Origin: a virus
UHGV virus genome: UHGV-1356875
Length of the DNA: 41,292 bases
Direction: 5' to 3' (one strand)
Part shown: piece after piece, positions 1 through 41,292 of the stretch
Position numbering within the stretch: the first letter of the stretch is position 1
How the letters are laid out: each line of letters opens with the position of its first letter
Program-made: the position numbers and the translations under genes
Notes under the pieces: model-generated
The model's database searches: none
Told to the model about the DNA's origin: nothing
The model's input: only the letters and a program-made list of their open reading frames with translations

Positions 1-107
1 ATTTTTTTTATTAATTTCAGAACTTCGTCTATAGTATTTATGTGCATTACATAACCATCTTTTTTATTTTCTTCTACACAAATTTTGTAACTAGGTATTT
101 CCTGCAT
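1..107 (-). CDS. Partial early gene downstream of cro; its 3' end lies beyond the window edge. N-term MQEIPSYKICVEENKKDGYVMHINTIDEVLKLIKK...
   Basis: ATG at 105-107 on the - strand, about 8 nt after an AAGGAGG SD (~115-121). The frame stays open to position 1. Confidence 0.4.
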   Translation of the reverse strand, partial: MQEIPSYKICVEENKKDGYVMHINTIDEVLKLIKK

Positions 108-167
108 TTTAATTCCTCCTTATTAAGTTGTAATTCGTTCAATTTTTATAACCTCTTTTATTACGTT

Positions 168-395
168 TTAAACGTTATTGTTAGTTAAAAAAATAATGTC
201 ATTGTAAGTGACGTTAAATTCTTCTTCTATCTTTTGTAATTGTGGAATATTAGGGAATGTTTTAGCTTTTTCCCAATTGTGCCACACATCAGCAGAAACA
301 CCTACTTTCTTACCTGCCTGTGCTTGAGTTAAATCATATTTAGCACGCAACATTTTTAGAGTATAAGGTTCTTTTCTTACGTATGTTTCAACCAT
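168..395 (-). CDS. cro: Cro-like HTH_XRE transcriptional regulator
   Basis: HTH motif LTQAQAGKKVGVSADVWHNWEKAK. Divergent from cI. Its own promoter is TTGACA-17-TATACT with SD GGAGGTGA. The true start may be an internal Met. Confidence 0.7.
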   Translation of the reverse strand: MVETYVRKEPYTLKMLRAKYDLTQAQAGKKVGVSADVWHNWEKAKTFPNIPQLQKIEEEFNVTYNDIIFLTNNNV

Positions 396-425
396 TTTGT
401 CACCTCCTGTTGTAGAACTGGCTTT

Positions 426-454
426 AGTATATTACGGTTAAAACGTAATGTCAA
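426..454 (-). promoter_or_regulatory. Pcro. -35 TTGACA (449-454 rc), a 17-nt spacer equal to the operator palindrome TTACGgttaaaaCGTAA (432-448), and -10 TATACT (426-431 rc).
   Basis: Consensus hexamers read directly on the - strand. An SD and the cro ATG follow immediately. An operator dyad fills the spacer. Confidence 0.65.
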
Positions 455-482
455 CACTTAAACCGTACTTTTTATTTTTCAC

Positions 483-511
483 TTGTAATATTTACGGAAT
501 AATCGTATAAT
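483..511 (+). promoter_or_regulatory. PcI. TTGTAA (483-488), 17-nt spacer, TATAAT (506-511), with a second operator dyad TTACGgaataatCGTA (492-507) in the spacer.
   Basis: Hexamers and spacing read directly. cI starts 36 nt downstream. The half-site TTACG is shared with the Pcro operator. Confidence 0.6.
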
Positions 512-546
512 GAATTTAAGTTATTAGATGAAGGGATTGAAAATAA

Positions 547-1173
547 ATGCTAGGAAATAAACAAGTAATGGCTAAAAATATTTCTCGTCTTATGAAAGAA
601 AACAATATCAATAGAAAGAAACTTTCAAATGATTTAAAAGTAAAGTATACAACTTTGTCAGATTGGATAAATGCAAAAAATTATCCACGTATTGACAAAA
701 TAGAATTACTTGCTGATTACTTTAATGTAACTAAAGCTGATTTGGTAGAAGATAAAGAACAACAAGTATTAGAAACACTACCAGTCAAAAAAATTCCAGT
801 CGTTTCAAAAATATCTGCGGGCTTACCTATCTATAGTGAAGAAAATTTAATTGATTACATATACTTTGCTACCAACAAACTTAATTCAGATAAAGAAGAA
901 TTTGGTTTAAAAGTGTCTGGCGATAGTATGGATAAGATTTTCCAAGACGGCGATATAGTTGTGGTAGAAAAAGATTCTATAGTAGAGAATGGTCAGTTAG
1001 GCGTTGTTATGATTAATGGTTATAACGCGACTGTTAAACGTATTAGATACAATGGTGACCAAGTTATATTAATTCCAGAATCAAACAATACAAACCACTA
1101 TCCACAGGTATATGGCAAAGATGACGAAGTAAAAATAATTGGTAGAGTTGTAGCAAGTCAAAAGTTATTTTAA
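547..1173 (+). CDS. CI-like repressor: N-terminal HTH_XRE plus C-terminal S24 (LexA-like) autopeptidase
   Basis: N-terminal HTH. Candidate Ala-Gly cleavage site (ISAGLP), Ser motif GDSM and the catalytic Lys region (TVKRI), all typical of S24 repressors. Confidence 0.8.
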   Translation: MLGNKQVMAKNISRLMKENNINRKKLSNDLKVKYTTLSDWINAKNYPRIDKIELLADYFNVTKADLVEDKEQQVLETLPVKKIPVVSKISAGLPIYSEENLIDYIYFATNKLNSDKEEFGLKVSGDSMDKIFQDGDIVVVEKDSIVENGQLGVVMINGYNATVKRIRYNGDQVILIPESNNTNHYPQVYGKDDEVKIIGRVVASQKLF

Positions 1174-1217
1174 TGAAAAGTCAATTTAATAAACTACATG
1201 CAAAAAGGGGACTATGA

Positions 1218-1385
1218 ATGAAGATTTTAAACTATCATATTAGCTATGATCATATTGAGGATTTATACACTGTTACAGCCGAAACTGATAACGGAAAAAC
1301 TTTTTGCTACACATTTTCAGATATGTATACTTTAAAAGAGGTTAGAGAAACGTTAGAGAGAATTGCACGTGAGATAGATAAATAA
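1218..1385 (+). CDS. Small hypothetical protein, 55 aa (MKILNYHISYDHIEDLYTVTAETDNGKTFCYTFSDMYTLKEVRETLERIAREIDK)
   Basis: SD AAAAGGGGA lies 6 nt upstream of the ATG. The stop is 3 nt before the CapA-like ATG, so the two look co-transcribed or translationally coupled. Below the ORF-track cutoff. Confidence 0.4.
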   Translation: MKILNYHISYDHIEDLYTVTAETDNGKTFCYTFSDMYTLKEVRETLERIAREIDK

Positions 1386-1388
1386 ACC

Positions 1389-2546
1389 ATGAAGAAGGTA
1401 TGTAAATTGAAAAAAATAATAGCTATAATTTTTTTTAGCCTATTAGCAGTTATGACTATAATATTTGCTGAAATTGACACCCACTTTAATCATGAAAAAG
1501 TTTCTTTTGTTGCAGTTGGAGATAATTTAATTCATCCAGTTGTTTATAACGATGCAAAAACTCATCACAATGACTATGATTTTTCATCAATGTATAAAAA
1601 CGTTAAACCTTATATAAAAAGATTTGATATTGCTTACATCAACCAAGAATCACCAATGGGAGGGGATGATATACCTTATTCAGGTTTTAAAAGGTTTAAT
1701 ACTCCTAGCGATTTGTCGAAATATTTGGTTGAATCAGGATTTAATTTAATTAACGGATCAAATAATCATGCTCTCGATAAAGGTACACATGGCGTTAATC
1801 ATAGAGTTAATCTATGGGAAAAGTATAAAGAAAAAGGAGTTATGTTCACTGGTGTATACAAGTCTAAAAAAGATAATGAGAAACTTCAAATTATAAATAA
1901 AAATGGAATAAAGATAGCAATACTTAATTATACATTTGGTACTAATGGACTTAAACCAGAAAATAAATATCAAATTAATTATTTGAATGAAAATAAAATA
2001 AAGCGAGACGTCAAATACGCTAAAAAATATAGTGATGCTGTCATCGTTTCAACTCATTGGGGACAAGAAAGTCATCATTATCCAAATAAAAAACAAGAAA
2101 GATATGCTAAAATATTCGCAAATTCGAATGTCGATGCAGTAATAGGTATGCATCCTCATGTAATCCAACCGGTAAAATGGGTAAAAGGTAAAAATAATCA
2201 CAAAACACTGGTAATTTACTCATTAGGTAATTTTTTAAATGGTCAAAACACTGGTAATGAAAGTAATAATCTTTGTGGTAGCATAAACTTCGATATAACA
2301 AAAAAAGGACAGAAAATTGTGATTAAAAATGTTCATTGGAAATCCTTAGTAAATTACTATAAAGAAAGAATACCAGGCAATAAAGATTCTAGATATGATT
2401 TTACTGTTTACCCACTAGACAAATACAACGACAAAATAGCAAATGAACATGGTATGCAAAGTGGTGAAAACAAGGATATGACTAAAGAACATATGGAAAG
2501 AATTACTAATGAAATTATTGATAAAGAATTTTTAAAATCTAACTAA
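1389..2546 (+). CDS. CapA / PGA_cap-family (poly-gamma-glutamate synthesis) metallophosphatase-fold membrane protein; cargo gene
   Basis: N-terminal TM helix. Blocks VAVGDNLIH, DIAYINQESP, NGSNNHALDKG, STHWGQE, IGMHPHVIQP and YSLGNF match CapA/YwtB-type calcineurin-like proteins. Confidence 0.6.
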   Translation: MKKVCKLKKIIAIIFFSLLAVMTIIFAEIDTHFNHEKVSFVAVGDNLIHPVVYNDAKTHHNDYDFSSMYKNVKPYIKRFDIAYINQESPMGGDDIPYSGFKRFNTPSDLSKYLVESGFNLINGSNNHALDKGTHGVNHRVNLWEKYKEKGVMFTGVYKSKKDNEKLQIINKNGIKIAILNYTFGTNGLKPENKYQINYLNENKIKRDVKYAKKYSDAVIVSTHWGQESHHYPNKKQERYAKIFANSNVDAVIGMHPHVIQPVKWVKGKNNHKTLVIYSLGNFLNGQNTGNESNNLCGSINFDITKKGQKIVIKNVHWKSLVNYYKERIPGNKDSRYDFTVYPLDKYNDKIANEHGMQSGENKDMTKEHMERITNEIIDKEFLKSN

Positions 2547-2565
2547 ATTTGTGGATAGTTTAAGA

Positions 2566-2733
2566 AGTAAAAAAGATAACCCCAGGCACATAGGAATGCT
2601 CAGTGCATATGCACCTACCCCTTTTCGGGACCCAGCGTTAATCCTTCTTGAGTTATCTTAATTATATTATAAGTTACATTAATTATTATTTGAAGAGTAA
2701 ATTATCGGGTAGCTCGCCTACCCTATACTTTTG
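2566..2733 (+). repeat. Copy A of a ~165-bp conserved intergenic element. Conserved 5' block, internal promoter-like TTGAGT..TATAAG segment, then 3' hairpin GGGTAGCtcgcCTACCC plus a U-run.
   Basis: About 75-80% identical to 4400-4566. Both copies start at the stop codon of the upstream cassette ORF and end just before the SD of the next gene. Confidence 0.7.
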
Positions 2734-2916
2734 ATATATAAGGAGTGCAAAATAATAAAAAAGTTTTTAGCTTTAATTTTTAGCGGTGCTTTAATTTTAG
2801 GCGCATGTGACACTAAAGATGTGGAAGATAGTACAAAGAAAAAGAAAGATCCTAAAACTGAAGTGGATGATAAAGGTAGAGTTAAGGGTGAAAAAATTGA
2901 AAAAGCGCTAAAATAA
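2731..2916 (+). CDS. Small lipoprotein, mature ~40 aa and Lys/Asp-rich. The likely real start is ATA at 2752 or 2755 (signal MIKKFLALIFSGALILGAC).
   Basis: Lipobox ILGAC. SD AAGGAG (2740-2745) lies 6-9 nt before ATA ATA. The TTG at 2731 used by the ORF track has no SD and sits inside the terminator U-run. Confidence 0.55.
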   Translation: MIYKECKIIKKFLALIFSGALILGACDTKDVEDSTKKKKDPKTEVDDKGRVKGEKIEKALK

Positions 2917-2982
2917 TATTTCACAGATTAATTATTTTACCATTCTAGTGGCTCTTTAACATAAACAAAGGAGGATGTAAGT

Positions 2983-3387
2983 ATGTTCGAAAAACTATTA
3001 ACTTCAATAGGTATAGAATCATTAAAAATAAACACTGTGTTAAAAACACAACAAGTTCATAGTAAAGGTATTTTAGAAGGAAGTGTCATAATAGAAAGCG
3101 CCGCATCTGAACAAACTATTAACCAGATTGAGCTTACATTAATTGAAAGATATGATAATCCCGATGAGCGAAGTCAATTTCCTATTTTAGATAATGAATT
3201 ACAAACATTCACTTTACACGTAGACCGTAGTATATGTGAAAATACCAAAGAAATTGAACATTTCCAATTTAATATTCATGAACTAGAATTTAAAACTAAT
3301 CCCAATAAATTAATTTTAAAAACACATGCTTACCTTTCTCATTCTGTTGATGCTTACGATGAAGATGAAATAAGGTTGATTGATTAA
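2983..3387 (+). CDS. SpoOM-like (sporulation-control Spo0M family, arrestin-like) short protein
   Basis: N-terminus MFEKLLTSIGIESLKINTVL...EGSVIIE parallels the Spo0M N-terminus (MSFFKKLASVGIGAAKVDT...). SD AAAGGAGGA lies upstream. Confidence 0.45.
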   Translation: MFEKLLTSIGIESLKINTVLKTQQVHSKGILEGSVIIESAASEQTINQIELTLIERYDNPDERSQFPILDNELQTFTLHVDRSICENTKEIEHFQFNIHELEFKTNPNKLILKTHAYLSHSVDAYDEDEIRLID

Positions 3388-3428
3388 TTGTGTTCTACTT
3401 TTTCAACATAAATAAAGGAGGTTGAGGT

Positions 3429-4412
3429 ATGGAGAGAGAAAATTTGAAAGAGCGTTTGTTACTTAAATGTCAAGAAGCATTTATTATGGGTTTGGAATTG
3501 TATAATAAACCTACAATTAAATATAGAATTGAAGGTTTCTCATTCTTTATATGTAATGCTTGGGAGTTAATGTTAAAAGCTAAATTATTGAAAGACGATA
3601 TTTCTATTTATTATTCAGATAACCCAAACAGGACTTTGAATTTATCTGATGTGATTAAAATTATCTATACTGATAAAAATCAACCATTAAGAATAAACTT
3701 AGAAAAGATTATAGACTTGAGAAATATTAGCACTCATTTAGTTACAGAGGATTATGAAACTGTTTATGCTCCTTTTTTTCAAGCTAATATTTTAAATTTT
3801 TCGGAACAACTACAAAAATTTCATGACATAGATATAACTAGAAAAATACCTCAAAATTTTTTAAGTTTGTCTGTAAATATGGATATATTAAACAATGATG
3901 AAATACGTGGGAAATATTCACCAACCATTGCCGAAAAGTTAATAACTCAAAAAAATGATTTAGAAGTTGCGCAAGAAACAAATAGTTCTAATTCATTAGT
4001 TATTCCTTTACAAAACACAATAATTATTACAAAAAATCCTAAAAACGCTGATTTTTCAGTAAATGTTTCAAGTGGTTCAGAAAATAACGCTAAAATTTTA
4101 AAAGAGTTAAAAGATCCTAACGATAAATACAGATTAAGTTTTAACAATGTAATTAAAGGTGTTAACAAACAGTTAAAAGCCAAAAACTTAAAATTCAATT
4201 ATTACGATAAAGCTAACGATAAAAATGAATTTAATCAGTATACTTTAAGTTTAATAATAAAATTCTACAATTTAAAATTTGACGATAAATATGCATATCA
4301 TTTTGCAAATCTAACTAGGTATTCTCAACAAATTGTAGATTTTATAGTTAAAGAAATAAAAAATGATCCAAATATAATTAATAACATAAAAAAAGCAAAT
4401 AAAAAAAGATAA
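3429..4412 (+). CDS. 327-aa protein with a HEPN-like R-x4-H motif (LRNISTHL). Possible AbiD/AbiF (Abi_2)-like abortive-infection protein. C-terminal half is N/K-rich.
   Basis: N-terminal block ELYNKP...YRIEGFSFFICNAWELMLKAKLL, then RNxxxH as in HEPN/Abi_2 families. Strong SD AAAGGAGG. Confidence 0.4.
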   Translation: MERENLKERLLLKCQEAFIMGLELYNKPTIKYRIEGFSFFICNAWELMLKAKLLKDDISIYYSDNPNRTLNLSDVIKIIYTDKNQPLRINLEKIIDLRNISTHLVTEDYETVYAPFFQANILNFSEQLQKFHDIDITRKIPQNFLSLSVNMDILNNDEIRGKYSPTIAEKLITQKNDLEVAQETNSSNSLVIPLQNTIIITKNPKNADFSVNVSSGSENNAKILKELKDPNDKYRLSFNNVIKGVNKQLKAKNLKFNYYDKANDKNEFNQYTLSLIIKFYNLKFDDKYAYHFANLTRYSQQIVDFIVKEIKNDPNIINNIKKANKKR

Positions 4413-4566
4413 CCCCAGGGTCATAGGAATTCTCAGCTTTCGCCTACCCCCATTCGGGGACCCAGAGCTAATCCTTCTCGAGTTATCTTAAATACATTAT
4501 AAGTTACATCGAGTATTATTTCAAGAATAATTTTACGGGTAGCATGCCTACCCTTATTATTTTTTA
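4400..4566 (+). repeat. Copy B of the ~165-bp conserved element. Hairpin GGGTAGCatgcCTACCC plus U8, immediately upstream of the int SD.
   Basis: Aligned by eye to 2566-2733 with conserved blocks GATAACCCCAGG, CATAGGAAT.CTCAG, CCTACCCC..TTCGGGACCCAG, TAATCCTTCT.GAGTTATCTTA, ATTATAAGTTACAT and CGGGTAGC..GCCTACCC. Confidence 0.7.
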
Positions 4567-4590
4567 CTTTTTTAAGGAGGAACACGGAAA

Positions 4591-5640
4591 ATGGCAACAT
4601 TTACAGTAACAAAACGCAAAAATAAGACAAGTTCATCATGGCAATATGATGTTAAACACCCTAGTTTGAAGTCTGGTAAAAAACGTAAATCTGGTTTTAA
4701 AACAAAAGCTGAGGCTACTAATGCAGCACAACAATTAATTAGAGATTTAGAAGATGGCAACAACATTGAAGATAATAAAAAATTCATCGACTACTACGAT
4801 GACTGGATAAAAATTAAGAACAAGAAACAGTTGTCTAGCAAACAATTCTACTGGTATGAAAGATCGATTAAATTATTCAGTGAGTATTTCGGAGAAAATA
4901 TGTTAGTTAAAAATATCACACGTATTGAGTATCAAAAGTTTTTAAATCAATACGCACAAGGTCACACTGATGAAACAGTAAGAAAAGTTCACGGTTGTCT
5001 TGCTAGATGTATTAGAGACGCGTTATACGATGGCTATTTGAAGAAAGACCCTACTTATAATGTAAATATCAAAGGGACTGAAAAAGCTAAAGATGAGAAA
5101 TTTAAGTTTATTACGATAAAAGACTATTTAAACTTGCTAGATTATTTCAAGAAAAGAGATGAAGAAAGTTATGTTTTGCTATATCTATTAGGCATTACTG
5201 GCGCAAGATATAGCGATGTCATCAATATGACTTACAAAGATCTAAACAAAGCGAATGGCATAATTCATTTGCCTGGAACGAAAACAAAGAATTCAAAACG
5301 TGATGTAGAAGTTAATTCAAAAGATATCATACACATAAATTCAAAATTAGCTAAAATGCCGCGTAGAATTGATGGCAAGTTATTCTCTGTTAGTCATACA
5401 TCAGTAGGTAAAGCATTTAGAAAAGCAAAAGAAGTGATAGGATTAAACGATAATAATATAACTCCCTATTCACTCAGACATACGCACACATCTTACTTAC
5501 TATCTAAAGGCATACCAATCGAGTATATAAGTAAACGTTTAGGTCACGCTACTATATCACAAACGTTAGACACGTATTCACATTTATTAGAAGAACATAA
5601 AAAAGAGCAAGGCCAACGTGTTAGAGAAATATTCTCTTGA
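4591..5640 (+). CDS. int: Tyrosine recombinase / phage integrase
   Basis: C-terminal catalytic region YSLRHTHTSYLL...GHATISQTLDTYSHL (the R-H-R-Y family signature). SD AAGGAGG. Confidence 0.85.
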   Translation: MATFTVTKRKNKTSSSWQYDVKHPSLKSGKKRKSGFKTKAEATNAAQQLIRDLEDGNNIEDNKKFIDYYDDWIKIKNKKQLSSKQFYWYERSIKLFSEYFGENMLVKNITRIEYQKFLNQYAQGHTDETVRKVHGCLARCIRDALYDGYLKKDPTYNVNIKGTEKAKDEKFKFITIKDYLNLLDYFKKRDEESYVLLYLLGITGARYSDVINMTYKDLNKANGIIHLPGTKTKNSKRDVEVNSKDIIHINSKLAKMPRRIDGKLFSVSHTSVGKAFRKAKEVIGLNDNNITPYSLRHTHTSYLLSKGIPIEYISKRLGHATISQTLDTYSHLLEEHKKEQGQRVREIFS

Positions 5641-5825
5641 CACTTATTTGACACTTACTCTATCGAAAGCCCGTCATATCAACGGTATAGTACGGAAACG
5701 GAGGGATAAATTTAATTTTCTAAACAACTGTAAAAAGGCTTAACTACAGTATTTTTAGAGATTTATTTTCTGACTAGACCTAAATAAGTATAACTATTTT
5801 GACACGTATTTGACACGTGCACACA
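5640..5825. repeat. attP arm-type direct repeats: TTGACACTTATTTGACACTTA (5640-5663) and TTTGACACGTATTTGACACGTG (5797-5820)
   Basis: Four TGACAC(T/G)T copies directly 3' of int. Typical of Int arm-binding sites. Confidence 0.45.
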
Positions 5826-5832
5826 AAAAATT

Positions 5833-5857
5833 ACCACGCTCATAAAGAACGTGGTTA
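5833..5857 (-). terminator. Hairpin ACCACGCTCATAAAGAACGTGGT, with the A-run on the + side giving a U-run on the - strand. Duplicated at 6077-6101.
   Basis: Inverted repeat read directly. Two near-identical copies lie 244 bp apart between the lysin end and int. Confidence 0.45.
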
Positions 5858-6076
5858 GTAAATAAATACATGAAAAACTGAGATGAGAGAAAAGTTAAAT
5901 TGTATATATATAAATTAGCACATTAAAGAATATAAAGTAAATGGTTAACTAAAAATAATATCTTTATATTAGATTTCACATAAAAAAGGATAGCCATTAA
6001 GACTACCCTTCTGTGAAATGACTAGCAAATTAATTATAACATAGTTGTGACAGAAATTGTTGCGTTCGCAAAAATA

Positions 6077-6101
6077 ACCACGCTCATAAAGAGCGTGGTA
6101 G
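6077..6101 (-). terminator. Second copy of the ACCACGCTC-ataaag-AGCGTGGT hairpin (perfect 8-bp stem). Likely late-operon terminator.
   Basis: Perfect dyad flanked by an A-run (+) and therefore a T-run (-). Confidence 0.45.
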
Positions 6102-6305
6102 CAAAAAAATTATAAAGGAGTATAAAAAATTAAATTGTATGTAATTTAATTATAGCACAGACCGTGTAACCAATGTAGTGTTAAACCATGTTTTTTAATA
6201 TCAATCTAACATCTTCATATTATAGACATAATTAATTGTAATTTATAAGAGGGTAGCCATAGCAACTACCCTTGTATAATGACGTGGTAATTGTATTATA
6301 ACAGA

Positions 6306-7769
6306 TTAATTGATTGTACCCCACAATTTCCCTAAACTGTCATTTGTTTTATTCCATGTTCTCACAGCTAACCAAACGTCATTACCATTATAAGCTGTAT
6401 AACTCACCCAAACGTGACCGTCTTGTTTACACACAGTGTCATATTTTATTGTTTGACCTGGCTGTAATACACCGCTCACAGGACAACTTCTAAACGGCCC
6501 AACATAATGAGTTTTAATAGGAGTGTTTGGCGTAAAGCGAGCTATTTCTGATTTGTAATAAGTTCCATACTTATTGATTTTCCAACCGTTTATATCTCGT
6601 CTATTAGCTGGAGTGGAAGCACTGCCAGGTTTGTTTTTAACTGTAGTAACTTTAGGTGTACTGCCTTTCATATATGCCCTAATTTGCTTAATAAAGTAAT
6701 CTTTTAACTTAAGTTGTGTTGCCTTAGTCCATGCTTGTTTTGTTGGATCAATACCAGTATGCAATTTAGCTGAACGATGAGGACAAGCTGTATAACTAAA
6801 TTCGTTGTGTAAACGAACAGTATTTCTGTTAGCTGGTAACCCCCACTTTTTAAGTTTATGCGCTGCGAATTTAAGAGCTGTTTGTTCATTTTTAAGGAAA
6901 TCTTTATCGCTTACGTACAATGATTGATTAACTTCAATTCCATAAGTTTCAAAATTACCTGAACCCGGTTGAACGCCATCAGAAACATGCCAAGCAATTC
7001 TATCTTCTGATATAGCTTCCCAAATACCGTTTCTATCAGCATATGCGTGAGCTATACCTCTTGCTAATCTACTGTAATCAGCGTTTACTAGATTGCTATA
7101 GTATTGCTTTGAATTCATTGTACCAGCATCGTTATGAATAACTACAGCTTTAGGTTTACGACCTCTTTTAGTCATAGTCCAACCTTTTATATGATTAGTG
7201 TTAACTTTGATGCTACTATTTTCCTTAACTGACTGTTTAGGAGCTGATTTTGCATTATTTTTAGGTGCTTCTATTTCTTTCGCTACAGGCGGAACAATAA
7301 AGTGTGTTAAACCATAATAGTTATCCCATCGTAAGCTAGGCTTTTTATTAGCCCAGCCATTCCAATTTTGTTCAAGTATTTGGAAGGAGTTCGTATTACC
7401 ACCTTCATACACTATACCTATATGACCATAACGCGAATAAATTCCAGATGTATATACAGCTATCCAACCTTTTTTGGGTACCGTTGACGGTTTATTTTCT
7501 ACAATCTTCCACTCTTTAGGGAATTTATTCATTAAAGAGCTTTTAGCATCGCCCCACATTTCTGTTTGATTATCAGTTAACCACATTACATAATCTATCG
7601 CCAAATCCATACACTGTGCGTGATAAGCACGATCTTTATCAATGCATCCTGGTTCCATAGCACCAAACGAAGCGTCATAACTCGTCCAACGTTTAACTCT
7701 GTATGGACTATCTACTACACCGTTTTTATAATCTCTTAAACGTTTATTGATTTGAGATTGTGTTTTCAT
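6306..7769 (-). CDS. Endolysin: CHAP peptidase, Amidase_2 and C-terminal SH3b
   Basis: N-terminal CHAP region resembles the LysK/phi11 lysin (cf. DSPYRVKK..YHAQC..KKGWIAVFTSG..HIGIV..QNWNGYANKKP..DNYYGLTHFI). SH3b-like C-terminus. Strong SD GGAGGAGGAG before the internal ATG at 7769. The ORF-track start at 7823 overlaps the holin. Confidence 0.85.
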   Translation of the reverse strand: MKTQSQINKRLRDYKNGVVDSPYRVKRWTSYDASFGAMEPGCIDKDRAYHAQCMDLAIDYVMWLTDNQTEMWGDAKSSLMNKFPKEWKIVENKPSTVPKKGWIAVYTSGIYSRYGHIGIVYEGGNTNSFQILEQNWNGWANKKPSLRWDNYYGLTHFIVPPVAKEIEAPKNNAKSAPKQSVKENSSIKVNTNHIKGWTMTKRGRKPKAVVIHNDAGTMNSKQYYSNLVNADYSRLARGIAHAYADRNGIWEAISEDRIAWHVSDGVQPGSGNFETYGIEVNQSLYVSDKDFLKNEQTALKFAAHKLKKWGLPANRNTVRLHNEFSYTACPHRSAKLHTGIDPTKQAWTKATQLKLKDYFIKQIRAYMKGSTPKVTTVKNKPGSASTPANRRDINGWKINKYGTYYKSEIARFTPNTPIKTHYVGPFRSCPVSGVLQPGQTIKYDTVCKQDGHVWVSYTAYNGNDVWLAVRTWNKTNDSLGKLWGTIN

Positions 7770-8154
7770 CTGGGGCTCCTCCTCCACCATTGTTAAACTC
7801 GAATTTCTCTTCATCAGAATCATCAGTAAACGGTTCGTTAGTGTCGAAAACTTCAGGTTTCACTGCACCTGACTCACTTTTAAAGTGTACAGGATGTGTT
7901 TCTTGATTGCGCGGTTTATTTAGTTCTAGGTCAATACCAGCATCAGCAAATCCTTTAGTGTTAGGGTTTGTAACAACACCTAATGCTACAAGTATTGTAA
8001 TAATACTCCCCAGAATACTACTGATTGTTTCAAGTTGACTTGATATATCTATACCAAATGCTTCGGTTACTTGTTTAGCAAATAATAATATAGCACCAAC
8101 TAAAGCTGTGAGTGTTGTTCCGTTTTTTAAACGTGTAATCCAATTAATTTTCAA
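7744..8154 (-). CDS. Holin (phi11-family, 2-TM)
   Basis: MKINWITRLKNG..LVGAILLFAKQVTEAFGID..ILVALGVVTNP parallels the phi11 holin. Sits directly upstream of the lysin. Confidence 0.8.
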   Translation of the reverse strand: MKINWITRLKNGTTLTALVGAILLFAKQVTEAFGIDISSQLETISSILGSIITILVALGVVTNPNTKGFADAGIDLELNKPRNQETHPVHFKSESGAVKPEVFDTNEPFTDDSDEEKFEFNNGGGGAPDENTISNQ

Positions 8155-8183
8155 AGGTTACATCTCCTTTATAGTAAAATAAA

Positions 8184-8215
8184 AGAGCCTGGGATGTATG
8201 TCCCAGACTCTCATA
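8184..8215 (-). terminator. Hairpin CTGGGAcatacaTCCCAG plus a U-run on the - strand, between the 8218-8634 gene and the holin
   Basis: Inverted repeat plus GCTCTTTTATTTT read on the - strand. Confidence 0.45.
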
Positions 8216-8217
8216 TA

Positions 8218-8634
8218 TTATTTTAAATGTTTACGTGCTTCTTTAGGAATATCGTCTTTTTTAACTTCTTCATAACTTTTAACTGTATCTAATTTTTGTT
8301 TAATTTTTAAATAGTGATTGAGTTTTAGTCTTTTCATTCCTACATATTTAATTTTTTTACTATTACCTTTTTTATCATAACCTGTTGTTTCGTATACATG
8401 AGTTTGATCTGCATCTTCTTTAGGCTTTTCTTTTACTGGTTTAGTAGTTTTTACATAATATTCTTTTGTCGGCTCAAGAGGGTTCTTCATATTCAAATCT
8501 TTTACATTTTCATTATTTGGATGATGATCACCGTAAATTCTCAATCCAAAAAGTAATCCCATTACTAATAATATAATGACTATTATAGGAATTAATAAAA
8601 TTTTCAAATCTCTCATTAATGAACTCTCCTTCAA
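8218..8634 (-). CDS. N-terminally anchored or secreted Lys-rich protein. Has its own promoter and terminator, so moron-like.
   Basis: Single N-terminal TM or signal (ILLIPIIVIILLVMGLLFGL), then a charged extracellular part. SD GGAGAG. Promoter-like TTGTAA..TAGAAT lies upstream. No homology recognised. Confidence 0.45.
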   Translation of the reverse strand: MKESSLMRDLKILLIPIIVIILLVMGLLFGLRIYGDHHPNNENVKDLNMKNPLEPTKEYYVKTTKPVKEKPKEDADQTHVYETTGYDKKGNSKKIKYVGMKRLKLNHYLKIKQKLDTVKSYEEVKKDDIPKEARKHLK

Positions 8635-8773
8635 TTTAATTACAGTTTAATTGTAGAAGATTCTAAAGAAAGTTACTTTTATCTATTCTTACAAAATGAC
8701 ATCTTAAACTTACAGAGTTGAAAGATTTTAAAGTTATATATGCTTTACTATGATTTTTTCTTTAAATACCACT

Positions 8774-9214
8774 TTAATTAATCACATTTTTTAAAAAATC
8801 GAACAATGGATGGATAAGCCAAGCCACACCACCTCCACCAACAAATATACCTGTAGCTTTTAAAATAAACTCTTTATTTTCTTTACCTTTCTCTTTTGCT
8901 TCTTGTTCTTCTTGACTTAAATGTTTCCTAAGCATTTGAGCATCTTTTTCGACGACAAACAATCGTTGGCCTTGTTCTATAATTTGTTGGTTTGTTTTTT
9001 TCTGTTCAGCACTCATCTCTTTAGTTGCCTCGACCATTTGATTAAGTGTAGGTTTAAATTCTGCTAATAACAAACTTAAATTGTTATAATTGTTCGTATG
9101 TTTTTCATCAACCTCTCTTATTCTTTTATGAATAGCGTCCCTATCTTCATAATAACTTTGGGGCAATTCATTGTTTGGCATAATGCAACACTCCAAAGTA
9201 AGCATAACCACCAC
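8774..9214 (-). CDS. Coiled-coil protein with a C-terminal membrane anchor
   Basis: ORF with a C-terminal hydrophobic segment (GIFVGGGGVAWLIHPLF). Overlaps neighbours in phage style. Confidence 0.4.
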   Translation of the reverse strand: MVVMLTLECCIMPNNELPQSYYEDRDAIHKRIREVDEKHTNNYNNLSLLLAEFKPTLNQMVEATKEMSAEQKKTNQQIIEQGQRLFVVEKDAQMLRKHLSQEEQEAKEKGKENKEFILKATGIFVGGGGVAWLIHPLFDFLKNVIN

Positions 9215-9605
9215 ACGTTAAAGTAGTTAAAAAATAAATAAGAGGTGACATCCAATTTAAAGAATCACTAATACCAGCTAACGTAATTACAAAGAAAAAC
9301 ACAGAACAAATAATCCCTCCTAAAATAAGAGTAATACTATAAACTTTGTTAATATTTCTATAAGGTAAAGCCATAGCTGCAATTGCTAAACATATTCCTC
9401 CTATAAAGAATGGAATCCCCCAAATACTTAAGGGAATTATTTCATTAATACTACTATACAATGGGCTTTTATCGACTTGAATTTCAGAAGCAAATATAAA
9501 AAAAGAACCTCGAGCCATAGCTATTGTTCCAATAAATAATAAAGAAATAACATTAATATATTCCATTTCAGTCATACGGTGTGTTTTCTTCATTTTTCTA
9601 CCCAC
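9168..9605 (-). CDS. Integral membrane protein, about 4 TM
   Basis: Four hydrophobic helices. Function unknown. Confidence 0.4.
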   Translation of the reverse strand: MGRKMKKTHRMTEMEYINVISLLFIGTIAMARGSFFIFASEIQVDKSPLYSSINEIIPLSIWGIPFFIGGICLAIAAMALPYRNINKVYSITLILGGIICSVFFFVITLAGISDSLNWMSPLIYFLTTLTCGGYAYFGVLHYAKQ

Positions 9606-10225
9606 TTTCTATCATTAATTGCAGCGCAGATAGCATTAGCATAGTAATACATGTCTTTTGTCCAATTATGTGTATTTTCTCTATTCTTTTGACTAAAATC
9701 GTTTCGACTAAAAAATTCTTTTCTTTGCTGAGTTGATATTTCAATCTGTACACCCATTCCACAGGCGTTTTTGTTAGTTATATTATTAATTTCTTTACCA
9801 GCAATTCTTTCAGGAGCGGCTTCCACATTAAAACCTGAAACTTTTAAATTGTGAGTAATAAGTGATATAAGTCTTTCATCCAATCCACCAATATAACTAT
9901 TTGCTTGATTGCTTGAATAACCATGTATGGCTATCGTTACATTCATAAATTGATTCCAATATAGTAAATTGGGGTTATCATAATTTGTTGAAGTGACGTG
10001 TAGAGTCCTATTGTTTTTCGGTTTTAAACCTTTAAAAGTGAAGTAGTTTGCATTCGATAATTCTGCAACCAATAATGCTAATTCAGAAGTACCGCACTCT
10101 ATACCACCTCCGTGTATAGCAGTTATAAGTGATTTACTATTTCTATCTTGCGTCTCAATCATCCAATCTTTTTCATTCCTCACAAGTTCAGTCATAGATT
10201 TATAAGTATCCATCACATTATTCAC
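9590..10225 (-). CDS. Poly-gamma-glutamate hydrolase PghP-like (DUF867 / Gamma_PGA_hydro) zinc peptidase
   Basis: Motif ITAIHGGGIECGTSELA (H-GG-IE-GT) plus a second His in IAIHGY, as in phage PghP. Common tail-region gene in Staphylococcus phages. Confidence 0.55.
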   Translation of the reverse strand: MNNVMDTYKSMTELVRNEKDWMIETQDRNSKSLITAIHGGGIECGTSELALLVAELSNANYFTFKGLKPKNNRTLHVTSTNYDNPNLLYWNQFMNVTIAIHGYSSNQANSYIGGLDERLISLITHNLKVSGFNVEAAPERIAGKEINNITNKNACGMGVQIEISTQQRKEFFSRNDFSQKNRENTHNWTKDMYYYANAICAAINDRKWVEK

Positions 10226-11432
10226 CTCCTTTATCTATCATTCTAATTTCTCCGTAAATATAAGCTTCACGACTTACTGACCACTGATCGCTCTGAGAAA
10301 TATAAACTTTAACATCTCCATTAGGTTCAATTGTTAATTGAGCACCGCAAGCTTTAACAGGCACCGTTCTTAGGAACGCAGTTTGCGTACTTGTAATTAA
10401 TTCACTCGGTAACTTCGCTATAGCAGTTCCACTTTTGAAATTGTCAGCGTTAATTCTTAAAATCACTTCCTTGTAATCTTGATGTTGAATAGTTTTATAA
10501 GCGCAATTAAAACCATTTTGTCCTTCAGCTTTATAATGCCTATTTTTTATAGCTCCATTAATTAAATCATATTCGATCCAATCTGAAGATTCAGGTAACT
10601 TTTCTTGTATTTCAGTAATGATTTTACGATGTTCATCAATTGTGACGTATCCCTCTTGACTTAATATATTTTCAATATTCCTAACTTCGATTCTTAAATC
10701 TTTCAAATATTGACTTCCTTTTGTGTCAATTTCGTTGTCATATTCTTCATAAAGATTTTGAATTGTATTTTTAGCCGCGTTAAGAAATTCCTCGACGTCT
10801 TTTACACTTTTACTATGTTGTTGATTAAGTTTGTCCAACCCTTTTTTTGTTTCAATCTGAATCTTTGTAATTCCTTCATCACTTGCATCTTTCACTTTAA
10901 CAACGTAATCTTCTAAATTATCTAATTGTTCTTGTATTTCAGTGGCTCGTGCATTAATTTGTCTTTTTAATTCATCAAACATACGGATATATTTAATTTT
11001 AGTTGCACCATTAATTTTATTTATTATTGCGTTACCCACTTTGAATTCAAATTCGTTTAAAACTGCAGTTGATGATTTATCGCTATCTACCTGATTTAGA
11101 TGATTAATCGAAATATATATTTGACCTATAACAGTTGTATTCGTTGAAGCTTGTAAGAATTCAATAGGTATGGTTACTTCAATAACACCATTCAAAGGGT
11201 CAATAAAACGTACATTTTCTACTACTTGATTAGAACCGTTAGAGGATTCAAGATATATGTACGTTTCAGTGTTTTCTTCACTAATTAATAAAGGTTCGTT
11301 GTTTTTAGTCACATAAAACCTTAAAACAGCAGTTTTATCATCTAAATTATAAAAACCGATACCTTCATCAGATATCGGTTTTAAGTAAGGCTCGTTTTTA
11401 ACTTCAATTTTACCAATCTTTTGTAATTCCAT
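10218..11432 (-). CDS. Tail fibre / minor structural protein (coiled-coil middle, beta-rich ends)
   Basis: Position in the tail module and composition only. Confidence 0.35.
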   Translation of the reverse strand: MELQKIGKIEVKNEPYLKPISDEGIGFYNLDDKTAVLRFYVTKNNEPLLISEENTETYIYLESSNGSNQVVENVRFIDPLNGVIEVTIPIEFLQASTNTTVIGQIYISINHLNQVDSDKSSTAVLNEFEFKVGNAIINKINGATKIKYIRMFDELKRQINARATEIQEQLDNLEDYVVKVKDASDEGITKIQIETKKGLDKLNQQHSKSVKDVEEFLNAAKNTIQNLYEEYDNEIDTKGSQYLKDLRIEVRNIENILSQEGYVTIDEHRKIITEIQEKLPESSDWIEYDLINGAIKNRHYKAEGQNGFNCAYKTIQHQDYKEVILRINADNFKSGTAIAKLPSELITSTQTAFLRTVPVKACGAQLTIEPNGDVKVYISQSDQWSVSREAYIYGEIRMIDKGGE

Positions 11433-13294
11433 TATTTTTCCTCCCCATTTATAACGTTTCTTAAATCATCATCGTATATAGTATTAGGGTAAATTTGTGT
11501 GAACGTATCTTCTTTAAGATTACCGTATTCTCCAGATTTTAATATCTGAATAGAATTAGCAGAATGCGTAGGAGTGAACTTCGCAAATAATTTAATTTGT
11601 TTTATTGTTACAATGCCAGCACCTTTTTTCTTAACATCTAATACTGGCATTACTGTATCAGTACGTTTAGTACCTGGTTCAGTAATCGTTGACATTTGAA
11701 CACCAGCAGCAGCATATATAGGGAAGGTCGTATTTCCTTTGTTTAGTTTATGTTCAATTGAAAATAGATTACGTTTTCTACTTTTACCAAACCCAAAGAA
11801 TGGATGATAATTTTGAACAATATTAGGGCTAATCCCCACTGTAACATCTCTATCAACGTTTATAGTCACATATCCATAGAGCTCTACAAATCCATTTGCT
11901 AAAACTTTGAAACGCTGCTGACTCATCATTATACGTTGCCATTCATTTCTTTCTGCACGTAAGGTAATGACTTCAGATGTTTTATTGTTAAATCTATCAT
12001 CATAGACCATAACTTTAATAAAAGGATCTAAAGATGTTTGACCATTTTGATAAGATTCAAATTGTGCCATTCTAAAAATTACATTACCTACCCAGCGTAC
12101 TGAACGTCTCATTTCTTCGGGACTTTTCTTTTCACCGACACGTTTTTCATTTATTTCTGAAAGATATGACGTTGTTTTATTTCGAATACCTACCCAATTA
12201 CTAAAAGATGATAATGTACTGGAACCCCAAACAACGAGATCTCCGTTACTTTTTAAATTGTTAATGAGTTGAGTCATATTATTATTTTTTTGATTGGCCC
12301 ATCGAGGATAAAATAAACAGTAATCATTATTTACTGAAATGATATCATGCAAATCCAAGTGAGCTGTCAAATTATCTATACGTTGAACTAAGTTACGCAT
12401 ATTTTGTGATTCTTTTTCAGAAAAAGGACTTTTGCCTTTGAAGTTAGATTTATCTGGATCTGTCCCTTTACCTGCTTTCCAGTTATAATCAAAATTTCTG
12501 TTTAAATCTACATTATTCACATTCTCTCTTTTTTGATTTGCAAATCCCCACGGGTTAACCATAGGAACATAAATTAAACGTACATTTTTTCTTAAGTAAG
12601 TTAATTGAGGATACTTTTCCCACTCATTGACCAATAGGTTGACTATATGACACATATCGAAAAATCCAGTGGTCTCATTACCATGTATACATGAAGTGAT
12701 AAGTAAAGTTTTGTGGTAATTTTGCGGTTCAAACGTGAATTTGTACACATTATATTTTCCTGATGTATCTTCTCCGACAACTTCTTTTGTAACATATTGA
12801 TTATCAACTAAAGGATTTAAAAATGCTTCAATATGGGCTTCTGGTTCCCAATTATTTGGTGTTCCATTTTCACCTAATCTATTTCCTGGTATATATGGAG
12901 GATTCCAAATAAAATCGACTGCACCATTTGAATGTATTTCTTTATCTAATTTTCTTTTAATTCCTAAGAAGTCATGAAGAAGCCTTTCTTGCAACAAGGG
13001 ATGTACGGTACCATCTATTGATACTCTGGCTTGTTTTGTTTCAGCTATACCGTCTCCATTTGCTCCTAAAACAAGCCCATTAATATTACCATTAAGATAA
13101 TCTAAAAATGCAGAAACGTTTGTATTTCTATAATCAACTTGCATGGCTTGATGAGCATGATGCTTAGTTTCTGCGTGTGCTCGATGCTGATGATCTAATT
13201 CATTATAATAATTAAGTATTATTCTAAAATTATTTATCATCTTGGTTCTAAATGTGTGCCCTATTTGAATAGGAAAGTCTAAAGTTAATAACAT
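11432..13294 (-). CDS. Tail-associated protein with a possible M14-like zinc carboxypeptidase domain (SCIHGNETTG)
   Basis: HGNE motif as in M14 / AstE-AspA zinc hydrolases. SD AAAGGAGG. Position after Tal. Confidence 0.35.
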   Translation of the reverse strand: MLLTLDFPIQIGHTFRTKMINNFRIILNYYNELDHQHRAHAETKHHAHQAMQVDYRNTNVSAFLDYLNGNINGLVLGANGDGIAETKQARVSIDGTVHPLLQERLLHDFLGIKRKLDKEIHSNGAVDFIWNPPYIPGNRLGENGTPNNWEPEAHIEAFLNPLVDNQYVTKEVVGEDTSGKYNVYKFTFEPQNYHKTLLITSCIHGNETTGFFDMCHIVNLLVNEWEKYPQLTYLRKNVRLIYVPMVNPWGFANQKRENVNNVDLNRNFDYNWKAGKGTDPDKSNFKGKSPFSEKESQNMRNLVQRIDNLTAHLDLHDIISVNNDYCLFYPRWANQKNNNMTQLINNLKSNGDLVVWGSSTLSSFSNWVGIRNKTTSYLSEINEKRVGEKKSPEEMRRSVRWVGNVIFRMAQFESYQNGQTSLDPFIKVMVYDDRFNNKTSEVITLRAERNEWQRIMMSQQRFKVLANGFVELYGYVTINVDRDVTVGISPNIVQNYHPFFGFGKSRKRNLFSIEHKLNKGNTTFPIYAAAGVQMSTITEPGTKRTDTVMPVLDVKKKGAGIVTIKQIKLFAKFTPTHSANSIQILKSGEYGNLKEDTFTQIYPNTIYDDDLRNVINGEEK

Positions 13295-13306
13295 TTTATG
13301 AACCTC

Positions 13307-13483
13307 CTTTTATTCCTTCTCTAAATGAGATATTCTTTTTTTAAATTCTTCATTTTCTTTTTCCAAATTTTCTATTTTGTCTAAGTAAACATCTAAACCG
13401 ATGACTGCCTCTATGTGCGTGACTGGAAAATATTCTTCTCCATCTCTATCTTGTAGATATCTTATCGATACTTCTTTACTCAT
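13307..13483 (-). CDS. Small coiled-coil protein, 58 aa (MSKEVSIRYLQDRDGEEYFPVTHIEAVIGLDVYLDKIENLEKENEEFKKRISHLEKE)
   Basis: ATGAGTAA overlaps the Tal stop. Fills the 180-nt gap. Below the ORF-track cutoff. Confidence 0.35.
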
Positions 13484-15044
13484 CAATCAATACACTTCCT
13501 ACTGTTTCGTTATATTCCTGTAACACATTTAAAGAATAGTCACTAGTTTTGAATCCTTTTTTCATAAGATTATTAAACTTTCTTAACCTACGATTGAACT
13601 GTGATTGCATTTGTATAATATCTTTCTGAGCATTACTGAATTCCACTTCAATAGGCTGCGAAACAAGGGGATGATATTCAGTAAGCTTGACAACTTTTAA
13701 ATCGGTATTAAACCCGATAGGTTTGTGTATAAATCGAATAGTATTATTTTCATGAATACTTTCTAATCCTAAATAATTCGTTGCTACTTCAATTGTTGGA
13801 ATATCATCAAGTGTTTCTTTTAATTTCTTCTTTAACTCTGATTGGCTTGTAATATTATCATCATATATTGTAGGGGCTTCTGATTTACCATATTGCTTAT
13901 AATATGGAGACTTATACTCAGCATATACATGATAAATATCTTTACCTTTAAGAACTGCAGTTAGATTTAAAACACTACTTTTACTAGTACCAACATACAT
14001 GACTGGATTAGATTTCTTATAATCAATGCCGGATTTTTTCGATTTAAAAATTCCTCTAAAAGAATGTTTACCTTTTGATAATCCTTTAGCTAAAATCACT
14101 TTTTGCGTCGAAGCATGAGCGCTGTAACAATCAAAAGTCCCTTTGGACTTATCATCAATAAATACTTCGATTATTCCACCTTTAGGTCCTTTTTTTAGAT
14201 TCCAAGTTAAGGTTTCATTCCCCCACTTACAATAAAATGTCTTATAAAAGGAGTCTCCTATATGTTCAGTAGACCAAGTACCTTCTTTATTAAAATTTCC
14301 AGAATACGAGAAATCTTTAGGCTTTATAGGTTTATAGTTTTTCGTTTCGGATTTTGACTTTTTCTTTCCGTATCCTTGAATGTAGGTACGTAATTCAGTT
14401 GTGATTGTTTTAGCCGAAACCGAACTATTGTTATATTTATAAACTAATATTTCATCTGATTTTTTATAAAAATTATCAGGTGTATAAATATGGAAAGTTT
14501 TATTATCAGCAAAAAATATATAGCCAAAATGCTCAGCACCTTCAATAAGATGTTCTAAACCATTTTTATCTCCGAACTCTTCAATATATTTACTCTCATT
14601 AAACTTTCCATGTAACTTATAATCGAAATTAAGTTTATTATTTTTGAATGCAAAATCAAGGTACTCTTTAACTTTCATAGAAATTTTTGTTTCAGTCTCA
14701 TCTTCATCATTCAGTGACTCATCATCTAAATCTTTAGGTATATAATGATTTTGAAATTCCATAGAAATATGCTTAGCCTCAATTTCATTAAGTATTACAC
14801 CTTCTTCATACTTAAGTTCAGTAGATTTAATAACATATTTCTGACCCTTCCAAATTAAATAATTTTCATTAATCAAACTATCGAATATATCGGCGTTAGC
14901 ATTAGTTTTATAAGCAGTGAGAGATATGGATCGCTCATTATTTTGTTCATATTCATATTTAAAGGAACCAAAATCAAAGTCATTAACAATTTCCGAAAAT
15001 GTCCCTTCTCTATTCATAAATATTAGATTTTCCAATATTCTCAC
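13476..15044 (-). CDS. Tail-associated lysin / Tal (prophage endopeptidase tail family)
   Basis: Size and position directly after Dit. Typical siphovirus arrangement. Confidence 0.5.
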   Translation of the reverse strand: MRILENLIFMNREGTFSEIVNDFDFGSFKYEYEQNNERSISLTAYKTNANADIFDSLINENYLIWKGQKYVIKSTELKYEEGVILNEIEAKHISMEFQNHYIPKDLDDESLNDEDETETKISMKVKEYLDFAFKNNKLNFDYKLHGKFNESKYIEEFGDKNGLEHLIEGAEHFGYIFFADNKTFHIYTPDNFYKKSDEILVYKYNNSSVSAKTITTELRTYIQGYGKKKSKSETKNYKPIKPKDFSYSGNFNKEGTWSTEHIGDSFYKTFYCKWGNETLTWNLKKGPKGGIIEVFIDDKSKGTFDCYSAHASTQKVILAKGLSKGKHSFRGIFKSKKSGIDYKKSNPVMYVGTSKSSVLNLTAVLKGKDIYHVYAEYKSPYYKQYGKSEAPTIYDDNITSQSELKKKLKETLDDIPTIEVATNYLGLESIHENNTIRFIHKPIGFNTDLKVVKLTEYHPLVSQPIEVEFSNAQKDIIQMQSQFNRRLRKFNNLMKKGFKTSDYSLNVLQEYNETVGSVLIDE

Positions 15045-15878
15045 CTACCTATAAATGTAATTAAATATAAATTCTGTTTTAGGACTATTGGATATATTGT
15101 GACCTCTAATTAAAATTTCATTCCAACCCGGCGCTAAAGTAATAAAATCATAATTTGTGTCTTTACCAACTCTTTTATTATTAATATAAGGATGCACTCC
15201 TATAATCGAAACCGTATTACGCTTTTTGAGAGGTTTTTTATATTCAAATATATCATTTGTGGTTAGATTAACGATTTCAAATCCATAAGGTGCTGTAAGT
15301 GTGCAATTAATATTTAATTTGTGTCTTAATAAAGGGTTAATGGTGTCTTTAGAACCGTTAAATATTTTAAAGTAACGAATATTGTGTTTATATTTAACTT
15401 CATCACTTCCTATAACACCTTGTTCAAACTGCCAACTTTCATCAGTCCAACTAAATTCAGAAGTGTCTTTTAATGATTCTGCATATCCTTTGTAGACAGA
15501 GTAAGTCACCTCAATAAGTCCAAATTGACTTGTTAGGTTTTCATTACTCACTCCCTCTGGTATAACTGCATACTTTTTACCTGGCATATCTGAATGCCAT
15601 ACGAAATAAGGATCTCTCCTATTTATCAATTGACGTAACTTTTCTTTTGCTAATCTATATTCTTTATAATCCATACCTTTATATGAAAATCTCAGTATCA
15701 AATTAAAAGGACCGAAATTCATCGGTCCTTGTAAAACGCCATCGCTACCATTAACTTCAATCTGATTAGACTTTCTATCTAAATCCTCTTCTTCAAATTC
15801 TAGAAACTTAAGATGAGGAAGGTCCGTTAGTGTTTCTTCGAAATGATCGTTAAATATTTTTACTTTTTTATTTTCCAA
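15045..15878 (-). CDS. Distal tail protein (Dit)
   Basis: Immediately downstream of the TMP. About 277 aa, as for Sipho_tail proteins. Confidence 0.5.
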   Translation of the reverse strand: MENKKVKIFNDHFEETLTDLPHLKFLEFEEEDLDRKSNQIEVNGSDGVLQGPMNFGPFNLILRFSYKGMDYKEYRLAKEKLRQLINRRDPYFVWHSDMPGKKYAVIPEGVSNENLTSQFGLIEVTYSVYKGYAESLKDTSEFSWTDESWQFEQGVIGSDEVKYKHNIRYFKIFNGSKDTINPLLRHKLNINCTLTAPYGFEIVNLTTNDIFEYKKPLKKRNTVSIIGVHPYINNKRVGKDTNYDFITLAPGWNEILIRGHNISNSPKTEFIFNYIYR

Positions 15879-15879
15879 T

Positions 15880-18800
15880 TTATAAACCTCCCTGGCTATA
15901 AGCAGCGAGTCTTAACCTTGAACCTTGTGCCTGACTTACATCGCGTTCTGAAAAACCTTTCGGTTGTTTTTCAATATTTTCATTACTTCGTGCTATTTCC
16001 ATTAACACGTTTATTTGTTTCTGTTGATTTTCTATCATTTGTAGTAGCAATTCTGCGTTATCAACTGTATTACTAGTAACACTAGGTGTACGTAATTGGT
16101 TAGGTCGTTTATTTCTGTTATTTCCACTAATTTTACTCGCAGCAAGATGTAACAATTTCATCGCATCTGATTGTCTGCTTGGATCTGTAGGGATTACAAT
16201 TTCTGGATAACCCCCTTCAGCAAGTTGATACATTCCCGATGTATTAATAACTCCGCCTGTAGCATAAGCATAATCTCCAGCACGTTTAAATGCACTTCTC
16301 CAACTTCCCATAATAGGAACCCACTTACCTACAATGTAACGCATAGCAGATATAGCTTCGTCAGTTGGGTTTAAGATGTTTCCGTGCCCTGGTTTAGCAT
16401 ATGCTCTAAAAGATGATCCAATCATTTGGAACATACCTTTAGAAGGGTCTCCCATTCTAGCGTTAATGTCCCAGTTGTTAACTGCATCGGCTTGGAAATT
16501 AGATTCACGCTTGGCAACTCTCATCATTTGTTCGGTAATATAAGACGATTTATAACGTCCACCTAAAATAGATTGTGCTCTTTGAATTGCTCTACGTGCG
16601 TTTGCAGAACCACTACCACCAACTTTTCCGCCACCGTGACCTTTGAGCCACTTAAGTGGGTTTACAGTATTCTGGTTAGTAATATCATTATGTCTACCTT
16701 TTTCGACTTGGAAATGTAAGTGAGGACCAGTAGTCCAGTTACCACTATTACCTGTTTTAGCTATAGGTTCTCCTGCCTGTACTTTACCGTGTTTCAATAT
16801 TTTAGATAAGTGCATAAAAAATAATGTGAATTGACCTGTTAAAAGTCTTGCAACAAGCCCTCCGCCAAAGTTATGCAATTCACCTAACTGTCCGCTATTC
16901 GTAGCGTTGATTGTCGTACCAAAAGGTGCGCCAAAGTCAATACCGTAATGATGACCTCCACCAAAACTATAACCAGGAGCGCCACCATTAGGATAATATC
17001 CCGTAGTAATTGGGAACTTAGTAAAGGAAGAGCCATCGCCGCCACCGGCATCATTAAGCCATTCGTCAAATAATGATTTGACACCACTCTTTAATTTCTT
17101 GTAGGCTCCTTGCATTAAATCAAAAGGTAAAGGTGCATCCTTGAGAAAATTAAAGTTAAATCCAACTTTGTCAAAAATTTTGTTAACTAATTTACCAGGG
17201 TGTCCTATATAATCAAATACATCTCCTATACCTGATATAACTGCACTTCCAACTTTTTTAGCTTTAACCGCAACCTCAGAACCAACTTTCTTCACTTGAT
17301 CTACTGCATTTCCTCCCAAGTCCTTGCCTTTTCCTACTGTGCCTTTAATAGATTTTTTACCTTTTCCAAACATATATTCAGCTTTTTCTTTGATAGCTGA
17401 ACCGATACTAAAACGAGGCATTTGGGATAGCATCGCATGAGTTTGTGTGCCATTATAAACTTTAGAACCTTTAGGTAAGAATGTGGTTGTATCTCTATTA
17501 GGGGTAATAGTCGTTTTACCGTTAGGATACTCAATCATTTCATGTCTAAATCCACTAGGGCCATTACCTCTACCTTTGTCTCCGACTGTCGCAAAAGTGT
17601 CTCGGTTAATTTTCCCATGACTCACATATTTTTTAGATGCGTTTGTCCCTGTACTTAATTTAATAGACGGTAATTTATCCATACCTAATTTATCAGCAAC
17701 CCAGTTAACGCCACTGATCAATTTATTCAATCCTTTTTTAACACCTTTGACCATTCCGCCAAAAAGATTACCAATTTTACCGGTAACTGTTTTGATACCG
17801 TCTCTCATTTTATTCATGGTGCCCATAACTTTCGATTTCATGCTATTTACTATAGATACAGTAGTACTTTTAATTCCATTCCATTTCTTGCTCATGAAGC
17901 CACCAACAGCATTCATGGTGTTATGAGTACCTTTTTTAAGTGATCCCCAAGCACCTTTGACGCCTGACCATAGGGCTTTCGCTTTATTAACAGTACCTTT
18001 TTTAATACTGTTCCATTTAGAACTCATGAAACTACCGACTGCTTTAAATATGCCAATTGTACCTTTTTTGAGTGCATTCCATGTATTTCTAACTCCAGAC
18101 CATAATGCTTTCGCTCGATTAATGACAGTATTTTTCATAGCAGTCCAGATTCTAACTGTGGCATTCTTTATAGCATTAAATATTGCAGAAACACCTTTTT
18201 TTAATGCATTAAACACAGAAAGAACACCTTTGCGTAAAGTTCGAACAATTCCTAATACAGCATTTTTTAGTGCAGTCCACACTTTAATAGAGAAATTTTT
18301 AATAGCATTAAATATCGTAACTACTATACGTTTAATAAGGTTGATATTGAATTTCACTTGCGCAACATACGCTTTAATAATTGCTATAACACCGTTCTTC
18401 AAGGCGGTCCAGATTTTAATAGCACTATTCTTCATAGCGTTCCAGATAGTCGACAAAATAGTTTTCAATGTTTTGATAGGATGTAATATAGCAAGTTTAA
18501 TTCCGTTCCATGTAGCTACAGCAACGGTTTTAATTCCGTTCCATACTGCAATTGTTGAAGCTTTTATAGCATTCCATATAGCTACTATATAAGTCTTAAT
18601 AAACCCAAATATAGTTACTGCCGAATTTTTAATAGCATTCCAAGCAGTAATTACACTATTTCTAAACGAACTATTTGTTTTCCATAAATGAATAAGTCCA
18701 GCTACTAATAATCCGATAGCTGTAATAACTATACCGACTGGACCAGTCATAAACCTTATAGCTAATCCTAAGCCTTTAGTTGCTAAAGCTGCACCTTTAG

Positions 18801-20595
18801 TAACTGTAGTCCAAACCGTTGTTGCAGCTGCAGCAATTTTAGTTTTAATCGCTTGTATTGTCTGCGAAGTGGTTAGCGCTGCTATTGCGTATCTATATCC
18901 GTTCGCTATACCACGAGCAGTGGCGGTAACGCCATTCCAAATGCTAGTCGCTGCTGCACTGGTTTTAGATAAGAGCGATAATGTTCTCATACTCGTCATC
19001 AAAGAGCCTAATGTTGTTATAGCAGTGCCAATTGTTGATACCATAACACCAAATACCATTAGCAATGGTCCAATAGCTGCGGCTAGTAATCCTACAACTG
19101 CAATTGTTTTTTGAACGCCACTAGGCAAATTAGAAAACTTAGTCGCTAATTTAGTAACCCATGTCGCAACTTTGTATAAAATTGGCGCTAACGCATCTCC
19201 TAAAGAAATCGCTAAACTTTCAATAGCTGATTTCATCTTACGCATTGCACCGCCGATGCCACCTTCCATTTCATTAGCCATTCTTTTGGAAGCGCCACTA
19301 GAGCCATCTATGGATTTAGTTAGCTTTTTATAATCTTCATCTGAAGCGTTGATAACTGCTAATGCACCACTCATTGCCTCTTTACCGAATATTGTACTTG
19401 CTGCGGCTGCTTGTTGGTCTTTGGATAAACCACCCATTTTAGTTCTAAGTTGATCCATGACATCTCTCATAGGTAACATTTCGCCATTACTATCTGTTAT
19501 GGAGATACCGAGTTCATCCATTTTGTCTTTCATCGCTTTTGTTGGTTTAGCAAGGTTAGTGAACATCGTTCTTAACGCTGTACCAGCTTTTTCGCCTTTT
19601 ATCCCGGCATTAGACATCAAACCAATAGCTATCGATGTATCTTCTATTGTATAACCTAATGCACCGGCAACTGGAGCAGCATATTTAAATGCGTCACCTA
19701 AACCACGTACATCAGTATTAGCTTTTGAACTCGTTTGAGCCAAAACATCTGCAAAGTGGGTACTATCTTTGGCTTTCATACCAAATGCGGTTAAGTTGTC
19801 AGTTACAATATCAGATACGCTTGCTAAATCTTCACCAGATGCGGCAGCTAAATTCATTACGCCACCAATACCATTTAGCATATCTTTGGTGTCCCAACCT
19901 GCAAGTGCCATGTAGTTCATCGCTTCAGCAGATTCCGAAGCAGTAAATTTAGTATCTCGCCCCATTTGAAGTGCTTTTGTTCTAAGTTGGTTAAACTCAT
20001 CGCCAGTAGCACCAGATGTGGCTTTTACTTTGCGCATAGTATCATCGAAGTCTATACTTTTCTTCATCGCAGCGCCAAATCCCGCTGTAATTGGTGCTGT
20101 AACGTACATACTCATATTTCGGCCAACCGACTTCATTGAGTCTCCAATAGATTTAATTTTAGGGCCTATTTCAGCGAAAGTTTGTCCTAGTCTGCCGACA
20201 GATGATTTGCTTACTGCAATCATTTCTCTGTATTTATCTCGCGTTTGGTCAAGTTCGTTTTGTAAATAGTTAAGGTTGTCAGCTTGTCGACTATATTCCT
20301 GCCTTAATTGAGCAGCTTTTTTGCTATTTACACCAGATTCTCTTGAAACTTCTTGGTATTTTGCTTTTAACGCTGCAACATTAGCTTTAGACTCTTTGAC
20401 TGCTAGAGATAATTCCCTAGTTCTTAACTTATAAGAATTCAAACTTTTTTCAGAATACTTAAAGTTATTGTTAGATAATTTTAAATCAGCGTTTAGTCCT
20501 TTGAAACTACGTTTAATTTCTGAAATACTACGCTGAACGCCCATATCCTTCATGGATAAGTCAATCTGCAACCCTTTTATTCTTTCTGCCATCAC
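15880..20595 (-). CDS. Tape measure protein with a periodic ~11-aa repeat core (xxWNAIKNxx), a lytic transglycosylase (SLT) domain and an M23 peptidase domain
   Basis: Coiled-coil N-terminus, then long WN-IK repeats (DNA 17950-18700). M23 motifs GGHHYGIDF and GPHLHFQV. SLT motif GDPSKGMFQMIGSSF. Confidence 0.85.
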   Translation of the reverse strand: MMAERIKGLQIDLSMKDMGVQRSISEIKRSFKGLNADLKLSNNNFKYSEKSLNSYKLRTRELSLAVKESKANVAALKAKYQEVSRESGVNSKKAAQLRQEYSRQADNLNYLQNELDQTRDKYREMIAVSKSSVGRLGQTFAEIGPKIKSIGDSMKSVGRNMSMYVTAPITAGFGAAMKKSIDFDDTMRKVKATSGATGDEFNQLRTKALQMGRDTKFTASESAEAMNYMALAGWDTKDMLNGIGGVMNLAAASGEDLASVSDIVTDNLTAFGMKAKDSTHFADVLAQTSSKANTDVRGLGDAFKYAAPVAGALGYTIEDTSIAIGLMSNAGIKGEKAGTALRTMFTNLAKPTKAMKDKMDELGISITDSNGEMLPMRDVMDQLRTKMGGLSKDQQAAAASTIFGKEAMSGALAVINASDEDYKKLTKSIDGSSGASKRMANEMEGGIGGAMRKMKSAIESLAISLGDALAPILYKVATWVTKLATKFSNLPSGVQKTIAVVGLLAAAIGPLLMVFGVMVSTIGTAITTLGSLMTSMRTLSLLSKTSAAATSIWNGVTATARGIANGYRYAIAALTTSQTIQAIKTKIAAAATTVWTTVTKGAALATKGLGLAIRFMTGPVGIVITAIGLLVAGLIHLWKTNSSFRNSVITAWNAIKNSAVTIFGFIKTYIVAIWNAIKASTIAVWNGIKTVAVATWNGIKLAILHPIKTLKTILSTIWNAMKNSAIKIWTALKNGVIAIIKAYVAQVKFNINLIKRIVVTIFNAIKNFSIKVWTALKNAVLGIVRTLRKGVLSVFNALKKGVSAIFNAIKNATVRIWTAMKNTVINRAKALWSGVRNTWNALKKGTIGIFKAVGSFMSSKWNSIKKGTVNKAKALWSGVKGAWGSLKKGTHNTMNAVGGFMSKKWNGIKSTTVSIVNSMKSKVMGTMNKMRDGIKTVTGKIGNLFGGMVKGVKKGLNKLISGVNWVADKLGMDKLPSIKLSTGTNASKKYVSHGKINRDTFATVGDKGRGNGPSGFRHEMIEYPNGKTTITPNRDTTTFLPKGSKVYNGTQTHAMLSQMPRFSIGSAIKEKAEYMFGKGKKSIKGTVGKGKDLGGNAVDQVKKVGSEVAVKAKKVGSAVISGIGDVFDYIGHPGKLVNKIFDKVGFNFNFLKDAPLPFDLMQGAYKKLKSGVKSLFDEWLNDAGGGDGSSFTKFPITTGYYPNGGAPGYSFGGGHHYGIDFGAPFGTTINATNSGQLGELHNFGGGLVARLLTGQFTLFFMHLSKILKHGKVQAGEPIAKTGNSGNWTTGPHLHFQVEKGRHNDITNQNTVNPLKWLKGHGGGKVGGSGSANARRAIQRAQSILGGRYKSSYITEQMMRVAKRESNFQADAVNNWDINARMGDPSKGMFQMIGSSFRAYAKPGHGNILNPTDEAISAMRYIVGKWVPIMGSWRSAFKRAGDYAYATGGVINTSGMYQLAEGGYPEIVIPTDPSRQSDAMKLLHLAASKISGNNRNKRPNQLRTPSVTSNTVDNAELLLQMIENQQKQINVLMEIARSNENIEKQPKGFSERDVSQAQGSRLRLAAYSQGGL

Positions 20596-20620
20596 TCCAC
20601 CTCCTTACTTACAAGACGTA

Positions 20621-21168
20621 TTACATGAATGCATTAATCATACTGTCAGTTTTCTTGACGTTTTTCTTATTACTTTCGTCAACTAACTCCATGAAAAAAG
20701 CAAAAGGCATGTCTAATATGTCATTGATATCCTTGCCGCCTTCTTTCATCATTTGCAGTATGAGTTTTTTCATATTTTCCTTATGTTCTTTATAAGTGAT
20801 AGGTTTTAAATCATTTTGGCTAGTTGCTTTTTTCTTTCGTCATCCATTTGACCTTGTGCAATAAATTGAATTTGTTGTTGTAACTCTTCTACAGCATCTG
20901 GTGCATGTAATCTGTCTAATAAATCATCTTTTGTAAATTGATTGTTATAAATATCAACTACCATGTCTAACATTTGATCGATATTTTCTTGGGCAGAAGT
21001 GCTTTCATCTGATGTACCATCCATTAAATCAGCTGCATCATAGATTTTACGGAATGGAATTTGTGTAGGTGTAATATAAGTGTCGAATTTTGCGTTACCT
21101 TCTGAATCTGTTACTGCGTTACCTTTTTTGTCTACTTGTACTAATTTAATAAAATTACGTTTAGCCAT
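20621..21168 (-). CDS. Tail assembly chaperone G (20806-21168) and GT fusion, made by a -1 frameshift at the A_AAA_AAG heptamer (20817-20824) into the T ORF ending at 20621
   Basis: Canonical slippery heptamer in the G zero frame, 20 nt before the G stop. The -1 frame opens just upstream (after a TGA) and runs for a further ~67 codons. Confidence 0.6.
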
Positions 21169-21231
21169 TTATAATTGCTCCTTTGTTTTTGAATTGTAAA
21201 TAAAAAGAGGGCATTTAAGCCCTCGTGTTGG

Positions 21232-21423
21232 TTATTCTTCTATTTCTTTGATTAATACCTTGCCACGTTTGTTATCGCTTGTAGAAAGGTCTAATATGCG
21301 ATCGTGAGACACTTTTTTGTTTGCTGGTTTAGGATAAGTATCACCAGCGTTATATATTTTATTCTTATCCTCTAAATCGATGAATTTGTGTAAAACTTCA
21401 TATTTTTTCTTAGCCATAATCAA
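21232..21423 (-). CDS. Small hypothetical protein between the major tail protein and chaperone
   Basis: ORF with an SD. Position only. Confidence 0.35.
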   Translation of the reverse strand: MIMAKKKYEVLHKFIDLEDKNKIYNAGDTYPKPANKKVSHDRILDLSTSDNKRGKVLIKEIEE

Positions 21424-21435
21424 ACCTCCTGTAAA

Positions 21436-22062
21436 TTATGCGCCTAATTCTGATTCTGCTGTGTCATCAGATGGATTACTACTTTCTGCAGAATCACCAA
21501 AGATGGCTTCCCAGATAGCATCCTTCATAACAGATGTACCTTTAGCATCGTGACCTAATAACATTGCTTTTTCTTCTTCGAAGCCCTTAACTTTAGCTTG
21601 CATGAATTCAGCAGTAGTAGAGTCAGAACTGAATTCTACGCCATCTTCTTTTGTATTACCTTCTAATTCAGGGAATGTGAATAATCCTTTAGGTAATCCC
21701 ACATATTCGCGTGAACCATCTTCCATAGTTTTAGCAAACATAACAGCTACATATGGTGGCGTATCGTTACCAACTGAAACGATGCCACTTTCAGATTTCT
21801 CTAAACCAAACAGTGCCACTCTATCTTCTAATGGTAATTTGTGGAAACCAGCTTCTACTTCAATTGTTCCGTTAGCAACTGCCATTTCTGCCACTTGGTT
21901 ATCACCATATGCTTTCTCGATGTCTTGGTCTTTTGATACTGAAATTTCTTGTAAATATTTAATGCGTTCTGGATCAGCAACTTTTTGAACGCCACCTTCA
22001 CCATGCACTTTATAATAAAATTCTGTTAAACCTGTAAATGAACGGTAGTTTTTCTCTGCCAT
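21436..22062 (-). CDS. Major tail protein
   Basis: About 208 aa, directly upstream of the chaperone pair. SD AGGAG. Confidence 0.55.
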   Translation of the reverse strand: MAEKNYRSFTGLTEFYYKVHGEGGVQKVADPERIKYLQEISVSKDQDIEKAYGDNQVAEMAVANGTIEVEAGFHKLPLEDRVALFGLEKSESGIVSVGNDTPPYVAVMFAKTMEDGSREYVGLPKGLFTFPELEGNTKEDGVEFSSDSTTAEFMQAKVKGFEEEKAMLLGHDAKGTSVMKDAIWEAIFGDSAESSNPSDDTAESELGA

Positions 22063-22074
22063 ATTAAAACACTC

Positions 22075-22479
22075 CTAAATTTTAAAATATTGTTTACCTT
22101 CAAACCTTTTAGCTTGTCGGTAGATACTAAATTCTTTGATATATTCTGGTTTAATGGAAGATGTTTCACCAAATCCCAATACTTCCCACATTATTCGTTG
22201 TATTAAAAAGACGAGCCTATCTGATAGGACTCGTCCGTTTACACCTTGGTTCTGTTTTACAAATACGTCTATTTGATATAAATATTCATACGTCAAATTA
22301 TCATTGTCAGCAAAATCATCAGGCTTTGGTGTGTCTAATGGATCAATGACAATCACTATATCTTTGATTTCTTGCGCGTTTGGATAATCGAAGAATTTAA
22401 TGTTATTTTTGGGGACATGTTTCATTATTTCTTCATTATTTATAATCGCATCGTATATCTTTGTTGTGATATCTTCCAT
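22075..22479 (-). CDS. Tail completion / tail-terminator-like protein
   Basis: Position and size in an HK97-like head-tail joining module. Confidence 0.4.
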   Translation of the reverse strand: MEDITTKIYDAIINNEEIMKHVPKNNIKFFDYPNAQEIKDIVIVIDPLDTPKPDDFADNDNLTYEYLYQIDVFVKQNQGVNGRVLSDRLVFLIQRIMWEVLGFGETSSIKPEYIKEFSIYRQAKRFEGKQYFKI

Positions 22480-22481
22480 AT

Positions 22482-22889
22482 CTACACCCGCCTTTTCATT
22501 TCTTCTTTAACCGTTTGAAAGTAGGTTTCGCGTCCTTCTCGCATTGCACGTTCAATTACGCCTTTACCTGCTGTATTTACCCATTTCCCTGAACGATCAA
22601 AGTGACCATATTCATTTAGATGAATAATTCGATAGCGCTGTTTGGGACCACGCCAATGAATTTTAACAGTCCTTACACCGTTTATCGTCGTCGGTTTTGA
22701 AAGTGTAGTTTCTTCTACCGACTCTCCAGTGTCTTTAAAAGTTTTCATATTATTTTTGATAATACTTACAACTTTGTTTCCGCCTTTGGTTAATGCATAA
22801 TCAGTGATACGTTTGGTTGCAGATTTTCCATATTGCTTTTCTAAATATGCTATAAGTTCTTTATCACCTTTGATTGATATCCCTATGAT
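22482..22889 (-). CDS. HK97 gp10-like head-tail joining protein. Annotated from ATG 22748, but a conserved-looking 47-codon extension reaches ~22889 with no ATG/GTG/TTG.
   Basis: The upstream in-frame region reads ISIKGDKELIAYLEKQYGKSATKRITDYALTKGGNKVVSIIKNN. SD AGGTGA lies 6 nt before an ATA that overlaps the upstream stop (cATAG). Confidence 0.45.
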   Translation of the reverse strand: MIGISIKGDKELIAYLEKQYGKSATKRITDYALTKGGNKVVSIIKNNMKTFKDTGESVEETTLSKPTTINGVRTVKIHWRGPKQRYRIIHLNEYGHFDRSGKWVNTAGKGVIERAMREGRETYFQTVKEEMKRRV

Positions 22890-23212
22890 TCTTCACCTAC
22901 CACTTTGATGTAATTAGGAGTTTTAGCAGGCGCAACGTTCTTAATGTCAAAAGTTAACCCAGCATACATTCCATTTTTAATTTCAAATACGTGATTGACT
23001 GTAGGTAGAAAGTCAGGCTGTGCATTTCTAATATTAATAGTTACAGAACGTTTACTCGTTTCTAAATTTCCTAATTGTACATCTTTTTGCGTAGGTTCGT
23101 ATAGACCAGCGAAGCAACTAAAAACTTCTTCCCAGTTACCCGCTCCTGCTTCAGGTCCGTTATTTGAAACTGAATAAAAAGCAACCCTATAATCAAGCTC
23201 GTTAAGATTCAT
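22883..23212 (-). CDS. Head closure protein (gp7-like)
   Basis: Position and size. Confidence 0.4.
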   Translation of the reverse strand: MNLNELDYRVAFYSVSNNGPEAGAGNWEEVFSCFAGLYEPTQKDVQLGNLETSKRSVTINIRNAQPDFLPTVNHVFEIKNGMYAGLTFDIKNVAPAKTPNYIKVVGEES

Positions 23213-23552
23213 CGGCTATCACCTCGATGTTATCTTTTCGCCACTTAACTAGATTGCTTCTAAGTGTTTGTATAAGTTTCATTGATGATGCAGGCACATC
23301 AAATGATTGTTCATTAGATGTGATTGAACGATTATCGTAGTGGTGAGCAATAATATTTAAGACCGCTAAATTGAATATAGGATTATTGTTGTAGAATTTA
23401 TCATCTTCTTCACCTAAAGAAACAGCAGCCTTAACCTCACTGATTGCTCCAGGTAAATAAACTTGCATAATCAAGTCGTCATCAAAATCATGATCAACAC
23501 GTATCGCTTTTTTTATTGATTCAACGTTATCTATTTTGAACATTGATATCAC
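23202..23552 (-). CDS. Head-tail connector / adaptor (gp6-like)
   Basis: Position directly after the capsid gene. About 116 aa. Confidence 0.45.
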   Translation of the reverse strand: MISMFKIDNVESIKKAIRVDHDFDDDLIMQVYLPGAISEVKAAVSLGEEDDKFYNNNPIFNLAVLNIIAHHYDNRSITSNEQSFDVPASSMKLIQTLRSNLVKWRKDNIEVIADES

Positions 23553-23561
23553 CTACTTTAC

Positions 23562-24887
23562 TTATGCTCCTAAATCCCCACTAGGTTCTGCCGCATCTTC
23601 AAATGTTACGAAGAAACCAGCATTTTTATCAGCTTGTTTTACATCAAAACGGAAAGCACCCATCAAGTATTTACCGTAAATTTCATTTTCAATCCATTGA
23701 ACAGAAATGTCTGTACGGTCTGCAAATAATACACCACGTTTTACATCGCCAATAAATGCTAATGCGTCTCCGTTTTTACCTAACAAGTCATCACGCACAA
23801 CTGTTACATTCATACCTAACACGGTGTTACCTGCAGTGTTGATGATACTGTCTTGTAGTAAATAGCGACCGTTACCATCTTTTAATGTATCAAGTTTTTG
23901 ATAGAAGCTTTGAGTACAAATGATTTGACGGTCATAACCAGGATCTAATTTAACGTTGATAATTTCTTTTAAGTCGTCAACATTAGATACACTAGTAGGA
24001 TTGAATGCTTTTAAAACTTCACCAATACGTTCGTTTAAAGTATTTATTTTTTGTTCATTAATATTTTCAGATACGATTGCAGTTAAATTCGCAACAGAAT
24101 CGTCTAACGCTTCTTGTGAGATTGGAATCGCTCCACGATAAGTGTCTACTTCCCAAGTGATTGTTTCGAATTCCGGACGAGCTAACTCAGGGTTTTTCTC
24201 TAATTCAGCAACAGTGTTGAATTTAGCGTTAGCACGTTTTAAGATTGGGTACTTACCAGATGCAGTTGAAACTGAAGTCTTTTGTACTAACTCTGATAAG
24301 TCTTGGACTGTTTTCACTTCTTTTTCAGGAATGTATTTGATGTCCTCAGGAATTGTTACACCAACGTCATCTGATTTAACGTTGTCACGTTTCGCTCCTT
24401 TAGATTTCATGTACTGTTCAAACGCTAATACTTCTTCGTTTGTCTCTGGGTTTTGATTTAATTTCGCCATAGAACGTTTCGCTCCTTCTTTTTTCTTTTT
24501 GTCTTTTTCTTCTTCAGTAGGTTCTTCTACTTTCTCGATAGCTGGTGGTTCTAGTTTTTCTTCTGAAGATGGTTTGTCGTCATTTGATGGTTTATCATCT
24601 GACTTTTCTTCGCCTTTAGCATCATCAACAGAGGTATCTTCTTTTTCTTCTGCTGCTTTGTTATCAGTTTCTTCTGCACCTTCACTTTGAGGTGGTGTTT
24701 CTTCTAACTTAGGTGCTGATGCTTCAATTTCTTGTGAAAGCTGTTCGAGTTCTTCAAACTCTTTTTTCTTTGCATCAATATCAGCTTTTAAATTACGTGC
24801 AGTTTCAAGGTCGCCCTTTTCGACTGCTTCTTGCGCTTTAGAAATCAGACTAGCGATTTCTTTTTTGCGCTCATCTAAATTGGCCAT
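23562..24887 (-). CDS. HK97-fold major capsid protein with an N-terminal coiled-coil delta (scaffold) domain
   Basis: Long acidic, coiled N-terminus then a capsid-like C-terminus. Follows the prohead protease. Confidence 0.7.
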   Translation of the reverse strand: MANLDERKKEIASLISKAQEAVEKGDLETARNLKADIDAKKKEFEELEQLSQEIEASAPKLEETPPQSEGAEETDNKAAEEKEDTSVDDAKGEEKSDDKPSNDDKPSSEEKLEPPAIEKVEEPTEEEKDKKKKEGAKRSMAKLNQNPETNEEVLAFEQYMKSKGAKRDNVKSDDVGVTIPEDIKYIPEKEVKTVQDLSELVQKTSVSTASGKYPILKRANAKFNTVAELEKNPELARPEFETITWEVDTYRGAIPISQEALDDSVANLTAIVSENINEQKINTLNERIGEVLKAFNPTSVSNVDDLKEIINVKLDPGYDRQIICTQSFYQKLDTLKDGNGRYLLQDSIINTAGNTVLGMNVTVVRDDLLGKNGDALAFIGDVKRGVLFADRTDISVQWIENEIYGKYLMGAFRFDVKQADKNAGFFVTFEDAAEPSGDLGA

Positions 24888-24928
24888 GCAATATCACTCC
24901 TTATTAAATTTGTACATAAAAAATAGCC

Positions 24929-25531
24929 TCACGTTTCAAAACGTAGGCTTTCTAAATCTAAAGCTATTTTCATTTGTTCCAACTGTTTAAATTTCTTTAA
25001 ATCTCTTGCACGTTGACCGACCTCAACCGATGTATCTTTGTAGGCAGGTATTGTAACAATACTGACTTCGATAAGTTCATCGATTTTATTTATGGTTTGA
25101 ACGTACTCGTTATCAATGTTTTGCCATGTACGAGCTGTTGAATCATTAGGTGGTAATGTATAGAAGAAACTACACTGATTTACGTTACCTGCCTTAATAT
25201 TTTCATAAATATCTCTGGCGTATGATGTGTTAGGTAAGTGGCACTTAAAATACAATCCTTTTTCATCCACTTGTAACTCAAGTGTTCCTGCTTGCGTTCG
25301 ACCTATAACATAGCTGAAATCGTGATTAATTAAACATTTCACGTCGCTTACATCTACACCGTCTAAGGCATTTGGCGCTACTATTTCTCTGAACCCACCC
25401 AAGTCATCACTCATTGAATTAAAGATAATTGCGTAACCTTCAACAACCATGTCTTGCTGCCCAGTGTCAACGTTACTATTCGTCATACTCATCACCCCCT
25501 TTAATGGAGTTCTTTTCGACTTCTTTATCAA
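24929..25531 (-). CDS. HK97-family prohead protease (S78)
   Basis: Position between portal and capsid. About 190 aa. Confidence 0.6.
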   Translation of the reverse strand: MIKKSKRTPLKGVMSMTNSNVDTGQQDMVVEGYAIIFNSMSDDLGGFREIVAPNALDGVDVSDVKCLINHDFSYVIGRTQAGTLELQVDEKGLYFKCHLPNTSYARDIYENIKAGNVNQCSFFYTLPPNDSTARTWQNIDNEYVQTINKIDELIEVSIVTIPAYKDTSVEVGQRARDLKKFKQLEQMKIALDLESLRFET

Positions 25532-26708
25532 TCTTCGATTTTTGGTAATTTTCTAAAGTGTTAAGTGGCGCTCTATTAAGGTCAACCAATGGTTGCTCGC
25601 CATGTTCAATAGGTTGATAACCAAATACACTTCTAGCTTCGTCTGTTGAAATAATTCCTTTACTATGCAATTCAGTAATACGTTGTAATTGTAGCTCTGG
25701 ATCAATGTCGATGAGACGTGATGAGTCAAACTCTAATTCGTAATCAGAATCAACAAACTTAAATATTTTCGTTTCGAGTTCTGCAATCATCATCTTAAAT
25801 ATTGGGTCTAATGTACTTTGCAAATACTCAAGGTTTGCTTGTGTGATAGATGTATTGACGGTTTCAATACCTAATTTAGATACTGGCAAACCAAACGCTT
25901 TTGCAACTTGTGAAGTGCTGAACTTATAACTGTTTAAGAAGTTCAATACTTCAGTAGGAATTTGCAATCTACTAAATTCCATTGTGTCATCAATAGCAAC
26001 TAATCCACCATTGTTTTTTAATTGACTTTCTGAGAAATTCTTTTTCAAATCTCTTAATTGTTCAGCATTGATTTGACCTTTTTTATACTTTAACACTGAT
26101 GTTGAAGTACCACCATTGTCAAAGAAATTACGCAAGAAACTCTTTGAGCCTTGTGATATACCAATCTCATGTGCTAGTGCATATAAAGGACTATAACCCA
26201 CATATCCATCTAACGTGATATATCTGAAGTGTAATATATCATCACTAGTTATCTTAACAGCGTTACCTTCTACATCTTCGCTCACGTTGTAGACAATATC
26301 TCCGTCTTTTTCTTCAACTCCTACTAAATCATTATGTAAGAAGTGAAAGCCTACGGGGAAGTCATTTTTATCACGTACAATTTCAACAAAAGATTGTCCA
26401 TTGAGTAACATGTTGGCGATGATTATAAACTTAAAGTGCCAACCTGGTAAGTCTGAATGTGGATTATTGTTGAACAAATCCAATATTTGGTTCATCACAG
26501 TATTTGTTTCATGACCTTTAACCTTTAATTTAGTGCTTGCAATGTCTGCTGAAATAATTCGTGTAGCAGTAAATACATCACTGTTTCGTAACGCGTTTAT
26601 ACCAACATAGCTTGAATGTGTGCCATGTTCTTGCCAATACAACAATCGTTCTAAATCTCTGTTCATCTTTTCTTGTTTGCTTGTAAATCCTAAATCAAGT
26701 AATGGCAT
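25476..26708 (-). CDS. Portal protein (HK97 family)
   Basis: 410 aa, after the terminase. Confidence 0.65.
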   Translation of the reverse strand: MPLLDLGFTSKQEKMNRDLERLLYWQEHGTHSSYVGINALRNSDVFTATRIISADIASTKLKVKGHETNTVMNQILDLFNNNPHSDLPGWHFKFIIIANMLLNGQSFVEIVRDKNDFPVGFHFLHNDLVGVEEKDGDIVYNVSEDVEGNAVKITSDDILHFRYITLDGYVGYSPLYALAHEIGISQGSKSFLRNFFDNGGTSTSVLKYKKGQINAEQLRDLKKNFSESQLKNNGGLVAIDDTMEFSRLQIPTEVLNFLNSYKFSTSQVAKAFGLPVSKLGIETVNTSITQANLEYLQSTLDPIFKMMIAELETKIFKFVDSDYELEFDSSRLIDIDPELQLQRITELHSKGIISTDEARSVFGYQPIEHGEQPLVDLNRAPLNTLENYQKSKIDKEVEKNSIKGGDEYDE

Positions 26709-26902
26709 TAACTGTCACCCCCTTTCCGACTCATCGAGGTGTTATCATATGCTTGATTTAAGACGCCAGAGAGACTGATAAGCAACAACCCACCAATAAT
26801 ATAAGCTAAAGGTTGCCAAAGTATAAACAAACCGTAGAACAGTCCTATTAAACCCATAATAAATAATAGTATTACTACAAGTGCATATAAGAACTTTTGC
26901 AT
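26708..26902 (-). CDS. Small 2-TM membrane protein between TerL and portal
   Basis: Hydrophobic 64-aa ORF. Confidence 0.35.
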   Translation of the reverse strand: MQKFLYALVVILLFIMGLIGLFYGLFILWQPLAYIIGGLLLISLSGVLNQAYDNTSMSRKGGDS

Positions 26903-26917
26903 TATTTCACCCCTTTT

Positions 26918-28675
26918 TTATAAAAATAGCGGCATTAAAGTTTCTGTATCCCATTCATGTTCACAAGCCATTACATAAGCAAATATGGTCGACATGAGTG
27001 GATCTATCTTTTCTCTGTTCATTTTCTTTTCTATCATGATTGAATCGTTGGTATTTTTAGCCACTGCATTTTTAATCGCTATATCAAGTAATGGGTTTTT
27101 ATGATGTTTAATATCGCCATTAATCACATTCAATCTAAAATCTAAGTTTGGATTAGATAGTGTTTGTGGCCCTTGTCTAATTTCGTATAAATCGTAATAC
27201 CATTCTCGACGTTCCATTTCTGCCAACACTCCATGAATCGAATATGGATCGTAACAAATAGCTTGAACATCTAAGTTATAGCGATTGATGTAATCTTGAA
27301 TATAGTCTAGGACTTGGTCCGTATTGATAATGCCACTAGATAAGTCTGTAATCGTACAGTAGCCATCATTTGCTAACTGTCGATAGTCTATAAGGTCACG
27401 TTCAATCTTGCCTTGTAAGCCACCCTTAGTACCTACAAACGAATGTGACGTTATATAGTATTGTCGGTTCGTTTCGTCTAGGTGGATGAACGATACGGCT
27501 GTTAAATCGTCGGCACGTGACAAGTCAAGACCGATGTAGACTTTTGAGTCGGTAATATCAAAGTCAGTTTCATTCTTTTTCCAGTCGTTAAAGTCGAGAT
27601 ACGATTCTTCACTCGCTTGCATCCAGTAGTTAAAGTTCTTAACTAACACACGAAACATCGAACCCTTTTTAGTAGCTTCTGCTACACGTTTTTCCAGGAA
27701 ATCTTCAATCTGTTCTTTAAGCTCATCTGTCTCATTTATTAATGGATTAGATTTGGCCCACATTGATCTTTCTTGCCATTCTTCTTCACCATCTTGTTCG
27801 AATATGACTGCAAAATATTCGTCATCTTGATAAACTTCCGCCAATATATCCTTTGCGTAAGGCCATTCATCTGTATACATAGGCGCATTCAAGTTAAAAC
27901 CAGCAGTAGAGATAATGAATATTAATGATTGCATTAAGTTACCTTGACCAGATTGGATAAGTTCTAGCATTTCATTCGTTTTAGCCGCGTGATACTCATC
28001 GACTACCGCTAAAAAAGGTTCGAAACCATCAACCGCTCCAGTATCACGAGATAAAGGGCGAATATACGAGCCATCTTTTGTATGCGTAAGTAATTCACGT
28101 ACCTTTTTAACGTCTTTTTTGAGTTCTGGTACTTTAGATACGAAATACATCAACTGTTTCGCTACCATATTAAATACGATACTTGCTTGAGATTTGTCAT
28201 TGGCTGCAGTAAACATTTGTCGACCTTCTTTAGGCTCTTTATCAAATAAGAAAGCATATAATACTAAGCCACTTACTAGAATGGACTTACCTTGTTTACG
28301 TGCCATAGATATAAAAGCTTTTTTAAATCTCAACATATCCGTATCTTTCGTAAACCAACCTCTTACACTAGCAATAATGAACTTTTGGAATAATCCTAGT
28401 TTGTTAATATTACCTTTTGTATCAGGTAACGCCTCAATGAATTTAATAACCTTTTTAGCACGTTTAGGTTTATAAACATAATTCCATTCAGAATTATCTT
28501 TCGACCTATGTATGTCTTTTAAATGACGAATACAGGCAAGTCTAGTATCCTTACATGTAATGTATGCACCAGATAGAACCATAACACAATATTTATAGGC
28601 ATCGTCTTTAAATTCATTCGGTATATTCAACAATTTTTCGTACGCTTTAGGTATCTTTACATTAGTCATCGTCAT
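26918..28675 (-). CDS. terL: Terminase large subunit. Likely start MTMTNVKIP (ATGACGATGACT overlapping the terS end).
   Basis: Length about 585 aa. Coupled to TerS. The ORF-track N-terminal extension overlaps terS by 88 nt. Confidence 0.75.
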   Translation of the reverse strand: MTMTNVKIPKAYEKLLNIPNEFKDDAYKYCVMVLSGAYITCKDTRLACIRHLKDIHRSKDNSEWNYVYKPKRAKKVIKFIEALPDTKGNINKLGLFQKFIIASVRGWFTKDTDMLRFKKAFISMARKQGKSILVSGLVLYAFLFDKEPKEGRQMFTAANDKSQASIVFNMVAKQLMYFVSKVPELKKDVKKVRELLTHTKDGSYIRPLSRDTGAVDGFEPFLAVVDEYHAAKTNEMLELIQSGQGNLMQSLIFIISTAGFNLNAPMYTDEWPYAKDILAEVYQDDEYFAVIFEQDGEEEWQERSMWAKSNPLINETDELKEQIEDFLEKRVAEATKKGSMFRVLVKNFNYWMQASEESYLDFNDWKKNETDFDITDSKVYIGLDLSRADDLTAVSFIHLDETNRQYYITSHSFVGTKGGLQGKIERDLIDYRQLANDGYCTITDLSSGIINTDQVLDYIQDYINRYNLDVQAICYDPYSIHGVLAEMERREWYYDLYEIRQGPQTLSNPNLDFRLNVINGDIKHHKNPLLDIAIKNAVAKNTNDSIMIEKKMNREKIDPLMSTIFAYVMACEHEWDTETLMPLFL

Positions 28676-29219
28676 CAACACCAAATTCATCGTACACAGA
28701 TTGTTTAACTTCGCTTTCAGTCGGTACAACCAATCGCATACGTGAATCAATAGTCATTCCTAATTGGCCACAAATAGAACGTAACTCTTTCAACGATTCC
28801 ATATACGCCATGAAAGCGCCAGTTTTACGATTAGTTTCTGGGTCAACCATACCTTCAATGCCATCTTTCTGACTTATTGAGCGATATAAAGTATCATTTT
28901 GATCTAATACTTCGCAGTATTTCTTGATAAGCGAGTAATCTAAATCAGCTATCGGTAATTGTTCGAGTAATGGTACAATTCTCAACCATTCTTTAGCAGC
29001 ATTTTCGGTTAAACCGTCGGGTACAGAATCGACATTAATCTTTTCAAACTTTTGTAAGCCGTTTTCTTTATACTCAGATTGCTCTAATTCTTCTTTAGTT
29101 CTATGCCCTTGTTTTGTAGCGTTTAATTTAGGTTTTCTACCTGCCATATCAGCACCTCCTTGCTTATTTTGGCGTGAAACATTCTGTGAAACATTTACAT
29201 TTTGGGAATTTGGTCGCAA
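28662..29219 (-). CDS. terS: Terminase small subunit, P27 family
   Basis: N-terminus MAGRKPKLNATKQGHRTKEELEQSE typical of P27-family TerS. Follows the HNH gene. Confidence 0.7.
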   Translation of the reverse strand: MRPNSQNVNVSQNVSRQNKQGGADMAGRKPKLNATKQGHRTKEELEQSEYKENGLQKFEKINVDSVPDGLTENAAKEWLRIVPLLEQLPIADLDYSLIKKYCEVLDQNDTLYRSISQKDGIEGMVDPETNRKTGAFMAYMESLKELRSICGQLGMTIDSRMRLVVPTESEVKQSVYDEFGVDDDD

Positions 29220-29225
29220 AAAAGG

Positions 29226-29290
29226 CCGGCTCGTTTAACTCGAATCCTAGAGCCACAGGGGGTTTATATCGCCCCGTTAATTTTATAAAG
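29226..29290. other. Candidate cos site: a GC-rich island (AAAAAGGCCGGCTCG....CACAGGGGGTTTATATCGCCCCGTT) between hnh and terS
   Basis: The only strongly GC-rich segment in an AT-rich genome. Placed as in cos-type HNH phages. Confidence 0.35.
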
Positions 29291-29306
29291 AATTATTTCC
29301 TGAAAA

Positions 29307-29657
29307 TTAATTTTTGTGAATTTTATTGTGACACCCGATACACACTGCCTCTAAATTATCCATATCCAGTCTTTTCGACCAGTCCCGTTTCAATTCAATC
29401 TTATGGTGAACAATCAAATCTTTGTCATTCACTATTCCTTTACTTAAACAATGTTGACACAAGTAGTTATCACGTAACAATACTTGTTTACGCAACTTAC
29501 GCCACTGTGTGCTTTGGTAGAACGCTGTATACTCCCTATTGTGCCTATTGTGTCTAACCTCTTGGTTATACCTTTGTGTATTGGCTTTCCTATAGTCTTG
29601 TAGCTCGCTTTGACTATAAGTTCTGTTTCCTAATCTAACTTTTGGTTCTTTAAACAA
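29307..29657 (-). CDS. HNH endonuclease (packaging-associated)
   Basis: CQHC...HHKIELKRD...CIGCHNKIH zinc-finger HNH motif. Confidence 0.8.
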   Translation of the reverse strand: MFKEPKVRLGNRTYSQSELQDYRKANTQRYNQEVRHNRHNREYTAFYQSTQWRKLRKQVLLRDNYLCQHCLSKGIVNDKDLIVHHKIELKRDWSKRLDMDNLEAVCIGCHNKIHKN

Positions 29658-29954
29658 ATTTTCTTTTCAACTTCTTTCAATGAATTGAATTTCAATTACT
29701 AAAATAAAAAGACAAAACGAAATAAGATTTATAATCTCAAATCATTTTGTCTTTAACTTTAGAAAATGTTTTATCAATCAAATAGAAATTAATCTCACAA
29801 AGATTATGATTAAGAAAACATTTCTTTTAACATTCAATTGTTAAACAACAAATAATATTAACAACAAACAAACTTTAATTTTTATTTATTATTTAATGTT
29901 TCTATTAATCTCTTAAACTAATGAAACCTTTTGATATATAAATGATTGTTTATT

Positions 29955-30065
29955 GTTATGTATGTCACACACTAAAGTGATGACCTAAAAGTATGTGACC
30001 TTAAATAGTAACACCTTCAAACCCCACCTTAAATAAGTAGTGTCCTTTAATATGTGTGTCCTTAT
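29955..30065. repeat. Array of about 7 direct repeats (TATGTCAC / GTGATGACC / TATGTGACC / TAACACC / CCCACC / TAGTGTCC / TGTGTGTCC) with about 15-bp periodicity
   Basis: Read directly in the 590-bp noncoding stretch between the late activator gene and hnh. Confidence 0.5.
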
Positions 30066-30251
30066 TCTGTGGGTAGTTAAGATAGGTGCATACAAAAAGA
30101 CACGCTACAAAAGTAACGTGCCTCAAGAATATAGTGTTGGATTACATACCTACTGAATAACAACTCCACTTCTAAAGGTGCTATCCAGTTTTCCTTATGC
30201 TACTATAATACCCTATTGACAACCCGCAATTCACTATACACCCAATTGCGA

Positions 30252-30698
30252 TTAGTCGAAGTATATCCATCCAATCCTTTTTGCTACATCTCTCATTATT
30301 TGATTACGCATTCTAATAGCCGAATGTTGACTAATCATCTTGTCATCTTCTCTACGCTTAGTTAACTCGTGAGCGATATCTTCCCACTCATATATTAATA
30401 AGTCTTTTTCCCAATACCTGTATTCAATAATAGCTTTCTGTTCAGGTGTCGCATTTCTATACACATCTTCAACCGCTGTGATAGTTGCCTGCAAGTTACG
30501 ATATTTATCATCTTTATGTAGCTCGATTATTTCATTTTCTACAGGGCTACTTGGAAGATTAGATTTCCCGCCACCAGTATTTGTATCTTGAGGCTGATAT
30601 AATAATTCATAGCGTCTGTATAATAACTGTCCTTTCATATCTTCATAATTACGAAAGAACTGTTCTAACTTTGGTATATCCTCTTTACCTAACTTCAT
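30252..30698 (-). CDS. Late-gene transcriptional activator (ArpU/RinA/LtrC superfamily). Start taken at MKLGKEDIPKLEQF.
   Basis: Position immediately upstream of the packaging module. SD GGAGG 7 nt before the internal ATG. The ORF-track TTG start overlaps the previous small ORF. Confidence 0.5.
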   Translation of the reverse strand: MKLGKEDIPKLEQFFRNYEDMKGQLLYRRYELLYQPQDTNTGGGKSNLPSSPVENEIIELHKDDKYRNLQATITAVEDVYRNATPEQKAIIEYRYWEKDLLIYEWEDIAHELTKRREDDKMISQHSAIRMRNQIMRDVAKRIGWIYFD

Positions 30699-30717
30699 AA
30701 GAAACCTCCGATACTTA

Positions 30718-30864
30718 CTTTTTGTTATCTTCAAAATACTTAATTTGACGACTTAATAATTCATTATAGTATTTATATTCACTTACTTTGACTCTCAGTT
30801 CACTTTGAACACATAATGATATTAAGAGTGCAATAGCCAATATAATTGAAAGAATAATCCACAT
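30718..30864 (-). CDS. Small membrane protein, 49 aa (MWIILSIILAIALLISLCVQSELRVKVSEYKYYNELLSRQIKYFEDNKK)
   Basis: TAATG overlap with the RinB-like stop. SD GAGGTGA. Confidence 0.35.
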
Positions 30865-31031
30865 TAACAATTCACCTCGTTTATATCTTGCTTATCAGTA
30901 TTAATTGCATAATCACTCGGCACTTCCACCTCATCATTTGCAGTTAACTTATAATACAACTCTCTACCAATCCATTTACCTAACTCGTACATCGCGATAG
31001 TAAACCAAATCTTTAATATGCGCTTAATCAT
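30861..31031 (-). CDS. rinB: RinB-like small protein (MIKRILKIWFTIAMYELGKWIGRELYYKLTANDEVEVPSDYAINTDKQDINEVNC)
   Basis: Resembles phi11 RinB (MIKQILRLLFLLAMYELGKYV...TANDDVEAPSDF), quoted from memory. Overlaps its neighbours in operon style. Confidence 0.45.
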
Positions 31032-31293
31032 TCTGTTCACTCGCTTTCTTCTTAGCTTCTTCCTTATCCTCTGCCTCTACCAACGTCATACGTTCATTCT
31101 CTTTACATTGTTCTTCCATTCTCTTATTAGCCATAGCTTCAAATTCACGGTATTCTCTGTAGACTCTTTTCTTATATTGTTCAAAGTCTTTTTTGTTCTC
31201 GTTATACATCGCTAAAAATACATTAAATACTAATACATACATCGTAGTAAATACACCAATGGCTAGTAATCCTAACAATACTAAACCATTCAC
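31024..31293 (-). CDS. Membrane-anchored coiled-coil protein
   Basis: N-terminal TM then a charged helix. Confidence 0.35.
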   Translation of the reverse strand: MNGLVLLGLLAIGVFTTMYVLVFNVFLAMYNENKKDFEQYKKRVYREYREFEAMANKRMEEQCKENERMTLVEAEDKEEAKKKASEQND

Positions 31294-31365
31294 TTCCCCA
31301 GCACCTCTTTCACTTTAGTTAGAATATCTTTATTTTTAACCGTATCGATTTCGACACGTTTAGAA

Positions 31366-31914
31366 TCAGTATCCTGTTGATCCAAACCCGTCTGTCCCTC
31401 TCTCTGACACATAACTAAACTCCTCTACTTCTTTTAACTCTGGTGTCCAAATAGGTACGATAACGAGTTGTGCAAGTTTGTCGCCTTTTTTAATTTTGTA
31501 TTTTCGCCCTGCTGCAGCTTCGAACGGATTGTTATTCTCGATTTTTTTACCTCCAATATCATACATCAACGTATCGTAACCTTTTTCCAATTCATTGTTG
31601 TTCATTTCATCTTTCCAATGTAAACGCTGTTCATCATTCTTAATATTGATTTTCATATTACCTTGATAGCCGGCGTCTATCTTGCCTGTTTCAATCACTA
31701 AATGCGTTTTACTACTTACACCACTTCTTGATGTTAATAGCCCTACATATCCTTCTGGAATGTTCACAGCGATGTCTGTTCTAATCGTTGCCTTCTCTTG
31801 TGGCTCAAGTATTACTGTTTCTGCTGAATAGATGTCGTAACCAGCATCTAATCTATCTCTCTTCGGCATAGTCGCGTTTTCTGATAATAATTTAATTTCT
31901 AATTCCTTACTCAT
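31366..31914 (-). CDS. dut: Trimeric dUTPase with a ~55-aa insertion between motifs III and IV
   Basis: Motifs AGYDIY, SRSG, GKIDAGYQG and RGTDGFGSTG. The insert recalls the staphylococcal phage Dut extra domain. Confidence 0.8.
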   Translation of the reverse strand: MSKELEIKLLSENATMPKRDRLDAGYDIYSAETVILEPQEKATIRTDIAVNIPEGYVGLLTSRSGVSSKTHLVIETGKIDAGYQGNMKINIKNDEQRLHWKDEMNNNELEKGYDTLMYDIGGKKIENNNPFEAAAGRKYKIKKGDKLAQLVIVPIWTPELKEVEEFSYVSERGTDGFGSTGY

Positions 31915-32033
31915 TTACTCGTCCTCCATTTTCTACTAAATTCTTTGAATTACTTTCCACTATCTTGTCGTACAACTCCACCTTGCGATATACTTCGTTA
32001 AGCTCTTTGAATTGTTTCTTCTCTGTATACAAT

Positions 32034-32441
32034 TCACTCCACTTCCTCTACATTCATGATTATTTTTGCTTCTTCTGCATATTGCTTAAAGCTTTCAATG
32101 TGTGCAATTTGGTTATCATCTTTCCATAGATGATCGTTAGCAGCGTCTAATACTGTTTTAATCAAATTATCTATATCTGGTTTCGTACGTTTATATTGAC
32201 CTATCGATATTAACTTTTGTTTCTTCGACCAACTTTTAGGTGGCTCAAAATAAAAGTACAACGACACTTTCAGTTTCTTATCTGTTAATAGTTTTGGTAT
32301 TTGTTCCTGTATATAAGTCTTGTGCTTTGTGTAAGACGTTGGCATGTATGTTTGAACATATCTACCTACTTTTTTAAAACGTGGACGTGGTGACCCGATA
32401 GGCGCCTTATACGTCTCGTTAAATTTAATTTCTATTTCCAT
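32034..32441 (-). CDS. rusA: RusA-like Holliday junction resolvase
   Basis: APIGSPRPRF...KPDIDNLIKTVLDA pattern. Confidence 0.6.
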   Translation of the reverse strand: MEIEIKFNETYKAPIGSPRPRFKKVGRYVQTYMPTSYTKHKTYIQEQIPKLLTDKKLKVSLYFYFEPPKSWSKKQKLISIGQYKRTKPDIDNLIKTVLDAANDHLWKDDNQIAHIESFKQYAEEAKIIMNVEEVE

Positions 32442-32450
32442 GTGCCACCT

Positions 32451-32678
32451 CTATAAGAATTCAAATAAGTCTGCTTGCAATCCTAGTTCTTGCTCATATT
32501 TAAGGTCATGCACGCCTTTAAAGTGTTTTAGCTCTCTATCTGTCATAATTTTCTTTTCGTCGCTAAAATGAACGCCTGTGAGCGAATAAACCTCCTTCGT
32601 GTTATCTTCGTATTTGACGACTTTAATATCTTCTGTGCCATCAACTCTATATAGGTAATATATTTCGATAAGTCCCAT
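32451..32678 (-). CDS. Hypothetical protein
   Basis: ORF in the early operon. Confidence 0.3.
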   Translation of the reverse strand: MGLIEIYYLYRVDGTEDIKVVKYEDNTKEVYSLTGVHFSDEKKIMTDRELKHFKGVHDLKYEQELGLQADLFEFL

Positions 32679-32696
32679 CTTTATCCCTCCAATAAC

Positions 32697-33662
32697 TTAT
32701 TCCGACCAATCTTGTTCAAGCTGCTTCATAAATGCTAGTCGCTCTTTTTCAAACTCAGGATCATCATCAACCGTTTCTTTTTCTTGATTACGATTCTTCA
32801 ACCATTCTGGTGTCTTTTCTCTCGATCGCGTTACTTTAGGTTGATAGGACTGTTCTTTTTGTTCCTGTCTTTGTTGTTCGTATTGTTCAACTGCTTTTAT
32901 GGTTGTTAAGTTACGCTTACGCCAATCTTTGAGTAAGTAGTCTATGAATTTGTAATTATGAGAATTATTCAGTGCAGCTTTTCTTATTGCATACGCTACT
33001 AATTCTTTTCCATAATGATTCATATCTTGAGTTAATTTTTCAGTTGTAATCGGACTTGGTATCTGTTCGATGTTTTCTTGATACAGGTTGTAAATCGTAG
33101 CGAAGTCGTCGCCTACAACAACATTCTTCTCATTCTTTACATTTTTATCATTCTTCTCATTCTTTACATTCTTGTGTATAGTATTGGGTAGTCGTTGCTT
33201 TCGTTCAGCTTTCGTAGTTGTCTTCGTAACGTCTTCATAGTTGCTTACACCGTTGTCTTCGTAATTTTTCGGGTCTTGATAAACGTTGTAGTTAAGCACT
33301 TTTACGACCATTCCCCTTGTTGTCTTCGTCGTTGCTATCATAGTTGTATTCGCGTCGTTTTCGTAATCGTCTTCATAGTTGCTTTCATTTACGCTTCGTA
33401 GCCACTCAATAATGTTGTAAATTTGGTCTTTTGTTGGCTTAACTTTTCTGAATCCAACCTTATGGCTGCAAGCTTCTTGAATCTCTGGAATACTGATTAA
33501 TAACTCTCCACGACTAAATTTTTGATTCGCTTTGTGCCTTGCCTTTGTAAGAATGTAAATCCAAACTTTTAAATACATGGGAGGCTTATCCCATATTTCG
33601 CTTTCTATAAGCCTCCGAGATAATAGAATATAGCCCCCCGGAATATAAGTTTTTTCCGGCAT
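32697..33662 (-). CDS. Phage replisome organizer (N-terminal Phage_rep_org_N, DnaD-like C-terminus). Contains internal iterons and so the putative ori.
   Basis: N-terminus IPGGYILLSRRLIESEIWDKPPMYLKVWIYIL. Internal DNA tandem repeats. Confidence 0.65.
   Translation of the reverse strand: MPEKTYIPGGYILLSRRLIESEIWDKPPMYLKVWIYILTKARHKANQKFSRGELLISIPEIQEACSHKVGFRKVKPTKDQIYNIIEWLRSVNESNYEDDYENDANTTMIATTKTTRGMVVKVLNYNVYQDPKNYEDNGVSNYEDVTKTTTKAERKQRLPNTIHKNVKNEKNDKNVKNEKNVVVGDDFATIYNLYQENIEQIPSPITTEKLTQDMNHYGKELVAYAIRKAALNNSHNYKFIDYLLKDWRKRNLTTIKAVEQYEQQRQEQKEQSYQPKVTRSREKTPEWLKNRNQEKETVDDDPEFEKERLAFMKQLEQDWSE
33115..33400. repeat. Iteron cluster inside the rep gene: tandem 27-bp CATTCTTCTCATTCTTTACATT(T/C)TT x2 (33121-33180) plus dispersed GTCTTCATAGTTGCT / GTCTTCGTAAT copies
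   Basis: Direct repeats read in the sequence. They encode repeats such as KNVKNEKN and SNYED. Confidence 0.55.
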
Positions 33663-33684
33663 TTATTTCCACTCCCTCACTCCT

Positions 33685-34152
33685 TTAAAATGGTAAATCA
33701 TCATCACTGATATCAATCGGTCCATTAGCATTTGCGAAAGGATTTTGTCCTTGTGGTTTAGTATTTTGGCCACGTTGTGTTTGTGATTGAGTTAGTTGCT
33801 GGTAAGCGTCTTGTTGGCCACCTTGTTGTGCGTTTTTAGGTTCAAGAAATTGAACGCTATCTGCAACTACTTCAGTCACAAATATTCGACGACCTTCTTG
33901 ATTTTCATAACTGCATGATTGAATTCGACCATCAACGCCTGCTAATTTTCCTTTCGATAAATAGTTGTTAACATTGTGTGCTTGTTTTCTAAATACGATA
34001 ATATTGATAAAATCTGCTTCACGTTCACCCTGTGCGTTTGTGAAATTACGATTAACTGCTAGTGTGAAAGTTGCAACATCAATTCCACTTTGAGTTGTTC
34101 TAAATTCAGGATCTTTAGTTAAACGACCTACTAATACGACTCTGTTAATCAT
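33685..34152 (-). CDS. ssb: Single-stranded DNA-binding protein
   Basis: OB-fold N-terminus, Gly/Gln-rich linker and a C-terminal DDDLPF tail. Confidence 0.9.
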
Positions 34153-34854
34153 TTATTGTCCTCCTACATAAACAGGAACGCCTGTAACTTCCTGAATACT
34201 TTGTTTTATATGGGTAGCGTTTGCGTTATTACTACTTAAATGAATTAAGTGAATTTCTTCTAGTTTTGATAAATCATTTGCTTCTAACATTCCAATTGCA
34301 TGTTCTAAGCTAAAATGAGACTCCATAATACGATTGGCCAATACGTTATGAATTACTTCATCTTTAATGTTTTGCTGCATCTGTTCGTAGATGTAATTCA
34401 CTTCTAACATCATGTGTGTAACGCCTTTAAACTTATATTTGAGATATTTTGTATCTGTGATATACAAAACTTTGTAACCGTGAACGCTTTTGAGTAAAAA
34501 GCCAACTGGTTCATTAGCGTCATGTTCAATATCAAATGGCAGTATCGACCATGTACCGATTCTTAGTTCTTGTTTTGCTTTGATTGTGCATATTCTATGA
34601 CTTTCTGTAGGAATTGCTTGTTGAGTGCCTATAGTCATATGACAATTAATACCTTCGTTGACATATTGTTTTATATACTTAGCGTGGTCACCATGTTCGT
34701 GAGTGATTAAACAACCTTTAATTTTTCTTGTTCGACCTTTGAAGTGTTTTTGAACCTTTTCAAATTTGATGCCAGCTTCAATAAGAAGTGAGGTACTGCC
34801 ATCATTAATGTGATAGCAGTTACCATTTGATCCTGTTGCTAATGTTTCAATTAA
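34153..34854 (-). CDS. MBL-fold metallo-hydrolase. The ORF-track Met truncates it. The frame runs on upstream through THEHGDH to ~34854, where only ATT codons are available as starts.
   Basis: Upstream in-frame translation ILIETLATGSNGNCYHINDGSTSLLIEAGIKFEKVQKHFKGRTRKIKGCLITHEHGDHAKYIKQYVNEGINCH holds the HxHxDH metal motif. A TGA stop lies just upstream. Confidence 0.6.
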   Translation of the reverse strand, partial: LIETLATGSNGNCYHINDGSTSLLIEAGIKFEKVQKHFKGRTRKIKGCLITHEHGDHAKYIKQYVNEGINCHMTIGTQQAIPTESHRICTIKAKQELRIGTWSILPFDIEHDANEPVGFLLKSVHGYKVLYITDTKYLKYKFKGVTHMMLEVNYIYEQMQQNIKDEVIHNVLANRIMESHFSLEHAIGMLEANDLSKLEEIHLIHLSSNNANATHIKQSIQEVTGVPVYVGGQ

Positions 34855-35774
34855 AATGGCTCTTTCTCACTTTCTTGCTTAGGTGCTTCTTGCAATACTT
34901 CTTCAAAGTTACTTACATCAGCTGGTTCAGATTCTTCTACTTCTTTAAATTGAGCATCTTCATATTGTTGTGGTTGTTCAAAATCAAGTTCTTCTTTATT
35001 TGCTTGTTCTTCCACTTCTGCATCTAGGACATCTTTACGTTGACGTTGTTCAGATTCTTGTGCATATTTGAAAAGATTGCTATCTGTTGATGTGTTGATA
35101 TAACGTTTAGCAGCTCTATTGATAACTGTTTTTTTAGCCATTTCTTCTTTGAAGTTATTATGTGTTTTAGAATTTTGTAATGCTTTTTCATCTTTAATCA
35201 TTGATGACTGCATCCATGCTTGTTTAATTTGTTCAATAGTCATGACTTCAATATAGTTATCTCGTCCATCATTAAATACGATTGTGCAGTAAGCACCGAT
35301 AATGTTTTCTTTGTCGATGTTAAAGAATTCCTGTTCGTGTTTAATCGCTTTGATACGTCCTGTTTCTCCCATTTCTTGCTTGAATGTATCGCCTTTATAA
35401 ATCACTTGAGCAACAACATCTTGAGCACCTGCATCACGTTTTAACATCATTACATTACCGTGATAGCTACGTTGTAACTGCATTTTGTTGCCGTAAGGAA
35501 TAAAGTAGCATTGATTTTTAGCTGGATTTAAACCTTGCGTTACCATGTCTAATAAGGCATTTGCTTTGCTTGTATCGTTACAACTCATTAATTTGTTATC
35601 TTGGCTGATTTGTAACCATGCTTGTTTCATGGCATTACTTGGTGAATAATCATTTGGCAATTCCAAATTGCCTTGTGACTCTAAAACTCTCACTTTGTTT
35701 AATACGTTGTCAGATACGTTCTTTTCTTGTACTAATTGTTGTTCAATAGTTTGTAATTTATTATTTTCAGTCAT
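34851..35774 (-). CDS. recT: RecT-family single-strand annealing protein
   Basis: CYFIPYGNK, YHGNVMMLKR, EVMTIEQIKQ and EEMAKKTVINRAAKRY parallel E. coli RecT (..LLPFGNK..GYRGMIDLARR..EVMTRKQIE..EEMAKKTAIRRL). Confidence 0.7.
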   Translation of the reverse strand: MTENNKLQTIEQQLVQEKNVSDNVLNKVRVLESQGNLELPNDYSPSNAMKQAWLQISQDNKLMSCNDTSKANALLDMVTQGLNPAKNQCYFIPYGNKMQLQRSYHGNVMMLKRDAGAQDVVAQVIYKGDTFKQEMGETGRIKAIKHEQEFFNIDKENIIGAYCTIVFNDGRDNYIEVMTIEQIKQAWMQSSMIKDEKALQNSKTHNNFKEEMAKKTVINRAAKRYINTSTDSNLFKYAQESEQRQRKDVLDAEVEEQANKEELDFEQPQQYEDAQFKEVEESEPADVSNFEEVLQEAPKQESEKEPF

Positions 35775-35775
35775 T

Positions 35776-37725
35776 TTATATAGTCTCCATTCTTAATGTT
35801 TTATCTTGGCCACTTACTACTAATTGAATTTGTTGTGCTTCTGTCGGAATAATATCTGTCACACTTTCCGCGTTATCTATGAAGATTGGTGCAGTGATTC
35901 CATAGTGTGTGGATAATGTGTTAATAACATCTAATCCAACATTGATTCTTGCTGCGTTGTTAAGGCCACCGTTATATTCAACGCCTTCAACTGTGCAGAC
36001 ACATGTTTCTTTGATTTCACCGTTAACTTGATGATTGAATAGCTTAAAGTTAGCCATTTTGAATTTCTTATTAATATTTTCAGTCAGCATTTTGACTTTG
36101 GTAGTTGTAAATTCTTTCAAGATATAAAGTTGATGTTCATAATCCTCTTTCTTATCAAGTAGTTGATCTTCTTCGCTGCGTAAATCCTTAATGACTTTAT
36201 CCAAATGTTCATTTGAACTTTCAATCGCTTTAGCATTTTCAAATGCAACTTTTTCTTGAGTGAGTTCATTAATTTGTTCATCAATCTTGGCTACTTTATC
36301 GCTAATAGTAGTTTTAATATCTTTACGTTTCTGATTGATTACATTGATGTCATTTAGAATTGATTTGTACTCATCAGTTTGAGTAATATCAACATTGCCT
36401 GCTTTCAATTTATTAATTCGATTTTCAATACGTTGCACTCTTTCATTAGCTTCATTGACTTTAATTTGTAAGTCATTGTTTTCGCTTTCTAATCTTTCGA
36501 TTAGTGGCTTGATTTCTTTGCCATCAGAAAGTATCTTTTCAGTCTTTTGTTTTAGGTTCTCTAAATCTTCAGATTGTTGTTTATTAAATTTGGCCAATGC
36601 TTTTTTATTTACTTCTTCAACTTGTTCAGGTGGTAATGCTTGGCCACAACAAGAGCAAACATTATCAGTACTAGGTTGAAATTGTCTTGCTCTAACTTCT
36701 TCTTCTTTTTCTTTGAAATCGTGATACTCAGATAGCAATGCTTGACGACGTTTTGATTCGTAATCAATTTGTTGTTTGTTGTTTCTGATTTTCGTTTCTA
36801 AGTTGGCCACTGTACCATTTTCTACGCTCAATTCATTTGTTGCTGAATGAATACGACTTTCATTGTTAGCATCATGATTATCTTCAAGACGTTTCAGTTC
36901 TGCTTGTTTATCTGCAAGTTGATTACGAAGGTCAATCTCAGACTTACCATTCTGAATATCAACTCTCTCATTACCTAACTGTTCAATTTTTTGTTTAACT
37001 GTGTTGTAACGTTCTTCGTCATGCTCAGGGACATCTTGTTTATTGCTTTCAGTTTGATTGATTCTGACTGGTATATCTTCAATGTCTTTTCTAATTTGCT
37101 TAATCTTATCGTTTAGGATTTTTGTTTTTACTTCGATATCATGATCACCTAAGATATCTTTTAAATCCTTAAAGTCCTTATTCGTTTTGATGATATCTTC
37201 ATCATTAATTTGGTCTGCAATTTCAAATAACAATTCACGTTGTTTCTTCCATTCCAAGTCATTAAATGCTGCAGGATTAGTAATGAGTTTAAATACATCT
37301 TCATCTACCAGTTCAGCGATACGACTTTGGAAATCTTTTACTTTTAAACTTTCATCATTGATATACTGTTTCTTTGTTCTAGAACGACTATATTCTTTGC
37401 GATTATTACTTTGATTTTTAGTGTATTTGGGATGGCTTTCTTTTCTGATTTTTAAATTTTTACCATCTTTATTTAATTCAACTTCAACTGTTGGAATAAG
37501 TTCATAATCTTCTTCGTTATTTTCTTTTAACGGTACTGGATTAAATGACTTCGTTGAGCCATCTAAACCTTTATCAAATAACAACCACTGTAGTGCAGTT
37601 GCTGTAGTAGTCTTACCTGTGCCATTAGCTCCGTACACTCTTGCATCTTGGCCGTTAAATTCAAATGTTTGTTTCTTAAAGCCTGCAAAGTTTTCGATTG
37701 TCAGTTTGTTAATAGTTAAATTCAT
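35776..37725 (-). CDS. SMC/SbcC-like AAA ATPase (Walker A GANGTGKTT, long coiled coil), partner of RecT
   Basis: Walker A at the N-terminus, about 350-aa coiled coil and a C-terminal signature region. Stop overlaps the recT start. Confidence 0.55.
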   Translation of the reverse strand: MNLTINKLTIENFAGFKKQTFEFNGQDARVYGANGTGKTTTATALQWLLFDKGLDGSTKSFNPVPLKENNEEDYELIPTVEVELNKDGKNLKIRKESHPKYTKNQSNNRKEYSRSRTKKQYINDESLKVKDFQSRIAELVDEDVFKLITNPAAFNDLEWKKQRELLFEIADQINDEDIIKTNKDFKDLKDILGDHDIEVKTKILNDKIKQIRKDIEDIPVRINQTESNKQDVPEHDEERYNTVKQKIEQLGNERVDIQNGKSEIDLRNQLADKQAELKRLEDNHDANNESRIHSATNELSVENGTVANLETKIRNNKQQIDYESKRRQALLSEYHDFKEKEEEVRARQFQPSTDNVCSCCGQALPPEQVEEVNKKALAKFNKQQSEDLENLKQKTEKILSDGKEIKPLIERLESENNDLQIKVNEANERVQRIENRINKLKAGNVDITQTDEYKSILNDINVINQKRKDIKTTISDKVAKIDEQINELTQEKVAFENAKAIESSNEHLDKVIKDLRSEEDQLLDKKEDYEHQLYILKEFTTTKVKMLTENINKKFKMANFKLFNHQVNGEIKETCVCTVEGVEYNGGLNNAARINVGLDVINTLSTHYGITAPIFIDNAESVTDIIPTEAQQIQLVVSGQDKTLRMETI

Positions 37726-37727
37726 TG

Positions 37728-37991
37728 TTAGGCTCCTTTTTTGATTTTTCTTTGGCCACGCATTACTTCAATGACTAAATTCTTTAATCTTTTGTGGCTT
37801 TCTGGTTTAGATTCAAAAATCTGTATCAGTTTATTATTTGTTTTATAATGATCGTGATAGTGTAAGAACTCGATAATGAGTTCGTCGTCAAAAGTACGAG
37901 ATAAACCTAAGTCACACTTTTGATTAGATTTAAAGTATTCATGAACCAGTTCTAGATAAATACTTTGAATTGGTTTAAGCTTTTTAGTCAT
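37728..37991 (-). CDS. Hypothetical early protein
   Basis: ORF only. Confidence 0.3.
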   Translation of the reverse strand: MTKKLKPIQSIYLELVHEYFKSNQKCDLGLSRTFDDELIIEFLHYHDHYKTNNKLIQIFESKPESHKRLKNLVIEVMRGQRKIKKGA

Positions 37992-38069
37992 AATTGACTA
38001 CCTCCGTTATATTTCGTATATTTATGTTAGTTATATTTCGTGAGTGACTGTTACTTGTTGGCGCAAGTT

Positions 38070-38252
38070 TCAGTCTTTTTTTATTTGAAAAAATTCATAT
38101 TCGAAAAATACAAATGTTGCGATACTGATTAATGTTGCGATACCTACTGCAGTTGTGAAGTAGACACCTATTATCGTGAGTGCTAGTGATAGTACGATCC
38201 ATGACAGTAACGATATTAAGAATGCTTTATCGTGTGATTTCATCGGTTTCAC
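38070..38252 (-). CDS. Small 2-TM membrane protein, 60 aa
   Basis: Two hydrophobic helices. Divergent from 38338-39186. Confidence 0.4.
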   Translation of the reverse strand: MKPMKSHDKAFLISLLSWIVLSLALTIIGVYFTTAVGIATLISIATFVFFEYEFFQIKKD

Positions 38253-38337
38253 CCCTTTCTAATTAATTAAGTTTTGCTCCATATTTTCGTGTTATAATCC
38301 TTTTATCGCTACTGCGATAGAATGGAGGTGTTAAATA

Positions 38338-39186
38338 ATGGATCCTATAATTGGTAAAGGTTTAGACAAAATTATTGAAGGTGCTGCTGATGGCCCTATT
38401 AAAACCTTAAATACTACATGGGATTTAATATTTGGTGGCTATCATAATTGGGTTGCTAAAAAACAATATAAGCGTCAACAAGATTTAGAAAACTTTAAAG
38501 CTAATATTGAAGCCAAAGTAAAAAATATACCTAGAGATAACTTAAAAGAACCTGAACTTTCAATAATTGGTCCAGCAATAGAGAGTTCAAAATTCTACAT
38601 TAGTGAAGAAAATATTAGAGAACTTTTTTCTAATTTAATTGCTGCTGCTATGGATGATAGTAAAACAAATGAAATACATCATTCATTCGTTGAATTAATA
38701 AAACAAATGTCTCCTAAAGATGCCGTTTTATTCAAATCCCTTTGTAATCGAGATGCAATTCCTGCTGTTAGGTATAAAGCAGTAAAAGGTAATTATTTGG
38801 GAATGAACTTTTTATCAGATGTTGTAATAAATAATTCTCCATTAACTATTGCTGATACAGAGATTGCATTGAATAACCTTGAAAGAATTGGTTTGTTAAA
38901 AATTGACATTGGGACTAACTATTACACTGATAAAAGGCATTATAATGATTTTTCTAGTTATGAATTTATCGATAAATTTACGAAGCAATATGAAAAAATT
39001 GAACATGATGATTACAGTGATACCTTTTATTTAATTAATCTTTTTGGTGTCGATGCATTAGCTAGTCGTCACAATGTATCTACTGAAGAAATTTATAACT
39101 TAGTAAAACCAGCTTGTATTGAATTCGATAAAGGAATGATAGAAATAACTGCTTTTGGTAAAGCGTTTATCCACTGCTGTTTCTAG
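38338..39186 (+). CDS. Abi-alpha / DUF4393-like protein. Opposite strand to the early operon, with its own extended -10 promoter (TGtTATAAT, 38290-38298).
   Basis: N-terminal region GPAIESSKFYISEENIRELFSNLIAAAMD matches my recollection of the Abi_alpha family core. SD GGAGGTG. Confidence 0.35.
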   Translation: MDPIIGKGLDKIIEGAADGPIKTLNTTWDLIFGGYHNWVAKKQYKRQQDLENFKANIEAKVKNIPRDNLKEPELSIIGPAIESSKFYISEENIRELFSNLIAAAMDDSKTNEIHHSFVELIKQMSPKDAVLFKSLCNRDAIPAVRYKAVKGNYLGMNFLSDVVINNSPLTIADTEIALNNLERIGLLKIDIGTNYYTDKRHYNDFSSYEFIDKFTKQYEKIEHDDYSDTFYLINLFGVDALASRHNVSTEEIYNLVKPACIEFDKGMIEITAFGKAFIHCCF

Positions 39187-39296
39187 TGTATTGAAAAAGG
39201 TTTTCCTATAGCTTTTTTATAATTTCTAGCACTTCTAATCTCCTCCACCAAGATAACGATTAGGAGTGCTATTTTAATGAGTTGTAGTTTGTTCAT
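39186..39296 (-). CDS. 36-aa hydrophobic peptide MNKLQLIKIALLIVILVEEIRSARNYKKAIGKPFSIH
   Basis: Strong SD GGAGG 9 nt before the ATG. One TM helix plus a basic tail. Not in the ORF track. Confidence 0.35.
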
Positions 39297-39311
39297 TTTG
39301 TTTTGCCTCCT

Positions 39312-39518
39312 CTAAAGTGCCGTTTCTGACATCATTAAATTTTGTTCTATAAAGTCAATTGCTGGTCTAATCTTGATGTAGCGTTTATGATTCTTACCAA
39401 AGCGGTACATAAATTGTTCTTGAAACTCCTTGTTGCTATAAACATGCTTTTCTAAATCGTTTTTAGAAATGCCACTTACTTTTACGAATTCTTTGGCGTC
39501 TGCGAACCCAATGTATTC
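39312..39518 (-). CDS. DUF771-like small phage protein (MEYIGFADAKEFVKVSGISKNDLEKHV...YIKIRPAIDFIEQNL)
   Basis: SD AAAGGAA 9 nt before the internal ATG. The longer ORF-track N-terminus looks like antisense junk over the + gene. Confidence 0.5.
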   Translation of the reverse strand, partial: EYIGFADAKEFVKVSGISKNDLEKHVYSNKEFQEQFMYRFGKNHKRYIKIRPAIDFIEQNLMMSETAL

Positions 39519-39578
39519 CATGAAAATCATTCCTTTCGTGTATAATGTTTTTATCCCTTTATGAAGGGAGGTGATGTT

Positions 39579-39917
39579 GTGCTTACTAATGAAGCTGAGT
39601 TCGTTTTGCTTCAACTTTATCGTTGTTATGAAGACGATCTTCAAGATGGTAAAAATAAAAGTGAAGCAAGGTATTTCGAAGATGAACATAGTGTTCGCGA
39701 TAATTACTTTATTGGAATAGATTCTGAAGATTTTCATTTAGCTCTAAAGGAACTTTCAAGCTACGGTTATTTAAATACACCGAAATCAACAATGGATGGC
39801 TACCCAGAATTCATACTTGAACCATCAGCTATAGCTGAGATGCAAAATCGCTACACGAAGAATCTAAATAAAGTATTAAAAAGGATTAACGAATTGAAAA
39901 AGTTAATTCTTTTTTAG
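39579..39917 (+). CDS. Hypothetical protein; likely GTG start after SD GGGAGGTGA
   Basis: Protein-like composition. Divergent from the 39312-39518 gene, with a TATAAT-containing intergenic region. Confidence 0.4.
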   Translation: MLTNEAEFVLLQLYRCYEDDLQDGKNKSEARYFEDEHSVRDNYFIGIDSEDFHLALKELSSYGYLNTPKSTMDGYPEFILEPSAIAEMQNRYTKNLNKVLKRINELKKLILF

Positions 39918-40136
39918 CCCCACTACTTCCCAATCATCTGCTAATAAGTCTTCTGCCATTGGTTGCCATAATGGATAGAAGGCTTTTTGTCTTGGTTTCA
40001 CGACTACATATCCATAACTGTTTGTAGGTAAAAGTTCTAAGTTGTCACCCGGTTTTTTAAATGTGTCAAATTCAGACGAGCGATAAATCGGTTTACCATT
40101 TTTCATAGCTAATTTAGTCGCCTCTTGAATGTTCAT
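39903..40136 (-). CDS. Small conserved phage protein (MNIQEATKLAMKNGKPIYR...)
   Basis: ORF with an SD. Resembles a common small staphylococcal phage ORF. Confidence 0.4.
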   Translation of the reverse strand: MNIQEATKLAMKNGKPIYRSSEFDTFKKPGDNLELLPTNSYGYVVVKPRQKAFYPLWQPMAEDLLADDWEVVGLKKN

Positions 40137-40176
40137 TCCATTTCCTCCTCCTTAAATTGTTTTTTGATTGTGGGTA

Positions 40177-40923
40177 TTAAAGTTCTTCCGCTAAAAATTT
40201 ATTAATAAAGTATTGTTGTCCTTTACCTGTTACTTTTGGCGTCTTACTAATTGATGTATGACCATCTGAATGTGTGATTGATGTTTCCTTAATTTCGAAC
40301 AACTCACGTTCCATTGAGTATTGTGTCGGCATGTTGTAGTCGACACCTTGACGTTTAATTAAGAAACCGTTTTGTCGTAACCATTCAAACAATCTTCGTT
40401 GTCCGATATTGACACCATTCTGTTTAATGATTTTCGCCAACTCACCCACTAAGATAGAAGTTTTTGTTGTAGCTACTGCGTCTGCGAATAACACTTTAGG
40501 TTTGTTTTTCTCAATTTGTGTTTCAAGTTGATTAATTGTGTTATTAGCCATCTTCAATGCGCGTTTCATAATCATTTCTGGACTATTCCATGCTTTTTCT
40601 ACTTGAATGAAATATTGTCTTGCGCGTTTACCAGGTTCACTACGTTGGATCATTGCGATTTCTTTTGCGGTATCTAATGTTAGTGCATGGTCAAAATAGT
40701 TAATCGCGTTACCTTGAGCTGTTACTCTTTTTTGAGTAAGAGCTGTATAATCGTTATTTTCTTCAAAACCGTAATTAATCATTCTCTCGAACCAATCGTT
40801 ATATCTCGTCTTAACTTCTAATGCTTTATGAAGTTCTCGACCACTTATTGCGATTTCTCCGTCTTCTTTTTCTTGAATGTTGAACATTTCTCCGATGTTC
40901 GATTTAGTTTGTAAATCTTGCAT
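40177..40923 (-). CDS. Antirepressor (AntA/Bro-N-like N-terminus plus KilA-C C-terminus)
   Basis: ISGRELHKALEVKTRYNDWFERMINYGF (N-terminal domain) and LFADAVATTKTSILVGELAKII...QRRLFEWLRQNGFL (KilAC). SD AAAGGAG before the internal ATG at 40923. Confidence 0.65.
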   Translation of the reverse strand: MQDLQTKSNIGEMFNIQEKEDGEIAISGRELHKALEVKTRYNDWFERMINYGFEENNDYTALTQKRVTAQGNAINYFDHALTLDTAKEIAMIQRSEPGKRARQYFIQVEKAWNSPEMIMKRALKMANNTINQLETQIEKNKPKVLFADAVATTKTSILVGELAKIIKQNGVNIGQRRLFEWLRQNGFLIKRQGVDYNMPTQYSMERELFEIKETSITHSDGHTSISKTPKVTGKGQQYFINKFLAEEL

Positions 40924-40971
40924 ATTGTTTATGCTCCTTTCTGCTATACTCCTTATAAGGAGGTGATAAGT

Positions 40972-41235
40972 ATGAAAAGTTATGTCGTTTCTTATGATTT
41001 GAATAACCAAAAGGATTATTCAAAGTTGATTAAAGCAATAGAAGATTATCCTAACTCTGCAAAAATCAATAAGTCTGTTTGGTTCATTAACTCAGAACGC
41101 AGTGCCAAGTCCATTCGAGATGAACTGAGAGATTTTATTGATAATGATGACAGCTTATTTGTAGCTACATTAACAAGTGAAGCTGCTTGGCGTAATGTCA
41201 TTTGTGGCTCTAGTCATTTGAAATCACATCTCTAG
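40972..41235 (+). CDS. Small (88 aa) ferredoxin-like Cas2/VapD-like protein
   Basis: MKSYVVSYDL...SVWFINSE...DSLFVATL mirrors the Cas2 beta1-alpha-beta pattern (MLVLVTYDV...NSVFEC...DSLRVY). Strong SD AAGGAGGTGA. Terminator downstream. Confidence 0.35.
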   Translation: MKSYVVSYDLNNQKDYSKLIKAIEDYPNSAKINKSVWFINSERSAKSIRDELRDFIDNDDSLFVATLTSEAAWRNVICGSSHLKSHL

Positions 41236-41242
41236 TTTTTGT

Positions 41243-41266
41243 TTTGAGCCTCTCTTTTTGAGGGGC
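41243..41266 (+). terminator. Rho-independent terminator GAGCCTCTCtttttGAGGGGCTT plus a T-rich tail
   Basis: 8-9-bp stem read directly. Confidence 0.5.
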
Positions 41267-41292
41267 TTATTCTTATTTCTACAAACTTATCT

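What the first reader, a model, noticed from the sequence alone, without database searches (positions are those of the whole stretch)
2566..4566. Two copies of a novel ~165-bp conserved element, each closing an accessory gene cassette just upstream of int
Positions 2566-2733 and 4400-4566 align at about 75-80% identity over their full length. Each copy begins exactly at the stop codon of a cassette ORF (the CapA-like gene, and the HEPN-like gene). Each has a conserved 5' block, a promoter-like middle (T(T/C)GAGTTATCTTA...ATTATAAGTTACAT) and a GC hairpin (GGGTAGC-N4-GCCTACCC) followed by a U-run. Each ends 10-25 nt before the SD of the next gene, which is the lipoprotein operon for copy A and int for copy B.

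Candidate explanations:
- a cassette-boundary module (terminator plus promoter) that supplies homology for moron exchange;
- a structured leader, attenuator or sRNA;
- an attC-like recombination site, since cassettes sit in the same orientation beside a tyrosine recombinase.

The GGGTAG/CTACCC hairpin recurs at 5985-6005 and 6250-6270 near attP.
Basis: seen in the sequence. Interest (0 to 1): 0.72.

Follow-up and report, generated by a model that had tools for sequence, protein, structure and literature searches.

The report
Hidden small-RNA partner of a defence nuclease
The two 165-bp repeats are not cassette boundaries: each is a small gene for a ~95-nt structured RNA read from the opposite strand, an undescribed RNA found next to a widespread candidate anti-phage nuclease gene (PDC-S19) in every locus checked, where it probably keeps the nuclease in check.

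Summary
The repeat is real: 2566-2733 and 4400-4566 are 79.8% identical.

Each copy has three parts:
- a gene for a ~95-nt structured RNA on the minus strand (RNA-A 2562-2660, RNA-B 4395-4490);
- a plus-strand terminator hairpin, seen only in staphylococcal versions.

RNA-B converges on gene 3429-4412 and overlaps its stop codon. That gene encodes a HEPN (DUF3644) plus EC042_2821 protein, the PADLOC candidate defence PDC-S19.

In three protein-seeded samples (genomes, metagenomes, viral contigs), all 236 loci with enough downstream DNA carry this RNA on the opposite strand. They span several phyla. Covariation is strong: 97% of cells paired and 22 of 30 pairs with double changes. G.U pairs identify the minus strand (334 G.U cells against 6). 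The RNA is more conserved than the protein (76% against 48% mean identity). Rfam has no match.

RNA-A is an orphan. It keeps a ~45-nt relic of a lost partner gene.

The most likely role is an RNA antitoxin or regulator of the HEPN nuclease, as in AbiF/RCd22 and AbiV. This is inferred, not shown. The attC and leader readings are rejected.

The parts
4395..4490 (-). RNA-B: gene for a ~95-nt structured small RNA, the cognate partner of the PDC-S19 gene. Its 5' end lies near 4489. The closing helix P1 plus U-run at the 3' end overlaps the stop codon at 4410-4412.
   Evidence: Covariance model R1 scores 90.6 bits, E 9e-21.
4496..4524 (-). Promoter of RNA-B: -35 TTGAAA (4524-4519), 17-nt spacer, -10 TATAAT (4501-4496).
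   Evidence: It is the best promoter-like site in 1-6400, matching 11 of 12 positions. The same arrangement is conserved in 71 of 82 homologous loci, against 4.6% of random positions (sequences).
4537..4566 (+). Plus-strand terminator-like hairpin GGGTAGCATGCCTACCC followed by a T-run. It probably ends the PDC-S19 transcript before int. This part is specific to staphylococcal versions.
   Evidence: Terminator scan. CTACCC is conserved upstream of the RNA promoter in staphylococcal loci only. Only 22 of 153 diverse loci have a plus-strand terminator in this position.
3429..4412 (+). Partner gene: a 327-aa protein with a HEPN (DUF3644, Rx4H motif R98-H103) N-terminal domain and an EC042_2821 REase-like C-terminal domain. 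It is the PADLOC candidate defence PDC-S19.
2562..2660 (-). RNA-A: an orphan copy of the same RNA gene. It is the variant that elsewhere accompanies a different DUF3644 clade.
   Evidence: Covariance model R1 scores 113.1 bits, E 9e-27. No DUF3644 gene lies upstream of it.
2666..2694 (-). Promoter of RNA-A: -35 TTCAAA (2694-2689), 17-nt spacer, -10 TATAAT (2671-2666).
   Evidence: Promoter scan, 10 of 12 positions.
2707..2733 (+). Plus-strand terminator-like hairpin GGGTAGCTCGCCTACCC with a weaker T-rich tail.
   Evidence: Terminator scan.
2527..2572 (+). Relic of the last ~15 codons of a lost DUF3644 gene. The CapA-like (PGA_cap) ORF now ends inside it, at 2546.
   Evidence: blastn and alignment to the 3' ends of DUF3644 genes in L020, L003 and L119.

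Best explanation
Each ~165-bp copy is a compact transcription unit for a ~90-95-nt structured small RNA made from the minus strand.

Anatomy. The unit has its own sigma-70-type promoter. The RNA begins at a 10-bp closing helix (P1, AAGAUAACUU/GGGGUUAUCUU). It folds into an irregular stem (P1, P2a, P2b) topped by two hairpins: P3, and P4, which is variable. A conserved single-stranded stretch, GAG(C/A)AUU, joins them. The RNA ends at the U-run after P1. In staphylococcal phages a plus-strand terminator hairpin is attached.

Partnership. The RNA gene converges on the gene for a HEPN (DUF3644) plus EC042_2821 REase-like protein (candidate defence PDC-S19) and overlaps its last codons. The two together form one two-component module carried as a moron in the lysogeny region.

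Most likely mechanism (inferred). The RNA is the antitoxin or negative regulator of the HEPN nuclease. It acts mainly by binding the protein directly, as in type III-like systems. Because the partner transcript must read through the RNA gene, the RNA is also antisense to the 3' end of the nuclease mRNA. Infection or loss of the element would lower the RNA level and free the nuclease.

Copy B (RNA-B) is the working partner of gene 3429-4412. Copy A (RNA-A) is an orphan, left when its own nuclease gene was replaced by the CapA-like gene. It may still neutralise related nucleases.

Shown: the RNA gene, its strand, structure and promoter, the obligate linkage and the orphan status. Inferred: the antitoxin role and protein binding.
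For: Strand and structure:
- On 74 distinct sequences, 97% of cells pair. 22 of 30 pairs show changes on both sides. 0 of 500 shuffles reach the observed values, and slid controls pair at 37-49%.
- The same helices hold 334 G.U cells and 62 non-pairs on the minus strand. On the plus strand they would hold 6 G.U cells and 390 non-pairs.

Own promoter:
- A TTGACA-like box, a 16-18-nt spacer and a TATAAT-like box lie 4-10 nt before RNA position 1 in 71 of 82 loci, against 4.6% of random positions, although the flank is only 53% conserved.
- In the window these sites are among the four best in 6.4 kb.

Linkage:
- The RNA is found next to the gene, on the opposite strand, in 80 of 80 genome loci.
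- It is found in 79 of 79 usable metagenome loci of a clade seeded with a protein ~36% identical to the window protein.
- It is found in 77 of 77 usable viral loci and in Corynebacterium phage Poushou.
- The stop codon ends within 12 nt of the outer end of P1 in 120 of 146 loci.

Constraint: mean pairwise identity is 76.5% for the RNA, 61% for the CDS and 48.5% for the protein. RNA and protein identities co-vary (Spearman 0.55).

TA-like asymmetry:
- No protein gene was found without the RNA.
- 13 of 61 RNAs found by pattern lack the protein gene, yet score as high as linked copies.
- Several orphans keep 22-57-nt relics of the gene's 3' end.

The protein is a HEPN nuclease candidate.

Precedent: HEPN toxins neutralised by dedicated ~100-nt RNAs with their own promoter are known, namely AbiF/RCd22 (PMC12373285) and AbiV1/abiV2 (bioRxiv 10.1101/2024.05.05.592566).
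Against: - No expression, toxicity or binding data exist for this RNA or protein. The antitoxin role rests on architecture, linkage, asymmetry and analogy.
- Ishtar proteins have an N-terminal HEPN domain of the DUF4145 or DUF3644 type. They were reported to act when expressed alone from an inducible promoter, with only a limited viability cost (bioRxiv 10.64898/2026.07.06.735840). A DUF3644 nuclease therefore need not require an RNA.
- Two distant actinobacterial DUF3644+EC042_2821 genes have no detectable RNA.
- The arrangement, convergent and downstream, differs from every described RNA-antitoxin/HEPN pair.
- Orphans could simply be recent debris.
- Single-sequence MFE folds recover only P1 and P3 of the comparative structure.
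Confidence: 0.55

Rival explanations
1. The RNA is a positive, integral subunit of the nuclease rather than an inhibitor. It would act as a scaffold, activator or infection sensor of a ribonucleoprotein effector, and defence would fail without it.
For: Linkage is obligate, 236 of 236 loci. The RNA is more conserved than the protein and has long invariant single-stranded stretches. In AbiV the RNA component was essential for phage resistance, not only for tolerating the toxin.
Against: Intact orphan RNAs without the protein are common, while the reverse was never seen. That asymmetry is typical of antitoxins. The only strongly variable stretch, P4, is a self-paired hairpin, so it is unlikely to serve as a guide.
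Confidence: 0.2
2. The RNA is a pure cis-antisense regulator, with type I-like logic. Convergent transcription and pairing with the 3' end of the nuclease mRNA trigger degradation or interference. No protein binding is involved.
For: The 3' ends converge and overlap in almost all loci. No plus-strand terminator lies inside the RNA gene in 154 of 158 loci, so the nuclease transcript must carry the complement of the RNA.
Against: Antisense pairing is guaranteed by the shared DNA and needs no sequence conservation. Yet the non-coding part is 76% conserved across phyla, with compensatory changes that keep a minus-strand-specific fold. Known type I toxins are small membrane peptides (own knowledge), not 327-aa enzymes.
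Confidence: 0.12
3. The RNA is an independent trans-acting phage or satellite small RNA that regulates host or lysogeny genes. It merely travels with the PDC-S19 gene.
For: It has its own promoter and terminator. Orphans persist in several phages with intact promoters. It sits in the lysogeny module.
Against: Linkage to one protein family holds at 100% across Bacillota, Actinomycetota, Fusobacteriota, Bacteroidota, Saccharibacteria and Gastranaerophilales hosts. That is hard to reconcile with a host-specific target. 81 of 128 loci have no integrase within 1.5 kb downstream. RNA and protein identities co-vary.
Confidence: 0.06
4. One reading: a cassette-boundary module (terminator plus promoter) whose function is to end one moron, start the next, and supply homology for moron exchange.
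For: Plus-strand terminator-like hairpins lie at 2707-2723 and 4537-4553. Gene replacements have occurred exactly at the edge of the element. Examples are the CapA-like gene in the window and an Abi_2 gene in L057.
Against: The promoter faces the other way. The conserved block is a minus-strand RNA with covariation. The hairpin is limited to staphylococcal versions. The element follows one gene family, not cassettes in general.
Confidence: 0.04
5. An attC-like or other recombination site used by the neighbouring tyrosine integrase, or a structured leader or attenuator of int.
For: The copies are directly oriented and lie upstream of a tyrosine recombinase gene. An int lies within 1.5 kb downstream in 47 of 128 loci.
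Against: The adjacent integrases are extremely diverse (23-100% identity) while the element is nearly constant. 81 of 128 loci have no int nearby. The helices rely on G.U pairs on one strand, which double-stranded DNA or the opposite strand cannot form. The RNA is transcribed away from int.
Confidence: 0.02

Closest known systems
AbiF(Cd)/RCd22 of C. difficile prophage phi027 (abiF RNA motif, Rfam RF03085; PMC12373285)
   Same: A prophage-borne HEPN-family toxin is paired with a dedicated ~100-nt structured RNA. That RNA has its own SigA promoter and a terminator. [quoted passage not shown]
   Different: The RNA family differs: nothing matched RF03085 or any other Rfam family around the element at E up to 10. 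The protein family differs: Abi_2, against DUF3644 plus EC042_2821 here. RCd22 lies upstream on the same strand and is co-transcribed with abiF. The present RNA is downstream, convergent and overlaps the stop codon. Function here is untested.
AbiV1/abiV2 of Lactococcus (bioRxiv 10.1101/2024.05.05.592566)
   Same: A HEPN RNase has an adjacent RNA component that inhibits it. Both parts are needed for the system.
   Different: abiV2 lies upstream of the toxin gene and was first read as a small ORF. The HEPN family is unrelated. No conserved multi-helix RNA family was described for it.
Classical type III toxin-antitoxin systems (ToxIN, CptIN, TenpIN; own knowledge)
   Same: A protein endoribonuclease toxin is inhibited by a cis-encoded RNA. 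They have a defence or abortive-infection role and are carried on mobile elements.
   Different: In those systems the antitoxin is an array of short tandem repeats upstream of the toxin gene and is processed by the toxin. The toxins are not HEPN proteins. Here there is a single, independently transcribed, convergent RNA with a three-way-junction-like fold.
Type I TA pairs with 3'-overlapping antisense RNAs (TxpA/RatA, BsrG/SR4, SprA1/SprA1AS; own knowledge) and lambda OOP RNA
   Same: A convergent small RNA has a 3' end that overlaps the 3' end of the gene it controls. They are frequent in prophages of Bacillota.
   Different: Those toxins are small hydrophobic peptides. Their antisense RNAs are not conserved across phyla and show no deep structural covariation.
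Ishtar (bioRxiv 10.64898/2026.07.06.735840) and HEC-08 (bioRxiv 10.1101/2024.01.29.577857), defence proteins with DUF3644-type HEPN domains
   Same: They have an N-terminal HEPN domain of DUF3644 type and act in defence against plasmids or phages. In HEC-08 the Rx4-6H histidine is required.
   Different: They have other C-terminal domains and come from other hosts. Neither paper mentions an RNA partner. Whether they belong to the RNA-linked branch was not tested.

Membership tests
Any described RNA family (Rfam 15, 4227 models, including abiF RF03085) | Match to the family covariance model at or near its gathering score | tested here: not met
   No hit in the whole window at gathering thresholds. 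For 2400-4700, both strands, at E up to 10, there were only chance hits to unrelated families. The one hit overlapping the element was CLRN1-AS1 at 15.5 bits against a gathering score of 48.
Type III-like toxin-antitoxin (RNA antitoxin / protein RNase toxin) | The toxin is a ribonuclease-type protein | tested here: met
Type III-like toxin-antitoxin (RNA antitoxin / protein RNase toxin) | A dedicated non-coding RNA gene is invariably adjacent to the toxin gene | tested here: met
   236 of 236 usable protein-seeded loci. The RNA has its own promoter and a covarying structure.
Type III-like toxin-antitoxin (RNA antitoxin / protein RNase toxin) | The RNA binds and neutralises the protein, and the toxin is harmful without it | not testable with these tools
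   This needs cloning, toxicity rescue and EMSA or co-purification. The only indirect support is the asymmetry: there are orphan RNAs but no orphan protein genes.
Classical type III TA (ToxIN-like) | The antitoxin is a tandem array of short repeats upstream of the toxin on the same strand | tested here: not met
   There is a single ~95-nt unit, downstream and on the opposite strand. The direct-repeat search shows no tandem array at either element.
Type I toxin-antitoxin | An antisense RNA overlaps the toxin transcript | tested here: met
   Genes are convergent, with the stop codon within 12 nt of the outer end of P1 in 120 of 146 loci and inside the RNA in 21 more. This is shown at the DNA level only.
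Type I toxin-antitoxin | The toxin is a small hydrophobic peptide | tested here: not met
   The partner is a 327-aa soluble two-domain HEPN protein.
Integron attC site | A recombination site that works as folded single-stranded DNA and is associated with an integron integrase and promoterless cassettes | tested here: not met
   The helices need G.U pairs, 334 cells on the minus strand. The element carries its own promoter. The neighbouring int is a phage-type integrase, and no int lies within 1.5 kb in 81 of 128 loci.
Cis-regulatory leader, attenuator or riboswitch of the downstream gene (int or lipoprotein) | The structured RNA is on the same strand as the regulated gene and upstream of it | tested here: not met
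   The functional strand is opposite to int and the lipoprotein gene. The downstream gene varies or is not an int.
PADLOC PDC-S19 candidate defence system (protein component) | Match to the PDC-S19 profile HMMs | tested here: met
   PDLC04952 E 1.8e-134, covering residues 4-326. Defence activity of this family was not found in the searchable literature.

The most novel reading that the evidence does not exclude
The RNA is not a simple antidote. It is the sensing or regulatory core of a new RNA-protein immune effector. The HEPN/REase-like protein would be held in a ribonucleoprotein complex, and phage infection would trigger it by cleaving, displacing or out-titrating the RNA. Phages such as this one would keep intact orphan copies (RNA-A) as portable anti-defence decoys. 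These decoys would disarm the PDC-S19 systems of resident prophages and satellites.
Probability: 0.2. Interest if true: 0.85.

Novelty: new variant of a known kind. Interest (0 to 1): 0.7.

Why it matters
PDC-S19 (DUF3644 plus EC042_2821) is catalogued as a single-gene candidate defence system, and its genes are annotated as 'hypothetical' or 'DUF3644'. This work shows that, in the branch examined, it is a two-component module.

The second component is an unannotated, deeply conserved structured RNA. It was found in every usable locus examined, across several bacterial phyla and in many streptococcal and staphylococcal prophages and satellites.

Consequences:
- It adds a new RNA family to the short list of RNA partners of HEPN nucleases.
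- Cloning the ORF alone may fail or mislead, which experimenters need to know.
- It supplies a ready covariance model for annotation.
- It corrects spurious 'hypothetical protein' calls laid over the RNA.
- The orphan copies give a directly testable idea about phage-borne anti-defence RNAs.

Tried and rejected
- **Rfam.** No family fits. The whole window was searched at gathering thresholds, and the region on both strands at E up to 10.
- **Plus-strand structure.** Across homologues, however, the helices would carry 390 non-pairs on that strand.
- **First consensus register.** RNAalifold paired C24-G25 with UG one step off. I replaced it with a continuous P2b helix with one bulged U, which shows four pair types at two positions.
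- **int-linked element.** Rejected: the integrases are 23-100% identical to one another, and none lies within 1.5 kb in 81 of 128 loci.
- **Trans pairing with the partner's ribosome-binding site.** No signal: mean z is -0.06 against shuffled UTRs in 149 loci. Start-codon calls there were automatic, so this is weak negative evidence.
- **Plus-strand terminator as a general part of the module.** It is found only in staphylococcal versions, and in 22 of 153 loci elsewhere.
- **Other collections.** There is no copy in complete E. coli genomes, and only five plasmid records hold one.
- **Distant homologues.** Distant actinobacterial DUF3644+EC042_2821 genes (L222, L224) and a truncated Legionella gene show no RNA.
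- **Solved structures.** No solved structure of the protein family exists.
- **Literature.** Searches for the RNA sequence, for PDC-S19 and for EC042_2821 found nothing about an RNA partner.
Full report
**1. The observation**

The window is a temperate staphylococcal phage genome. Its closest records are coagulase-negative Staphylococcus phages S-CoN_Ph18-25. The lysogeny region runs on the plus strand in this order:
- cI-like repressor, 547-1173;
- a small ORF;
- a PGA_cap (CapA-like) gene, 1389-2546;
- copy A of the element;
- a lipoprotein-like ORF;
- a Spo0M-like gene, 2983-3387;
- a 327-aa gene, 3429-4412;
- copy B of the element;
- int, 4591-5640.

The attP region and the lysin gene (minus strand, 6306-7823) follow.

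Positions 2566-2733 and 4400-4566 align over their full length at 79.8% identity. A 26-nt core pattern occurs exactly twice in the window, with none expected by chance.

**2. The element is widespread and tied to one gene**

A blastn search of copy A against phage records found it in staphylococcal phages. Its first ~105 nt also appeared, at 77-87% identity, in many Streptococcus prophages and satellite prophages.

In those records it directly follows a 321-aa gene that is only 50% identical in protein to window gene 3429-4412. Both proteins are DUF3644 (HEPN) plus EC042_2821 REase-like. Both match the PADLOC candidate defence PDC-S19, at E 1.8e-134 for the window protein and 2.8e-146 for the streptococcal one. 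A non-coding stretch that is better conserved than the neighbouring protein pointed to a functional RNA or DNA structure.

An exact-pattern scan of IMG/VR returned 58 loci with 39 sequence variants. About three quarters of them follow a DUF3644 gene. Most precede a tyrosine integrase, but those integrases are very diverse, at 23-100% identity.

**3. It is a gene on the other strand**

I laid out the variants as the reverse complement. Almost every locus then shows a -35 box (TTGACA, TTGAAA or TTTACA), a 16-18-nt spacer and a -10 box (TATAAT). The -10 box ends 4-10 nt before the conserved block, which starts AAGAUAAC. The block ends GGGGUUAUCUU followed by a U-run.

A scoring test put this promoter arrangement in 71 of 82 homologous loci, against 4.6% of random positions. 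The surrounding 60 nt are only 53% conserved.

In the window, the promoter scan ranks two minus-strand sites among the four best in 6.4 kb:
- 4524..4496, TTGAAA-17-TATAAT, 11 of 12 positions;
- 2694..2666, TTCAAA-17-TATAAT, 10 of 12 positions.

**4. Structure and strand**

I built a covariance model from 30 variants. It finds RNA-A at 2562-2660 (113 bits) and RNA-B at 4395-4490 (90.6 bits), both on the minus strand.

On a more diverse alignment (A4) I refined the consensus to these elements:
- P1, a 10-bp closing helix;
- P2a, 3 bp;
- a 5-nt bulge;
- P2b, 7 bp with one bulged U;
- hairpin P3;
- hairpin P4, variable in sequence and length;
- a conserved single strand, GAG(C/A)AUU, that joins P4 back to P2b.

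Pair counts support this structure. 97% of cells form standard pairs, and 22 of 30 pairs have changes on both sides. 0 of 500 shuffles reach the observed values, and slid controls pair at 37-49%.

The strand test is decisive. On the minus strand the helices hold 334 G.U cells and 62 non-pairs. The same helices read on the plus strand would hold 6 G.U cells and 390 non-pairs.

In a distant clade P1 changes freely while staying paired. Examples are AAGCUAAC/GUUAGCUU, AAGUCAAC/GUUGACUU and GAGACGAC/GUCGUCUC.

Single-sequence MFE folds recover only P1 and P3. The structure therefore rests on comparative evidence.

**5. Linkage to the nuclease gene**

Three protein-seeded samples were searched with the model.

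| Sample | Protein identity | Loci with the RNA |
|---|---|---|
| One genome per species; Staphylococcus, Streptococcus, lactobacilli, Clostridia, Bifidobacterium, Fusobacterium, Saccharibacteria, a Paludibacteraceae MAG and a Gastranaerophilales MAG | 46-87% to the window protein | 80 of 80 |
| Metagenome loci of a distant clade | seed protein ~36% identical to the window protein | 79 of 80; the exception is cut by the contig end |
| IMG/VR viral contigs | 46-100% | 77 of 77 with enough downstream DNA; three more are cut by the locus end |

In every case the RNA lies on the strand opposite the gene, at the gene's end. Corynebacterium phage Poushou also has it, at 53 bits.

The stop codon ends within 12 nt of the outer end of P1 in 120 of 146 loci. 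It lies 20-38 nt inside the RNA in 21 more. In the window, the TAA at 4410-4412 lies in the 3' strand of P1, and the terminator U-run is the A-rich run that encodes the C-terminal lysines.

No canonical plus-strand terminator lies within the RNA gene in 154 of 158 loci. The nuclease transcript must therefore carry the complement of the RNA.

Mean pairwise identity is 76.5% for the RNA, 61% for the CDS and 48.5% for the protein. RNA and protein identities co-vary, with Spearman 0.55.

An integrase lies within 1.5 kb downstream in only 47 of 128 loci. The RNA therefore belongs with the nuclease gene, not with int.

The family has limits. Two distant actinobacterial plasmid genes with both protein domains show no RNA. 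Complete E. coli genomes have no copy.

**6. Copy A is an orphan**

No DUF3644 gene precedes RNA-A. Homology to DUF3644-linked loci nevertheless extends ~45 nt upstream of the RNA (about 2527-2572). That stretch matches the last ~15 codons of DUF3644 genes of another staphylococcal clade. The PGA_cap ORF now terminates inside this relic.

In the RNA-seeded viral set, 13 of 61 RNAs lack the protein gene. Several keep 22-57-nt relics of its 3' end. Their model scores equal those of linked copies.

Two chromosomal loci, L083 and L118, also carry a second, upstream copy.

In L057 an Abi_2 gene has been joined so that its ORF runs through the A-run into P1.

Gene replacement therefore happens repeatedly at the edge of the RNA gene and spares the RNA.

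**7. The GC hairpin**

GGGTAG-N5-CTACCC plus a T-run is called as a plus-strand terminator at 2707-2723 and 4537-4553. It lies beyond the RNA promoter. It is conserved in staphylococcal loci but not elsewhere.

It most plausibly ends the nuclease transcript before int (copy B) or before the lipoprotein gene (copy A).

**8. Mechanism**

Shown:
- an independently promoted, structured minus-strand RNA;
- its obligate convergent partnership with a HEPN nuclease gene;
- stronger constraint on the RNA than on the protein;
- orphan RNAs but no orphan protein genes.

Inferred: the RNA is the antitoxin or negative regulator of the nuclease. It would act chiefly by direct binding. Conservation of its single-stranded stretches across phyla is not needed for antisense pairing, which the shared DNA already guarantees. 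Antisense overlap with the 3' end of the mRNA would add a second layer of control.

Precedents are AbiF/RCd22 (PMC12373285) and AbiV1/abiV2.

I put about 0.9 on 'minus-strand sRNA gene that is the partner of PDC-S19', and about 0.55 on the full statement that includes the antitoxin role.

Rivals are an activating or sensing RNP subunit (0.2), a pure antisense regulator (0.12), an unrelated trans-acting sRNA (0.06), a boundary module (0.04), and an attC site or leader (0.02).

**9. Comparison with what is known, and novelty**

Rfam 15 has no model for this RNA. The searchable literature mentions DUF3644 in three papers and EC042_2821 in one, none with an RNA partner. PDC-S19 and strings from the RNA sequence returned nothing. 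The protein family has no solved structure.

The module works like the recently described HEPN-toxin/RNA-antitoxin pairs. It differs from them in RNA family, in protein family and in architecture, being convergent and overlapping the stop codon, as in type I pairs.

I therefore rate it a new variant of a known kind. Function still has to be shown by experiment.

Noticed in passing
window 5800-6305 (between the int stop and the lysin stop; attP region): A second, unrelated ~245-nt direct duplication (76% column identity). On the minus strand each unit starts with an extended -10 box (TGTTATAAT). It ends in an intrinsic terminator, ACCACG(C/T)TCTTTATGAGCGTGGT plus a T-run, at 6099-6077 and 5855-5833. 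The units look like two tandem ~200-nt minus-strand transcription units. There is no Rfam match. The closest relatives align over only 68% of this region.
   Followed up: partly
window 2740-2770 (start of the lipoprotein-like ORF after copy A): After the Shine-Dalgarno sequence AAGGAG, the expected start codon reads ATA (KECKIIKKF...). The homologous ORF in relative L019 has M at this position (KECKIMKKF...). The lipoprotein signal peptide (lipobox LGAC) may therefore start at a rare codon, or the gene may be inactivated. L031, a near-identical contig, shares the ATA.
   Followed up: partly
L057 about 9540-10548, in the orientation of the RNA pattern: An orphan copy of the RNA is preceded by an Abi_2 (AbiD/F family, PF07751) gene. 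Its reading frame continues through the A-run and P1 of the RNA (...QQKKITPGT*). A second kind of HEPN abortive-infection gene has thus been spliced onto the RNA gene of a PDC-S19 module.
   Followed up: partly
L083 3329-3425 and L118 3654-3750: Chromosomal loci of Streptococcus pseudopneumoniae and S. tangpeifui also carry a second RNA copy 1.3-1.6 kb upstream of the linked one. Each has a relic of a DUF3644 3' end. The window's two-copy layout therefore recurs independently.
   Followed up: partly
Phage records OR354841-OR354848 and others (column of annotated features): Deposited annotations place 'hypothetical protein' CDSs over the element. In the window the equivalent is the 55-aa minus-strand ORF 4433-4600. 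These are most likely spurious calls over an RNA gene.
   Followed up: no
L222 (Mycolicibacterium plasmid) and L224 (Dietzia plasmid): Distant DUF3644+EC042_2821 genes without a detectable RNA. In L224 only 63 nt separate the gene from the next one. This may mark the boundary of the RNA-linked branch, or a diverged partner that the model cannot see.
   Followed up: partly
window 18125-18579: Four copies of a 59-nt unit spaced exactly 132 nt apart (63-100% identity). This probably reflects a repeated 44-residue protein module in a structural gene on the minus strand (family D1).
   Followed up: no
L046 and L026/L032 (IMG/VR loci): Decayed partner genes sit next to intact RNAs. In L046 only the C-terminal third of the gene remains, after a cI-like gene. 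In L026 and L032 the gene is split into two frames. This fits loss of the nuclease with retention of the RNA.
   Followed up: no

Follow-up and report, generated by a model that had tools for sequence, protein, structure and literature searches.

A cargo slot between cI and int in a Staphylococcus prophage

We analyzed a window of 41,292 nucleotides, the whole of the viral stretch UHGV-1356875. Positions 2731-4412 of this window are cargo of a Staphylococcus prophage, lying between cI (547-1173) and int (4591-5640). The features of the region are:

2547-2580, plus strand: relic of a second-type DUF3644 gene, comprising its final ~30 nt, which align with the S-CoN_Ph25 gene (L023) at its 3' end
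2565-2660, minus strand (2660→2565): orphan second copy of a small RNA (sRNA) gene; covariance model (CM) R1, 101.1 bits, E = 2.9e-23
2666-2694, minus strand: promoter of the orphan sRNA, TTCAAA-17-TATAAT, 10/12 match
2731-2916, plus strand: gene 1, small lipoprotein ORF with lipobox LILGAC and a mature part of ~35 charged residues
2983-3387, plus strand: gene 2, mini-Spo0M, 134 aa; PF07070, 1.4e-14, profile positions 1-133 of 213
3429-4412, plus strand: gene 3, HEPN(DUF3644)-REase-like protein of 327 aa, the proposed effector or toxin
4398-4490, minus strand (4490→4398): structured sRNA gene, ~93 nt; CM R1, 94.3 bits, E = 1.6e-21
4496-4524, minus strand: promoter of the sRNA, σ70-type TTGAAA-17-TATAAT, 11/12 match
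4532-4560, plus strand: int-proximal junction ("part B" of the flanking element), with a promoter-like site for int and a hairpin plus T-run in the spacer

Genes 1 to 3 all lie on the plus strand, separated by spacers of 66 and 41 nt, with strong Shine-Dalgarno (SD) sequences before genes 2 and 3 and no terminator-like site found between the genes of the block. The original prediction placed three co-oriented genes between cI and int. Their orientation and position are as described, but cI and int are separated by five ORFs rather than three; a 55-aa ORF and a PGA_cap/CapA-like gene (no PADLOC match) lie upstream of the first flanking element. The conserved elements said to bracket the genes are also present, as two copies of a ~155-nt element (2569-2724 and 4402-4554; 83-91% identity). 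What had gone unrecognized is that they encode the conserved RNA partner of gene 3: each copy holds one ~93-nt structured sRNA gene on the minus strand.

In part B of the element, the hairpin at 4537-4553 and its T-run resemble a terminator for upstream transcripts, and a second copy of the hairpin lies at 2707-2723. Part B is common to many of 285 matched Staphylococcus phage records, some of which lack the sRNA portion (part A) and carry other cargo. Alternative cargos occupy the same slot in related phages, supporting the earlier view of the cI–int slot as a hot spot for cargo and defence genes.

Gene 3 encodes a DUF3644-family HEPN protein

Pfam assigns the N-terminal part of the gene 3 product to PF12358 (DUF3644; 181.5 bits, gathering cut-off 27.6) and the C-terminal part, previously described as an N/K-rich tail, to the recognized domain PF18740 (EC042_2821 REase-like; 94.8 bits, gathering cut-off 24.9; E = 4.8e-27). 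The Rx4H signature that had been noted is R98-N-I-S-T-H103, placed where one helix of the bundle ends, in which R98 and H103 are invariant and N99 nearly so across 91 sequences, and the protein has the all-alpha, up-and-down helical bundle of a HEPN fold. Together, these data support the identification of gene 3 as a HEPN gene. The AbiD/AbiF-like affiliation proposed for it did not survive: we found no Abi_2 match even at E<=1 and no RF03085 motif in an Rfam scan, and the family is instead DUF3644/EC042_2821. DUF3644 is a HEPN domain, and the HEPN/EC042_2821 family was described as a predicted conflict or defence nuclease (Anantharaman et al. 2013; PMC3710099). The best explanation for gene 3 is a HEPN ribonuclease of this family, its RNase activity being predicted. 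A Foldseek search of the whole gene 3 model against the PDB, C-terminal domain included, gave no significant match; neither a PDB sequence search with the gene 3 family profile nor an NCBIfam search with genes 2 and 3 returned a match.

In PADLOC, the gene 3 product matches PDC-S19 (PDLC04952) with 446 bits across its full length, in line with its nomination as a defence candidate. PDC-S19 is a single-gene candidate in that resource, and with both PF12358 and PF18740 the gene 3 product is a full-length member. Our literature searches found no paper under the name PDC-S19, and so no validation, and none on DUF3644/EC042_2821 that reports an RNA. PDC-S19 is thus listed without an RNA component in the literature found, whereas here an sRNA accompanies the gene.

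Within residues 229-327, only P230, F268, and Y298 are invariant, and Y258, L273, Y280, K283, S299, Q301, F305, and I310 are at least 90% conserved. No acidic position reaches 90% (D229 stands at 81%), and the combination of conserved acidic and lysine catalytic residues that marks a PD-(D/E)xK domain is not found there. The fused REase-like domain is therefore probably non-catalytic, as judged from these alignments.

Genes 1 and 2 are independent accessory genes

As predicted, gene 2 is Spo0M-like: its product folds as a beta-sandwich resembling an arrestin N-lobe and carries an invariant D-x-YDED motif at the C-terminus. It matches residues 6-129 of B. subtilis Spo0M (PDB 5cl2), and Foldseek returned 5cl2 (3.5e-7) together with arrestin N-lobes, including those of arrestin, ARRDC3, and VDUP-1. 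Spo0M has ~250 aa and two lobes (PF07070), whereas mini-Spo0M has the fold of the N-lobe and no C-lobe. The mini-Spo0M family measures 123-136 aa throughout, apart from one 93-aa fragment, and occurs only on mobile elements of Staphylococcus and Mammaliicoccus. A literature search for "Spo0M" with "phage" found nothing relevant.

Gene 1 does carry the lipobox of the small lipoprotein that had been called, but its reading frame has no methionine start: the codon after the SD (AAGGAG, 2740-2745) is ATA (2752/2755) where relatives have ATG. The likely original start is 2755, and TTG at 2731, the sole canonical start, precedes the SD. The ATA is kept in 10/10 identical prophages checked. Homologues of 53 aa with an ATG start occur at L029 (5455-5616) and L031, and the gene is of chimeric origin. 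It has no Pfam match (Lipoprotein_Ltp included).

The original prediction joined genes 1 to 3 into one three-component exclusion or abortive-infection system, in which the lipoprotein would be the membrane sensor, mini-Spo0M the adaptor, and the HEPN protein the RNase. Co-orientation, short gaps, and the lack of an internal terminator fit such a system, as does the retention of the whole block in many near-identical prophages of the S. epidermidis group; moreover, mini-Spo0M and the 53-aa lipoprotein are neighbours in two gene orders, one here and one at L029/L031. However, these prophages all encode identical proteins and therefore represent one lineage, and at greater distance the trio splits. 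Phages of S. aureus, Listeria, and Corynebacterium, as well as Streptococcus satellites, carry gene 3 on its own, either beside int or at another position, and the DNA homology with S. aureus phages begins only at 3416, just ahead of the gene 3 SD. Mini-Spo0M, cast as a partner, is found without any DUF3644 gene in other prophages, PICI-like satellites, and one chromosomal islet. The small lipoprotein likewise occurs elsewhere without gene 3. As for a membrane partner, the annotated loci that we inspected in phages and satellites have no gene for a lipoprotein or other membrane protein accompanying gene 3, and the lipoprotein ATG is lost here. Finally, neither gene 1 nor gene 2 has a PADLOC match. 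Gene distribution thus already largely refutes the three-component system, which we regard as very improbable. Mini-Spo0M is an independent accessory gene, and so is the lipoprotein, possibly a decaying one. We best explain 2731-4412 as accessory cassettes, independent of one another, that are stacked in the cI–int slot of a prophage from a coagulase-negative Staphylococcus.

A structured RNA is encoded opposite the 3' end of gene 3

The unit to which gene 3 belongs reaches past 4412, to a minus-strand sRNA and its promoter. The sRNA gene is convergent with the HEPN gene and covers its last 15 nt (4398-4412), stop codon included. The RNA folds into five helices with a three-way junction closed by P1, followed by a U-run. 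In our alignment, compensatory changes occur at 13 of the 25 base pairs, and 97-98% of cells are paired; none of 500 shuffles matched the observed values, and slid controls reached 32-54% paired. Canonical pairs number 1764/1818 in the minus sense and 1499/1818 in the plus sense. Because the minus sense contains 286 G·U pairs and only 21 A·C, we assigned the sRNA to the minus strand; the same asymmetry rules out a plus-strand RNA. The nucleotides of the junction and the loops are invariant across the alignment, which goes beyond what a plain cis-antisense RNA needs. The sRNA is thus a structured non-coding RNA on a defined strand, supported by covariation. Its 3' end is uncertain, since some GC-rich loci (e.g. 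L055, L087, and L036) have no U-run behind P1.

The -10 box of the promoter ends ~6 nt ahead of the first P1 nucleotide. A promoter match of at least 10/12 is found at the same place in 60/83 loci, compared with 1/83 after shuffling, and in 72/83 loci the -10 box and P1 are 6-10 nt apart. Promoter, structure, and strand asymmetry are the features that suggest transcription of the sRNA.

Rfam returned nothing at E<=1 over positions 1-6500 and, on 4390-4520 alone, gave only a chance lncRNA match (15.5 bits, gathering cut-off 48); ARAGORN identified no tRNA or tmRNA. The sRNA represents a new family, found in no RNA-family catalogue. We rejected a resemblance to the hammerhead three-way junction, as the core (CUGAGAA/CUGAGCA) by eye lacks the essential G8 and Rfam is silent. 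We also rejected a small ORF inside the element: its AUG is not conserved (UUG and ACG variants), and ORF lengths differ (19 vs 37 aa).

The RNA is linked to the HEPN gene across a broad clade

The sRNA lies at the 3' end of the HEPN gene, always on the opposite strand, in 80/80 genome loci, which were chosen by protein alone, and it is present at all 77 viral loci with downstream sequence. Within the clade examined, we found no HEPN gene without the sRNA (157/157 loci linked), a complete linkage to which the physical overlap between gene and sRNA might have contributed in part. Identity is 72-93% for the RNA, compared to 45-59% for the protein. The clade spans Staphylococcus, Streptococcus, Listeria, lactobacilli, clostridia, Bifidobacterium, phages of Corynebacterium, and several MAG lineages, with some phylum assignments depending on MAG bins. 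Neither E. coli genomes nor distant plasmid DUF3644 genes (23-27% identity) have a copy of the sRNA.

These loci bear on whether the element is an RNA partner at all, or instead a plus-strand 3'-UTR or terminator, a small ORF, or a DNA junction or regulatory site of the integrase module. Its position between cargo and int in phages, the sharing of part B among many Staphylococcus phage records, some with other cargo, and the duplicate copies bracketing a cassette would all suit an integrase-module element. Yet the downstream neighbour is a recombinase at 31/73 genome loci and no recombinase adjoins the other 42, and where the same int occurs without the HEPN gene, the sRNA is missing too; a tie between sRNA and integrase is thereby ruled out. 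A plus-strand reading would turn the 286 G·U pairs into A·C mismatches, and the internal AUG and ORF length are not conserved. An element of these other kinds is already contradicted by these data, and we give it almost no credence.

Orphan RNAs with relics of the gene

The second sRNA copy (2660→2565) has no adjoining HEPN gene. It is a distinct allele of the S-CoN_Ph25/S. edaphicus type and groups with L023 and L093 in the alignment. The relic that overlaps it immediately follows the CapA-like gene's stop codon, and a 1-nt loss in an A-run breaks its frame. Viral contigs contain further orphan sRNAs flanked by analogous relics. Of 81 RNA-side matches, about 20 are orphans in which 25-40 nt of the ORF survive as a relic, a total that leaves out L131, L168, and L183, where the gene is present. 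These orphan RNAs are intact by CM (87-107 bits), and 13/20 have a promoter match of at least 10/12. The asymmetry between gene and RNA, with orphan RNAs but no RNA-less gene in the clade, is typical of toxin/antitoxin pairs. The copy at 2660→2565 is probably the remnant left when other cargo replaced a second-type HEPN gene, and may still neutralize cognate toxins in trans.

A model for RNA control of the HEPN protein

The best explanation for the functional unit is a two-part one: the HEPN gene (3429-4412) and the opposite-strand sRNA with its own promoter. We favour, as moderately probable, a HEPN toxin or defence effector under the control of an RNA antitoxin, a function that we infer from sequence. 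Expressed from the lysogenic (cI-side) transcript, the HEPN protein would be a latent toxin or abortive-infection effector, and an abundant sRNA would silence it, mainly through direct binding of the folded RNA to the protein as in type III systems. Added type I-like routes might be antisense pairing with the 3' end of read-through mRNA and interference by convergent transcription. If an invader (phage or plasmid) or loss of the element lowered the level of the sRNA or displaced it, the HEPN site (R98/H103) would cleave RNA and growth of cell and invader would stop. Binding and inhibition of the protein in a type III-like manner are suggested by the conservation of the fold, the lack of variation in the loops, and the asymmetry seen with the orphans. 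Type III antitoxins proper are tandem-repeat RNAs processed by the toxin; this sRNA is present as a single copy per gene, with no tandem repeats.

The sRNA could instead be a cis antisense regulator only, acting through mRNA 3'-end pairing or transcription interference with no protein contact. In the type I pairs txpA/RatA and bsrG/SR4 of B. subtilis and SprG/SprF of S. aureus, a convergent antisense RNA overlaps the 3' end of the toxin gene and has its own constitutive promoter; such pairs are frequent on prophages. The toxins of these pairs are small hydrophobic peptides, and the antitoxin RNAs show little conservation. Our locus resembles the 3'-overlapping pairs txpA/RatA and bsrG/SR4 in its architecture: the genes converge, the sRNA overlaps 15 nt of the ORF, as an antisense RNA to a toxin mRNA does, and its complementarity would be complete if the mRNA ended at the 4537-4553 hairpin. 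Here, however, the proposed toxin is a soluble enzyme of 327 aa, and both the sequence and the fold of the RNA are retained across phyla. Complementarity comes free to any cis-antisense RNA and leaves unexplained a conservation above that of the protein, the compensation within helices, and the invariant loops; nor does cis regulation account for intact, promoter-bearing orphans with no cognate mRNA. We consider regulation in cis alone unlikely. Separately, we rejected trans pairing between the sRNA and the translation-initiation region of the gene, which was no better than internal or shuffled controls.

Another alternative makes the sRNA an obligate subunit of the HEPN-REase, as scaffold, sensor, or specificity factor, with the ribonucleoprotein (RNP) as the active defence particle. 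The strict linkage at 157/157 loci and the very high conservation at unpaired positions agree with such a role. Since the C-terminal REase-like domain lacks invariant acidic residues, it would be free to serve as a nucleic-acid-binding module. Against this, intact orphan RNAs are frequent and an RNA-less gene is never seen, a pattern that fits an antidote better than a cofactor, and distant relatives in the literature function without such an RNA. An obligate subunit therefore seems quite doubtful to us. A broader proposal would make the ~93-nt RNA a new class of defence RNA: in an obligate RNP with the HEPN-REase, it would act as a sensor or switch that is displaced, cleaved, or out-competed by the invader's nucleic acid or protein, or would program specificity, rather than being a passive antidote. 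Which proteins and RNAs are cognate would depend on allelic variants of P2/P3, and orphans such as 2660→2565 would be mobile decoys against toxin or defence that competing prophages and satellites exchange. This broader proposal is rather unlikely in our judgement.

Comparison with known HEPN systems

Two DUF3644 proteins have been reported as working single genes, with no RNA noted. HEC-08 defends against phage and requires the histidine of its Rx4-6H motif (bioRxiv 10.1101/2024.01.29.577857), and Ishtar, with an N-terminal HEPN domain (DUF3644 or DUF4145) and a C-terminal alpha/beta domain, clears plasmid RP4 (bioRxiv 10.64898/2026.07.06.735840). Both share the N-terminal DUF3644 HEPN domain with the gene 3 product and act against mobile elements, but HEC-08 has zinc-finger C-terminal domains in place of an REase-like C-terminus. 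Ishtar comes from E. coli, acts on RP4, and is monogenic as reported; because E. coli genomes have no copy of the sRNA, such distant relatives work without it.

A close parallel to an antitoxin RNA is AbiF/RCd22 of the C. difficile phi027 prophage, a type III-like pair in which an Abi_2-family HEPN protein is neutralized through direct binding by the ~100-nt ncRNA RCd22 (PMC12373285). Both loci combine a prophage HEPN protein with a structured ncRNA of about 100 nt that has a promoter of its own, which for RCd22 is a SigA promoter accompanied by a terminator. RCd22 lies upstream on the same strand, is co-transcribed, and contains two abiF motifs (RF03085), whereas the sRNA described here is downstream and convergent, with a single three-way-junction fold and no Rfam match. 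The proteins also belong to different HEPN families.

In location, a close counterpart is Tha, a HEPN system of Staphylococcus prophages that occupies the same slot and is held off by an overlapping antisense gene (PMC11087260). Tha/Ith, from the S. aureus prophages 80alpha and phiNM2, shares with our locus the slot next to int in a siphophage lysogeny module, as well as the pairing of a HEPN RNase effector with a small overlapping antisense gene. Tha, however, has a C-terminal HEPN domain (184-296) and an uncharacterized N-terminus, the reverse of the domain order in gene 3, and ith encodes a protein, whereas the antisense product here shows RNA covariation and no conserved ORF.

Implications for DUF3644 HEPN proteins

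DUF3644/EC042_2821 HEPN proteins have been catalogued as single-gene candidates, and relatives tested as single genes; within the clade examined here, they always come with a convergent structured sRNA. If our model is correct, the ORF cloned alone may give toxic, silent, or misleading results. The pair would then be a widespread RNA-controlled HEPN module alongside AbiF/RCd22 and Cas13-type systems, and intact orphan RNAs, one of them in UHGV-1356875, would represent a traffic of antidotes or decoys between competing mobile elements. RNA databases would also gain a clean, testable new family whose covariance model could serve to mark the cI–int cargo slot.

Genomic setting of the cassette

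The window is the genome of a temperate siphophage of the S. epidermidis/coagulase-negative Staphylococcus type. Its nearest records are S-CoN_Ph18-24 and the vB_SepS_BE21/phiIPLA5-like phages, and many comK-adjacent prophages encode proteins identical to its own.

Features of the lysogeny module and early region

168-395, minus strand: cro
547-1173, plus strand: cI
1218-1385, plus strand: 55-aa ORF (phrog_17674) directly after cI; small conserved lysogeny-module gene, role unassigned
1389-2546, plus strand: PGA_cap/CapA-like gene, 385 aa (PF09587, 1.9e-62; phrog_23677), with an N-terminal hydrophobic segment
2569-2724: element copy 1, after the CapA-like gene and before the trio
2731-2916, plus strand: gene 1, small lipoprotein
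2983-3387, plus strand: gene 2, mini-Spo0M
3429-4412, plus strand: gene 3, HEPN/DUF3644
4402-4554: element copy 2, between the trio and int
4591-5640: int
Past int, opposite strand: endolysin and holin
38338-39186, plus strand: Abi_alpha protein (PADLOC PDC-S47, 2.1e-45)
39903-40136, minus strand: Tad2-like anti-Thoeris protein (1.4e-11)
40918-41235, plus strand: Cas2-like ORF, 105 aa (PF09827, 1.5e-08), between the antirepressor and cro

The CapA-like gene, also present in S-CoN_Ph18-24, is cargo between cI and an orphan small RNA (sRNA), and its product may be tied to poly-gamma-glutamate capsule metabolism in S. epidermidis. A 67-aa ORF (MKILN...) before int in another prophage locus (L029, 5660-5863) is possibly related to the 55-aa ORF. 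Between int and the endolysin gene, two hairpins with 81% identity (5826-5868 and 6070-6112), terminator-like on the minus strand, probably flank attP. The early region holds additional defense/counter-defense cargo in its Abi_alpha, Tad2-like and Cas2-like genes.

Gene 3 encodes a HEPN protein independent of genes 1 and 2

The original prediction proposed a novel three-gene lipoprotein/Spo0M/HEPN system, a candidate for prophage defense or superinfection exclusion; as one system, the trio is not supported. The three ORFs exist, share one orientation with short gaps and no terminator-like site between them, and are flanked by a ~155-nt direct repeat (the two element copies); the idea of the cI-int slot as a defense hot spot is also supported. 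The gene 3 product is a HEPN-family protein, with matches to DUF3644 (1.6e-53) and EC042_2821 (4.8e-27) in Pfam, to PDC-S19 over its full length in PADLOC (1.8e-134), and to phrog_9605, which has no assigned function. The predicted HEPN signature is present (RNISTH), and neither R98 nor H103 varies across 91 aligned homologues. The accompanying label "AbiD/F-like" was not borne out, with no Abi_2 match in the Pfam scan, and the supposed N/K-rich tail is in fact the REase-like EC042_2821 domain. In the classification of Anantharaman et al (2013; PMC3710099), DUF3644 is the EC042_2821 family of HEPN proteins and carries, fused at its C terminus, a novel domain of REase fold. This C-terminal domain is probably a binding domain rather than an active nuclease, since the family alignment shows no invariant acidic residues in it.

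Genes 1 and 2 are independent of gene 3. S. aureus phages B_UFSM1-5, FJ04 and phiSabovST1 share 87% DNA identity with the window only from 3416, the gene 3 Shine-Dalgarno (SD) site, to the start of int, and carry different small ORFs upstream. Gene 3 homologues stand alone in Streptococcus Javan satellites and prophages, a Listeria phage, Corynebacterium phages and S-CoN_Ph25. Conversely, mini-Spo0M occurs in the L029 lysogeny module, in PICI-like Mammaliicoccus satellites (L032-34), 3' of lysis genes in Mammaliicoccus phage phi31 and in a chromosomal islet, and the DUF3644 gene is absent at all of these loci. Genes 1 and 2 may thus be loosely linked as a pair, and neither travels with gene 3.

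The SpoOM-family assignment of gene 2 was confirmed, with the match covering just the profile's N-terminal half; family members are steadily 123-136 aa long, apart from one 93-aa fragment. A frame-shifted Ltp-like surface-protein pseudogene (PF07553, weak; L026, 4680-4990) lies 5' of a chromosomal mini-Spo0M homologue, a hint that mini-Spo0M often lies beside exclusion-type envelope proteins. The lipoprotein ORF is likewise real but lacks an ATG: its SD sequence AAGGAG (2740-2745) is followed by ATA ATA AAA AAG, with ATA ATA at 2752-2757 where homologues (L029, L031, L133) have ATG, and this replacement is fixed in 10/10 identical prophage copies checked. The protein belongs to a 53-aa family whose gene lies downstream of mini-Spo0M in L029 and L031. 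By sequence the window copy looks like a chimera: the signal peptide matches a 249-aa lipoprotein gene at 89% identity, and the mature part matches the 53-aa gene at 79.5%.

A conserved structured RNA is encoded opposite gene 3

When 4402-4590 was compared with phages by blastn, its first ~100 nt proved 74-82% identical to the sequence that follows Streptococcus homologues sharing only 47-52% protein identity. Protein similarity was the sole criterion by which we gathered 80 genome loci, from Bacillota of many orders, Bifidobacterium, and MAGs labelled Saccharibacteria, Paludibacteraceae, Fusobacterium and Gastranaerophilales. Proteins at these loci are 45-59% identical to gene 3 (one staphylococcal locus, 87%), and the element lies directly 3' of the stop codon in all 80, at 71-96% nucleotide identity (72-93% leaving out the closest Staphylococcus locus and one 71% outlier).

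The alignment shows evident covariation, and RNAalifold predicts five helices with 25 pairs in all. Helix P1 closes a three-way junction that also bears the interrupted stem P2a/b/c and two hairpins, the conserved P4 and the length-variable P3. Canonical pairing reaches 97.0% of cells, with compensatory changes at 13 pairs (133 cells); none of 500 shuffles attains the observed values, and slid alignments are 32-54% paired. An independent viral sample aligned with the covariance model replicates the fold (98.0% paired, 13 compensatory pairs). In the minus sense, 1764 of 1818 cells pair (286 as G·U), versus 1499 of 1818 in the HEPN-gene sense, where G·U pairs become A·C mismatches; this asymmetry places the sRNA convergent to the HEPN gene.

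The sRNA has its own promoter, in the window a σ70-type site (TTGAAA-17-TATAAT, 4524..4496, minus strand) just upstream. Matches of at least 10/12 occur in 60/83 loci, compared with 1/83 after shuffling, and in 72/83 the end of the -10 box precedes the first P1 base by 6-10 nt. A U-run, which on the other strand encodes the Lys-rich ORF end, follows P1 in AT-rich hosts; a few GC-rich loci lack it, so the placement of the 3' end is uncertain. The HEPN stop codon lies within P1. We found the sRNA described in none of the papers that could be searched and in no Rfam family.

The RNA follows the gene but also persists alone

The covariance model finds exactly two copies in the window, 4490->4398 (94 bits) and 2660->2565 (101 bits). 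Two copies ~1.3-1.6 kb apart also occur in Streptococcus loci L057 (2332-2425, 3957-4050) and L092 (2657-2750, 3984-4077); duplication of the RNA around cassettes thus recurs. The int-proximal part of each element (part B; 4532-4560 and 2702-2729) carries a promoter-like site whose spacer contains a terminator-like hairpin, GGGTAGCxxGCCTACCC. Part B, just upstream of int at 4532-4560, is common to many of 285 matched Staphylococcus phage records, including phages with different cargo and without the sRNA-coding part A, and looks like a portable terminator-plus-promoter junction delimiting cargo cassettes.

Linkage between gene and sRNA is strict and one-sided. Searching from the protein side, we found the sRNA at the HEPN gene in 80/80 genome and 77/77 viral loci; three further viral loci without a match all end at a contig edge. 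The sRNA was absent at distant DUF3644 genes on actinobacterial and proteobacterial plasmids, and in E. coli. It is not tied to int, because recombinases (26 tyrosine, 5 serine) make up only 31 of 73 downstream neighbours, and phages sharing int but carrying other cargo lack part A.

A pattern search from the RNA side gave 81 occurrences in viral contigs, ~57 gene-adjacent and ~20 orphans. Most orphans retain the final 25-40 nt of the HEPN ORF, and their covariance-model scores are undiminished (87-107 bits), with promoters mostly intact. The 2660->2565 copy is such an orphan, and 2547-2580 is a frame-shifted relic of an S-CoN_Ph25-type gene end. In three IMG/VR loci (L121, L157, L192), an ORF with an N-terminus that by eye resembles Abi_2 (AbiD/F) replaces the DUF3644 gene 5' of an intact orphan sRNA; HEPN-type cargos may therefore swap in the slot, with the RNA staying.

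A candidate RNA-controlled HEPN toxin

We propose that the gene 3 protein would be a latent RNase toxin or defense effector, and the sRNA its antidote or regulator. By analogy with AbiF/RCd22 (PMC12373285), in which an RNA neutralizes a HEPN protein by binding it directly, we favor direct, type III-like binding, because conservation of sequence and fold exceeds what cis-antisense action needs and the orphans are intact. A type I-like contribution from antisense or convergent transcription is likely as well. Tha/Ith of S. aureus prophages (PMC11087260) is the closest positional analogue, and the relatives with experimental support are HEC-08 (bioRxiv 10.1101/2024.01.29.577857) and Ishtar (bioRxiv 10.64898/2026.07.06.735840). 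The real feature of this locus is a widespread two-part HEPN-REase/sRNA module accompanied by an orphan sRNA, probably a new member of the RNA-controlled HEPN toxin systems, and one that can be tested directly.
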